The position numbers and the translations under genes are program-made. Shown piece after piece: positions 1 through 64,000 of a stretch of DNA of 64,000 bases. Below the pieces are notes generated by a model. That model was given only the letters and a program-made list of their open reading frames with translations, ran no database searches and was not told the origin of the DNA. Within the stretch, counting starts at the first letter, position 1. Every line of letters starts with the position of its first letter. The stretch lies in the NCBI GenBank assembly GCA_000182565.2, contig KQ257451.1; one strand, given 5' to 3'. This DNA is from Spizellomyces punctatus DAOM BR117. Lineage: Eukaryota.

Positions 1-995
1 CCGAAGGAATCTTTTGTTTAAATGCCAACCAGACACTGGTCATGTAGCGTGTCGGTCATTGCAGTTATTGTCAGTATCGCATGAAATCTCAAGATTGAAA
101 ATTCTCGAGTTGCGATCAGCGTGCGATCAAGTTCCTCTGAAGCGTTTTGAAAATACTGCAAAGTCAGGTTAGTTTGAACAACATTGTTGGAACCACTTTA
201 CATGTTGACCGTGCGCCCTCACTTGAAATTATGGGTCATCTGTATTGCCCAGTAGTTTGGTTGAAGATGAGTGTCGGGCGATATGGCCAAATTTTGCCTC
301 AACACAAAGCCAAACAAGTTTCTTTGCTTGGCACTGTGAACCCTGAGATAAAGTTATGTATTAGTCTATGTGCAGGTACATGGATTTGCAGAGTCCCGAT
401 AGTGGGCAGGCCTCTCTGGGGTCAAGGCGGACTGAGTGTTATTCTGCAGTTTGACAGTGGAGGATTCAAGCTCATCAAAGAACGCTGGTGGTAAGTCATA
501 TGGGGATGGTTAGGATCAGTCTACAACAGTGAGCCATTCTCTACATTCAACCATACTCCCAGTCGTCTGGCGCTCAAATGACTGCAGTCAGGTTCCCATG
601 GTCTACTCCGACCGCAGCAGATATATTGCAATAGATAGATACGTAAACAAAAATAAAAGGGTTGAAATTGGAAAACAGTCCTGGAAAACGTTGAGAAATG
701 GTATATAAACAAAAGGAAAAGGGGAAGAGGGTAACATACAAACTGCAGGGAAACACTCGTCAAATTCTAACTATACGGGAAGGGAAAGAGGGATGAAAGG
801 AATGCAAGAACCACTAACAGAACGGGGCCAGCCAAACTAAAGGCATTCCGCCATCAACGTGCAATTTATGAACGTTGACCGTTTGGACATCCTAGCTTAA
901 ATTCTCACGGAAACCGCATTCGCAAAATACAGCCTTGGACGCCGATACCCACGTGTGTTTGCAACAACAGCGACAACGAGAAACTTGAACAATTT

Positions 996-3107
996 TTACT
1001 GTCCAAAGTTGAAGCCGCCTTGTGGCACATTCATCTGGTTCGAGAAGGCAAATGTTCCAGTGCTTTGGTCGACCTCCGGCGCCATACCCGTCTCGTCATC
1101 TTCGTCGCTGAAATACTTGTCAATTATGTTGTACGCTTTCTTGTAGATTTCCGCATTGTCGTGAAGTTGCAACTGGTAAATTTTCTCGACACCAGTAGCT
1201 TCCTCAATATAGACTGCCATCTCGTTGGTGCCGGCATGCTCCATTCTTTCCAGTTCACCGACTTTGAGAATATTTTCCAAACCGTCCAATGCTACTTGAA
1301 TAATCTTGTTGTCTCCGCATGTCAAAAGATCGCAAAGCGGCTTGATGCAACCCTGCTGCACAAGGTACCTGCGAAACAATACACGGTCAGAATACTATTC
1401 AAATCTGTACCACGTGAGAAAAAAAGAGCGTACTTGATCTGTTCCGGTTTCGATAAACCACCGGAAGTAGCGTTCGAAATCGCCCAGCAGGCTTCCTTCT
1501 TTGTCTTGAAGTCACCCCGCTGCAGAATGGCAATCAGAGGAGGGATGATGTTTGCATCGATGATTGACTGTATGGTCGCACAGGTTCAGTATATCAAGGT
1601 AAATTACCGTCACGGCGGCAAGGTGCAATGTACCTGAATTTGGGCAGCATTTCCGGCAGTAATGTTAGAGATTGTCCAGCAAGCTTCTTTCCTAATACCA
1701 TCCTTTGGGCTCGTAAGAAGTCCAAGGAGTGCATGAAGAGCGCCGCAGTTGATAACGACTTGGGTCTGGACATCATCTCCAGTAACGATGTTGCCAACAG
1801 AGCGCAATGCAGGAGTTTGAACGGCGTAGGACGGATGGCTATATCGGGACCCATTAGTTTCCACCTTGTGCAACTCGCAATTCAATGTCCATACCCTAAC
1901 AATTCCACAAGACGCCGGCACACACCGGATTCAATAACGGCCTGGATCTTTTCATTGGCGCCGTCCGAAAGATAGGATATGGCCCAGCAGGCATCCGTGA
2001 GGACTTCCTCGTCATTGGCATGAATCAGCTTTGCCAAAATGGGAAGGGCAGGAGCAATCTGCAAAGCACATAGTCAACGTTCCGTCCCTTTCATCCACTA
2101 AGACCTTCATGCGTACCTGAGACCAGTCCGGTTGAGGATTTTTGCCTCTGCAGAAGTTCGACAAAGTCCAGGTAGCATTGCGCAACATTGACAGCTTGTT
2201 GGTATTTTCGTTCAGGATGTTGAGCAAAGGGCGGAGGGCACCTTCTCTGAGAACAAAGTCGCGACAACGTGGGCTGTCCCCAGCAATATTTCCAAGAGCC
2301 CATACGGCCTAGTTTAATGATAGACACCGTTACAATTACAACAGGCTTCGGTCTTTTAACATGAGTAATAGGTACGTACCTGTTCCCTAACGTCAGGGTT
2401 GGGAGAGCTCAACAGTTCAACAAAAATCGGAACCGCGTTTGCATCCATTACTACTTGCGTCTGGTGAGACGATCCCGATGCAATATTGGTCAATGCCCAG
2501 GCAGCTTCGAACTAGGAAGAAGAGCTTCAGTTGGAATGCAAAAATAGGGAGGGCCTGATAAAGATATATTACCTGCAGCATAGGGTTTGTTGAACGGAGG
2601 AACTCAACAAACTTTGGAATAACACCGCAGGCGATGACTTCTTCAATCGGTGGGTTGCGTTCTACATGCCACTAGTTTGAGTGAAAGGATGTCGGAGCCA
2701 TTCATAGTAAGGGTACGTACCCTTAGATAGTAACTTCCTGAAGCGAGCGGTGGACTGCAATTGTTCTTCCACATTGCCCGAAAAGACACCACGAACTCCT
2801 TGGCCCACAGTCTCCTGTAGCTAGCGATGAACATCAAAGATGATCAAAATTTTCGGCATACAGCGACATTCTATTAGAATAGACTGCTTACTTGGGCGTT
2901 TGTTTCCACGGACATACTTTCATCTTCAGACTCCGATTGGGCGCCGTTGAGCGCGGCAAGGTTCCTACGTTTAGCAAGAGACTCTTCCCTCTTCTGCTTT
3001 CTCAGTTCGACAGCCACATCCTCACGACGACGCCTCAGCTCATCCGACTTTAGAACACCACGGTTCTTGAACTGCTGCATACGGTGCTCTGGAATCTTTG
3101 CGGACAT
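996..3107 (-). CDS. SRP1: Importin subunit alpha (karyopherin alpha), multi-exon
   Basis: IBB domain [30 protein letters not shown] repeats ([58 protein letters not shown]); C-terminus [13 protein letters not shown]...GGFNFGQ*; GT-AG introns. Confidence 0.97.
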
Positions 3108-3593
3108 TCTGATAATTGCTGTTGGAAAACGTGGAGAAATGCGACAAATCTACACTGCAGAATAGGTGTATCCAGAAAGTATCATGGAAATAGGAAATCA
3201 AGTCGTTCGCAAGAGTAGCCAAAGTGGTCGACAAAAGTAAGGCGATGCCGGTGCGATGTGCGATGGCCAAGGAGAAAGAGACCAGAGATGAATGTGTGAA
3301 TCAAGGGACTGCGCGCACTTCCAAAGCACACTCACCTGACTAAACAGTAGGGTTCTTGAGATGGAACGCGAATTAGCCCAACGATTGCGTGTACTGTCTT
3401 TTAGGCGTCGTCAACAAAGATGTTCAACGAGAAGGAAGAAAAAGTCCGTTGTGTGGGAACGACAGCGGCGGTGGGGTTGTCCGGAAGCGATGGCAAGCGT
3501 CTTTTTCGATTTTGCCAATTCGAGACACGAGTGCATGCTGTCAAAATGTGGCTGCAGTGACACTCGAATGCAGTACGGATGGAATGTGCGAGA

Positions 3594-3625
3594 ACGCGTC
3601 GAGTTCGCGAAAGAGCGTTTCGCGA
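3594..3625. promoter_or_regulatory. MCB (ACGCGT) plus inverted pair of SCB-like CGCGAAA sites upstream of PMT1
   Basis: ACGCGT at 3594-3599; TCGCGAAA-gagcg-TTTCGCGA at 3605-3625, about 33 bp before the PMT1 ATG. Function is inferred. Confidence 0.4.
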
Positions 3626-3657
3626 CCTTTGCCTTTTGCCAAGGACCGCCACAAGCA

Positions 3658-6600
3658 ATGGCATTGAACGACGAAGACACGTTGCGCAAGAGGAAGCCAC
3701 AGGCAGGAGAGACCATTTCGTATGAGACATATGTCGCCACCCACCCTAACGTGCGCATATGAGAAAGTCTGTTAACATTCTGTTTTCATATGTACTAATA
3801 GACCTCTTTGTCTTCGAATAGAATTATGTAAATTTGGGAATTGACAGTGCAATTCAGTCCACGGCAAATATGTCAGCGCCGCCTACCTGTGCACCTGCCG
3901 CAGAAGCGTTTGCTCACCGACCAAGAGAAACCCCGTTGCCACAGACGAACTTGTATGTGGTAGTCGCGGTAACCCTCGTGGCCGGGTTGGTTCGCCTCTA
4001 CCGTATATCGAACCCGAGTCAGGTAGCCTTGCAAGGATTCTAGCATCCCCTAATTCCACGGCAGTGGCTTATCTCCTATCTGTACTTCTTGTCGAAAACA
4101 GGTGGTCTTTGACGAGGTGCATTTTGGTAAGCATTAAGTTAGGTCCCTGTATGTTATAGTGTGAGTCCCGAAGCTCATGAGAGAGCTTTCTGCAGGTGGT
4201 TTCGCCAGCAAGTATATCCAAGGAAAATTCTTCATGGATGTGCACCCACCTGTACGTAAATCACAATGAACCGATCTGAATCAACACGATGGTTCTGATT
4301 CTGCGGTTTAGCTGGGCAAGCTGCTCATTGCGGCCAGTGCGGTTCTTGCAGGCTTCGATGGCTCATTCGATTTTAAGGCAAGAGACCGTTGCGGGTGGCC
4401 TTGTTGGCGGAAAAGATTAAACCAGAGGCCTCCCAACAGTCGATCGGATTGGACTACCTTGAACCAAAAGTTCCTTATGTAGCCATGCGGATGCTGCCCG
4501 GAATTCTTGGTGTTTTACTAGTGCCGGTGAGACCAGAAAGCCTAGTACGAGGATTAGGTTGCGCAGAGCATTGACTTTGTAGCCAGGTTGCCTACATGAC
4601 GATGCGAAACCTACGGGTCTCCAATGTGGTGTCAATCATGACGGCAGTACTCCTCATTTTTGAGAATGGGTTGGCTTGCCAATCACGAGCGATCCTTTTG
4701 GTAAGAGCCCGATCGTGTTGGACGGTTTATTCCCCTCAGTTTTGCTTATCGATTCACAGGACTCTATTCTCCTATTCTTTATGGGTCTCGCTTTAATGAC
4801 CTGGACGGATTTCCTCAATCTCCAAAAACAGTGGGTGCTCCTATTCTTGGTCACTATCCTGTCGCTGATGTAGTCACTGATATAATTCAGACCATTCTCT
4901 TTCGCTTGGTGGTTTTCACTAGCTAGCACAGGGCTCACTATGGGCTTGGCGGCCAGGTATGCAACCTCAATTGATTAGTAAAGTGCATCTGGGCTAAGTC
5001 ATCCTCATCTGGCCCATTCATCTAAGTGTGAAGTGGGTTGGTGAGTTTCCCTTACGATCGGCGAGATACCTGAAACACCCGCTCCTTTTGTTTACGTGGA
5101 GGACTTCACTCATAGGCCTTTTTGTCATTGCAACCATCGGGTTTTCCACCATCGCGAACTTATGGGCGCTTTTAGGAGACCTGCGGGTCACACCGGTGCG
5201 CGGGAAACCTTAAGCTTTGCGGAGATGCGCAGTACGCGCTAACTCGGCTTCATCCTTAGGGACAATATGCGAAGCATTTCTTCGCCCGCGTGCTTTGTCT
5301 CATTATTGTGCCTATCGCCGTGTACATGACCGTATTTGGAATTCACTTCCTGGTGCTCACAAATACAGGCTCGGGTACCGCCTTCATGTCACCAGAGTTT
5401 CAGTCTACTCTGCGCGGCAGTGAGATCAAGGATACCTTTGCAGAGGTCGGATTCGGAGCGGATATTCTCATCCGCCATGAAAACACCAAAGGCGGGTATC
5501 TCCATTCTCACAAGCATTACTACCGTACGGGGTCGAAGCAGCAGCAGGTCACGTTATATTCATTTGCTGGTAAGAAATGCTTGAAATGGATTACAAGTCC
5601 AGAATTCCATTTGCAAACTCGCACTTCACTTTCTTCGGTAGATGACAACAGCCTGTTCCAAATTTTGCCGTAAGTTAGCGTAGGAATGCTCAGTTCCATA
5701 AACTACTATGACTGAAAGCGGAGTTCAGCGCGCTAGTGTACGAAAATGGCACCGCGCGATCCCCAGCAGTCACACAATTCCAGCCCATCAAGCATGGTGA
5801 CATTGTTAGACTCGGTGCGATGCTGCCTGTCCTCTGTCAGTACAATGGCTTGGCACTAATTTGACGAGTGATATGCAGAACATGTGGCCAGCAACATGCG
5901 TCTACACAGTCATGAACATCGGTAAGTGCAGTCCTTGTCAGTTGGATCCTATGGTTCCCCGTCCCAAGACCCTCTGTAGTGCACCTGTTACGGATAATGA
6001 AGATCACTATGAAGTTTCGGCGTATGGTGCGCCTGGGTTTTTAGGTGACTCCAAGTGAGTTTCCAAATTTTGGAGAGTGCGAATTCATGGTCCATTGACC
6101 CAAGATTGTGCGACAGCGATCACTGGCGTGTGGAGCTTGTAGACTATGATGACAGCCATCCGCATCTGCTTGCAATCGAATCAAGATTCCGCCTCGTACA
6201 TGTAAATCTTCATTGTACCTTGTTTTCGCGCGCTGTAAAGCTACCTGAGTGGGGTGAGTAAAATATTGCCTCATTTGATATCATACGATGAGATATTGAC
6301 CTTGAAACAGGCTTTGGTCAGCAGGAGGTTACCTGCGCGAATCACAAGGGCCGGAAAGATTTGACATAGTATGTTGTACTCAGCGTACGAGCTCGCTTCA
6401 GCATACTAATATGATCCTATATCAGCTGGCGAATTGATCTAAATCAGAATCTTCTCCGTAAGTTCCTACATCAACCTGGATCGTTGAGATCCGTCACCAA
6501 TGTTTTGATTGGCAATGATTTTACAGAGAATCCATTTAGTCGTCGAGCTTACTACAAGAAGCCCTCGTTTTTGTCAAAGTTTATAGAGGTTCGACTCGAG

Positions 6601-7431
6601 TCGGTCAATATGGCTGCATACTAAGACTGACCAATTGGCGCCCACTAGTCTCATAAAGTCATGTGGAAAATCAATGACGGATTGAATGGATACCATCCGT
6701 TCCAGTCACGGCCTGATTCTTGGCCTGTTCTTGGACGTGGAATCAGCTTTTGGAGTGCTAAAGAGGGTACAGGACAAATGTATCTTGTCGGAAACCCGTT
6801 CATCTGGTTTTCCGCCTTGGTCTCTCTTGGGCTGTACGTAACGATTGAATCCGTTGCTGCAATTCTCCAAAAGCGAGGACACCAAAGGACCGCCGGTAGC
6901 GTTGACTGTTGTTTTTTTTGTGATAACAATGAACATGTGGCTCATCTTCCGCCACTAGAATCTGTTGCCAAGACTGCTGGAGGCGGTGGACCTCTTCTTT
7001 TCTTGGGATGGGCTCTGCATTATTTCCCTTTCTTCCTTATGGGACGACAAGTAAGATCAAAACTTAGTATCCGCATTCTATATATTATCTGAACATGTTT
7101 GGTCAGCTGTTCCTTCATCACTACTTTCCTTCGTTCTATTTCTCAGTACTACTCTTGGGGTCATTGTTCGAAGGGGCAACTCGACGCTTCAATCACTTGT
7201 TTCGATCGTTTGCGGTACTCTGCATATGCACGGTTGCCATCTACGTCTACATCAACTACAGCCCGTTGACATACGGCATACCGATGTCTAAGGAGCACTG
7301 CAAGCGGCTAAAATGGCGACAGAGTTGGGACTGGGATTGCAAAAAACAATTAGGTATGTCGATTATTTTGAACCGTGACGGGAATTCATTTATCTATCTC
7401 TAATTGTGCCAAAGATGATCCGATAGAATAG
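3658..7431 (+). CDS. PMT1: Dolichyl-phosphate-mannose--protein O-mannosyltransferase, PMT1/2 subfamily, about 24 exons
   Basis: Spliced motifs VVFDEVHFGGFA, FFMDVHPPLGK, DYLEPKVPYVAMR, SVKWVGLF, MIR domains (YLHSH, SKQQQVTLY, LPEWGFGQQEVTC), HYFPFFLMGRQLFLHHYFP. Confidence 0.93.
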
Positions 7432-7755
7432 ATAAAGAGACATTGCAGCTCCCCATTGTCGGGAGACGAGAACCACCCTCTGCTCTAATATGCTCCACTG
7501 TATTAAAAAGTTGTCAAATACACAAACATCAGATCGTGCGCCGATCCACGTCCCCGGAGCTCATACCTTGAACATTGGCAGGATCGTCGAGTGCGACAGA
7601 TCCATATGGTTGAGCCTGGATCTTCAAAACGGCAAAATACCGTGCAGTGCAAACGATCAAGGAGCCCACGCACGGCAATAGAAACAGACGATCAAACACA
7701 CTGATCCCTCTGCTGCTCTGGGGGTTTTGTCTGACGTTCACCGTATTCGGGTCCT

Positions 7756-8193
7756 TCACATCAAGATGCGGTATATTCCTAATCCCGCAAATACTTGGGC
7801 AGCAAGGGCAATGGCGTGAGAAGGCAGAGGAAAGGATACCTGTCTATTATACCTCCAAAGGGTAGATCTCACCTGCTCCCATCCCACCTAACAATGCACG
7901 ATGTCTCCTTGCACGTCGTATGGCCTCTCTGGTAGCTGATTCGGAGGGCGGCACGATAATCTTGCTTCGTTCATAAAGAACATAAGCGGAGACGCCTACT
8001 GCCGTGGCTGTCCCAGTCAAACGGCACGCAAGGCAATCTTGCGGTGTATCTAAAGCAGTCTAAAACAAAGGTGAATGGTCGACTTTTGTAGTGCCATTCC
8101 AGCAGTCATGATATTCGTCTACACTACAGCCCCAGCGCTTTATAGCAGCGCCCCTCCCTTCTGTGAAATGCAACTCACCTCTTTTTGTGGCAT
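7756..8193 (-). CDS. Small DUF4536/DMAC1-like membrane protein, 3 exons (absent from the ORF track as a whole)
   Basis: Spliced MPQKE|TALDTPQDCLACRLTGTATAVGVSAYVLYER...RALLGGMGA|VFAGLGIYRILM*. DCxxCR plus two TM helices is typical of this family; intron phases are consistent. Confidence 0.75.
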
Positions 8194-8302
8194 CGACACA
8201 AGTTTTGGGTTGTCTTCTGCCAAGTGCAAAGACGCGTCCAGCACCGGAAAGCTGACTGGGCTTTGTATTTAATACAACGGAAACAATGCAAACCGACAGC
8301 AA

Positions 8303-11300
8303 ATGATGCCAGACACCCGCAGAGATCACTGGACAGGCGAGACAGACCGACGACTGCCTGCGTAAGGGTGTTTGTTTACATTGATGTCATAGACATTTTG
8401 TGCAGAATCGCTAAGTTGACTCTACTCCTGATGTCGCCAATGCAGTTCCCACCCACTATCACTCTCGACAGGTTCTGTGCACTCGGCGGCGTCGTCGACC
8501 CCTGCTTCGGACGATGCTTTTATAAGGCAGGGTAGTTCAGGAGCCTCGCGCAGATCTTCAGTCAACACCCAGACAGCAAACCGAGAATACGAGAATGGTT
8601 CAGCGGAGGCATTTGAGGAAGGGGAGGAGAATCGAGTTATATATGAGGATTTTACGACTATCGGTGGGAGAAGAAGCAGTTATCTTTTGCGTAAATGCAT
8701 CCTGACGAGCCACCTGACCTTGTAGACTGGATGAAGGATCTCATGCGGGACCACCGACGACAGAACAGAGTGCGAGCTCGCCATCGACCTGGTTGGGACT
8801 GGTATCTGTACACATTATTTGATGCTACACAGTCCTGGATATTAGTCTCTATAATAGGTGGAGATCATGGTCGTTGAGCGCCCAGATTCTTTTGCAGACA
8901 GAGCGCTCATTTGTGTGCATACATCAGGCATATCGATTGGTTTACTAGCTGGTTGGATTGACGTGATTGCAGCTTGGCTTGGGGATATTAGGTTTGGATT
9001 TTGCAGGTTGGAATGGCACGTCAGTAAAAGCATTTGCTGCACAGGACAGTTTGATAAAGGTAGGAGCCGGTAAGCAATTCACTATCGAACATGTTGTTGG
9101 ATTCTGATCCTCCTGTTAGATGGTTCATGCGATGACTGGTGGGACTGGAGTTACGTTGTCTTTGGATGGCGAAACCTTGCCTTCGTCAATTGGTTCTTTT
9201 ACGTGGGACTTTCGGTTAGTCTAGCCCAGGCATATATTTTTTTCAACCCGATCTCAATCATTGCGGCCCCCTTTGGTTGCCAGGTTGCCTTTGCCACAGC
9301 TTGCGCTTTTGTGGTTATTCATTTGGCCCCTTACGCTGCGGGATCTGGGTCTGCTGAAGTCAAGACGATCCTTGGCGGATTTATCATAAAGGGGTTTCTG
9401 GGAATTAGAACTTTGATCGTCAAGGCAGCAGGACTGGTAAGTGGTGCGCATGGCGATGGGAAAGTGACAATTGCCGACATTTCTAAATGGGATCTCAGCC
9501 ATTGATGGTAGCGTCAGGGCTAGCGGTCGGAAAAGAAGGGCCAATGATTCATGTCGCTTGCTGTGTGGCCAATGTGTTCCCGAGAATGTTTCCAAAGTAT
9601 TGGCAAAATGAAGGTATGTGCTTTCCAGCCATGATGGTGCGTCTTCAATGCTAACAAACCCTTTGGAAAATACCGCGAAGCCAGGAAGCGGGAGATTTTG
9701 TCAGGTAAGGAGAACATGGCAACTTGAGCAATTCCCTGTAAAACAGATACTGTATGCTAATGGTATCCGGCATACAGCGGCGTCGGGAGCCGGGATCGCC
9801 GTTGCTTTTGGTGGTAAGACTTTTCAATGAATCCCTGAGTCGTAAGCATGATGGAGTGCTCATGTATCCTCAAGCACCGATTGGCGGCGTCCTATTCTCA
9901 TTGGAGGTGATACTCTCTCATCTAAGACCACAATTCTTAACTAAATTATAACTGATCGTTATCATTAACTAAGGAATTGAGCTCGTTTTTCCCGGCGAAA
10001 ACCATGGTCCGTAGCTTTTTTTGCGCCCTAGTCGCTACTGTCACTTTGCAGGTGCCTATTCCCGTCATTTTCCAGTTATATTTGATTGAATCCGAGTCTG
10101 ACCGTGGTCTAGCTCGTGGACCCCTATCGCGGAAAACGCGTCTTGTACCAAGTCACGTATTCACGTCGATGGCACTTTTTCGAGATGATCTTTTTTATTC
10201 TTCTTGGGGTTTTCGGGGTACGTCATATGTCTTATAGACGATCGATGGGGAGAAAGCTCATACTGGGATATCATCAGGGCCTGTTAGGAGTCTTGCTGAT
10301 TCGCGCGATTCGGCGAATGCAAGCTTTTCGGAAAAGTTCATGGTTAAAGCAAAATCCTCTCAGAGAAGTGGCGTCGATCGCGGCAGTGACTGCGGTGTTA
10401 TGTTACTTCAACATATATACTAGGTAGGTTATGTCGCGTTTTTACGAACGGCAATACTCTCCCCGGCGGTTTATAACGGGTTCTTCTGAGTTAGAGTTGA
10501 TAGTTCCGATCTTCTCGAAGGACTATTCCGTGAATGCGAAGAAGCTGACTTCCATGGGCTGTGCGAGTAAGAACTTCGTGATGACCAGCATAGTTGGTCG
10601 GAGGCTAAATCGCGCCTGTAGTCGAGCAGGACGAGGGAGAGTGGTCGCTCTTCTCATCACTGCATTGCTGATGAGGACAGTCTTGACGATTGTCACTTTT
10701 GGCGTCAAGGTAGTGTTGATAGATTTAATATGTGCGACAACCGTTTTGTTGACTTCCGTTCTTCAAGGTGCCCGCCGGAATCTTGTGAGTGAATTTCCTT
10801 CCGCTCCTTTAATGTCGAACGCACTTGCTCTGACATGCTTGTGCTAGCATTCCATCGATGATTTGCGGCGCTTTGTTCGGCCGCATCCTGGGGATCATTG
10901 TTCAGTCTTGGCAGAAGTAAGTTTTACCGGTGTCGTCATTTTGCTAATTTAGCGCGGCACTTAGAAAAAATCCTTTTAAGGGCCAACCCTAGCAATCCAT
11001 TGTTCTATTCGTGTGAGCCAGATGTGGCGTGTGTCACTCCCGGGGTGTATGCGCTTTTAGGAGCTATCGGGGCTCTCGGAGGAGTGACAAGGATGACTAG
11101 TATGTGCCCCCATTTAGTTCTCGAGATCAAACATGGCGCATTCTGACATCTCGCCACCTCCGTCGACCAACGAAGTCTCGTTGACAGTTGTCATGTTTGA
11201 ATTAACGGGAACCTTAAATTACATCGTCCCCTGCATGGTCACGCTTATGACAGCAAAGGTTGTGGGAGACTTGTTTGGAAAAGGTGGAATAGCCGAAATG

Positions 11301-12437
11301 CAGATTCGCATGAACAAGTATCCTTTCCTAGATCCCCGTCAAGATCAAGTCATTGGGCTTACGGCATCCGAAGTTATGACGCCTGCCGAGGAGCTGGTCT
11401 GTTTCGTGGGCAAGGGGTTGAAAGTAGAAGACGTAGGTGAGTGCTCGAGCATGGTCATGACCAAGATCTGCTCTTAGGACAAATCCAATGCAAATCTCTT
11501 CCGCAGAACGGGCGCTAGAGCAAGTGAAATATAAAGGGTTTCCAATTGTGCACAGTGTCGACGATCCCACGTTGGTTGGCTACCTATCTCGGGAAGATCT
11601 GAAATACGCATTAGGTATTACATGTCCCTATGTCGAATTTTTACGGAAATCCTACGGTAACACTCGATGACCCTCGTAGATAAGGCCAAGTCTCAACATA
11701 CCATTAGTCCCAAAGCGCCGGTCTTCTTCGACGATACAGACAGCCTCGCATCCCGCCCTCCATGGCAACGTGCTCATTCTGGCTTTACCGTCGCTGAGAG
11801 CATTGTATCGCCCGTATTAGTGCGAGGAAGCTCTACAAGATCGCTTGATGGACAAGATGGAGATCGATGGCTACATTTGACAGGTTATATCGACCGGGTA
11901 TGCTATGCTATGATTGCTGGCTACATTTTGCATATTTGTTGTGAGTGCAGAATCTAACTCCAGAAACAAAATATAGACTCCCTTGCAAGTGCATCCGAAG
12001 GTGTCAGTGGAGTTGGTCATGGTATGGGGAGTCTGTTAGACCCGCCCTTGCTTTGTAACACTGATGTTGGTTGTCCCTAGGATTTATTCAAGAAACTGGG
12101 GCTGCGGTACATCCTGGTAGTGCACATGGGCCGCCTCAAAGGGATTATAACCAAGAAAGACATCTTGATAGCAATGTATGGGGAGGATGAGAACGGAGGA
12201 GATTCCACTGCATCGATACCCATAGCAGATAGAGATGATTCTGGGCGATCAACACCGACAAGGCGCGGCGGGACCGCGGGGCAGTTTACAAGAGCACGCC
12301 GACTACGACGCGCAAGTGGGGGACCTTTCGGCAGTCAAGAATGGGCAGGAGGCGGAGCATCTGGAGAAACTCTGCCTCTGGTGGGAGTCGGGTCAGGAAC
12401 AGATCGTGGAGATCCGGGGCAGGATATCATTGAATGA
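8303..12437 (+). CDS. ClC chloride channel / Cl-/H+ antiporter (Gef1/ClC-3-like) with CBS domains, many exons
   Basis: [75 protein letters not shown] region ([18 protein letters not shown]). Start exon MMPDTRRDH... splices in phase. Confidence 0.93.
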
Positions 12438-12598
12438 TTCGAAAGTCTGTAATAATTGTATGATATATGCACAAAGGAAGAGGGCCACAGCTGCTACTTA
12501 TACATATTGGACTCCACGTCTCTATGACTTTTGTCTGAGCCAAAACAATGAGCAATTGTCAGCTTTGCGAGCCAACTGAACTGCCGTGAAGTTCCAAC

Positions 12599-15571
<2,973 letters not shown>

Positions 15572-16126
15572 GGCGGCGTGCCGCAAAGTTTTTCATAACC
15601 TTTTGTCGCAAAGTTGAAGGTCCCGGTGTTCTGATAGGCCCAGCAATGGAACCTGGTAGTTACTACCGATACGATTAAAAATATAGGAATGTTTTGTGGT
15701 TGTTTGCAGAGGAATCGCCGCTTTCGTCCCCTCAAATATTCAACGCTCACACACAATCGAGAAAATAGTGACTATATAGGCGTCACAACTGAACTCCAAC
15801 GAAACCGAAACTGAGAGTGCTAGCGAGCACCGTACAAGGGCAGCCGGTCCGTTGCAAAGAATTTAAAAATGGGCAAAATGGGGGAAGGTGATGAGGGCTC
15901 GTTGGACTCGACTGTCGAACTTCCGGTCATTGTGTGCGTACCCTTTGTGTTACTTGCATCACGTGCTTAGCTTATGTAAGTGATGAAGGTGATCGTTCGT
16001 TCTTCTCGTCGTCGTTTTCCTACCCAGTGCAGGAGAGCATTAACGACTTTGTGACTGTGGCCTTGTATTCTACTATACTGTACATATGAAATTGCGCTGG
16101 CTGTTTCCTCTATAGTGAAGTCCATC

Positions 16127-17017
<891 letters not shown>

Positions 17018-17285
17018 TATACTGTAACCTTGTTAAACAGCGGCGACAGTTTGCTTGACAAAAATAAATTGGTCACAAAGATATTTGGAGATGAGGACCG
17101 GCAGTGCAAAAGACATCGAACTAGTGACCCAACTGGCCCTCAACGGGCCAGCTTATCTGATTAATACTCGGGCCATACATCAGCAATAAAAACAAGATTC
17201 TTTTGTGTATACATCTACAAAAGCCAGGTCATGCCGTTACATAAATGGTTGCTATCTCAGTACAAATATATCTACATTATTGATG

Positions 17286-18931
17286 TCACTGGAAGGCTAC
17301 TGTTGCTTTGCTAGATTCAACCTTTCCTCCTGAACCAACAAATCCAGTACCTTGTGTATTGACGAATTACAGCTGGGTTCAGGTGTCAAAAGAATTGCAC
17401 TGACTTGACAAGAAGCCTTACCTTCTCCACTCAGTTCAACAATATCCTTCTCTTTGCATTTCACTTCACATTGATGGCACTTTCGGGTTGGTTTTACAAA
17501 CCTGCTGCAGCAGCCCTTACAAAATGTATGTCCACAGGTTTTGAGCACTTTCCAGGGTAAAGGTTGCAGGCAGTCAATAAAGGTAGAAATGACTCGGATT
17601 CCTCATCACCGCATGTTGACCATACCTACTATCTTGGACCCGTTCGTAAATGTCTTCAAGCATGCCGGACAGATATATTGATCTTCATTTCCTTTTGCCA
17701 GTGTGAATTTGACTTCAACGAGCTTCTTAACTCTGCATTTAACAGCGCCGACTCCTCCATTATTATCTAGGGGACAACAAGAAGAAAGACGGAGACTTAC
17801 GTTACTGGATGATGCTTTTCACTAGCGGTGCACACGGTTTCCATTTTCGGAGCTTGTATTATGAGTGGTTTAGCATCGGGCGTTAATGACGGTATCCAAA
17901 AACTTGGAAGGCTTTTGTCTTTTGACTGCTCCTATATTATAGCGCTTTGTGCTAAGAAGTTTTAGGGTGGACCAGAGTTGAAACCAGACACCTACCATTG
18001 GCTTTTTAGTCCCCACTTCCCCAGAGGCATTTCGAGGATTACGTCCCTCACTATCATAGGTGTAGACAGTCCCCTCAGCCGTTGTAACAGGCGTATACAC
18101 TACAAGCAATTATTCCAACTTTTAAGTTAGTCGCCCTGATGTCCAGGCGGTTCCCAGTTGACGGTGATATCATACCTTTGCCGCCTAGCAGTTTTTTGCC
18201 TTCTCCGATGTCTGTCGCCTCTCGCATCATTGACGGGAGGAATTGTGTTTGTGTTTGCTCAAACATAGTGAGCTCAGCTTCTTTCGCTGCCAGTTCCGTC
18301 TGACGCCGACTCTCCTACACCAATTGTTAAAGGCTAAACCCCTCCAGTATCGGACAAGGATGAACTCCTATTACTTCCTGCTGCTCCTGTTGCTCCTTGT
18401 ATAACTTGAATTGGCGAGCGAGCTCCTTCTTCTGAGACAGAATATTTTCGTACATGCATTCCTAAAGGAAGAACGCATACGCAGTAGGGAATTTAGCAAA
18501 GGTCACTGCTTCCCGAGACTAGCAGAAAAGAAATCGTGATAAATCGCACCTTGCAAGACAAATGACCTTCAGTGCTACCGCAGGAAGGGAGAGGTCTGAG
18601 CAAATTGCAGTTCACCAGGCGACCCAGCTCAGAATGCTCACCAACAGAGGGGCTCTCGCGCCCGCTGCAAACAAAGGAAACAAGCATCGAAATTTCGCAT
18701 GGAATCCCTGCCAAGACGTTGCTAGCCGCCCATGCAGGTTAAGACTCTTTTAGTAATTTTAGTCGGTGTGCTTAACTTTACCTTTTGGGTTCCATAATTT
18801 AACTTTGCCTTCTCCGCCTGCGTGAAGAAGGCAAGAGCAGTATTGTTCTTCGAATGCCTTTCTCAAGTAGCCCAATTAAACGGCATGCATTAACGGTTTG
18901 AAGATACTCCTTAGATCAGTTACCTCGACAT
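17286..18931 (-). CDS. NOSIP: Nitric oxide synthase-interacting protein (NOSIP) homolog, RING/U-box
   Basis: MSRHSKNNTA (split by an intron), RLARDSMRNFDACFLCL, GHLSCKECMYENILSQK, PSKFLDT region, C-terminal RING CPACLKTFTN...CGHTFCKGC and GEGTGF motif. Confidence 0.88.
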
Positions 18932-19070
18932 TTGGAAATCGTTTTAAGATCTTGTCACCAGAGGTCCAAGGTAGATGCTTAGTTTTCGTCGCGCGTTAAC
19001 CAACGATTATGTAACAACCACATCCCGACAAGTAGTTGCAAAGCTTTCCTTCTTGTCACCACGGGTCACT

Positions 19071-21771
19071 ATGACATCTTATGGACCCCGCACATCGCTT
19101 CCTCCGGGTACTGCCTACCCCGGAGCTGCTGGAGGAGCCGCTCCAGCTGGCATGTATCAGATTCCGGAGGGGAAATCCACGACTACCATCTACTCCTTCA
19201 TTCGCGATGGGCGATATACGGACGTCATCAAGCTCTTGAGCAACGAACTAAATTCCTTTCCGGAAAGTCGTCCAATTCTTAGCTTAATGGCATACTGCTA
19301 TTTCATGCTGCAAGATTTTCAAGAAGCCGCGAATTGGTATGCTGTACAGCACGTTGAGGGCTTTCATGGCGTTTATAAACGTGCTCATGTGCAGTCCTTC
19401 CTGTGAAACTACTATTACAAAGCTACGAACAGCTTTCAAAATTTCATCCCGAGGTTGATGTGTACCGGCTGTACCACGCGCAAAGTTTGTACAAGGCCGG
19501 CTTGTATGATGAAGCACTCAAAGCGTCCGCCACTGTCGAAACAGGTGAATTTGGGGTCAAGGTATGAATGGCTTTCACCAGAAGTGAGCTACACAACTAA
19601 GAGATTCATATGTTAACGGTAACCCTCTCAAATGGCGGGTGACTACATTAGGTGCTTAAACTACAAGCAGCTATAAAGTATTGCACTAACGATCTGGGGG
19701 AGTGCAAGATCTTAAACGAACATAGTCCAGCAGATGACGCGGACAGCATTGTAAATCATGCCAGTCTCTTATTCAAAGTAATGTGCATCGACGATGTGTT
19801 TGAACTTGAAACTTCCCATCTGACTTACATATCCAAGGAAGGCAAATATGAAGATGCATGTGCACAGTATCTGGACGCGATGAAAATGATAGGATATCAA
19901 GCGGAACTCTCCTACTATGTAGCATTATGCCACTACATGCTGAAGCAATATGTGCCTGCACTGAAGTACATTGCCGATATAATTGAGCGAGGTATTCGAG
20001 AACATCCTGGTAGGTTTGGCTGTATATTTCCACTGTCTGGTATCATTCCATTGCAGGCTGATTATACGGTCGCTTCAAGAGCTCAGCGTTGGGATGGCCA
20101 CCGAAGGCATTGAAGTTCGCAGTGTTGGCAACTCGCAGATTTTGCATGAGACCTACTTGATCGAAGCCTTCAATCTAAAAGCTGCCATTGAATATCATTT
20201 GAAGAATCGTACGTGCTGCTTTGTCAATGATTTACATTGATAAGTTTTAACGCTATAAGTTGGACATGGAATCAGTTGATGCAGCCAGAGAAGCCTTGAC
20301 AGACATGCCGCCGCGACACGAGCAGGAGCTGGATCCGGTTACTCTGCATAATCAAGCCCTCATGAACATGGAGGACGATCCGACAGGAGGTTTCGAAAAG
20401 TTGAATTTCTTGTTGCAACAGGAGCCCTCTCCGCCAGAAGCCTTTGGCAACCTACTACTTCTCTACATCAAATATCAGTACATCGACCTTGCCGCCGATT
20501 TGATGGCAGAGAATCCACAATTAGCGTCCTCGACTTTGGAACCGGTAGGTTATTAGGGCTGTGGTATAGAATTACGTTAAGCCCAACTGATAATGGTTGA
20601 TAGTACCTTTACGAGTTTGTCGAGGCCACTTTACTGCGCCAATCATCTGCCGAAGAAGCCTACAACAGATTCGATGATCTCGCAACCAAGCACGCAGATA
20701 TTTTGCGTAAGTTGACCAGACAAGTGCAGGAGGCAAGGCAGAATCATGATGAAGAAGCTGTTAAGAGGGTCGTGAATGAATATGATGATGCCGTGGAAAG
20801 GTAAACCATTCGAGTGATGCGGGCAGGGTTACAGCGGAATAATCTCCCTTCCACTGTAGATATATTCCGGTCTTAATGGCACAGGCCAAGATCTATTGGG
20901 ATCGTGAGAACTATCATATGGTGGAAAAGATCTTTCGGAAGAGCGTTGAATTTTGCAACGAGCACGACATATGGAAACTCAATGTGGCTCATGTGCTGTT
21001 CATGCAAGAGAGTAAATACAAGGAAGCCATCTCTTTCTATGAACCAATAGTGAAGAAGCAGTATGACAACGTAAGTTGAGAGCTCTACCCGACTCCCAGT
21101 GAAGGACAGGCCGTTCATTTACTACGTATATTCAGATTTTGAGTGTTACGGCAATCGTCCTTGCCAACCTTTGCGTTTCTTACATCATGACCTCCCAAAA
21201 TGAGGAAGCGGAGGAGCTAATGCGAAAAATCGAGAAGGAGGAGGAACGTCTTGCTTATGATGACCCTTCAAAACGAACCTATCATCTCTGTATTGTCAAC
21301 TTGGTGATTGGTACTTTGTACTGTGCGAAAGGGAACTACGAATTTGGGATAAGTAGGATTATGAAGAGCTTAGAACCATTTAACAAGAAGGTCAGTATCA
21401 ATAGATCAAAATGCAAGCCTATCCGTGTCATTAATCGATTTGACATCTTTCCTTGCATCACGTAGTTGGGAACGGATACTTGGTACTATGCGAAACGCTG
21501 CTTTACCTCTCTGTTCGAGATGCTGGCAAAACATATGATATTGCTCAAAGACTCCGTGTTTCAAGAAGCCCTCCAATTTTTCGATAATTGCGAGCTTCAT
21601 GGTCGACAGATTCCGACCGTTGTAAATCCATCAGCACCAGCTTCTCCTGGCACTGCTGCAGTGGGAAGACCAGATGCAACTAGTTCAGCTCGGACACGTG
21701 ATGCTGCGAAGAACAACGTCAGTAGCGAGGCACGGCTTCTTAAAAGCCTGTATTTAAGACTGTACGAGTGA
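19071..21771 (+). CDS. TTC30: Intraflagellar transport protein IFT70/TTC30 (fleer/DYF-1), TPR repeats
   Basis: IIERGIREHPELSVG, EAFNLKAAIEY, AREALTDMPPR..ELDPVTLHNQAL, IVLANLCVSYIMTSQNEEAEELMRKIEKEE, HLCIVNLVIGTLYCAKGNYEFGISR, GTDTWYYAKRC. Confidence 0.96.
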
Positions 21772-21976
21772 ACTGTAATGAATATTGTAAAAAGTCTCAG
21801 AGCATATCTAATATTGAGGTGGAAAGAAATCCCAGCAGTTTGCCGAAAGCCAACTGCAGTACATTGATTATCCAGCTATGTACATGGTGTGCAATTATCT
21901 ACAAATGGCAAAAAGAACATGGTGTGGTTGTTTCTACTCGCCCACCGAGGAATCAACAGCTATACCACCGAACGAC

Positions 21977-24900
21977 TCATTTGGCGCACTCTACCGTACG
22001 TCCATTTCCATCTGATCGTGCCCGCCACACAATGTCATCAAGGATATCCTTGGCGATTTTACTAGCTGCTAGCTGTACTGAACGTTTCTTGAATCTTACC
22101 CCGACCGATTCCGGACTTTCATCAGCCAGAGCAGCACTCAAATGGTGCACCGCTACATCGTAGAGGAAAGGTGTTGATGACGATGTAACCTTGCCACTCG
22201 CAAGAGCACTTGCATACAACAGCAAAACTCTCTCCTCAGTTTCATACGGATAGTAAAATTGTGCCGCATCGTCTGCCGTTGGCAGTTGCGACTTCTCCAT
22301 CGTAAAGAGGTGTAACAGTTCCCTCAAATGGTCCCAAAAGAGCTCGCGATAGTCGGAAGGGTAATGCATGGCCAGAGGTAAAAGCAGGTAACGGGCAAAG
22401 ACCTCATCACCAAACGACACAGCACTATAGTGCTCCACCAACTCCTGATACAGCTGGAAAAACTTCCCGCTACCACCACATGCCTCGTCGAGTTCCGAAT
22501 CATTCCACCTGTGAGAACGTGTTCCGTAACGTAACAGCCCAGATGACAACAACTTATTAATATCGGTACGCCTAAACATCTCCTCATCGGTGGACGAAGG
22601 TAGCAGGAAAATGCACATCAAGCGAGCGATCTTGACTGGGTCCGGCAACCTTGTCATATACCATTGCGGTCGCACAATTCGGTCGACCCTTTCCCCTAAC
22701 GCTAAACATTCTGCAACCAAATCATTCGCGTCTTCTCTGTTCTTCTGTTCCCTCTTGGCTCCAATTAGGAGGTGTCCAAACTTCTTCGACTCAGCGAGCA
22801 GAAGGCCGAATGGAGACATTATCCAATCCAGTCGCACAGGCAAGGACGCGTTACCCTCCTGCTCATCTAATATGAGGGAATCCAGGCCCCGCGCCTCGCG
22901 CCCAAACAGTCCTTCCGACCGTTTTAGAGAGGCGTTATCATAGAGGCCGTAATCGAGAAACTCCTGCAAACGTTGTGGTGCAAGCTCCTGGGTTTCCACT
23001 TGCACTAGGGATTCATCCATCGCAATAAGGGTATTCTGGACGCGCGGATGCAATATAAACCTGTTTAGAAGCTTTGAAGCTACGCATTCTTCGCCGGGCA
23101 GGAGTTCCGGAAGTGCTGCGAGGGCTACCGCACAGCCGTATATTCCATCCATGGAATAGTTTACAGTTCCGTGTGACTGGAGGATCTCAGAAGCAAGAAG
23201 CCAAGAGCACAGGAGCATCCCCCTACCCGGCAGAAACCATCGAAGGATATCGCTATGCACAGCGATACGGTCGAGCGACTCAGCAGTTCCAGTGACCCAA
23301 CCAAGTACTTGATCAGTGCTTAATTGTTCAGATACGAATTCATCCCACTCGCGGCCGATACCTACAAATGATGAGCACAAAGTCATGAGGGAGCAACCGT
23401 ACTCAAAGTACGCATTAAGCTCAAGCATGGCGGTTGCAATTGAAGTGCGTGGCTTATTTTGCAACCCAACCAAATGTTGTCCTAGGGGTGGAGTGGCGAC
23501 AGGCACTTGGTTTGCGATAACTTCAATGGAAGACCTAGCGACGCTGAAATTCGGCATTGGTGTGCATCGGATATAGTCCATGATACTCGTCGCCTCTTGT
23601 ATAAAATTAAACCCGTCATCAGTTGGATCCGCCAAAACCTGCTTCCCATACAGCGCCAACATGTCGAAAGCCGCAGAATGAAGAAGATTGCCGCTGGCGT
23701 TCCGTTCCCTTTGGCCTGCGAGAACTTTTTTAAGCACCAAATCTGCAAAAGGCCGCAGAGCATGGTTCGGCGGACAAGTATCTGACATTCCTTCAGCAGA
23801 TTTTAAAAACGCCGTAATCATTCGCAGCAGGAGAATCTGGCTCCGGGCAATCGCCGTAGGCGTCGAAGGCGATGCTTCAGGCACCTCAGAACCGAATAGC
23901 TTTAGTGCACAACTCAAGATCGCTGAGTGGTAGTCATTGAACAACTGAATGCACAATCCATATGAAAAAAGAACACCCAGCAAAGACCATACTTCCGCCT
24001 GAAGGTACCAACTAAGTTCACGCGAACTGTCAGTCAGTTGGTCAGGGGCCAGCATAATAAATTTCATTGCATCCACGACGATGTGAAAGCGGATCAGGCT
24101 CTCAGCAATATCCCTACCACTCTGGCATAATAGTCGCAAAAGTTTGACGGCGTTCAAAGAGGCAGTCGACTGAGATTTGGATATGGAGGGCCATGGACCA
24201 CGTAGGAATTTATTATGTACCACATCCACCAGACCGGGACATTCCGCTATCTGAACCGCGGCTGCATGTGAATGCCGACATATGCGAATCAGAATTTGTA
24301 GGATATCATTCACAGCTTCGGCAGGTAAGTTACGAGATTGCAGGAGGTACCTGAACCGTGCGAGAATATCGGTAGAAATCAGGCCGAGTATGGCGTCACG
24401 TCGAATGAGTTGAATGACAGAACCTATTGAGCCGTCATGATCGATCTTCTCCGATGAAGGTTCCCGTCCAGAAGCGCGGGATTTGAAGTCCGCTTGATTC
24501 GAGACTGATATGGCATACGCTCGGTAACTCAGCCGGGTAAGAAGCACTTGATCCCAGCATTGCTCCTCGTCGTTATCAGTTAGCGACCCCGTCCCCACAC
24601 TTGCGGCAAGAGCGGCGAGGGAATTCGTCACAACGGTCTCGTGAGAGTCGTCCAGTGCGAATCGCAGATGCAGGAGTACATTTGCACGCAAAGAATGCCA
24701 AATCAAGGCTATTCCCCGTGCTTTGCCGTAGGCACCCGCATAAATATCTGCTATAATAGCACCCAAGACTCGCACGCTTGCGGCACGCTGGGCCTGGACC
24801 GTGCTTCTAGACAGGTGTAAAAGCTCGTCAAGAGTATAGCCAGGTGTCTCGGGATCAACCCCATGATGATGCAGACCTCGATGCACAGGAATTTGAGTAC

Positions 24901-25885
24901 CTCTCTCGATAATCCTTCCGGACAAATCAAAGCGCAACTCGGCTGCATTTGTCACCGCGCTGTTGTCAACGATATCGTCCTCCATAAAGCCTATCCATTC
25001 TAATTTTTCATGTTCCGCTTTATCTGCTGGAATCCACGTCTCAATGAAAGACTTAGGATTTCTGAGATTAATATTGTCTTTCATGGAAGTTGACAAATCT
25101 GGTGCTGTCAATTCCGATCGCCCGCCAGCAGAGCGCACGCTCGAATGTTCCCGTGCCTGCCCCAGACACGGTTGCTGCGACACTACGGGTGGCTCTACTA
25201 GGTCTTCTACGTGCGATTCATCACGTCCGTATTTCTGGTTCGCCCTTTGCAGAAGCATCTGGATCAAGGAAGGATCCAACTTTTCACGAATTTCCGCTTG
25301 CGCCTCCTCGATTTCTTGTGCAGACATTGACTGTAATGTCTGCAGATTCTGACCGTGTATATCTGGAGATTCGTCTCCACCTTCAAGACTAAGAAACTCA
25401 TTGAAGTGTGACCTCTGGTGTACGGACTCTGTGATTCTGGTCGAACACGCTCTAATTTGTTTTAGCCTTTGACTACGATGGACAACTGTAGGAAATCCAG
25501 CTGAAGGATGCGGCCCCGTAGGCGCCATCATGGAAGGCGGATCTGGGCTTCGTTCGTGAACATCAGACATCACCTCCCCGAAAAGAGCATCGGCGGAAAC
25601 GACTTCCCTATGCAGCCTTGGTATCTCAGACGCCTCCTTTGACTCTGCTACATCTTGTGCACCCTGCTCTCGTGCCCTACGCTCCGCAAATATCGATCGC
25701 TTTTTGCCGTTATCAGCAGCAGTCGTCAGCCGTGCACTCTTTGCGGGATCCTTAATTGGCTTTCCCGTTCCAGCTATACGCAAGGATTTGGCCGCTGGCT
25801 GCCGCCCACCCACAAAGCTTTCCTGCAGCTGCAGTAACGTGTCCTCATCGTCTTGGGGTGACGGGCGCTCCACACCACGGAACAT
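21977..25885 (-). CDS. RPAP1: RNA polymerase II-associated protein RPAP1/Rba50/MINIYO-like, single exon, 1302 aa
   Basis: LQSMSAQEIEEAQAEI..LDPSLIQML; LRFDLSG; GLHHHG..PGYTLDELLHLSRSTVQAQR; C-terminal HYSAVSFGDEVFA. Confidence 0.92.
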   Translation of the reverse strand: MFRGVERPSPQDDEDTLLQLQESFVGGRQPAAKSLRIAGTGKPIKDPAKSARLTTAADNGKKRSIFAERRAREQGAQDVAESKEASEIPRLHREVVSADALFGEVMSDVHERSPDPPSMMAPTGPHPSAGFPTVVHRSQRLKQIRACSTRITESVHQRSHFNEFLSLEGGDESPDIHGQNLQTLQSMSAQEIEEAQAEIREKLDPSLIQMLLQRANQKYGRDESHVEDLVEPPVVSQQPCLGQAREHSSVRSAGGRSELTAPDLSTSMKDNINLRNPKSFIETWIPADKAEHEKLEWIGFMEDDIVDNSAVTNAAELRFDLSGRIIERGTQIPVHRGLHHHGVDPETPGYTLDELLHLSRSTVQAQRAASVRVLGAIIADIYAGAYGKARGIALIWHSLRANVLLHLRFALDDSHETVVTNSLAALAASVGTGSLTDNDEEQCWDQVLLTRLSYRAYAISVSNQADFKSRASGREPSSEKIDHDGSIGSVIQLIRRDAILGLISTDILARFRYLLQSRNLPAEAVNDILQILIRICRHSHAAAVQIAECPGLVDVVHNKFLRGPWPSISKSQSTASLNAVKLLRLLCQSGRDIAESLIRFHIVVDAMKFIMLAPDQLTDSSRELSWYLQAEVWSLLGVLFSYGLCIQLFNDYHSAILSCALKLFGSEVPEASPSTPTAIARSQILLLRMITAFLKSAEGMSDTCPPNHALRPFADLVLKKVLAGQRERNASGNLLHSAAFDMLALYGKQVLADPTDDGFNFIQEATSIMDYIRCTPMPNFSVARSSIEVIANQVPVATPPLGQHLVGLQNKPRTSIATAMLELNAYFEYGCSLMTLCSSFVGIGREWDEFVSEQLSTDQVLGWVTGTAESLDRIAVHSDILRWFLPGRGMLLCSWLLASEILQSHGTVNYSMDGIYGCAVALAALPELLPGEECVASKLLNRFILHPRVQNTLIAMDESLVQVETQELAPQRLQEFLDYGLYDNASLKRSEGLFGREARGLDSLILDEQEGNASLPVRLDWIMSPFGLLLAESKKFGHLLIGAKREQKNREDANDLVAECLALGERVDRIVRPQWYMTRLPDPVKIARLMCIFLLPSSTDEEMFRRTDINKLLSSGLLRYGTRSHRWNDSELDEACGGSGKFFQLYQELVEHYSAVSFGDEVFARYLLLPLAMHYPSDYRELFWDHLRELLHLFTMEKSQLPTADDAAQFYYPYETEERVLLLYASALASGKVTSSSTPFLYDVAVHHLSAALADESPESVGVRFKKRSVQLAASKIAKDILDDIVWRARSDGNGRTVECAK

Positions 25886-26127
25886 TTTGGGCTCGCAAGA
25901 TCTGCCCGATCAGACATGGTCCAAAAGCTGTGGCGAGATCACGTGGAGAATGAGTCAAATGGATGACCCGCTGGCGAACAGAATCTCCGGCCATAGCGGA
26001 TATTTTTAGTTTTTGGGTCGTTTGACGTCGATACAAGTCCGTAAAGTTTCCTCCATTACCCTTATTTAAGTCGCTGTTGCATCCGCTTTCTTCTCGGCCT
26101 TTCGTGCGCCGGGTGTCCTGATGAGAA

Positions 26128-27408
26128 ATGATAACCCTACCAAGAGGCAGAACACTGCGCCTGCTAATTGGCACAATTCTCGTCGCCATAACTCTTGTAT
26201 GCCTGTCCAATTCCCTGTCCGCCCAAGACTCCGAATACGGCTTCCCCAACGGCATAGCCGAGAAAGCCTATCTTAACCGGATACTCCATCAGCCGGGCTC
26301 ACCCTACACCCGAGCGGATGTGGCTTTCGCTCAAAGGGCTGGGATAACATTGGTCGCAGTGGATAGCGTCGCAAACAACTCAGACACTCTTGGGAAACCG
26401 CGCGTACGTGGCGTTATAGTGATGCTCGCCCGGAATGATGACTTGTATGGTGCCAAGAACGCTATTGGGCAGCTCGAGAAGAGATTCAACCACAAGTACC
26501 ATTATCCGTATGTATATTTAAACGATGAGCCCTTCTCTGAAGACTTCAAAACTACGATGAGAGGGATATCACCAGAGTCGGATGTTCAGTTTGGCCTTGT
26601 TCCTAAAGAACACTGGTCATATCCGGATTGGATAAATCAGACAGTCGCAGCAAACGCTCGGTCAGAGATGGCTGCGAAAGATGTGATCTATGGGGGGAGC
26701 GAATCGTATCGTCACATGTGCCGCTTTAACTCGGGATTTTTCTTCCGCCATCCTTTACTTGACCAATATGATTACTACTGGCGCGTCGAGCCATCAGTGG
26801 AGTTTCTTTGCGACATTCCTGACGATCCGTTCCGGTATATGCAAGAAAACAATAAGCTGTACGGATTTACTGTTTCGCTCTACGAGTTCCCGGAAACGAT
26901 ACCTACTCTATGGAAAACAGTTCGTCAGTTCATGAATGAGCATCCTAGCTTCGTACGAAAGGACAATTCCATGCGCTGGCTTGGAAATAAGCCTGACGAG
27001 TATAATCTCTGTCACTTTTGGTCGAATTTTGAGATTGCCAGCCTTCACCTATGGCGATCCCGGGCGTACTTGGAGTTTTTCAATTACTTAGATAAAGCGG
27101 GTGGCTTTTTTTACGAGAGGTGGGGGGATGCTCCAGTTCACTCGATCGCTGTCAGCATGCTTTTAAAGCCCGCACAGATACACTTCTTCAACGAAATCGG
27201 CTACTACCACAATCCTATTATGCACTGCCCTGTGGATCAACCTGCCATGGCAGGTCGATGTCAGTGTGATGGTTCCGAAACATTTGACTTGCAACATTAC
27301 TCTTGTACAGGTCGTTGGTTTGACCTATTTGGGGGAGGAGAAGCGTCGAGGCGCGCCTTCAAACTCCAGCAAGAGCGCAAGCGTGCTGAAAGGTCTAAGC
27401 AGTCATAG
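26128..27408 (+). CDS. Alpha-1,2-mannosyltransferase, GT15 (KRE2/KTR/MNT1 family), single exon
   Basis: N-terminal TM; VMLARN, SYRHMCRFNSGFF, YYWRVEP, YNLCHFWSNFEI, GGFFYERWGDAPVHSIA. Confidence 0.96.
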   Translation: MITLPRGRTLRLLIGTILVAITLVCLSNSLSAQDSEYGFPNGIAEKAYLNRILHQPGSPYTRADVAFAQRAGITLVAVDSVANNSDTLGKPRVRGVIVMLARNDDLYGAKNAIGQLEKRFNHKYHYPYVYLNDEPFSEDFKTTMRGISPESDVQFGLVPKEHWSYPDWINQTVAANARSEMAAKDVIYGGSESYRHMCRFNSGFFFRHPLLDQYDYYWRVEPSVEFLCDIPDDPFRYMQENNKLYGFTVSLYEFPETIPTLWKTVRQFMNEHPSFVRKDNSMRWLGNKPDEYNLCHFWSNFEIASLHLWRSRAYLEFFNYLDKAGGFFYERWGDAPVHSIAVSMLLKPAQIHFFNEIGYYHNPIMHCPVDQPAMAGRCQCDGSETFDLQHYSCTGRWFDLFGGGEASRRAFKLQQERKRAERSKQS

Positions 27409-27684
27409 TATTAGTATTAAGCATATAGACTTCTGTATATATAATGCTAGATTTGTTTTATTGTTGTTTAATATGCATTTGACGTTTGAGAGGAACGCTA
27501 GCCTCGACATCTGGTATGAGATGTGGAAGATCCTGTACAAGTGTCAACAGAGGAGAGTTTGCTGATCATTCCATGCTATTGCTCTCATTGATGGAGTTCG
27601 CACATTTATACAATCGACACAAGATATGCCGGACATTTACATTCACCTACTAGAATCACGAATAGGAACGGCTCGAAAACCAAT

Positions 27685-30637
27685 TCAAGAGGCGGACTGA
27701 AGAATGTTCGGTTTGTCGATGTCATCCACGGGTGGGGGTTTCATAGGCGGAAGTGGGACGCCAGGATTCATAAACACTACAAAGACACACGAAGAATCAG
27801 GCCAATGCTCTCTCTTCGTTCATTCCACTCACGCAAAGCTCGTAACAGCCATGAACTCACTCTAACATTACGTACCTGGATAGGGGGGCGGGACTCCAGG
27901 CATCCCATATGGAGGTACACTTCCAGGAGGGAACATTCCGGGAAGGAGTGGCGGTTGCGGGGGGAACTGCGAGGCTCCAGGTGGCAGCAAATGGGGGGGA
28001 ATGAACGGCACTGGTCCATTGGGAAGAAAAGGAGGCACGCTGGGTCGCATGGCCACGGGAGGATGCTGCAAGCCCTGCTTCATTGATATAAGACAGATAC
28101 GTCAGTTGCCTGATGAGATGTAGAGGGTCGATCACAGATGCTCACATGGCCCAATCCTGGCCGAATTGGATGTCCCATGGTGCCGAACGGAGGAACAAAC
28201 ATAACATTCGGTGCAGCAGGTGGAACTCGAGTATCTACGAGCAGTTGAACCTTAGCATACTTCTCGTCAAAGCACTCAAGGAATTTACCCTACCTCCCGC
28301 AAGGAAGTCGACAGGATCCACAGGCTGTTTGAGAGGACGTAAGCCATCCTGTGGACTTTGATGATTTTGCTTGGCTTTGCTAGCAGCTTGAATCATTGCG
28401 GTTAACTGAGATGTCGGATCGTCGGGAAGACCCATATTCATGGTGCTGCGATACAACGATTGAGCTGGAGGGCGTGGGCCCTGCTCACGTTCATAAAATT
28501 GGGATTGTGGCGGAATTGAATTTGTATGATGTACGGACGGGTGATCGGATGAATGGGTGCGGAGCACAGCCGACTGGTTCATATGCTGATGCTTTTGTCG
28601 CACACTTTGTGGCTCTTCATTCACAATAGGGGTCTAGCAAAGGCAAGTGAGTCTCACAAATTAGAGTAAAATCATGGGACTGATTCGTACCTGGCTCATT
28701 CCAAAGAATGCGAGCTTCTCCATCACGCGGTTGATGCCCGCTCGATCTTCCTCTGACGGATCGGCTCTTACCGGATGTACGCGACGATGATCCACCGCTA
28801 CGTCCCGAAGTGATGTGCTGCTCTCATTCAGATAGCTGGGTGCCATTGAATCTGCATTCCCTGAACCTATTTGCTTGCTTTTGTAACGGGTAATAATGTC
28901 TTCTTCCGCCAAAAGTACCCGCTGCTTTGCACGATAGCGGGAGATGACATCGTCTTCACTTAAAACGTGGCGGGGGCCGGGCAGAACTCCGGAAGACGTG
29001 CTCTGCTCGACGTGGTGTTGTGAGAAAAGGTGAGAGCGTGAAGATTGGTCCCGAAGCCCGGCAGCACCTGCGTCAAACAGGTCGGAAATGCCAATCCGTT
29101 GCATGTTCTCGTTAGCTTGTTCAGGCCTAAGCACCGATAACATCTGGGAGTCGGTTTCTGGTTCATCACTCCAAAAGCGAGCAAATCGCGATCGTTCGGA
29201 AAACTTGTGCCCGGAAACGGCCTGTTCACTCTTCCGCCCTTCGAAAAGCTCCCCAACATCTACTTTGTTCAAGTCAAAGCCCATATCAAAAAAGGAATCT
29301 ACGCCATCACTCTCCTTGGCTACTGATTGAGGCGCCTTGTTACTGGGCACTAATTCTTCTGCAGGAGCGCCTTTCACCCTCTCATCACCTGCTTCCAATC
29401 TCGCCAACCGCTCACGATTCCTCATTTGCGCCTTGAAACGCTGTATGTCATCCTCACCGGACGCAGAAGAGTGAGGTTCATTTGAAGGGCTGCTGGTACT
29501 CTCCAATTTTAATTTTTCCGTATCCGCCGTCATCCACTCTGGTTGTTGGTCGCGGACCTGCCGGCGTGTACTACCCGAATAGCGACTTTCCAGGACTGCC
29601 TTGCCCATCGCCGAACGAGCAGAAGGGCCTGAGTGAAAATGCAAGAATTGATCAAGGTCTAAACTGAAGTCAAGGCGCTTCTGGCTGAAAGAGTGGTGGT
29701 ACCTTCCATGCGATCTCTCCACGAACCGGGTTCCCCTGTTCTAGTTTTGGAAGTCGATCCTGAACTGTTTACTCGGTCGGAGTCCCGCGCCATTTTGTCA
29801 CTATCTCGCCCACTGGTTGACCTTTCCGAACTGCGTGTCCCCCGGTCCGATGAGCGGTCAGATACGCTTAAGCGCCTTTGGGGAGGTTCACTCGTTGGGA
29901 TGGCCGTCGCGCCGTTTTCTCGTACTTTGGTGTTGTTTTGGTTGCTTTGGCGTGACGCCATGCGCTCTGCAACCGAATACTGAAAAGCGCCATCGTATCA
30001 ATCGACAGTATCAACACAAAATGGCGCGCACACCACATACCTTCGGAGGCCTGGGAAAGTCTTCAACAGGTTTTGCACCGGATTTAGATTCAACATGATC
30101 TACAGGCTTATTACCAGTGGATTGGGCGGACGCGAAGTTCATCTTTGGGGGCCCAAAGACAATAGTTTTTTCTCCAACAGCTGCAGATGCAGATCAGGAA
30201 AGGCCATATGTTGTACGAAAGAATCAAGGCCTAGTCGTGCTCACCAGATGTCCGTGGTAAGGACCCAGATGTAGAAGGCTTTGAGCGAAGCGAGTGAAGA
30301 TCCACGTCTCCCACCCTATCTGCGGTTGCTTCTCCATTTTTAGCATGAGACCGTGGCTTTCCCTCAAGGGCGTCCCCTTTACTTGTACCATCACTGGTCT
30401 TATTCACAGCGCGTATCTGAGAAACACTGATATGGTAGGAATAGGAATGTTGCAGTTAGATGGGGTAATCAGTGCTAGAACAAGGAAGTAGCGCATCAAC
30501 ACCGCCAATTCTGTGTACCTCATCAACTCAGCAACATTCGGCAAGCATTCTGGTTTCTGGACCAGCGGGCTATGCTGCAACTCCAGCAGAAGGCTTCGTG
30601 GGTAGCGTATAATGGTGGCCTCTCCAGAACTCGACAT
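27685..30637 (-). CDS. eIF4E-binding protein, 4E-T (EIF4ENIF1)/Eap1-like, multi-exon, largely disordered
   Basis: N-terminal YPRSLLL (YxxxxL-phi); GPPKMNFAS; QQPEWM; DDIQRFKAQM; SRFARFW; Pro/Gln-rich C-terminus. Confidence 0.7.
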
Positions 30638-32248
30638 CACGGATCTATGACCTAGTAGAGGGGTTCGGGGTAAAAAGAAGAGACGGATTTCGATGCTCGC
30701 AACAATGTGCCAAGTCCAACGTGTTGATGAGGATGTCTGGGGAGAGCAATAAGGTGATGTTCAAGTGGCAATTCAGGCCAAATTCAACCTAGATTTCGAC
30801 AAGAGTTACGACAGGCAAGTTCCCTGGCGCACCTGACTCCTCGAGCATCACGTGACTGATTTGCCAATGCGCGTCCGATCGCTTACTCGCATTTGCTGGT
30901 GAAGGATGTCCTTGGACGTCTCTTGCCCTGCACAGGGTGGGCTTACTTCAACTGAGCACGGTTTGCTTATCCTCCTTATTCTAGCTGCTGGTGTATTTTC
31001 GGATGGAAACCATCCTCTGGCTATCGGCGGGATGCGATCCCAGACTGTTTACTGATAGTGCTAATATGCTGCCGGCGAGGTCCCATCGATAGTATCTATT
31101 GAAATCCTGAACTCCTTCCTCCCTTCGCGCTAAGCTGTCTTGATCCATCTAATTATGAATCTACGGATGGTGATGGGACTGAGTGACAAAGAGAAACCAA
31201 GCAGGTGAGTGGGACAAAGAAAGAAGCAATGCTCAATACAATGACCGAGCTTGGTATTGAAACACTTGGGGCAGAATAACATTGATATGCCATAATCCTA
31301 CCATCTCTCAGAAAAATCCGAATATCCAGACTTGAAAATATTTTAGTTGAAGGTACTAGCGGCAGTTCAGTTCCGTGGTCCTACAAATCTCTAGTGAATT
31401 GCACTATGCTCTACGTCACCCCAGCACTGGTGACATAGGGCATCATGGTGTCCCCGGAAAGTAGCACATCTGTATCCTGTGTTTGAGTCTCACAGAGGAG
31501 AAAAAGAAAAAAAGCATCGTTCCAAAACTACGACCCACAACGAATTATCATAATGGACGATGATCAACCGTTCCACGTAACCTTAAAGTACATATCTTCG
31601 GCGAAGGCGTGTCACCACAGGATTAAAAGCAGCTTCGCAGAAAGGTGGACGTTTTCATTTTTTAACAAAGATCGTGAGTTACCAAGTTGTTGCTCCGGTT
31701 GCAACTTTGCGCGAAGGTGCATAGTTTTCCTTTGCCCAATGCTTATCAGGGTCTTAATCAGATCAATGTGAAGCAACGGATCATCTCGTCTGCGCTTTCG
31801 ATATACGATAAAGGAATATAGGATGCTTTTCTTCTGGTGGCATGGACCAAGTTCCGAGAGTGCCAAAGGCATATGATTGAAAGTGGCATATGTATTTCGT
31901 TGACGATCGGGGTACTGGATATGTGATGCATGTGTATAATGAACTAACCTAGCCACTAGCCACGTCCCCTAGGCCACTCCGTCAATCTAACATAGCCATC
32001 CATGCGACGAAAAATCCTCAACCTCTGCAGCAGAGGCAGGTGTTTTCCCCTGAGCTCCGTGCTAGGCCAAAATCGCGGAATATAATTGACACGGCAACGT
32101 AGATTAACTCGTATTTCACGCCAAACTGGCTCACGTCAAAAACTGTCGGACCAAGCAGCATCAATTTCAGGTGTCGATGCATAGGTAGCAAGCGGGCGGA
32201 TTGCCGAAGTGACCGTGTCTTTGCAGTCGACAGTCGACGTCACCTCAG

Positions 32249-32850
32249 CTAAGTTCCCCCATGAGACCTTTCTTGTTGTAACTTCCGAAGCCGATTGAAG
32301 ATTTCATGTTTCTCTGCCTTCAACTCCTCAAGTTTTCGGTGCACATCCTCTTCAGATAAGACGCCCCGCATGGCCAATGTCCGCAGATCCACATTGCTCG
32401 CTTTGACGGAGACCTGTGTAGCTTGGTCATCATTTTTTATTCCGCCGTCACTGAGAGGTGGTACAGCCTCTACGTTATCATGTATTGAAGTGTCGAAACC
32501 TTCGTAAGAGTTTGCCCAGCTTAGTTCAGCATGACTGAGTTCATTGCCCGGCTATAGGACAACATACCGGATTTCTCCTTCAATTGGGGGGTGGGAGGGA
32601 TAACCTCTTGGCCAGCATTAGCAACACCTAGTATCTCGGTTGAAGATACAACTTGTTTATCCACGGCGGTTCTACTGGGTGGTGCTCCATATTCTCCGTC
32701 ACCAGCTTCAGAGCCTGCTTCAGTTGGTGCTGCGCGTTGTTGCAGCGTACGTCGAATTATGACCTTTCGCACAGGATCCGAGACAGGAGCAGGAGGAGGA
32801 TAAGCAAACGTTGAAGGACTGGAGCTCTCAAAAGGGAAATCCCACGACAT
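32249..32850 (-). CDS. Hypothetical protein, 2 exons, C-terminal coiled coil
   Basis: MSWDFPFE...EKS|GFDTSIHD...EEDVHRKLEELKAEKHEIFNRLRKLQQERSHGGT*; phase-consistent GT-AG intron. Confidence 0.6.
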
Positions 32851-33008
32851 CTCTTCCGTTGGCCTCTTGAGAACGATCGTCGCCTCCAGTGCTTGCGTAA
32901 GGGGGTGTCACATGATTTTGTTGCCATAGCAAAGTGTGTCATCAGTGAGTAAGCGCCGTTGAACTGGTTGCTCAACACCGTCCTCCCCCGTCATCGTAAC
33001 TGACAAGC

Positions 33009-36000
33009 ATGGCAAGTTTAGTGGGTGCGCCAGCCGTGCCTTCACCTGCTCCACAAAATATTGGCATACCATCACCGCCTTCACTTCCTGCGCTGGTAGG
33101 CCCATGTCTTCCTCATCGCGTTCACCCCATCTACGGCTCGTTCCACTTTCCACAATGCGATGGAATCTTGCCAACCCTCCATAGCGCGTCTACTATCTCG
33201 TCGTCAGCAGCACAGTCGGCAACGCATTCCGAGTCGTTTCAGGAGACTGCTGAACGAGAACTTGTGGAGGCGGTCATGTCTGGCGATGTTTCGAGGGTGT
33301 CCGACCTTTTGAAAACACAGGGAAAGCAGAACCTTGAAATTCAGGAACAAGACTCTTTCAAAGAATTTTCATCTGGCAGAGGCGTTTCGAACGCTACAGG
33401 GTTGGGATTAGTACACTATGCTGCCTCACGTGGACATTTGGAAGTGCTTCAACTGTTGGTCGAAAGAACGTCCCTGGTGGATGTTGACGTCAAAGACCGC
33501 GAAGGCGAGGTAATGCACACTTCATAGATATTCAATACCCTGAACTCTATTTCATACTTCTGTGCACCAGACACCTCTATTAAAAGCAGCGTACAACGGT
33601 CACACACAAGTCGTACGATATCTCCTCTCAAAGAATGCAAATGTCAACCAACAAGACAGTGACGGGTGGTCAGCACTGCATAACTGCGCATCGCGAGGTC
33701 ATCTATTTGCAGCAAGAGCAATCATTGAAGGTGGCGCAGACGTCAACGCCAAAAGCCGAACAGGCCACACCCCATTAAGTGCGTTCCTTGAGTGTGAATA
33801 CGATTGTTCATGTGTTAACGTACGATCGCTGTTGTAGTGAGTGCGAGCGCTAAGGGATTTCTGGATTTAGTGGAACTGCTTTTAAACAACAAGGCTGACC
33901 CGCTTGTGAAGAACAATTTTGGAGACACCGCGTATGACTTGGCTGCTCAATCGGAGGAGGCCTACATTTGTGAAGTGCTACAAGTGTCGGAACAGGATAC
34001 CTTGGAGCGGCTATCCAGGGATCAAGGTAAGGTGGTGGTGCTGAAACTGTTCCAGGAGTGCGAAGCCTCACCCTTGGTCAGCAGGGCAACGTGGGTCAAA
34101 GCACCCACTAATGGCTCAGCACAATACGGTTGTTGAAGTGATTCATGAGAACCAGCGATCAGGGTTCCTCTCCCGACAATTTTCTGTGGCAAATTTAAGT
34201 AAGAATGACATCCGAGGTCCATGGTCTAGTTCGGCAGGGCGCCCATGCACTCTTGAAGATGTGCATTTACCGCTAGTGCGAAACCCGCAGTCGGGGCAGC
34301 TGGTCAGGGGATGGTTTTGGTTGACGGATTGGCGTGTGGACACCAAGCATCCGAGAGTAGACCCTGTGGAAGGCTGGCAGGTAAGCTTGGTAGTGAATCA
34401 TGAGATCAAAAAACGTCGGCTGAATCGCTGCACGTCAGTATGCCAAAGCATTTGAGGAACCAGACGCACAATGGACAGCAGCACCAATTGGTTCGACCTT
34501 GGCGATGACTGGTTGGGTGCGGCGCAGACGGTGGATCCGTGTTCGCAAGCGAAGAGTCGATGATACATCTGGCAGCAGGGGAGAGCAAGATGCCGATGGT
34601 ATTGATGCCACTGGCGACTATGTCGCTCGGGCGCAAGCTCTTGTGCAGAATATTCCGCAAGATGCAAACGAAGGTGACATGCATATGGTGAAAGATGAGC
34701 TACAATCATATGAGGAAGCCATTGCGATGCTTCTTACCGGCATCAAAAGTATGTTGACACTGCAATCCTTCAAAGAAGTCTCCCGCCTAATACATCATTC
34801 AGGCGAAAAACGTGCGGATGTCAAACGAATGGCTTCTTCGCTGGTCACTTCATATTTGGAGCATGCTGAACAGCTAAATACCCTCATCAATACGGTCGCA
34901 GAGGGAGAGGAGGAGGAGGAGGGGAAATCTACGGGTTCACCAGCAGCATCCAGCTCTAAAGGCAAATTACCTTTAGGAGGGAATGGTGGTGAGTGACACG
35001 TAGCCTTTTTTTGAGATGATTTATCCATAGAGCTTGTTAACATGCATTGAAGGGCAGCCCTCGACACAGGTAAATCAAATAGTTGAAAGCATGCCGGATA
35101 CACAGGAGCGGCCGGAGGTCCTTGACGAACACGCCCAACCTCCATCGCCTCTACCCTTTGGAGAGGCGCGATCAATGGCAATCTCGACCCCAATTAATCC
35201 CCTCAGTGGAACTACTTCTTCTGCACCGCTTGCCATGTCACCGATATCATCATGGCAACCTGATGACGAAGCTCCCCAATGTTCGCAATGTCAGCGCCGC
35301 TTTACGATATGGCTGCGAAGACATCACTGCCGGTATGTTCGGGTCGTCGCATTGCATTTTCCAGTGTTGAACTCGCTGTACACATGGTTGACGCGCTTCT
35401 TAGGTGGTGCGGCCGTATTTTCTGTGCGAATTGCACCGCATCCAGGCTTCCTCTATTTCCCAACACCGCACCCCATCGGGTCTGTGACTCCTGCTTTGAC
35501 TATCTTTCGAACCGCAATGCCCATTCCACACCCCCCTCCACCCCAACACATATGGGCGATCCCCCGTCACCGTCACGATCGGCGTATTCGGCCGCTGAGA
35601 GCATCATGAATGAGTGTCCTGTTTGTCAAGCCAGTCTAGACAACCAAAATATGTCCGAAGAGGAAATGGAGGCACATGTTGCAGATTGCTTGGATAGAGT
35701 CGCCACTGGACGGGGACAAGGGCAGTTGATCAGCGGCAATCGTTATGTGGGTGGGTAAATTGTTATTAGGCCTCAAGAACTGTTTAGAGCCTCTCAATGT
35801 AACCTGGTGGTGTCCCACATTAGTCCAGATTCTGAAAGAGGACCTTCCGAATAGGGAGTGCGCAATCTGCTTTGAGGAATTTCTGCAAGGTGTGATGCGC
35901 AATCGGCCGGTCTATCGCCTTTGACTTCTTGCCAGTCGTATTTACTAAGCTTCGAAATAGGGCAACGAATAGCGCGATTGAATTGTCTCTGTTTATATCA

Positions 36001-36073
36001 CCAGCATTGCATTGAAGCTTGGTTTACGAATCCGAATTTCGGCAGCCGGGCCTGCCCTGTACATTTCAAATAA
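33009..36073 (+). CDS. Ankyrin-DysF-MIT-like-FYVE-RING-H2 protein (Pib1-like E3 ubiquitin ligase with a long N-terminal extension)
   Basis: Ankyrin repeats (TPLLKAAYNGH, GWSALHNCASRGH); DysF (IHENQR...GWFWLTDWRVD...EGWQYA...VRRRRWIRVR); MIT-like helices; FYVE (WQPD..RRHHCRWCGRIFC..RVCDSC); ECPVC..HVADC; RING-H2 ECAICFEEF..RLNCLCLYHQHCI..CPVH. Confidence 0.85.
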
Positions 36074-36177
36074 TAGTGGACAGGAAGAAAAGTAGTTTCC
36101 GTTATCGTATATAGGGAGCAGAGGCGGCATGCTTGCCAAATCACATTGATCTATTATCGAAACACCCAATATTAAAT

Positions 36178-37423
36178 TTATGCTCCAAAGCGTTGCTGAC
36201 AACTGGCGTATTGTTTCATGCCTCTTCTATACCCCATAAATGACAATTCCCCTTGCACCGCACTGTATCACACAGATTATCAGGAGAAACGACAATAAGT
36301 GGAATACGAAGGTCATCTACAAACCAGAATTCAGAGAGACGGATATTCCATGGACAGAGGTTCCCGATTTCAACGAAATTTGATTGGCAGCCAACCACAT
36401 AGATTAATTCAGGTTCTGGAAACTGGTTCAGATCGGGGCTATCTGTGGTATTTGTTATAAGGAGAGGGGCACCGGAAGGAGCCGTGTTCTGGAATAAAGA
36501 AACTGTCACGTACCAGCCTTTATGAGCTTGTCTATCAGGTCCACGTCTGCAGTGAGGTGAACGGGGTTGTCAGCACGAGAAGCCGCGAGCGCTTGCCGTG
36601 CCAGTGTTCTGGCTACGCGAACGAGCGAATTTCGCCCATCGGACGCCGAAATAAGATTCACCAACAGGTCTACATCAAAGTATGAAAATAATGCGAGGAA
36701 TTACAATAACAAACTTCCCCCTTACCAACATGTCGCCCGCTTTCTGAATTTTTATTTGACGACGTCGATGGTTGTGGTTCATCGGTAGGTCGACGGACAC
36801 CATGTGGATCCAAATCTATTCCTTCATCCAGGATAGTCCGCTCTCTTTGGGTACGATCTATTGGCGAACCAGATACCAAGAACTGGATGCTTGCTTTTGC
36901 TTGCACCGGTGGATCAGCACTCTCTCGACAGAAGTCAAGCTTGTCGACAATTTGCGCCAAACTTGCAGCATGGGATTTTAATAATCCTGCATACGTTTGA
37001 GAGCTATGATTAATTTGAAAATTGAAAAGCTTCAAGAGGTCAGTTTACATTGCAACAATAGTATATATTACCCTTCTCGTCAAACACTGTTAAGCACGCC
37101 ACACCATCGGATAAGCACCACTCCACTATGTTCCCCACTGAATTCATCCAGCTTTGGTACTCGCCGTCTTCGTCGTACGCTGAACTCAAGCTGTGCTGCA
37201 GAGGCCGAAACACTACCGCCACGTGGCGTGGACGCTTTCCGCGCAGTTCGTTGTCCTGGTCCACAGGTTTCTTCGGACCCCAAAAGGCAACCCAAACAGT
37301 GCGGAACCATAGCACAATTGCCAAGAGACGCAGATAAATGAACCTCGACGGGAAAGAGGACACCAGCTGCGAGCCTCCTGAAGGTCTCTGAAGTGCCTGG
37401 GAAGTTACCGGAGGTATTGTCAT
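36178..37423 (-). CDS. NUS1: Dehydrodolichyl diphosphate synthase subunit NUS1 (Nogo-B receptor)
   Basis: KRPRHVAVV, IVEWCLSDGVACLTVFDEKG, PEPELIYV, PWNIRLSEF, last exon QYASCQQRFGA* (RxG motif). An alternative in-frame start lies at 37519. Confidence 0.88.
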
Positions 37424-37784
37424 CTTTGCTCTTGCCCTCGTTCTCTGCTTGTCATGGTGCAAGTCAAAAAGGCCCAAAAAACTTAAGTATGGATGAGGCC
37501 GATGCTGCTGTGCCATCATCCCGGCGCGCGTAGAAATTCACCCGAGATCGTTGGCCACAGGCTCTTCCTCGTGGGATTTGGAGGGAGGGACTTCAGCATT
37601 TGCGGTACTCTACTCGTGCTTGTGTGTCGTGCTTGTGTGTGGGTGCGGGTAGTGTCGTTTTGTCGTTGAGGTTTGCACTCTCCCAGGCCATGGAGGTGGG
37701 GCCATCCACAATCGTGTCTGGTGGTCTGGACATGAGCGTTCCACAACCAAATACGCGATCTCGGTTTTGCATCTCAGCAGCACC

Positions 37785-39450
37785 ATGATACTTTCACCTC
37801 TCCTGCGTCGAAATCTTCAAGAGTGGGGGTTTCCACCTGCACAATTAATATCTAATAGCGGCGCAGAAAGCGCACCTGTCCCGTCAGACGTCTTCAAACC
37901 AGTTGCAGAATTTCTTCTCCTAAGGTGGCACATGATTCTCCCTGTTGAGCCGTGTCCAAACCGCTCACGCAGAGCGTTTTTGATAACTTGAACGTAGATT
38001 TGAACCTTCTTTGAAGAGAATATGCGACGACAGAGGAGTACCAGATTCACAGAGTATATATACTCATCATGTTCATATTGCCAATTGTGTCCGTCCTCAA
38101 GTTGTTTTGCATTTCGCACCAGGGCTACCATTTATGGCGTCCTTGATGGGACTTCGCGATAATTTGGAAACCGAATTATTTGAGGTGGGCATAATTGCAG
38201 CTCTCATGTTTTTCATTATGCGCAGGACGCAAAGGAAGGACAGGCAGTCGGTAACTTTGGCGGCCACACCCTGTTAGGATACAAGCAGGTTGGCAGAGCG
38301 TCAGCACTTTCTGGAAACTCTCTCCTCAATGGTGCGGATGAACGGCTCTATAAAAAATAATACGGACGCAGATGCTTCTCTCGATACTGCGGAGCCGCGC
38401 AAGAGTGGGATGTATGTAATTGCCATTTCAAGACCAGAGGATATTACCTTTACACAATCCACATCAGATCAGTCAGTGCCATAGATCTAGATACTCAGCT
38501 TGCTGAGGATTGCCACTTGCTGGACATTTTCTGCAACTCGCATCTGCCTGTGGCCACTTCTACCGAATGCAATGTTTTTGATAAAAATGTCTTTAACGAA
38601 GCAGTTGGTAACGCTGCAATTGATGAATTCGAGTGAGTATCTTTGGTGAAAACGTCAAGTGTTAAGCTCATTAATCGGATTGCTAGTTCATCAACACTGC
38701 GTCTTTTGAGCGACCGGATAAGCAATGAACAACAGACTCTGCGTCTCGCCACCGACGACCTGCATGCCAAACAAATATTGGTAATTTTGTAGTCTTTCAG
38801 TAGCCTAGAGGTCTCAGCGCATCGTCCATTACCAGTCCGCTAACTCTTTGCTCACGCCAGGTTGACAGGGATGCGCAGGATTACTCTTCGCCAGAGTTTA
38901 TATCCCAACTACAAGCGCTTGCTTTGAGTGTTACCGCACAATTAACGCAAATGGCAAGTCTTTTGGAAGTGGAGGTGATGCCTTCGAAGGCAAACAGTCC
39001 TGGGAGCGTCAGAGCTGGTACAGTTAGCTTTCTTCAAGAGCTGAAGCTTTGGACACTGGAGGTACTCATTTTATGCAAAGTACCAGGGCTCGGTCAAGCC
39101 GTGTCAGCAGCCCATGCGCAGAACCACGTATTTGAAAAGGTCTGTTATGTATACACACTCGCATGGTTAATTACGTTCTGACTGTGGGATAGATTCTACA
39201 TCATGTGCATGCGATTAAGGAGTCCCACGAAGCGAGTTTGCAGGCACTGCAGGTTCTCGAGTCAAATCAACTGTCGCCCGATAATTCCATCGCAGAATCC
39301 AGATCACCGGGGACAAGCGCAGCTGTCGAAGAATTGCTATCGAGACTGCAAGAATCTCTTTCTCTGCGGGAGGAGATACTAGATGATATGCGCAAGCTGG
39401 AGGGAATGGCGCTGGAGGGAACGAGAACTGAGTCGCCAATTCCGTTGTAA
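37785..39450 (+). CDS. HAUS augmin-like complex subunit 7 (HAUS7/AUG7)-like, multi-exon
   Basis: Spliced segments LQEWGFP, AEFLLLRFEP, RLPFMASLMGL, ERQHFLETLSSMV, LDTQLAEDCHLLDIF..TECNVF, PGLGQAV...ILHHVHAIKESH resemble, in order, conserved blocks of plant AUG7 as I recall them. Confidence 0.6.
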
Positions 39451-40497
39451 TTTTGTTAACTAGAGATACTTAAAGCACGAGTAACTAGCTCATGCTTAAT
39501 GTACATTACTTTTGACCTGGTGCCCATGCTACATTACTATTTGCCGTGGTCAGTCGAAACAGATTTGTGCCCTTGCATTGAGAAAACTCTTACCGTGAAA
39601 AAAGGGCAAAGATGTACGCAACAAAAAGAGACCATGCAAGAGAGGATGAACTCCGTAGAGATCTAGTGACTTGAAATGGCCACTGCCAGCATCATGCTTA
39701 CCAGTGTGCCTTTGAACCGACGGTCGAAGCTATACCTGAGACGATTCTTCCGAACAGGGAGAAGCAGATCCTTCGGTCCGGCGAGGTGCATTACTACTAT
39801 GTATACCCGTACGCTTTCCTTGTGACATTCGGCGTGCACAATTACCAGTGTATTTATTCCTTCCAGTCACGATGTAGGCGGGGGTTCGGATGCGAAAGAA
39901 TGACATTGAAGTCATGAAATGATGCAACGATGGCTAGTGGGCTGTGGTTGGTTTCAGGGGTTTTGAATACAAAGCATCCTTAGACGATCCGTACAGGAAT
40001 GTCAGATAGGGGAGGCTTTGTGACACCCAGGTTAATGGCCGATGGGAGGAATCAACGCATGCAGGGGGACAATCCCTCGTTTTGAAGTATGAAGATCTTC
40101 TCCACCGCTCCTATAACTTTCAGGGAGAGTATAAGGGGAGCACAGCTTCGTACTTGAATTGTTCCCTGTCGGCTGTGGAGCACTCGAGAATATGCGTAAA
40201 TCAACGAAACTAAACCTTTATACCCAGTTAACCACGCATTCCCCTTTGGAGACAAAATGCTATTTACCGTCAATGGCCTGAAAATTTATAAATTCTGGGA
40301 AGCCATGAGGCTGGTGGATACACGTAGTCGGGATTACGCCTTCATAGGCATAAATATGCTCTCTAGCTGTAATATTGAATACATGTCTGCCCTAAGGTTC
40401 TAAAGCCTCAGCCTCACATCAAATATCGAAGATGACAGCAGGGCTATTTGATGCCCACGCCACAAGGGTATCGTCACAATGATAGAATGGCTGCGTC

Positions 40498-42133
40498 TTA
40501 AGAGGACGAATGGTATTGAATCATCCCTATCGATGCAACTATTAGCGCTGGCGTGAATTAGCGAAATTTCCATTACAAGGCTCACCAAACTTTCCGTTGA
40601 CCATCCAACCCTTATCTTCAGCAGTAAGTTGCTCAGCTTGCCCAGGTTTCAGTCCAACTGCGACATCGCTTTTGCAAGTTCGGAGTAAGAGGAGTGGCGG
40701 AGTCTTATCATTCGCTAAGGGGCCCAGGGCTTCCTTGAATGGCGTGGTTACTGGCCATTCCGCGTCATAAACAGCTTTGCGATAATTCAAGTCGCCCTTG
40801 AAGATCAAGAAATCCGATCGACACATATATTCGTAGATATGCTTTCCTGCAGTGGGAAGCTGCCAAAAAGGATATGGCAACGTCCAGAATGGATCTACTC
40901 TGACTTCCCAGGTGCCGTCCGCAAGCAATGCTCGCCATTTCTCCAACCGATGGAGCAGAATAGCGTTATTAGTTGCGCGTGCATGGTTTTCCACTGCGTC
41001 CAAAGTCCATTTGAAATCTCTGTGGGTGGTATCGCTGACGAACCATGGGAAGGCCTTTGCATGGAACACTATTTTGGCCGCAGTACTCGAATGCACAAGC
41101 CAATCTGCGAGACACAGATCCGCAAACAGCTCAAAACCTACAGATGGGTTGGATTATCTGGACTTTCTGATTAGGCATCTGGCAAACTCTCACCTGCATT
41201 ATCCAAGATGATGTCGACCCTCCCGCGTTTGATGCCCTCCAGTCGTTGAAGAACTTTTTCCAGGTCGTTAACAATGACCTTTTCTTCAACCTTTGCCAAG
41301 CTTCCGGCCGATGTCGTCTGCATCGCGTGTATATCGGCGTGAGTCACGTTGATAAGCAGAGACAGGTCTGTTTGATTGCCCCATAGGGAAAACTATGCAG
41401 AGAGACTTAATTCAAAGGTGCTGCATTATTGCTACAAAATAACGCACTTGCAGGAATTCTTTCAAAATTGCCTTTCGCTCCAATTCGTTGGTTAGCGACA
41501 GCTCTACGTCATGGAGGTGCTTCCCAAGCTCCTCCACGGATTTGAGTGATCCAAATAGAGCCGGCTAAAGGAGGAGATGTCATTGAACCGCTCTATAGTA
41601 TTTGATCATTCAATAACATACGATGAACAATGAAAGTCACCTCCTTCTGCTGTGCGGCAAACACATCAAAATCCTTCCAATATTTAGTTCGACTAAATAT
41701 CTCGCGAATTTTTCTGTACTAGAGTGGACTGTTCAGTCAGAATCATTATTGGCCGACAGCTTGCAATAGTCACCATGTAGCACTCGACAAAGAGCCAAGG
41801 CGCCGAGAACCAAGTCTTCTTGTCCTTGGCAACCGCCCCTAGCAGGAAGTTCCAGGTTTCCGCATCCTCTTCCGAATCCCGAAGGATATCTAAGGGACGA
41901 TCCCTCTGTAGCTCATATGTCAGTTTGCTCAACTGAGATATGCAGTCCTTGGCTTCCGCAGTTTTCTCGGCGGGATAGTCATCTGTCTCGGCATGCAGGG
42001 TTCGCGTAAGAGTGTCGATGGCTTTTGTCAATATGACGGGAAGCCTGTCCTTCACCGTAACATATGCAAACGATCCTTTGACCTCGCCCCTTAGGGGTAA
42101 GACGTTTGGAGGAAGCTCCGCGAGACGCTCCAT
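40498..42133 (-). CDS. ARMT1: ARMT1/DUF89 damage-control phosphatase
   Basis: SFAYVTVKDRLPVILTKAID, WFSAPWLFVECY, LWGNQTDLSL, IILDNAGFELFADL, KAFPWFVSDT, IFKGDLNYRK, LRTCKSD, GKFGMIQY. Confidence 0.93.
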
Positions 42134-42206
42134 GTCTCAAATGACGACAAAAAACCCGCTTACCAGTCCGATCGCTTCGTCCTGTCAAATGTCACACTAA
42201 ATGAGC

Positions 42207-42214
42207 TGACGTCA
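42207..42214. promoter_or_regulatory. Perfect CRE palindrome TGACGTCA in the ARMT1/DUF1206 divergent promoter
   Basis: Seen directly in the 187-bp gap between the two start codons; ATF/CREB binding is inferred. Confidence 0.4.
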
Positions 42215-42320
42215 CGTAATTATTGACTCCACAGCCACATGCGGACTTTGGGATGAAATTGAAATAGCACACATTGCTTTTGGTTTTCCACTCGCATATC
42301 AGCTTTTGAACAAGACGCAA

Positions 42321-43899
42321 ATGGGGAGAAGAATAACTCCAGATCATGAAGAGATGCGATATGATCCTGGTAGTAAAGATGTTGACTTGGAGAGTGGGTG
42401 TGTATCTTATTTGACGGCTGCCTTTGGAATGTCACGCCGTCTCATTGCTTTACGGCAGACGACAATCTCCCCAGATCAAGATAGGGGAAAGTAGGCCTAG
42501 TACAGCGAGCTCTACTGTGACGTACAATTCGGAGGATTTCCGCCATCCACCGAACGCCGTTGAAATCGATCCAAAGCATAAACCTGCCGTTAAAGTCTTT
42601 GGTAGAGTCGGGTTCGTTGCGAAATCGATCATCGTGCGTTCCAGTGCTGAGATTACCAGATCGTGTGCTCTGAATTGTAGCTAACGGATTTATGCAGTAC
42701 GGTGTATTAGGAGGACTCCTGATCAGAAACGCCGCGGGTGGTGGGGAAGATTCGTCACCACAGGGGGTCTTTGTCCTAGTCGGCGACAACGCTGTCGGAA
42801 TTCCCTTATTGGTTGTCCTCGCCGTCGCCCTCGTATTTTACTGCATCTGGAGATTGTATGTGCACTTACGGATTTGGATTCATTCTGAACGTGTTCTAAT
42901 TGAAACAGCTGGGAGGCATTCCAAGGTCAAGGATCGGATGCTACGTTCTCGCAAAAAAAGAATTTCTTCAAGTACCGAGTCTCGCCATTTGTTTCTGGTG
43001 CTGTGTATACTGCCTACAGTAGGTAACCCTTCTCAACCAAATTGGGTTCTACAACGCTGCTTACTTGTCACTCGATAGCGTACTATGTCATACGAACAAT
43101 CTTCACAACTCGTAGCCAGAGAGATGCACAACAGGGAACAGAAATAACTCAAAGTTCCTTTCCAGGTATGCAATGTGTCTGGGATGTCCCTCGGTCACAT
43201 AACTAAGAGGCATCCTGTGTAAAATGATAGACAGCTGGGCGTCTTCCGGTTCACTGGGGAAATTTGGCGTCTGCTTCTTTGGCCTTGTCTTTCTTTTAGC
43301 CACCTTCATACAGTTCCAAGTTGCATATACGGGGAGCTTTAAGCGGGACTTGTATCAGAACAAACTGGAGAACAAATGGATTAGACGGCTGAGTGAGTCT
43401 TTGAGCTTTCTATCGATGCGCTTACGACAAAGTATTGAGATCGATTCAGTTCACGGACTAGGCCACATTGGGTTCACCGCAAGAGGTCTTGTGTTCTTGC
43501 TAGTTGCCATCCTCATGTTCCGGAGTGCCGCAGGTGGGGACGGAGCGAGTGCAGATAAAAATCACAGTGTCACAGGCAAGGCTGTGGAAACCCTTACGGT
43601 ATGCAGCGTAGGTAGCCCCTCAGTGAAGAGCATATAAATTAAAGCTTCTGTTTGCTAGGGTAACTGGTGGGGTAGGACAATTTTAGTGCTGCTGGGAGTC
43701 GGGTTACTACTATATGCTCTTTTCGCATTGACAAATGTGTACTATAAGGTAGGTGGTCGTATCTACCATCGCAACCAAGTAAGTCCATATAGTGATAAAT
43801 ACCCAACATTAGATCTTTCCGACACCACCACCATCTCGAAAGCCTGCCGTCTCTGATGAACCGCAAGAAGGGCCGGAGACATCGGAAGCACATCACTAA
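42321..43899 (+). CDS. DUF1206-family multi-pass membrane protein, about 9 exons
   Basis: Repeated units GRVGFVAKSIIYGVLGG...YCIWRFWEAF and GHIGFTARGLVFLLVAIL...GRTILVLLGVGLLLYALF, typical of DUF1206. Confidence 0.75.
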
Positions 43900-44598
43900 C
43901 CCGCAATTTTGTGAAAAAAAAGAATTTTATCTATTTTTTGGTTTAGTAATCGTAGTTACAGAAGTGTATCATTATTCACATGATGTGTATGAAAGACATT
44001 TAAATTTATAAAGCGACATTTGAAAGTGTATCGTTGCTGCAAACGTGCCCCTTTATTGTACAGTCGTATGTCCAACTCCACAGATCGATTGCCAATGCAG
44101 TCTTTTTAAGCTGGAAAATAGTACATTCCAGTCCCATAACTTATGCGTGTCATCACAATGCTGAGGCAGCGAACGATTTCAGAAGAGCATCCATTCCAAT
44201 CTGCATAGTGCATGTGCAAGAGTTGTTAGGTAATGGCGGAGTAGTTGACGTTATTTATTGCCCTTTCTGCGGATAGGGTTTCCATGATTCTATTGCTTTA
44301 TCGTCTACCCGGAAACCTTCTACACCGCATGCTGCGCGCACGCTCGAAGTCCGACGCGGCCGTTAAAACACCTTTGGAACGCTTACGTATGCGCGACCTA
44401 GTTACAAGAACGCGCGGGAATCCTGGCAGGCCTTCGTTCCGAGGCTTCTCTATTATGCAGGTCTGATTTTCGGGGCGGGGCGAAAAATGCTACAAGCATA
44501 AAAGTCGTCCTTTCCCTCTTCTCCCCTCACTTGGTTCCCTCTCCGTGCTGGTATCCAAGTGTATTTAGAGAGTTGCCATCGAAATAACTGTTGCAAAC

Positions 44599-45494
44599 AT
44601 GTCGCCCAATATGAGCTTCACCTGCAGTCTCACCTTTGCACTGTTGTTGCTCCTGTGTATCCCATTGATTGATGCTCGACCGCGTCCAGCCGAAGTCGAG
44701 CGTCGGCAATTGGTCAGTTCCGTCGTGACTCTCACGCTGATCAGTCCCACTAGTCCGTCAAGTGCTTCTGTTGAGCCGACTACCGAGCCAACCACCACGA
44801 CCACTGCCACTACCACTACTACTGAGTGGACTGCGACCACCACTACGGTAGCAACGTCTCCGACTCCCACGTGTACGCCTGGTGAACCCGCCGCCGGATC
44901 ATGGCTTGACTCCATTTTTGGCCAAGGTCTGGATCGGATCCTGATGAACACCGCGAGTGTGTATAACAGCAGAATCTTCCCAGTGTTGCAAAAATGCGAC
45001 GTTATCAAGTCGGATGTTGATGAAGATCGTAAGTTGCCTCGTTATCCGCATAAGTCATGTTAACTTTAGTTAAATTCGCGCTTTGTGATGCAGTACAACG
45101 CTTTTACTTTCTCTACCACCTGGCCCAAAATCTAATTCACGAACCAGCTCTTACCGGAAACCTGACCGCACAAGGCATTCTGAGCGATGCCATATGCGAT
45201 GTTTTGGAGGCTGTACACAGCCTGATGAGTCTCGTCGATTTCTACGGAAACTCTTCCTGCACCAGTAATCTTGTGTCGGTCGCCGAGAACGGCATGTCCG
45301 TAGGAATCTGGCCATGCTTGCAAGATTCTTATCCCGGGGACGGATCGAATAAACCCTTCCTGTTCCCTCAAGCTGATCTCGAAACGAAGAAGCCAGATGT
45401 AATTGCAATCGCACAGGGCTTTGGTTGCCGTGGAAATGTGGTCAAAAGAATGATGAAAAGGTCGGAGATCCTGAGTGGCGTACAGCGGATTTAG
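44599..45494 (+). CDS. Secreted protein with Thr-rich linker and Cys-containing C-terminal domain, 2 exons
   Basis: Signal peptide (FALLLLLCIPLIDA), RR processing site, T/P/S-rich tract; intron GTAAGT at about 45029-45093 joins in phase. Confidence 0.7.
44770..44880 (+). repeat. Low-complexity ACN-codon tract encoding EPTTEPTTTTTATTTTTEWTATTTT
   Basis: Visible acc/act/acg reiteration within the secreted protein ORF. Confidence 0.7.
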
Positions 45495-45897
45495 ATTAAA
45501 GCGCAGAGGAGAAAGTGATGAAACACTAGATGTAGTTGATATGTGTATATGTGTGCTTACCTGCGTTCTATTTATACTTAAGCTTTAATGTTAATAATAC
45601 TTTTGTGTCATCGGTCGACTTCGCATGTGCAGATGTAAATGCCAAGATTGGTGAGCTGCTCGCAACTAGTGGTCACAATAGTAGACGCTTTAAGCTGGAA
45701 TTTATTGAGAGTATTTCCAATATACCATATTATTCATCTGCGTGGAATTTGCTATTAACTACATCAGTAGAGTCCTATGATTAATCTACAATCTACTTAG
45801 TCTACAAAAGGAAGTAACCACATAGTTCTAGTACTATAGAATCATCGGAAAGAGCCGGCTTTCCGCTTGCGGGGTCATAGAGACAATATTAGAACTA

Positions 45898-46614
45898 TTA
45901 GATGATAAATGTTGTCGCAAGGACACCCGCAATGACCAACAGGGTAGAGGCAGCAGCTGCGTGTCTAGTAGCCGAGTTTTGTCCTAGTAGAACCGAATAT
46001 ACACCACATTAGCTATGCTTGATATCCCGCCAAACCTTTACAAGGAACTTACTTTTGGTTTCAGGCCATGGGTTGGCAGCAGTAACACCAACATCTGTTG
46101 TTACCATCTTGAAGCCCTGATTTCCTCCTTGCACAACAATGCCGTAAAACTTGATAGAGTCATTGAGCGGTCGCACTGGGGGAAGCCATTTGAAAGTAAC
46201 TGGGAGATTCTTTTGCTTGTCACTCTTTGAGCTCAAAGTAGCCCCCTTCCCGTAACTTCCACATCCCGCAGGATCGGCCTTCTCGTCATTGCCATCCAAT
46301 GTCGTATAGTCATCGCCGTTGAGTTCGACCCAGGTGCCAGTGTGGTTCTGGTAGTACTGGGACTGTGCAGCGTACAGAACGATTTCTGTGTACGAAGCAA
46401 TTCCAGAAATTGTTACTTCGATAGGTGTGTTAGGATCATAGGTTTTTATGCCCTGAGGAAGATGGACAGAATATGGGAGAGCCGCTTTGTGCTCGCCATA
46501 GGACTTTAGGCTAAAGGCCTTGTTGGTGTCCGCTGTGCAGATCTTGAATGCACCTGCGGCTTCCGCAGATGCGAGAAGTGGGAGGAGGAGTAGAGGAACA
46601 GTGAGAAACTGCAT
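45898..46614 (-). CDS. Secreted, probably GPI-anchored Reeler-domain protein, 2 exons
   Basis: Signal peptide; YDPNTPIEVTI..IVLYA..HTGTW..CG..TLS..K..VTFKWLPP..IKFYGIVV (reeler-like); last exon RQNSATRHAAAASTLLVIAGVLATTFII* (GPI-type signal). Confidence 0.7.
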
Positions 46615-47273
46615 GATATTCTATGAGGTTCCGTTGAAGGCGGAGGAGAAGGAATGGGGACTGGGGGGAATGGGGAGAGATGACGGACAAAGAAAACCTG
46701 ACAGTGAAACGACAAAAGCACAACGTCAGCAAGCCGTTTCGACGATCGCGTACAATTGCTTACACAAGCCGGTTTGAGTGTGCAGTTGTGGATTGATGGT
46801 TTCATAAAGAAAATTGAGCAAATGGGACGACGACGTTGAAAAGCGACGGCGACGACAGCGGGGTGAATCACAAATCACAATTGACCCTATTGGGAGGGAC
46901 TCGCAGTTAACATTGATGGCCCATCAGGACCTATGAGGACCCATCAAGTCCATGTAGGAAGGGTTGCTAGGGAATCGAGCGGACATGACATGTCCACAGC
47001 GCTCCAGGTGCATTTCGCCTAATTGCAGCCAGTAAGATAAAAGTCATCCCAACGCCCAAAGGGGCTAGTATAAGGATCCATTGCCAGTTTTCCCGTATTC
47101 ACAACAGCATTCAACCTAATGAACTGAATCATGCGTCCCATTGCATGGCGGGCTGACGCGTTGTCGCGTTTCTGAGGTAATAAGGCAAGTGACGGACATC
47201 GCAGGCGGAACTGTGAGACGAAACACTTCCGCAATTGCTATTTTCATCTCTATTGAATCATATTCAGTTGGCC

Positions 47274-48270
47274 ATGGTAGACACAAACCCACCCCCAACG
47301 AACTCTGCAGATCCAGCTTCAGACCTCTATGACCAGAACCAACTGACCCTTCCCCCAAATGCCCTCCAAACTTTAATCTACGAACACCTGGTCCACAACT
47401 GCTATAGCGAAACCGCTAGAGCTTTCAATGCATCTTGTCGCATTGATTCCCATTTCGGCCCGGATGAAAAACGGCTTGAGTTGGACGACGACGGAGATGT
47501 TGAAATGAGTGAAGGGGTGACGGCGGCGCAAACCCTCGAGCCTCGGAAAAGAGTGTGGGAAATGATAGTCAAGGGGCAAATTCCAGAAGCGATTGAGTTC
47601 TGTAATGATGCTTTTCCTGGGGTGCTGGACGGGACAACAAAGGAGAGTGTGGATATTCTTTTTGAATTGCAATGTCAGAGATTTGTGGAGTGTGTCAGAC
47701 AAAGGTGCGCGGTGGATGCCCTGGCATTTGCACAAGAAGGTACTGTGGAAGTGGACGTCCATGCTGCAGTTGTGGTTCCCTTCTTTACTGACTACCTTTT
47801 TTTCTGGCCTTTAACGTACAGAACTTGGAAAATTCATTTTCCATGGACCACAGTACTTGACTGCTCTGAACCGCATCATTGCGTTGATAGCGTATGCAGA
47901 TCCAGAAACATCTCCAGTTGCCGAATTTTTGTCACAGAAACGGCGAGAGGAAGTTGCAACCATGTTGAATAGCTATATTTTGTGTTAGTACTCTGTCCCG
48001 TATTCTGGCGAATTTCAAAGCTCAACTATGTTGCATCATGTAGCGTACCACAGCCTGCCGCCAACAACGACAATGGAACGTATTGTTCGTCAAGCGACGG
48101 TCGTGCGGGAGGCATTAGGAGAGGCACCGAAGGATGGGAAGAAGAGCGGGAAGGTAAGAGCGGCTTGCTCTTTCCTGATATGATTTGGATATTGAATTTT
48201 CTTCCCTTGTGAACAGCCACAACATCCTAAATGGCAGCTTTCAATACTGGTGGGTGAGGCGGGTGTATAG
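47274..48270 (+). CDS. LisH-CTLH-CRA protein (GID8-like, GID/CTLH E3 complex)
   Basis: LQTLIYEHLVHNCYSETARAF (LisH); RKRVWEMIVKGQIPEAIE..ILFELQCQRFVE (CTLH); ALIAYADPETSPVAEFLSQKRREEVATMLN (CRA). Confidence 0.85.
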
Positions 48271-49026
48271 ATGTTGTGACAAGACTTTTTCAAACTATTT
48301 TCGGTATTGGGCTCAAATTCCGTACGAGTTGTGTTTCGAGTCCGGTATCTATGTCTGCGACGCATGTCCTACCTATCGCCGACGGGTACTACCCAGTGTC
48401 ATGTCATGCTTTACCCTTTTGGGTTGTTTTCATTCGTCATTTGCAGAAGTTGCAATAGATTGACCACCGCTGGATTGACATACAATCATTGCCCGTACAC
48501 TAGTTGGTGTATAAGGAAACAAAGTTCTCTCAATGTGGCACACACCAATCAACCCATTATTTGATTCTATTGCAAAGTCAGTGTATTTCGCTTACAGATC
48601 CAGTCAAGCTTGCTAAAGCGGACAGGATAACACTGGTTATCTTGGCTGCCACATTATGGTCAAATGATGCCCTTCAAAATGGCAAGGAAAGGTGAGACGA
48701 AATGCCGTAAGTTTGGTAGTCCGCAACCTGAGACGCCAGATAAGGTGCGAGATAGGTGCGCCCGGTCAGCCGGTGCAGTGCTTTCGGTAGTTGACTCCTT
48801 GGCGTCCCAATATTGGATGTAAGGGAATTTTGTAGTGTAATGAACATTGTATAGACATGTCGTAATGACTGATCGCGTCCTTCGCGTAATCCGGTCTCGT
48901 GCTGGTGGACCCTTTCAAATGTAACTTTCGTTAAACATTTGTGCACAGAACAACGTCGAAATTACCTTGTTGCTTTGATATTCTTGTTCCTGAAAACCAA
49001 ACCTCAACCACTACAGGCCGTATAGC

Positions 49027-50017
49027 ATGTGGCTACGTCGGAACGCTCCTATTCGCGACCGTGTGGATGCTGGAAACCAGCTCGCCAGTGACCAACGTCT
49101 CCAAAAATATGCAGGACGAGGGACAGATACCATCATTCTTGCGCTGCCCAGAGGGGGTGTTCCCGTCGCATTTGAGTAGGGTGTTCAAGACAGCAGCAGT
49201 GTCATTCAGTCAGCGTCACTCACAGCCTTGACATATCTGCAGAATGGCAAAGAAATTGAACGTGCCCTTAGATTTGATGTTAGTTAGGAAGCTCGGTATC
49301 CCTTTCCATGAAGAGACTGCAATGGGAGCAATGTAAGTGAGACGTGCTTATTCAGCACATACTTTCTCGTTATTGACCTTTGCTCTAACAGCGCCATGGG
49401 CGGGGTAACTTATATCAACGAAGAGTTTGTGTCGTCGCTGGGCATATCAAATGCTGATGTGCAGCGAGTCATCCGAAAAGAGGTTTGTGAAAGTGCTAGA
49501 TACTGCTGAGGGTGGCTGTAAAAAGTTGATCCCGTTGCCAGACCGAAGAGCTTCATCGGCGAAGTAAACACTATCGGGGGAACAAGCCGTATCCAATTCT
49601 GGCCGATAAGAACGTCATCATCGTTGATGGTAAGGGTCGGGGCCATCATCATCTGATTGTTCCGATGACTCACTTAATCCGCCAGACGGAGTCGCTACGG
49701 GGGCTACCTTGCGAGCTGCTATTCAAGCTGTCAAACAATTCAATCCCAAACAAGTTATTGCCGCCGCTCCAGTTGGAGCTCGGGACAGTTGCAGGGATCT
49801 GGCACAGGTTGCAGATGAGATGATCTGCTTGCATCAGCCTGAACCATTCAACGCTGTTGGGCTGTGGTATGTGAATTAATGTGGTGATGATCATAGTAAC
49901 TTGATCTAAGGCCAGCCGCCACTATCACATAGGTACGAAAGCTTCCCTCAGACTGAGGACGAAGAAGTGATGGAACTTCTTCGCAAGGCGGAACAATTTG
50001 GCAAACATGAAGAGTGA
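49027..50017 (+). CDS. Phosphoribosyltransferase of the prokaryotic COG1926 type, 6 exons (fragmented in the ORF track)
   Basis: Spliced: [91 protein letters not shown]; all five GT-AG introns are phase-consistent. Confidence 0.9.
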
Positions 50018-50429
50018 CATAGCTCAGCATTGGCGGTGGGCTAAGAGTATACTCTCGCGGCTTGTCTTCAGTTTCTTGCTCACATTCCCTTTGGGTATAT
50101 GCCTGGGCGTGTGTTTCAGCTACTTGTTCTTTTCTTCCGCCTAATGAATCGCTGGAAGAGAGTGGTAAACAATACGGATATAATTCATCATATCATCATC
50201 AAAATTCCAGTTGTACGTCTGAGCATGCGGGGGACGTGAAGCCCTCTAACTCATCGGGGAAGATGAGCTTGGGGCCAGATTTCTATTCTGATGGATGGAG
50301 CCAAGGTCAACAGTCACACCAAGGAGGGTCCGGAGAGATAGGATTGCCCACGCGAGCCACTTGCAGTGGATCGCAACCCTCCGACGTCAATCCTCAGTAC
50401 TGTTCTTGAAGTCCCGACTACCTATTGAT

Positions 50430-50933
50430 CTACTTCTTTTTAATACTAGACAGTGGTGCACCAATGTCTTTGCCGCGCAACTTCACGCCCAGAACCCGCT
50501 CCATCTTCGCCAAGACTTGCTGGTTTGGATTTGCTGCTTTCCCCGTTTCGTATTCGTTCACCACGGTTGCCTTTTCGTTGATTTTGGTAGCCAAGTCCTT
50601 CTGCGTCAATCCCTTTGCCTGTCGCGCCTGTTGAATTGCCTTCGCTACGGACAAGCCCAATCGTTCAACCGTGAAATCCTGAAAATGACTCATCGTCAAC
50701 ATGATGTTCCATTCGTACGTGATCCTTAGATGATGACATACCTCCGTCTCATTGTCAATCTTTGCAGCTTTTCCTGCATCAATCCCCGCACGCTGTGCAT
50801 TGGTTGTGGATTTCTTCTCTGATGTGACGGATCCACCACCTCGTCGTGCAGCGTTCACAGCCGATTCTGACTTGAGAGCTTTGCTGGTCTCAGGGCGCTT
50901 GCGAATCACGGTAACATCATCCCAGGAGCTCAT
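50430..50933 (-). CDS. MBF1: Multiprotein bridging factor 1
   Basis: WDDVTVIRK, AVNAARR, AKIDNETE, LTQKDLATKINEK..YETGKA..LAKMERVLGVKLRGKDIG; one in-frame intron. Confidence 0.96.
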   Translation of the reverse strand: MSSWDDVTVIRKRPETSKALKSESAVNAARRGGGSVTSEKKSTTNAQRAGIDAGKAAKIDNETEVCHHLRITYEWNIMLTMSHFQDFTVERLGLSVAKAIQQARQAKGLTQKDLATKINEKATVVNEYETGKAANPNQQVLAKMERVLGVKLRGKDIGAPLSSIKKK

Positions 50934-51932
50934 ATTGAGGATGTTTCAAGTGCTGTTCTGTTAAAATAAATGCGATGCTGAATCTAAGTTGCTGAGCGGC
51001 GATGTGGAGTTTGTAAGCTGGTTGCCAGGATCGCAATAGAAGGTGAGCGAAGTTGGGAGCTCGCAGTCATTCCTTTTAAGGAAGAATGATCGAATATGTC
51101 GCAGTAACTGCCACAACGTGACTGTACCTCCCGTTATCAGTAGACAAAGGACCTGTGTAGCAGAGAGCCAAATCAGAGCGAGAGCAGCTACTACTTGTCT
51201 CCAATTACGCTCTCCAGCCTGTAATCCCGTTGGGCAATAAACAAATGGTCAGCCGTGGCTTCACTTGGAGTCTGGCCAAGAAGTCTAGCATTAAGGGTTT
51301 ACAATCCTTCAACACTGTTTCGAGGGCTTCAATAAGACGGCGGTCAGAGGAAGGGAAAGTTATGTGCTTTTCTTACTCTTAACGCCACTCGCACTGTTTG
51401 TGTCATTTGTCGTTGTCGTTCATCATTATTCCAGCGTGGGTTCAAACATTTCGGCCCGGTGACAACCAGCCCGGATGAAGCTACCAGCTATTCCTAGGCA
51501 TAATTGCACATTCAATACATCCCGGTTGGTCTAACCTGGTAACTAGTGCCCACGGCCTTCTTCGTTGCAGATGCTGTAAGTCGAGGGAGGATAAAGAACA
51601 AGAGTGGGTATTATAGAGAAATGACTGGATACAATGAGAGCAACTGCAGAATGTTTCTCTCATCAGATAGCTGCTGAGAGCAATCAATGATTAATGGCCG
51701 CACGGGCAATAGGGGTCTGTCGTTATTGTTTATCTTCATGATGATCACGTGTTTATTCAATTGGCTGCATTTTCGCGACACTAGCGACCGGTCATAGTAA
51801 CGGGTGGCACAGCAACCATGTTCCAACAGGCTCTTTGCTACCAGCTGGAGATCACTAGCAAATTCAGACCTGTATTTAAGATTGTTACCAGTAGATCCTT
51901 TGGCATTCCTCAGTCTGACTGAAGAAAGAACG

Positions 51933-53066
51933 ATGGACGACAAAAAGGGCATAAAAAGAAAAAATGAGGAAGCGGAGACTATAGAGAATGTGGACTCAGC
52001 TTCAGGGGAAGAAGACCTCGACCAGGTAGGGGAAACTTTTACTGTATGGCTTTCAGTCTCTGGCTTTGAGCGACAACTTGATATTCAACGGCTCACACTC
52101 AGGATACTGTTGACGTTGATTTCGAATTCTTCGATCCCAAACCGATAGATTTTCACGGTCTCAAATCACTTCTCCGCCAAACCTTTTCCAATGACGCTGA
52201 GTTGATAAATATATCATCTCTGGCCGACATCATAATATCACAACCCGCCGTCGGTTCTACAGTCAAAGTTGACGACGAGCAGGACCCGTACGCACTCATG
52301 ACTGTTATCAATCTCGATATGCATAAGGATAAGGACTGCGTGAAGGAAATAAAAGGATGGCTGTTGGATAAATCAAAGAAGAATGATGCCGTGCATGGAC
52401 GAATGGTGCAGATCGTGGAGAAGGCGGGATTGATCTTTAACGAGCGGTTGATCAACATGCCTCCGCAAATTGTCCCGCCGATGCTGAAGATGTTACTTGA
52501 AGAGATGGAATGGGCTGTTGAAGATGTGAGTACCCATTGAGCTTTCAACAGTGGGAGTTGTAAAGTGCTCTGACGACTTGAATGGATGCAGGGTGAACCG
52601 TTTCGATTTGAATACTATATATATATCTCCAAGGTCTACAAGGAGATAGAGTCCACATTGGCCGAGGAGGATGGAGTGGTCATTGAAAGTTCAAAGAAGG
52701 GAAAGAAGAAAAGGGCAAAGACGGTAGGTTTGAATACACCGTAATTTTTGCCGCCAAGTAAGAGCCTTTGACGTTGTATTGTTGCAGAGCACGGAAACGA
52801 GTACCTTCTATTTTCAACCTGAGGATGAAATCATCCAAGAGGTGCGGTCCACGTTTAGTAAAACTACTAAGATGCACATTGACGTTTATCTTCAACAGCA
52901 CGCCGAGTTTTCATTTGATTTCAAGTTTGCAAAGGAAGCTCAGTCATCCGATTCCCGTCGAGCCTTTCAAGAGTATGGGATCGACCCATTGAGAAGAGTA
53001 TTTGTCATCAAGGCAGAAAAGATGAAAGCCGTTCTGGAGCAATTCGAGAGCATACTTAGTGCATAG
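51933..53066 (+). CDS. BCP1: BCP1/BCCIP (ribosome biogenesis chaperone)
   Basis: VDVDFEFFDP..DFHGLKSLLRQ, VGSTVKVDD, GLIFNERLINMPPQIVPPM, YFQPEDE. Confidence 0.93.
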
Positions 53067-53151
53067 CGACGGAAGGATGTGCTGCTGCAGGTGAATATCC
53101 TACAGGATAGTCCACTATTGTACATAGTCAACATGTTTCTAGAGCTGGGTT

Positions 53152-53794
53152 TCAGTTTTCTGCTGACCCACTATCTATTGACCGGCAAAAAACATGATAA
53201 TGATGAATCTCGGGGATAGTTTTGCGATGTGGTGGGTTCACAAAATGAATGAATTCGTGACCGGGCATGCGCTCCTTCAACAAGGCTTCCGTTTGATCTT
53301 CAGTGAGTTCCTCCAAGGACCACAGTACATAATGTTGGATTTGTCCATGGGGTTTTGTTGCGTATGGGAAGGAGTTTAATCTGAGCACTTTGTCGCGCAG
53401 ATGTGATGGATCTGATGGGCGTACAGCACAGAGCTTTCCGGTGTTAGCATCAACCTGGGAAATGTAGCCAAGGACTTCAATCTTGAGTTCATCTGTGCGC
53501 ACTGCGTGTAAGTCACCAAAGACAGGAAGTCGATTGACGAAAGACGATTAAAGACTATACTTCGTACCAGCAACCGTTACAAAAGATTTCAAGGCGGCTT
53601 CTCTCCATTTAAAGTATTCGTCAAGCACCTCGGCTGTGCGCGAAAACATTTGCCATTGTCCACTGTCTACCGCAATTCTAATCTAACTATGTCGGTGAAT
53701 GAGAAGTGGGCCAGTCCGTGGTGCCAGTCCACATAGTGCATACCTCATCCCAAGTCAGTGGTTCTCTTTCAGGAGAGAAAGTAAAGTCCGACAT
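53152..53794 (-). CDS. DUF3605 / GIG1-like (N-acetylglucosamine-induced protein family)
   Basis: LTWDE|IR, LNSFPYA..IQHYVLWS, FVNPPHRKTIPEIHHYHVF. Confidence 0.8.
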
Positions 53795-55038
53795 GCTGAT
53801 TGCTTTTGCTTCCAACTGGCAATCCAATGGGACACGGTCGACGCTCTGAGACAACAGACAAGCGCCTGATTGCGTAATCCGCTGGATCTAATCGTCTTGT
53901 GTTGAGGACAGATCTAGCCAGCAATAGGTGGTCTGTGACTGAAGGAACAGTGCTATCCCATACGATCGATTGATGAACAAAAGATCGGTTGCAGCATATG
54001 CTAGATTGGACACCGTGAGTTTGGCTTTTTACTGAATAAGTTCAGAATGTGTGCGATATGTTCCTCTTAGTTGATCCTGCTAGGGTGCACAAGCAATCTG
54101 GCATTTTCAGCCTAGTTGATAGTGTAGAGGTGATAAGTCGGGAATAGTAAGAAACAGTCTTACTACCTTCGCCTTCCGCTCCATCTTTGGTCTTAATCAT
54201 GGGTTTGTTCAGGCTACGAGAGATGGACCTGACTTTACGACATTGCCTGTCACATCCCTGTGAAATCTCAACATGCTGCACGGCCCAATCCGTGTATGAA
54301 AATCATATAGTGAAGACAGAGAATGTCCAGCTTCCATCCAGCAATGGGGGACAAACCATTTCCGGCACCAACCGAAACTCAAGTAAGCGTTCCTACGGAC
54401 ACAAGTGGTACGCTTGGTACAGAAAATGCAAAATACCATTCACCGCCTCAACAATTCTCCGCGGTACCAGTAGGCATCACAATCACAAATGTGATGGAAA
54501 GGTTGATAATGACGTTCCCGAACGTTCGCTAATTCGCACACATGGTGTTAAAGTCTTTGGACTGGACTGTTTCCTGCAGTCTCAACTTGTGACCAAGCCT
54601 ATGAGAACCACCAGCAACAGGCTAGCCAAAGCAACTCACTAATCTCCTTTCAGAAATGGGGATACCGAGTCGTAGAACCACTGCATTATCCAAGTTTTAA
54701 AGGACCATTCAATTCCGAATGGAGCATCGTTAAATGCTCTTCAATAGTCACTTTTAAATGGATGCCACACCAAGTTTCAGACGGCGCGTCAAAAAACTTG
54801 AACAAAAACTTTTGAGGTGCGGCGTGGCGGTGCCCGAAAGCTAATGGGGAATCATCGACTTGAGCTCTAGAAGCAGGATCGGAAGGGGCAGGAATCAACG
54901 AACTGATACCCTACAAGCAAACCCCACCAAAAGCGCCTTAGTACCTCAAAGTTGTATTTGAGCATTTGTGTAGCTTGAAACGGCAGACGAACACTCGCAG
55001 CGTGCAGAGGACTCACAAGACTTGAACGAACCCCGGCG

Positions 55039-55710
55039 ATGGGTCTCTTCAGTCATACAAATCATGCGTCACCACCTTCACAACCGGACGGCAGTCTCTC
55101 CCTCCCTTCACCCCTCCCCCCTCCAGCTTCCCTCTACGCCGCCCCGCCCATTCCTGCCGATAGTACTGTAGACACAACCGACCCTCTTGCGATAGCCATA
55201 TACTACCACGAAGCAAACGTCCTCGAGGTGGCGACATACTATTTCTCCATCGCAGCAGCAAGAGGGCATCCTGTGGGTTTGTTCATGTACGCAATGTCCA
55301 TGAGACATGGATGGGGCTGTCAAAAGAATGAGCAGGAGGCTGTGAGATTACTTCAAAAGGCCGCGGAGACTGCTGTCATGGATCTCAACATGGGCTTAGG
55401 ATCGTCCATGAAAGGAACTTTAAAAAAGATTGCGACGACCGAGTTGACTTTAGCCATCTATGAGCTTGCCATGAGCTTCAAGCAAGGATGGGGTGTACAA
55501 AAATCCAAAACTACAGCAACATATTACATGACGATTGCCGCGCAGTTGGGGGATGTGGATGCCCAGCAAGAATTGGGGGAATGCTACTTGAGAGGGGAGG
55601 GAGTCAAACGAGATAAGAAAATGGCAGCAAAGTGGTTTAGGGAGGCGGAAAAGCAAGGTGCACACATGGTATCCATGCAGTGGATATGGAAGCCAAAGTA
55701 CGATCCATAA
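55039..55710 (+). CDS. SEL1-repeat protein (Dsf2/Nif1-like), single exon
   Basis: AIYYHE, YAMSMRHGWGC, LAIYELAMSFKQGWGV, GDVDAQQELGECYLRGEGVKRDKKMAAKWFR, WIWKPKY. Confidence 0.85.
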   Translation: MGLFSHTNHASPPSQPDGSLSLPSPLPPPASLYAAPPIPADSTVDTTDPLAIAIYYHEANVLEVATYYFSIAAARGHPVGLFMYAMSMRHGWGCQKNEQEAVRLLQKAAETAVMDLNMGLGSSMKGTLKKIATTELTLAIYELAMSFKQGWGVQKSKTTATYYMTIAAQLGDVDAQQELGECYLRGEGVKRDKKMAAKWFREAEKQGAHMVSMQWIWKPKYDP

Positions 55711-55840
55711 CAGTATCTCTGAAGCTGCTTATATTATCTATTCTTTCTGTAAATTGTTACTCTGTATACAATATAAATGTCTGTTCTGATTCGTCACTAT
55801 CAATGTTTTTCAAAATGCGGATTGTCTGTCCCAGATCCCT

Positions 55841-56887
55841 CTAGCACAACTCTTCTGGACTATGTGTCGTGCGCATAACCATTTCTGCCACAGAGTCTTC
55901 ACTCCTGTTTTCTTGTCTCCTCCCTTTTGCATCCTTTACTCCACGGAGCCCAAAATACCTCTTCCATCGTGCACCTTCCCTCTCGCTTTCTTGATCCCCA
56001 CTAAATTCCGCGACATGGAAATCAATCAGCCGCAACACAATGACTAACAGCCCTGTGCAAACAGCTAGAGGTATGGGACCCCAGAACCAAGCAAGGAGTG
56101 GAAAAGAAACATAATAGCACCGCATTCCAACAGTGTAGTAGAAGCACCCTCGATTGAGGATTGCTGCCACATGCGTGGGATTGCTGCGGAGGTAGTTGTA
56201 CGTTTCGAGTGTCATATCCTCTTCTTTTTCTTTCTTGGCAATGTTTGCTGGCTCTAGGAATGTTGAGAGCTCGTCAGGCGTTATATTGACTGACATTGTA
56301 GAAATAGAGTGAGTTGAAAAACAATAGCTATCCCGTCCGGCAAGAAAGCATGCACATACCGTTGCAAACAAGTGCAGCATGATTGAAGAATCTTACACTC
56401 TGCATAAAGCAGAAGAAGGCCAACATCATCGCCGCCAAGACCGCCGCAAACCTGTATCCAAACCAGCTGTCAAGGACAAAGCCGAGCGTATATGATACGG
56501 GTGATGCAAGCGTCGTCGGCGTCCAGTTCACCGCGAGAGAACCAAGGAGAGCCATACTAGTCGTTATGATAAGAACGGCCGTTGTTGCAAGAAACGAAGA
56601 CGCCATAACCCAATTTCGAAGACTCTGTACTATAAACCAGAACCATCACTTCATATTATGTGATGCTCGTTAAGGTAATTCACCTTGAAAAACAACGTAC
56701 CAGCCAAAATCTCGTTCTTGCGGTACATAATAGCAGCGACCCACACTCTCCTCGCCGAACTTGTTAGCCCGTACACTGTTCGACCGGGAGTTCTTTTGAC
56801 GCACCGGACAAGGTATACATGATAGAGAGTGAGCACAGCGGCAGAGGGAAGGAGGGACGCCAGGTTGGCAACTGCATCAGAGACCAT
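55841..56887 (-). CDS. DUF599-family membrane protein, 3 exons
   Basis: YHVYL..TVYGL...ILAVQSLRNWVMASSFLATT, FMQSVRFFNH, LNRG..YYTVGMRCYYVSFPLLAWFWGP. Confidence 0.88.
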
Positions 56888-57643
56888 CGTTGTGCTTTGT
56901 AAGAAAGGCCAACGTCCTGCGTTAAAGAAAACTACAAGAAGCCCTGACGCAAAGTTGGCCTTGAAGCGCAAAACGCTGCGCAGAAAGCTGCGAGGAACGC
57001 GCTTACGTATATAACCCCACAAATATTTGCCTAATTGAGAATTACCCCACAACTTGTATTAAAATCTGTGGCACAGCCATGTACTGAAAATGGGTCATTT
57101 CCTACTGGAAGCACCCAGCAGCTGCACTCTCAAACACTTCTTTTACTGCAGGGGGGACCAACATCCCACCCTTGTCGCCAGCATAGAGAACTTGGTGGAT
57201 CATGTTGGTGGTCATATCGTAAAGCCTACGGATGGAGTAAACCTGGCGTCAAGACGGCGGACACGAATGGAAGAGAGGATGAGACTGACCATGTCTTTTG
57301 TTCCTCGTTTAATGAGCCTCCAGCACTTGTCACAGACTTGACGGATTCAAAATGCTTTTGAATGTGAGGTTGAAACGCGTGTAAGGCGGGCAATGGAGTG
57401 GTTGCTTGCTATAAACAAAGAATGCACAATAAGCAGCGATGAGATGGATGAGAGCTGATGGATCAATGCGTCATAATCACTTGCGTACATATAGCAGCGC
57501 CAATTGGTGTGCGGTGTATTTATGGGCTTGTAGATTAACGTCTGCACGGAGTTGTAGAGCTGTTGTGAGCAATTGAGATAGGGTAGCGAGTGTCTTGAGG
57601 TGTGCTGCACGAATATTCAAAGTCAGTATTTGCCTTTACACAG

Positions 57644-57930
57644 CTATAGTGATTCGACATCTTCTCCATTACCTTGATACCCTGCTCCAAAGAATCCTAT
57701 TCTGACATCTTCAACGACTTTCTTGGCATTGTCGATCTGGCGTTGCACTTGGGTATTTGGGCGCGGGTGGGTTAGAAGAGTCTCAAGGGTGCTAAAGTGA
57801 GTGAGGAGGCGGATGGGCACCGAGTCATGCGAAAGTAGGGGAGAATGAAGCTGCAGCGGGACTTGGTTTTTTTCAGATGATTACTCGCGTCATAGCGACG
57901 GATGTTGACTACCTTGGAATGAAGGGTCAT
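57644..57930 (-). CDS. Possible small 2-exon hypothetical protein (about 75 aa)
   Basis: MTLHSK|LHSPLL...NTQVQRQIDNAKKVVEDVRIGFFGAGYQGNGEDVESL* via a phase-0 GT-AG intron; no recognised homology. Confidence 0.25.
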
Positions 57931-58141
57931 AAGGGTGAGGAGTCACTAAAGGTGAGCTTTTGTGGAGCATTCCTGCGTGTTTCTGCACTTCAGAGGATTG
58001 AGCGATATTGTTGCAAGTAGGTAGAGAACTTCTGCACGAGAGCTGCAATGGGGCTTACGTAGCGCGCTACGAATCGAATCACGAGATCAAGCGGTGCCAG
58101 TGACAGAATCCTTTGACGCAGAACAGAAATCTGCCAGCATC

Positions 58142-59226
58142 ATGAATCCAGCTCACATACAGGCCCACATTCGAGCTCTTTTTCAAGGGATTCTGAACAA
58201 AGATACAGTCATTCAACGGCAAACCATTGAGCGGGCGTATTTCCCTGATGCAACCTTACAGAACCCTTATTTGGTGGGTATAGGGTAGGTTTTTTAATGG
58301 AGATCGACGTATTGTACTGCTTCATGAGGTTGGCAGAGAGACCTCCTTCTAACCGGATGCTGATTTCCAGGTGCTCAGTAATCGAGACCAGATTATTCGA
58401 AGTTATGCAGGACTGTCCAACTCTTGCACGGAGTTATTGGGAATAGTAAAAGATATCGGTACGTTATTGTTGCTTTTCATGTTCTTCGCGTTATCTTTCG
58501 CCGCAGATCAGCTAATTATACCCGACAGAGTACAATCCTGACACTCAAATTGTTCGTCTTACCGTGCTCCAAACTATAAAACCGAAAGCACTCGGAGGGG
58601 TACTGGCCATAACAACAACCCAAGTTCTTTCCCTCCAGCTCGAATTTTCTGGCGAAAACTCTCTCCAAATTGTTTCACATGATGAACATCATCTTGCGCA
58701 AGACATCATCAAGCAAATGCCGCTAATTGGAAAATATTATGAAACGTCTATCCGCACGGCTCTGGGACATCTAACACTCGCCGGAACAAGTGTATTGAAT
58801 GCCACCGGGATTTTGGATCTATTCCCTGCTGCTGTGCGAGTATCGAGCGATACTGCTAGTGCCATGCGAAAAAAGGCATCAAGAATCACGAATGATATTG
58901 CGCTACCGGCGCTGGAAGCCACCGGCGTCACACCATTAGTAAGAGACGCCTTCCAGCTCACTCAGAACGCCATGGGATGGGCTACAGAAAATGCCAGAGG
59001 CGCTGCATCGCTGACCAGGTCAACTGCGGTAAAACTGATTGAAGAAGGGAGAGGGGGAGTCGATTGTTATTCCCCGACATGTAAACCTGGGCAAATCTGT
59101 TATTCATCAACATGCCCTCGAGGCAAGACGTACCAGATGTTGTCAGTAGATGCGGTGGCGGATATTGTTAAGGGTGTTTACCAGGGTGTGCAGAAGTCAA
59201 CGACGGGCCTGCTAAAAACCAACTGA
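58142..59226 (+). CDS. Hypothetical protein with NTF2/SnoaL-like N-terminal domain and C-terminal Cys motif, 3 exons
   Basis: QRQTIERAYFPDATLQNPYL|VLSNRDQIIRSY..IVSHDEH resembles NTF2-like folds; CYSPTCKPGQICYSSTCP near the C-terminus. Confidence 0.65.
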
Positions 59227-59694
59227 ATTGAGCAGCATCAAATTTATATCGTATTGGTAGACGTCCGACTTGAATGTGGCATTCTCAATGATTTATTTAT
59301 ATACTCCTTTAATTCAGTTTCCTGATTAAATTGCGAATACATGACATAGAAAAATACGGTACCCTCCTCGACTGATATTCTGCAGCAGCAGAGCCGATCA
59401 ATCGACGCAAAATATTGGTATTGCGAGGCTATCCTTCCCCAGGACTCGTCACTCCTGACATATATCAAGGACACTTCGACTCAAGCGGTAGAAGTCTCAG
59501 ACACTGAAAAACAGGCTGACATATATGTAGTATCGTAGCAACATGATATTTAACGTTTGCAGCGGACATCGGTCGTGGTTTGATGGCCTCCCCTTGCCCT
59601 ACCAAGGAACAAGCCCGAAAGGGGCTGTCCATCCCTTCCAATAATGCTCACTTTGGCGAGTAATTAGAAGATCGCGGGAGGCTTCCCCAATCGC

Positions 59695-60297
59695 TCATTG
59701 AGATGTTAATGTGGCGGTTGTGCACAACATCACTCCGAGGAAAACAAGTGCAATGCCCATCATTGTTGCTGGCAAGGGGTGAAGTTATGTACCCGCAGAG
59801 TTCCCGAAACACAGAGACCTCATACCTTTAGACCCAAGCTCTTCCCCAAGAAAGACACCCGCCAGTATGGTAAGCGCTAATGTTAGTGAGTTGGCAATTG
59901 GAACAGCGATGGAAAGATCTGTTTTCCAGAAGAAGGGTAGAACATTTTCCGAAATTTCAGAAGCGAAGTACTGTTTGAGACTAACCACTTTCGCCCAAAG
60001 TTTTATAATACACAGCCGATCCACTCAGGTTGATAACTAGCGGAATGATATACTTTATGTTGGAGATGTAGTGGTAGTCATTGGACCAGGCCATGGTGAA
60101 CAACAATGAGGCTGCAAGGATATTACCTGCCATCTTGTTAGCAAATAATAAAGCTCAGCCGTTTGCCGCTTCCACCAAGGGGACTGCTTGTATTGCCGTG
60201 TCACATCTTCCAAGCCTTTGCTGCCACGCTTGATAAAAGGATTCGTGAATCCCCAGCAAAGCGCAACGGCAATAAGCCCTAGAATGTTCGCTAACAT
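59695..60297 (-). CDS. TMEM234: TMEM234 homolog (small DMT-like membrane protein), 4 exons
   Basis: VALCWGFTNPFIKRGS, YIIPLVINLSGSAVY, DLSIAVPIANSLT..LGEE, GIALVFLGVMLC. Confidence 0.9.
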
Positions 60298-60624
60298 GAC
60301 AGAATGTGTGAATACTGCCGCCAGGGGAACATCTGGGTTGCAACAACGGCGGCTTCATACCCAAGTTCATTCCTTGTGGGGATTGGCGAAACGCGGAATG
60401 TCGACGACGACGACACCGATCATCCTTGCACACGTGTCTGCTTACATACCCCCCGATCGTGTGGGGGAAGTGTCAGGCAGGAATTTTCCCACGCAACTGC
60501 TCGCCATCGTCCAGGCGAGGCTAACAGTCAACTGCAAGCAGGCTTGTCATTTATCTTTTATTCACTTCTTCAGCCGAGTATACTCGCGACTGATCTCGCA
60601 TCATCTACAGAGCTGTCAAAATAG

Positions 60625-61334
60625 ATGCCCAAGATGTCAAAACAGCGCTCTCGAAATCTCTTTACTAAAGCTATCGCCGCTGCGACCAGTCAAATACCCA
60701 ACGAGCAGCAACGAAATAGTCATAGGCACAATAACTTTACTTTGGAAAAAAATACATTTCGCTATGACTTGTCGTTGGATCTGGACAACAAAAATGATGG
60801 CGCGAAGAGCATGAGTGTAAAAAGCGAGGTGGCCCCTTCTGCAGAGGAAAGGAATGAAGCCGATGAGAACCCTGACAAGGGCTTCGAGGATTCCATCTTT
60901 CTTCCATTCGATTTTGACGTCAACAAATGCTACCATAAGTTGGTGTAGGTGTTTGTCTTTATTTGCTTCATATATGTCTTTTTGGTCGCAAACCAGTCTT
61001 CCTTCCCAGGCAGATTGCCACTGAAGTTGGAATTATGGTTTCGCACGATTTTGATAGTAACACTTTACGACTTTGCGCAGACGACGTAGAATCGCTCTCT
61101 CATGGGTGATGTCAGATATCACATTTCATGGAAACGTAGCATATCTTAACCTGGCTGCTCTTTTATAGTCGCGGACTCATCAACAGCCTTGTTTACAATC
61201 CTGAGCGGCCGATCAAAAGCAAAACTGTTCGCAAGTTTGCGAAGGCTGAACGTCCCGGAGAGTGGGGTGAACCAAGGGAGAATAGTGCTCGTCCAGGTTC
61301 ATACAAAATGCTTGGTAAATATGGCGAGTATTAG
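60625..61334 (+). CDS. Hypothetical protein, 3 exons
   Basis: MPKMSKQRSRN...CYHK|QIATEVGIMVSHDFDSNTLRLCADD..SHG|RGLINSL...FAKAERPGEWGEPRE..GEY*; both introns keep frame. Confidence 0.6.
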
Positions 61335-61890
61335 ACGGCGTTTACAGGGCATCAATTGAAAAAGATACGCACGTAGTCGCAAGGTTTTTGGGAAGGATAA
61401 AGGGTTTAAAAGATGTACTGAAAGTACTGCTAGTTTTTAGTTGTTCGCAACACCCTCCAGGCTGCACTAGTACCTTTCATCAAAGAGAGGTCTGTTTATG
61501 TCATCACTTTTAGTTCACGTGCTTCTTGATCACGTGCTGCATTCTTTGGAGATTTTGCTGAACTTGAAATCCTCTCCATGTTGCGTACGTTAAACATTGA
61601 ACAACAAACGTTGGTTTTTCGGCACGCATAACCAGGTGTGTATAGTAACGTGCGCGGGTTGCAGATGCAACGGCATCGGTATAAAGAGCCTTGCACGATG
61701 TCTAATGTCAAATGCTGAAACGTTTTCTACTGTTGCGTTTTGTCTGGTCAGTGTCCTCTATCTATCTTTGCTGGCTCTGAGTAGCAGTTGTCCACTATTG
61801 TAGCATAGCGTATGTGTAATATTCTCTGTGGTTGAAACCTTGCACAACTCTCACGCCCGTTTCGCCTTAGATCACGCCGTGCCGCCGAGC

Positions 61891-62427
61891 ATGACTGTTC
61901 CAAATGACACCTCACTAAGCGGGTTCGATATTGACGAGTTCGTCACTTGTGCCCGCTATGGCGAACTAGATGACCTTAAGGCACTCATTTCATCATACCT
62001 TACATCCCAAGGACAAGATCAATCGTCTACAAACCCTGCAACACTCCGCGCCTTATACACATCCGCCCTTCCAAACGGAAACACTGCGTTGCATATGGCT
62101 GCCGCTAACGGTGAAATAGAGGTTCTTCAGTACCTGTTGCCGCAGCTGACTGTTGGAGATGTGAACATAGGGAACAGCGATGGGTCAACTGCACTACATT
62201 GGGCCGCGTTGAATGGGAAATTGGACTGCGTGGAACTGTTGTTGTCGTGCGGGGCGGATGCAACGATTAAAAACGAACAGGGACGAAGTCCTGTGACTGT
62301 GGCGGAGCAACAGGGACATTTGGAGGTCGTTAATGCATTGCTTAAATCGTATGAACCGGATGAAGAGGAGGCCGACGAAAGTACACCACAGGAGGGCAGT
62401 GCATCTACAGAACCCGTAGATAGTTAA
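61891..62427 (+). CDS. YAR1: Ankyrin-repeat protein Yar1-like (Rps3 chaperone), single exon
   Basis: DEFVTCARYGELDDL, GNTALHMAAANG, GSTALHWAALNG, acidic tail. Confidence 0.82.
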   Translation: MTVPNDTSLSGFDIDEFVTCARYGELDDLKALISSYLTSQGQDQSSTNPATLRALYTSALPNGNTALHMAAANGEIEVLQYLLPQLTVGDVNIGNSDGSTALHWAALNGKLDCVELLLSCGADATIKNEQGRSPVTVAEQQGHLEVVNALLKSYEPDEEEADESTPQEGSASTEPVDS

Positions 62428-63604
62428 ACTAGGTTCTCATACGCTCAACTTGGTGACACATTGTAAATAGAACATAGCACGAGCGCAATAGGGAATGTAG
62501 AAGCACAGCGTGACCGTAAGCCTAGTCTGCTAGGGTCAAGGGTTATATAGAGATCTTAATCAATGATTGCGTTTTATCTTTACTGTGAAAACGTGAAGCA
62601 CAATGTGCATATATCCTTTGCGTGGGGATCCATCATGCTACGGGCTTAATCCATCATCTATCGCACATAAAGAAGGACCGAAAATACCCATAACATTCTC
62701 TATGAGCATCATCCGAAACTTTTGAACCACGAGTCCCAAGGCAATTCGGAAATCGACATTGAACATGATCCGGTGCAAGAGCTCTCTGAACTACCTAAAG
62801 TCGCCCGCCCATCAGTTGAGTCGGACTTGATTGCCACGGTATGCGCCAAGTAGCTAATAATCACAGGCTGCGTTAATGTTCAGGCTGAACGCGCATGTGG
62901 CAAAGATACCCGCTAAATTTGTAAGTTACCCTTCAAGGTTGTTATCCCAGTACATGTAAGCAGATATCTCGGTGGTTACTTTAGCCTCCCGTATATTATT
63001 TGAGCAATGTGATAATATAGATACAAAGGAGGAGTCTGATGTGAATCATGGGCATATGCTACTTCCATTTTGGCTGTCGTCAAAACGATCATCAGGAAGC
63101 TAGCCATAATGCGGAGAGACAATCGGTAGGACTTACCATACATCGTGGAGTGTGAAAACCGGCTGCCACTAGAGGTTGACGGCGCTGACGTGAATCATAT
63201 AATCCACTTCACACGAGCTGGAGATAATAAGACAGTAGGGTCCAGCTCTTCAGCCTCACTCAGGATCTATGTCAAAGGAATCACCACAAGGATCTTTGCA
63301 CATCCGGTGGATACTGAAACGGCCACGCAATAGTGACAGAAAATCATCAGTACGAAAGTTGGGTCAATGCCAATGACATAAAGGAAACAATTCATTCACG
63401 TGGTTTAATGCCTACTTGGGGACGACTACGAATACGAATGCCAAAAACAGGCACGTAAAGAAACGATATATGGATAATACACTCGCACTTCCTGATTCCT
63501 CTTTATACACAAAACGCCCCCCATCTTACATTCTCTATGAACAAATAACTACAATGATGACATCTGGATACAGTAATCAGCCCCCAACGCATTTGCTGCT
63601 GATT

Positions 63605-63926
63605 CTACATGCGTTTCTTGTCTGAGAAGGCGGCGATGTTGTCATCTCCCCCTGTCTGCGCTGCGGACAGCATTGGGCCGGAGGGAGGGGCACTGATGTT
63701 AGCGGGGTCAATTCCCTCTGGAGCTTCATCTGCAACGTTTTCTCCGGAACTCGTCGCTACAAACCAGAAAAACAAGATGAGAGACCAATCGACCACCCTG
63801 TAAAGTAGTGCCTTGCTTACCAATATCCTCATTGCCGCCATTTGCCTTGGGGAGATCAGGGACGGGAGCGGCCGACGCAAAGGTGGCAAGAAGGAGCGCA
63901 ACGAGAGCGATGAATTTGATTTGCAT
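63605..63926 (-). CDS. Small secreted acidic protein, 2 exons
   Basis: Signal peptide MQIKFIALVALLLATFASA-APV; intron GTAAGC..TTTGTAG joins to ATSSGENVADEAPEG...FSDKKRM* in phase. Confidence 0.7.
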
Positions 63927-64000
63927 GCTTGAGAAACTTTGGAAATCTGAGCTCTGGAGAGTTTAGAATGGAGCAAACAGATGGAGGGGAAAAGCCGACA

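Follow-up and report, generated by a model that had tools for sequence, protein, structure and literature searches.

The gene at positions 33009..36073 (+ strand) of the 64,000-nucleotide stretch of Spizellomyces punctatus DAOM BR117 analyzed here (contig KQ257451.1; hereafter the window) belongs to the known fungal Upa1/Pib1 family as its chytrid (Spizellomyces-like) orthologue; the long form of the family found here is probably ancestral. Its coding sequence comprises 2496 nt (831 codons and a stop) in 10 phase-consistent exons (33009-33509, 33571-33778, 33838-34026, 34085-34380, 34439-34748, 34803-34988, 35053-35332, 35404-35750, 35824-35889, and 35961-36073). The encoded protein of 831 aa carries, in this order, ankyrin (ANK) repeats, a DysF domain, an MIT-like three-helix bundle, a FYVE zinc finger, a UBZ-type finger, and a RING. 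These 6 domains and their positions agree with those called in the original prediction, which knew of no characterized protein with this architecture. The latter point is not supported, as Ustilago Upa1 and yeast Pib1 are both characterized members of the family, with functional work on Upa1 reported in PMC4466420, and a 2018 preprint (bioRxiv 10.1101/467787) reports DysFN and DysFC for some of the Upa1 orthologues and names Spizellomyces in one of its figure legends. As an ordinary orthologue in a family already described, the gene defines no new system. The chytrid form nevertheless keeps all ancestral modules clear and unbroken and exposes 2 parts absent from the published Upa1 drawings considered here, the MIT-type bundle and, apart from the mention in that one preprint, the DysF domain; the drawings in PMC4466420 and PMC9249222 show ANK, FYVE, and RING alone. 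In our literature search, no paper assigning an MIT domain to Upa1 or Pib1 was found, and the MIT-like domain is apparently the only undescribed part of the protein.

Among 987 candidates, a search with the DysF-MIT region identified 70 relatives (E <= 1e-3), which belong to chytrids, Mortierellomycotina, Glomeromycotina, Mucorales, Endogonales, Basidiobolus, and Basidiomycota. One of them bears the name 'FYVE zinc finger domain protein upa1'. According to precomputed Pfam matches counted by hand, Ank_2 and FYVE occur together in 44 of the 70 relatives, and 17 also have zf-RING_2; complete ANK-DysF-MIT-FYVE-UBZ-RING chains are found in P0007, P0013, and P0014, so that the single-chain layout proposed at the outset recurs in orthologues. 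The 'upa1' protein of Thecaphora frezii (P0068) is collinear with our model (E values of 3e-42 for ANK-DysF, 2e-10, and 6e-35 for FYVE-UBZ-RING). Judged through this protein, Upa1 of Ustilago maydis shows the same module order (ANK, DysF, FYVE, UBZ, and RING, with a helical segment where the MIT-like bundle lies), but differs in its described length of about 1265-1287 aa, its long N-terminal extension, and the long insertions inside DysF. The DysF domain persists, with these insertions, even in smut Upa1, whereas Pfam MIT no longer recognizes the smut helical segment.

Shorter relatives were sought with the FYVE-UBZ-RING region of P0013, yielding 8 matches among 53 candidates. One of these is a yeast 'phosphatidylinositol-3-phosphate-binding ubiquitin-protein ligase' (P0078, Pib1-named), to which the model aligns over FYVE (E 2e-10) and UBZ-RING (E 1e-13). 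Thus represented, Pib1 of Saccharomyces cerevisiae shares FYVE, UBZ, and RING with the same invariant ligands, but Pib1-type proteins are short (362 aa in P0078) and lack the ankyrin, DysF, and MIT-like parts. In the above-mentioned preprint, they are regarded as orthologues that became shorter, the ankyrin form being the primordial one (bioRxiv 10.1101/467787). A UBZ-type finger followed by a RING is also shared by animal ZNRF1/ZNRF2, and Pib1p has been described as a putative ZNRF2 orthologue with UBZ and RING in common (PMC4889327). The ZNRF proteins, however, reach the membrane via N-myristoylation rather than FYVE (PMC4889327) and have no ANK, DysF, or MIT parts.

When the 10 exons were translated singly, Pfam recognized Ank families in pieces 1-3, Pex24p (the DysF part, 18.5 bits) in piece 4, the 2 halves of FYVE (33.2 and 31.0 bits), UBZ_FAAP20 (18.1 bits), and, in the last piece, zf-RING_2 (19.9 bits), with no match in pieces 5 and 6. 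The ankyrin block (33252..33983, + strand), assigned to Pfam Ank families, consists of about 5 repeats and spans introns 1 and 2; in the closely related protein P0001 of Spizellomyces sp. 'palustris', Ank_2 scores 155 bits. It is preceded by a conserved motif of the P..P...H..YG..H type (33093..33149, + strand; consensus of alignment A1), which is common to the chytrid relatives and the Rhizophagus relative P0041. Gaertneriomyces has YVYP at this position, for which reason a degenerate PAM2-like motif was considered; the candidate was rejected, as the window protein has LVGP and no acidic run.

The C-terminal part of the protein combines 3 zinc-binding modules. The FYVE finger (35253..35506, + strand, spanning intron 7) reads WQPD, RRHHCR, and RVC in the spliced model, corresponding to the WxxD, RRHHCR, and RVC signatures; Pfam FYVE scores 70.3 bits in P0001, and the structural matches obtained with Foldseek include the FYVE domains of EEA1, endofin, Hrs, and Vps27. 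The adjacent finger (35612..35695, + strand), previously noted simply as CxxC..HxxxC, can now be typed as a UBZ4-type C2HC finger (CPVC ... H...C). Its sequence matches are individually weak (18-19 bits; 18.1 bits against a cut-off of 25 for UBZ_FAAP20), and the best PDB sequence match, the FAAP20 UBZ, has a weak E value of 0.39 with all 4 ligands aligned. The ligands C, C, H, and C are invariant in 27 of the 27 family members of alignment A3, with which the window residues agree at the invariant columns, and the finger is modeled as a beta-hairpin and a helix (178-193) at pLDDT 78-88. The RING (35856..36064, + strand, spanning intron 9) follows the pattern C-x2-C ... C-x-C-x2-H-x2-C ... C-x2-H. 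Its exons align to P0004, P0005, and P0007, in which zf-RING_2 scores 32-35 bits; the ligands are invariant or near-invariant, and Ile, Trp, and Pro occupy the usual E2-contact places. A RING is present as predicted, but its assignment to RING-H2 is not strict, because an invariant Cys is found at ligand 4 and a near-invariant His at ligand 8, making it a RING variant. The top fold match of the C-terminal model is the ZNRF1-Ube2N complex (5ywr_B, E 3e-6, 38% identity over 104 columns), and the Foldseek matches of the RING are RING-E2 complexes (ZNRF1-Ube2N, RNF12, Ark2C, RNF165, RNF13, and RNF38).

The MIT-like bundle (34616..34897, + strand) spans the in-frame, 54-nt intron 5. Against a Pfam MIT cut-off of 30 bits, the P0001 segment scores 27.3 bits, full-length P0001 23.3 bits, and a single relative (Linnemannia) reaches 30.4 bits; overall, Pfam MIT matches 8 of 10 family segments, with a best E value of 4.2e-7. 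When a profile of the 10 segments was compared with PDB sequences, MIT chains made up 13 of the top 14 matches (E 0.007-0.09), the first being those of VPS4A/B, MITD1, and calpain-7, and in the HMMER alignment to the VPS4B MIT the family helix-3 pattern Y-L-x-x-A-E-x-L lines up with YLDRAEKL. The same profile yielded 88 matches at E <= 1e-3 in a library of 1.84 billion proteins. Eighteen were already collected family members, and the 70 new ones comprised 35 family-type proteins, 15 bona fide MIT proteins (including Vta1-MIT, MIT-AAA, MIT-MIT_C, and kinase-MIT), 15 proteins without a Pfam match, and 5 unrelated repeat proteins. The fold model places helices at 156-166, 177-200, and 204-236 (model numbering) and resembles the Vps4 MIT (4niq_A, TMt 0.76 with Foldseek; 2v6x_A, Z 10.5 with VIA-align), although three-helix bundles attain middling Z scores by their arrangement alone. 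Collectively, the segment shares the three-helix bundle and the helix 2 and helix 3 signature with the MIT domains of VPS4, MITD1, Vta1, ULK3, and calpain-7, but differs from them in falling below the Pfam cut-off in this lineage, in the long, variable loop between helices 1 and 2, and in its location inside an E3 beside a DysF domain. Sequence profiles and a confident fold model both support the proposal that the DysF and MIT-like regions fold as such.

The protein is most likely a PI3P-anchored endosomal/vacuolar E3, and we consider it fairly probable that this long-form chytrid orthologue works in the following manner. By analogy with the characterized relatives, the FYVE finger would anchor the ligase on PI3P-rich endosomal or vacuolar membranes, where the UBZ-RING part would recruit an E2 and ubiquitinate membrane-associated substrates. 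Going by domain identity, the UBZ finger probably holds ubiquitin, the DysF domain may provide a second membrane contact by binding lipid or surface, and the MIT-like bundle may dock the ligase to a partner carrying an MIT-interacting motif, most likely an ESCRT-III subunit such as Did2/CHMP1, Vps2, or Ist1; the ankyrin block would bind a substrate or partner. Such docking would place ubiquitination where cargo is sorted. Endosomal localization of Upa1 has been reported to require its FYVE (PMC4466420). Pib1, described as a PI3P-targeted E3 of the vacuole and endosomes, helps to ubiquitinate a membrane protein of the vacuole that subsequently undergoes sorting through ESCRT-dependent microautophagy (PMC7055007). 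The Ustilago Upa1 RING, on the other hand, was dispensable under the conditions tested in PMC4466420, so that E3 activity is not proven to be central for the long forms.

Direct contact with ESCRT-III through the MIT-like segment is plausible from the identity of the domain, and the ESCRT link advanced in the original prediction gains some ground, because the MIT-like segment has been confirmed and the sorting of yeast Pib1 substrates depends on ESCRT. A Pfam scan of 30 of the larger open reading frames of the window revealed no Snf7-family (ESCRT-III) gene. A broader and tentative proposal, to which we give rather less than even chances, is that the whole Upa1/Pib1 family descends from an E3 with a true MIT domain and that, in the long forms, this domain still makes direct contact with an ESCRT-III protein, for example Did2/CHMP1, at its C-terminal MIT-interacting motif. 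The long forms would then be ESCRT-III-recruited ubiquitin ligases. In Ustilago, deletion of did2 almost abolishes the presence of Upa1-Gfp on endosomes, which the authors read as an indirect effect (PMC5415202); family-wide MIT docking would offer a direct explanation. Should the bundle bind ESCRT-III, it would join the Pib1/ZNRF endolysosomal ligases with Did2-dependent endosomal mRNA transport in Ustilago and would suggest that, in Basidiomycota, an older ubiquitin-sorting enzyme took on the mRNA-adaptor role of Upa1 by acquiring PAM2-like motifs.

ESCRT-III is not the only partner of MIT domains. The bundle might serve an internal regulatory or scaffolding role or bind another partner, the protein being a Pib1-like E3 with extra targeting domains. 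Consistent with this possibility, the segment lies below the Pfam MIT cut-off in the lineage of the window, the Basidiomycota have lost the MIT signature (0 of 2 segments match Pfam MIT even at E 10) yet retain the segment, and some MIT-fold domains, such as the Atg1 tMIT (4p1n, Z 11.0) and that of NRBF2, bind non-ESCRT partners. However, the profile reaches many true MIT proteins associated with ESCRT (Vta1, MIT-AAA, MITD1-type, and ULK3-type kinase proteins) at library-wide E values of 2.5e-8 to 6e-4, and chytrids and Mucoromycota retain the signature residues of helix 3. A non-ESCRT role is unlikely in our estimation.

The DysF domain (34120..34555, + strand) spans intron 4. Its motifs W.W..DW, GWQY, and RRRRW are all present in the window protein, the corresponding part of P0001 (aa 302-432) scores 29.1 bits for Pfam Pex24p, and the AlphaFold2 model has a pLDDT mostly above 90 over the domain, with strands at 12-23 and 123-134 (model numbering). 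The DysF fold has been described as 2 long beta strands wrapped by a loop, with Trp/Arg stacking (PMC10476172). Among PDB sequences, phmmer searches with P0002 recovered mostly ankyrin designs and reached dysferlin (4cah, E 0.0029) but not 8p5p, and the 2 exon halves of the window's DysF yielded only chance matches (a phage tail protein and designed trefoils). Foldseek matched the model to the inner DysF of dysferlin (4cah, E 5.1e-6) and to the N-terminal DysF of TECPR1 (8p5p_A, TMt 0.85, rmsd 2.3). The latter is the closest solved DysF (VIA-align Z 11.9, rmsd 2.1, 105 of 107 residues, 34% identity), with the dysferlin DysF nearly as close (Z 10.2, 31% identity).

The affinity to TECPR1 underlies an alternative reading, building on the original prediction, in which DysF senses a lipid exposed on damaged endolysosomes, as TECPR1 does with sphingomyelin. 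In this reading, the MIT-like domain would either recruit ESCRT-III repair or follow it, and the damaged organelle would be marked by the RING. The best superposition of the DysF model is indeed with TECPR1, and the MIT-like domain and the E3 module are in one chain. TECPR1 itself is a beta-propeller scaffold for ATG5-ATG12 and no RING E3. Against this reading, constitutive PI3P binding is predicted from FYVE alone with no need for damage, and the dysferlin DysF is almost as similar to the model. Fungi generally make inositol-phosphoceramides instead of sphingomyelin, although chytrids may differ. The sphingomyelin site is described as specific to the N-terminal DysF of TECPR1, and the tip residues needed for binding (W77, W154, and their neighbors) as little conserved in ferlin DysF (PMC10476172). 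Damage sensing, for which the prediction had drawn solely on the analogy with TECPR1, found no support here, and we regard it as improbable.

Even less probable is that the protein acts in the manner of Ustilago maydis Upa1, as an adaptor linking an Rrm4-type RNA-binding protein and mRNAs to moving endosomes. Orthology to Upa1 would speak for this role, as would the report of potential Rrm4 orthologues in Chytridiomycota and of distant Upa1 orthologues shuttling on endosomes when expressed in U. maydis (bioRxiv 10.1101/467787). Ustilago Upa1, however, is described as carrying one PAM2 and two PAM2-like motifs for binding Pab1 and Rrm4 (PMC4466420, PMC9249222), and its interaction with Rrm4 as depending on the latter two motifs, in each of which FxxP follows an acidic stretch (PMC9249222). 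Scans with regular expressions found no canonical PAM2 in the model, and no PAM2-like motif in it or in 9 further members from outside the Basidiomycota. PAM2-like motifs are carried by 11 of 80 proteins, namely, 8 of the 9 named Basidiomycota and 3 others, and are absent from all named chytrid, Mucoromycota, and Zoopagomycota relatives scanned. In these 8 basidiomycetes, the motif sits just after the MIT-like segment. In the window protein, this place is taken by a low-complexity linker between MIT and FYVE (aa 534-630; 34898..35252, + strand, spanning intron 6), which has an acidic run at its start, is gap-rich and poorly conserved in the alignment, and contains neither PAM2 nor PAM2-like motifs. 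Since the PAM2-like motifs are missing, the protein is probably no Rrm4-mRNP adaptor of the Ustilago Upa1 kind.

The gene model underlying this reading has 9 introns of 54-73 nt, each with GT..AG borders. At the acceptor of intron 3, a NAGNAG pair offers 34082 or 34085, and the latter was taken in agreement with P0001. The spliced protein is 94.7% identical to P0001 over 772 aa and aligns end to end with the complete chytrid relatives P0013 and P0014 (48% identity over 828 and 802 aa, respectively), so that the reading frame is supported far beyond chance. A single transcript had been anticipated, and the RNA data agree with it in places, with no read set spanning the whole gene. In the 3'-biased run X9 (60-nt reads, first mates on the + strand), the last exons are covered on the + strand, with a maximum depth of 49.6 in bin 36006-36136; the loose-end reads at 35959 (n = 7, agreement 0.73) carry the end of exon 9, and 5 reads run past 36197 into a loose end of 15 A, which places a poly(A) site near this position and delimits a 3' untranslated region (36074..36197, + strand). 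The intron-2 junction is crossed by one metatranscriptome contig. Sets X3 and X4 were rejected as transcript evidence, being DNA-like, i.e., collinear with the genome including its introns. The case for a single chain comes mainly from orthologues, many of which are themselves predictions.

That 2 adjacent genes, ANK-DysF-MIT and FYVE-UBZ-RING, were joined by eye is highly improbable: introns 3-8 have no RNA read evidence in this 3'-biased, short-read run and short FYVE-UBZ-RING annotations exist in Gaertneriomyces semiglobifer (P0072, 267 aa) and Batrachochytrium salamandrivorans (P0073, 273 aa), but there is neither a stop nor a start context nor a gap between genes, an open, phase-consistent exon pair making up the MIT-FYVE linker, ANK and FYVE are joined in one chain in 44 of the 70 relatives, Ustilago Upa1 is reported to be expressed as one protein of 1287 aa (PMC4466420), and P0072 shares 97% identity with the C-terminal part of P0013, a 785-aa protein of the same genus, and is therefore a truncated gene model. 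The public models of this gene in related species end inside intron 8, whereby the RING is lost.

The gene at 33009–36073 (+) is an additional member of the known Upa1/Pib1 family. Ten in-phase exons, separated by nine introns of 54–73 nt with GT..AG borders in all cases, yield a 2496-nt coding sequence (831 codons and a stop); the intron at 34749–34802 is in frame and stop-free and therefore looks coding in a stop-to-stop ORF list. Over 772 aa, the spliced product shares 94.7% identity with P0001, a hypothetical 773-aa protein from Spizellomyces sp. 'palustris', indicating that the DNA originates from a Spizellomyces-like chytrid, and it aligns end to end with two further proteins from Spizellomycetales, P0013 and P0014 (48% identity over 828 and 802 aa, respectively). 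The C-terminus of P0001, NRYVGG, is a read-through into intron 8 (35751–35823), and hence the RING is missing from that public model. Complete relatives, namely P0013 and P0014 as well as P0007 from Chytridiales, P0004 from Synchytrium and P0005 from Jimgerdemannia, run on beyond the end of P0001 exactly like exons 9 and 10 of our model. The public model of another relative, P0003, also ends inside intron 8 (NRYVGELAK), with loss of the RING. In a search with the DysF-MIT region, Ank_2 and FYVE were found together in 44 of 70 relatives and were accompanied by zf-RING_2 in 17, as counted manually from precomputed Pfam annotations. By the precomputed annotations, many Mortierellomycotina models from this search were also without a RING, probably for the same kind of reason as P0001 and P0003.

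Pfam analysis of the ten single-exon translations, all on the + strand, recovered ankyrin repeats in pieces 1–3, a Pex24p/DysF piece (18.5 bits), both halves of the FYVE finger (33.2 and 31.0 bits), a weak UBZ_FAAP20 match (18.1 bits) and the second half of the RING (19.9 bits). The mapped domains lie close to the coordinates of the original prediction, which had described a single chain joining ankyrin, DysF, MIT-like, FYVE and RING modules, and this observation as a whole was confirmed. A short motif, P..P...H..YG..H, at 33093–33149 (+), N-terminal to the ankyrin repeats, is conserved from chytrids to Glomeromycotina, as judged from the consensus of the alignment of relatives; it is present in P0041 and P0013.

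Transcript evidence for the gene is limited. A 3'-biased RNA run, X9 (409 reads), covers the last exons, with the first mates on the + strand, and its depth climbs from 4.4 to 49.6 toward a poly(A) loose end at 36197. In seven X9 reads starting at exon 10, the loose letters correspond to the end of exon 9 (agreement 0.73). Furthermore, record 1 of X2, a rhizosphere metatranscriptome contig, covers 33575–33778 and then carries on into the opening letters of exon 3. No RNA was seen across introns 3–8 in the 3'-biased X9 run or the X2 contig. Sequences X3 and X4 run collinearly with the genome and appear to be DNA. Because the X2 contig matches exon 2 identically and crosses the splice site into exon 3, this gene was being transcribed in that rhizosphere sample by the same organism or one nearly identical to it.

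The relatives include a 'FYVE zinc finger domain protein upa1' from Thecaphora frezii (P0068) and, among the shorter ones, a yeast protein with the Pib1 product name (P0078), and our model is collinear with both. Ustilago Upa1 has been described as containing a PAM2 and two PAM2-like motifs together with five ankyrin repeats, a FYVE finger and a RING; the FYVE finger was required for endosomal shuttling and the RING was dispensable under the conditions tested (PMC4466420). N-terminally extended Upa1 orthologues have been reported in all other fungal clades, with the ankyrin form being called primordial and the ascomycete orthologues being shorter (bioRxiv 10.1101/467787). The same preprint notes DysFN and DysFC in some of the Upa1 orthologues and names Spizellomyces in a figure legend. 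Pib1p has been presented as a putative orthologue of ZNRF2, with UBZ and RING domains in common (PMC4889327). Consequently, the architecture, for which the original prediction knew of no characterised protein, is already in print except for the MIT-like bundle. Literature searches turned up no article in which Upa1 or Pib1 is given an MIT domain; the bundle is apparently the one undescribed module of this family member.

The fold of the DysF-MIT region was modelled from the P0001 residues corresponding to positions of about 303–540 in our model, using an alignment of 38 relatives (mean pLDDT 87.7, pTM 0.56). The model consists of a beta-rich domain, a disordered loop and three helices (156–166, 177–200 and 204–236). 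Both Foldseek and an independent aligner matched the helical part to the MIT domains of Vps4, MITD1, SKD1, ULK3, NRBF2, calpain-7 and Atg1 (e.g., 4niq_A, TMt 0.76; 2v6x_A, Z 10.5; 4p1n_B, Z 11.0), although, as the aligner itself warns, Z values of this size come easily to helical bundles, and the segment was therefore also assessed by sequence. When a profile of ten family segments was compared to the PDB, 13 of the top 14 matches were MIT chains of VPS4A/B, MITD1 and yeast Vps4 (E 0.007–0.09), and the Pfam MIT model matched 8 of the 10 segments (best E 4.2e-7). Scores in the gene's own lineage were 23.3–27.3 bits, under the cut-off of 30. Across 1.84 billion representatives, the same profile produced 88 matches at E ≤ 1e-3, including 18 family members already collected. 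The 70 new matches were sorted by Pfam into 35 family-type proteins (FYVE, ANK, RING), 15 bona fide MIT proteins above the curated cut-off (among them Vta1-MIT, MIT-AAA, MIT-MIT_C, two kinase-MIT and one MIT-RING), 15 proteins without a match at 1e-5, and 5 unrelated repeat or coiled-coil proteins. The helical segment is therefore considered homologous to MIT domains. The MIT-position segment is retained in Basidiomycota; Pfam MIT matched neither of the 2 segments tested. The profile search also returned P0112 (337 aa), which is unrelated and combines a C3HC4 RING with two MIT domains, a further case of MIT and E3 modules in one chain.

For the beta-rich part of the model, the top Foldseek matches were the inner DysF domain of dysferlin (4cah, E 5.1e-6) and TECPR1's N-terminal DysF domain (8p5p_A, TMt 0.85, rmsd 2.3), and the independent aligner superimposed 105 of 107 residues on the latter (Z 11.9, 34% identity). 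Thus, the predicted fold agrees with the DysF domain originally proposed. A DysF fold alone does not carry the role of a damage sensor. In the TECPR1 study, sphingomyelin binding is reported as a peculiarity of one DysF domain of that protein, requiring tip residues with poor conservation elsewhere among DysF domains (PMC10476172). In the basidiomycete Upa1-type proteins P0068, P0070, P0057 and P0058, the DysF motifs HENQR, GWQY and WVRRRRW are kept with long insertions between them, and the W.W..DW motif is altered. The insertions may be the reason why domain tools miss DysF in these proteins.

The C-terminal part comprises three zinc domains. The FYVE finger carries the WxxD, RRHHCR and RVC signatures and scores 70.3 bits in P0001. 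The UBZ yields weak matches by sequence alone, and its C, C, H, C ligands are invariant across 27 aligned family members. In the same alignment, the RING displays Ile, Trp and Pro at the usual E2-contact places and the ligands C-x2-C ... C-x-C-x2-H-x2-C ... C-x2-H, and is hence a RING variant rather than the strict RING-H2 initially named. The fold model of the 267-aa relative P0072 (pLDDT 67.5 overall, 76–89 inside the three zinc domains) had ZNRF1 bound to Ube2N as its best match (5ywr_B, E 3e-6, 38% identity over 104 columns), followed by FYVE domains and then RING-E2 complexes.

The common core is predicted to act as a PI3P-anchored E3 at endosomal or vacuolar membranes. Pib1 resides on vacuole and endosome membranes and contributes to the ubiquitination of a vacuole membrane protein, which ESCRT-dependent microautophagy then sorts (PMC7055007). 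The mRNA-transport adaptor motif of Upa1, an acidic run followed by FxxP (PMC9249222), is missing from the protein studied here and from all named relatives in the chytrids, Mucoromycota and Zoopagomycota, and is found in 8 of the 9 named Basidiomycota directly after the MIT-position segment; the mRNA-adaptor role looks like a later addition. The presence of the MIT bundle makes direct contact with an ESCRT-III tail plausible, which yields a testable hypothesis. In Ustilago, Upa1-Gfp is almost lost from endosomes upon did2 deletion, an effect that the authors consider indirect, through altered endosome identity (PMC5415202). The result also fits a direct link, a reading tempered by the divergence of the MIT-position segment in smuts. 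The interpretation of the original prediction, a candidate membrane-damage-sensing, ESCRT-coupled ligase, is supported in part, with the ESCRT link being plausible and damage sensing not following from the DysF fold.

The neighbouring ORFs represent ordinary eukaryotic genes with no evident link to the ligase gene. They encode an RPAP1-like protein (21980–25909, −; a 1310-aa ORF, from the ORF search with Pfam), a Glyco_transf_15 mannosyltransferase (26125–27405, +; 414.9 bits) and, by Pfam, an ARMT1-like damage-control phosphatase split over two ORFs (40545–42136, −), MBF1 (50433–50945, −), a CTLH protein and a Sel1-repeat protein; a second ankyrin-repeat ORF lies at 61804–62424 (+; Ank_2, 112.5 bits). 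A convergent minus-strand gene at 36137–36500, the ORFs of which have no Pfam match, contains a 62-nt intron (joint 36262/36325, CT..AC, 12 reads). Its read coverage begins no more than about 60 nt from the + strand poly(A) site and reaches the bin holding position 36197, so that the two 3' ends may overlap.
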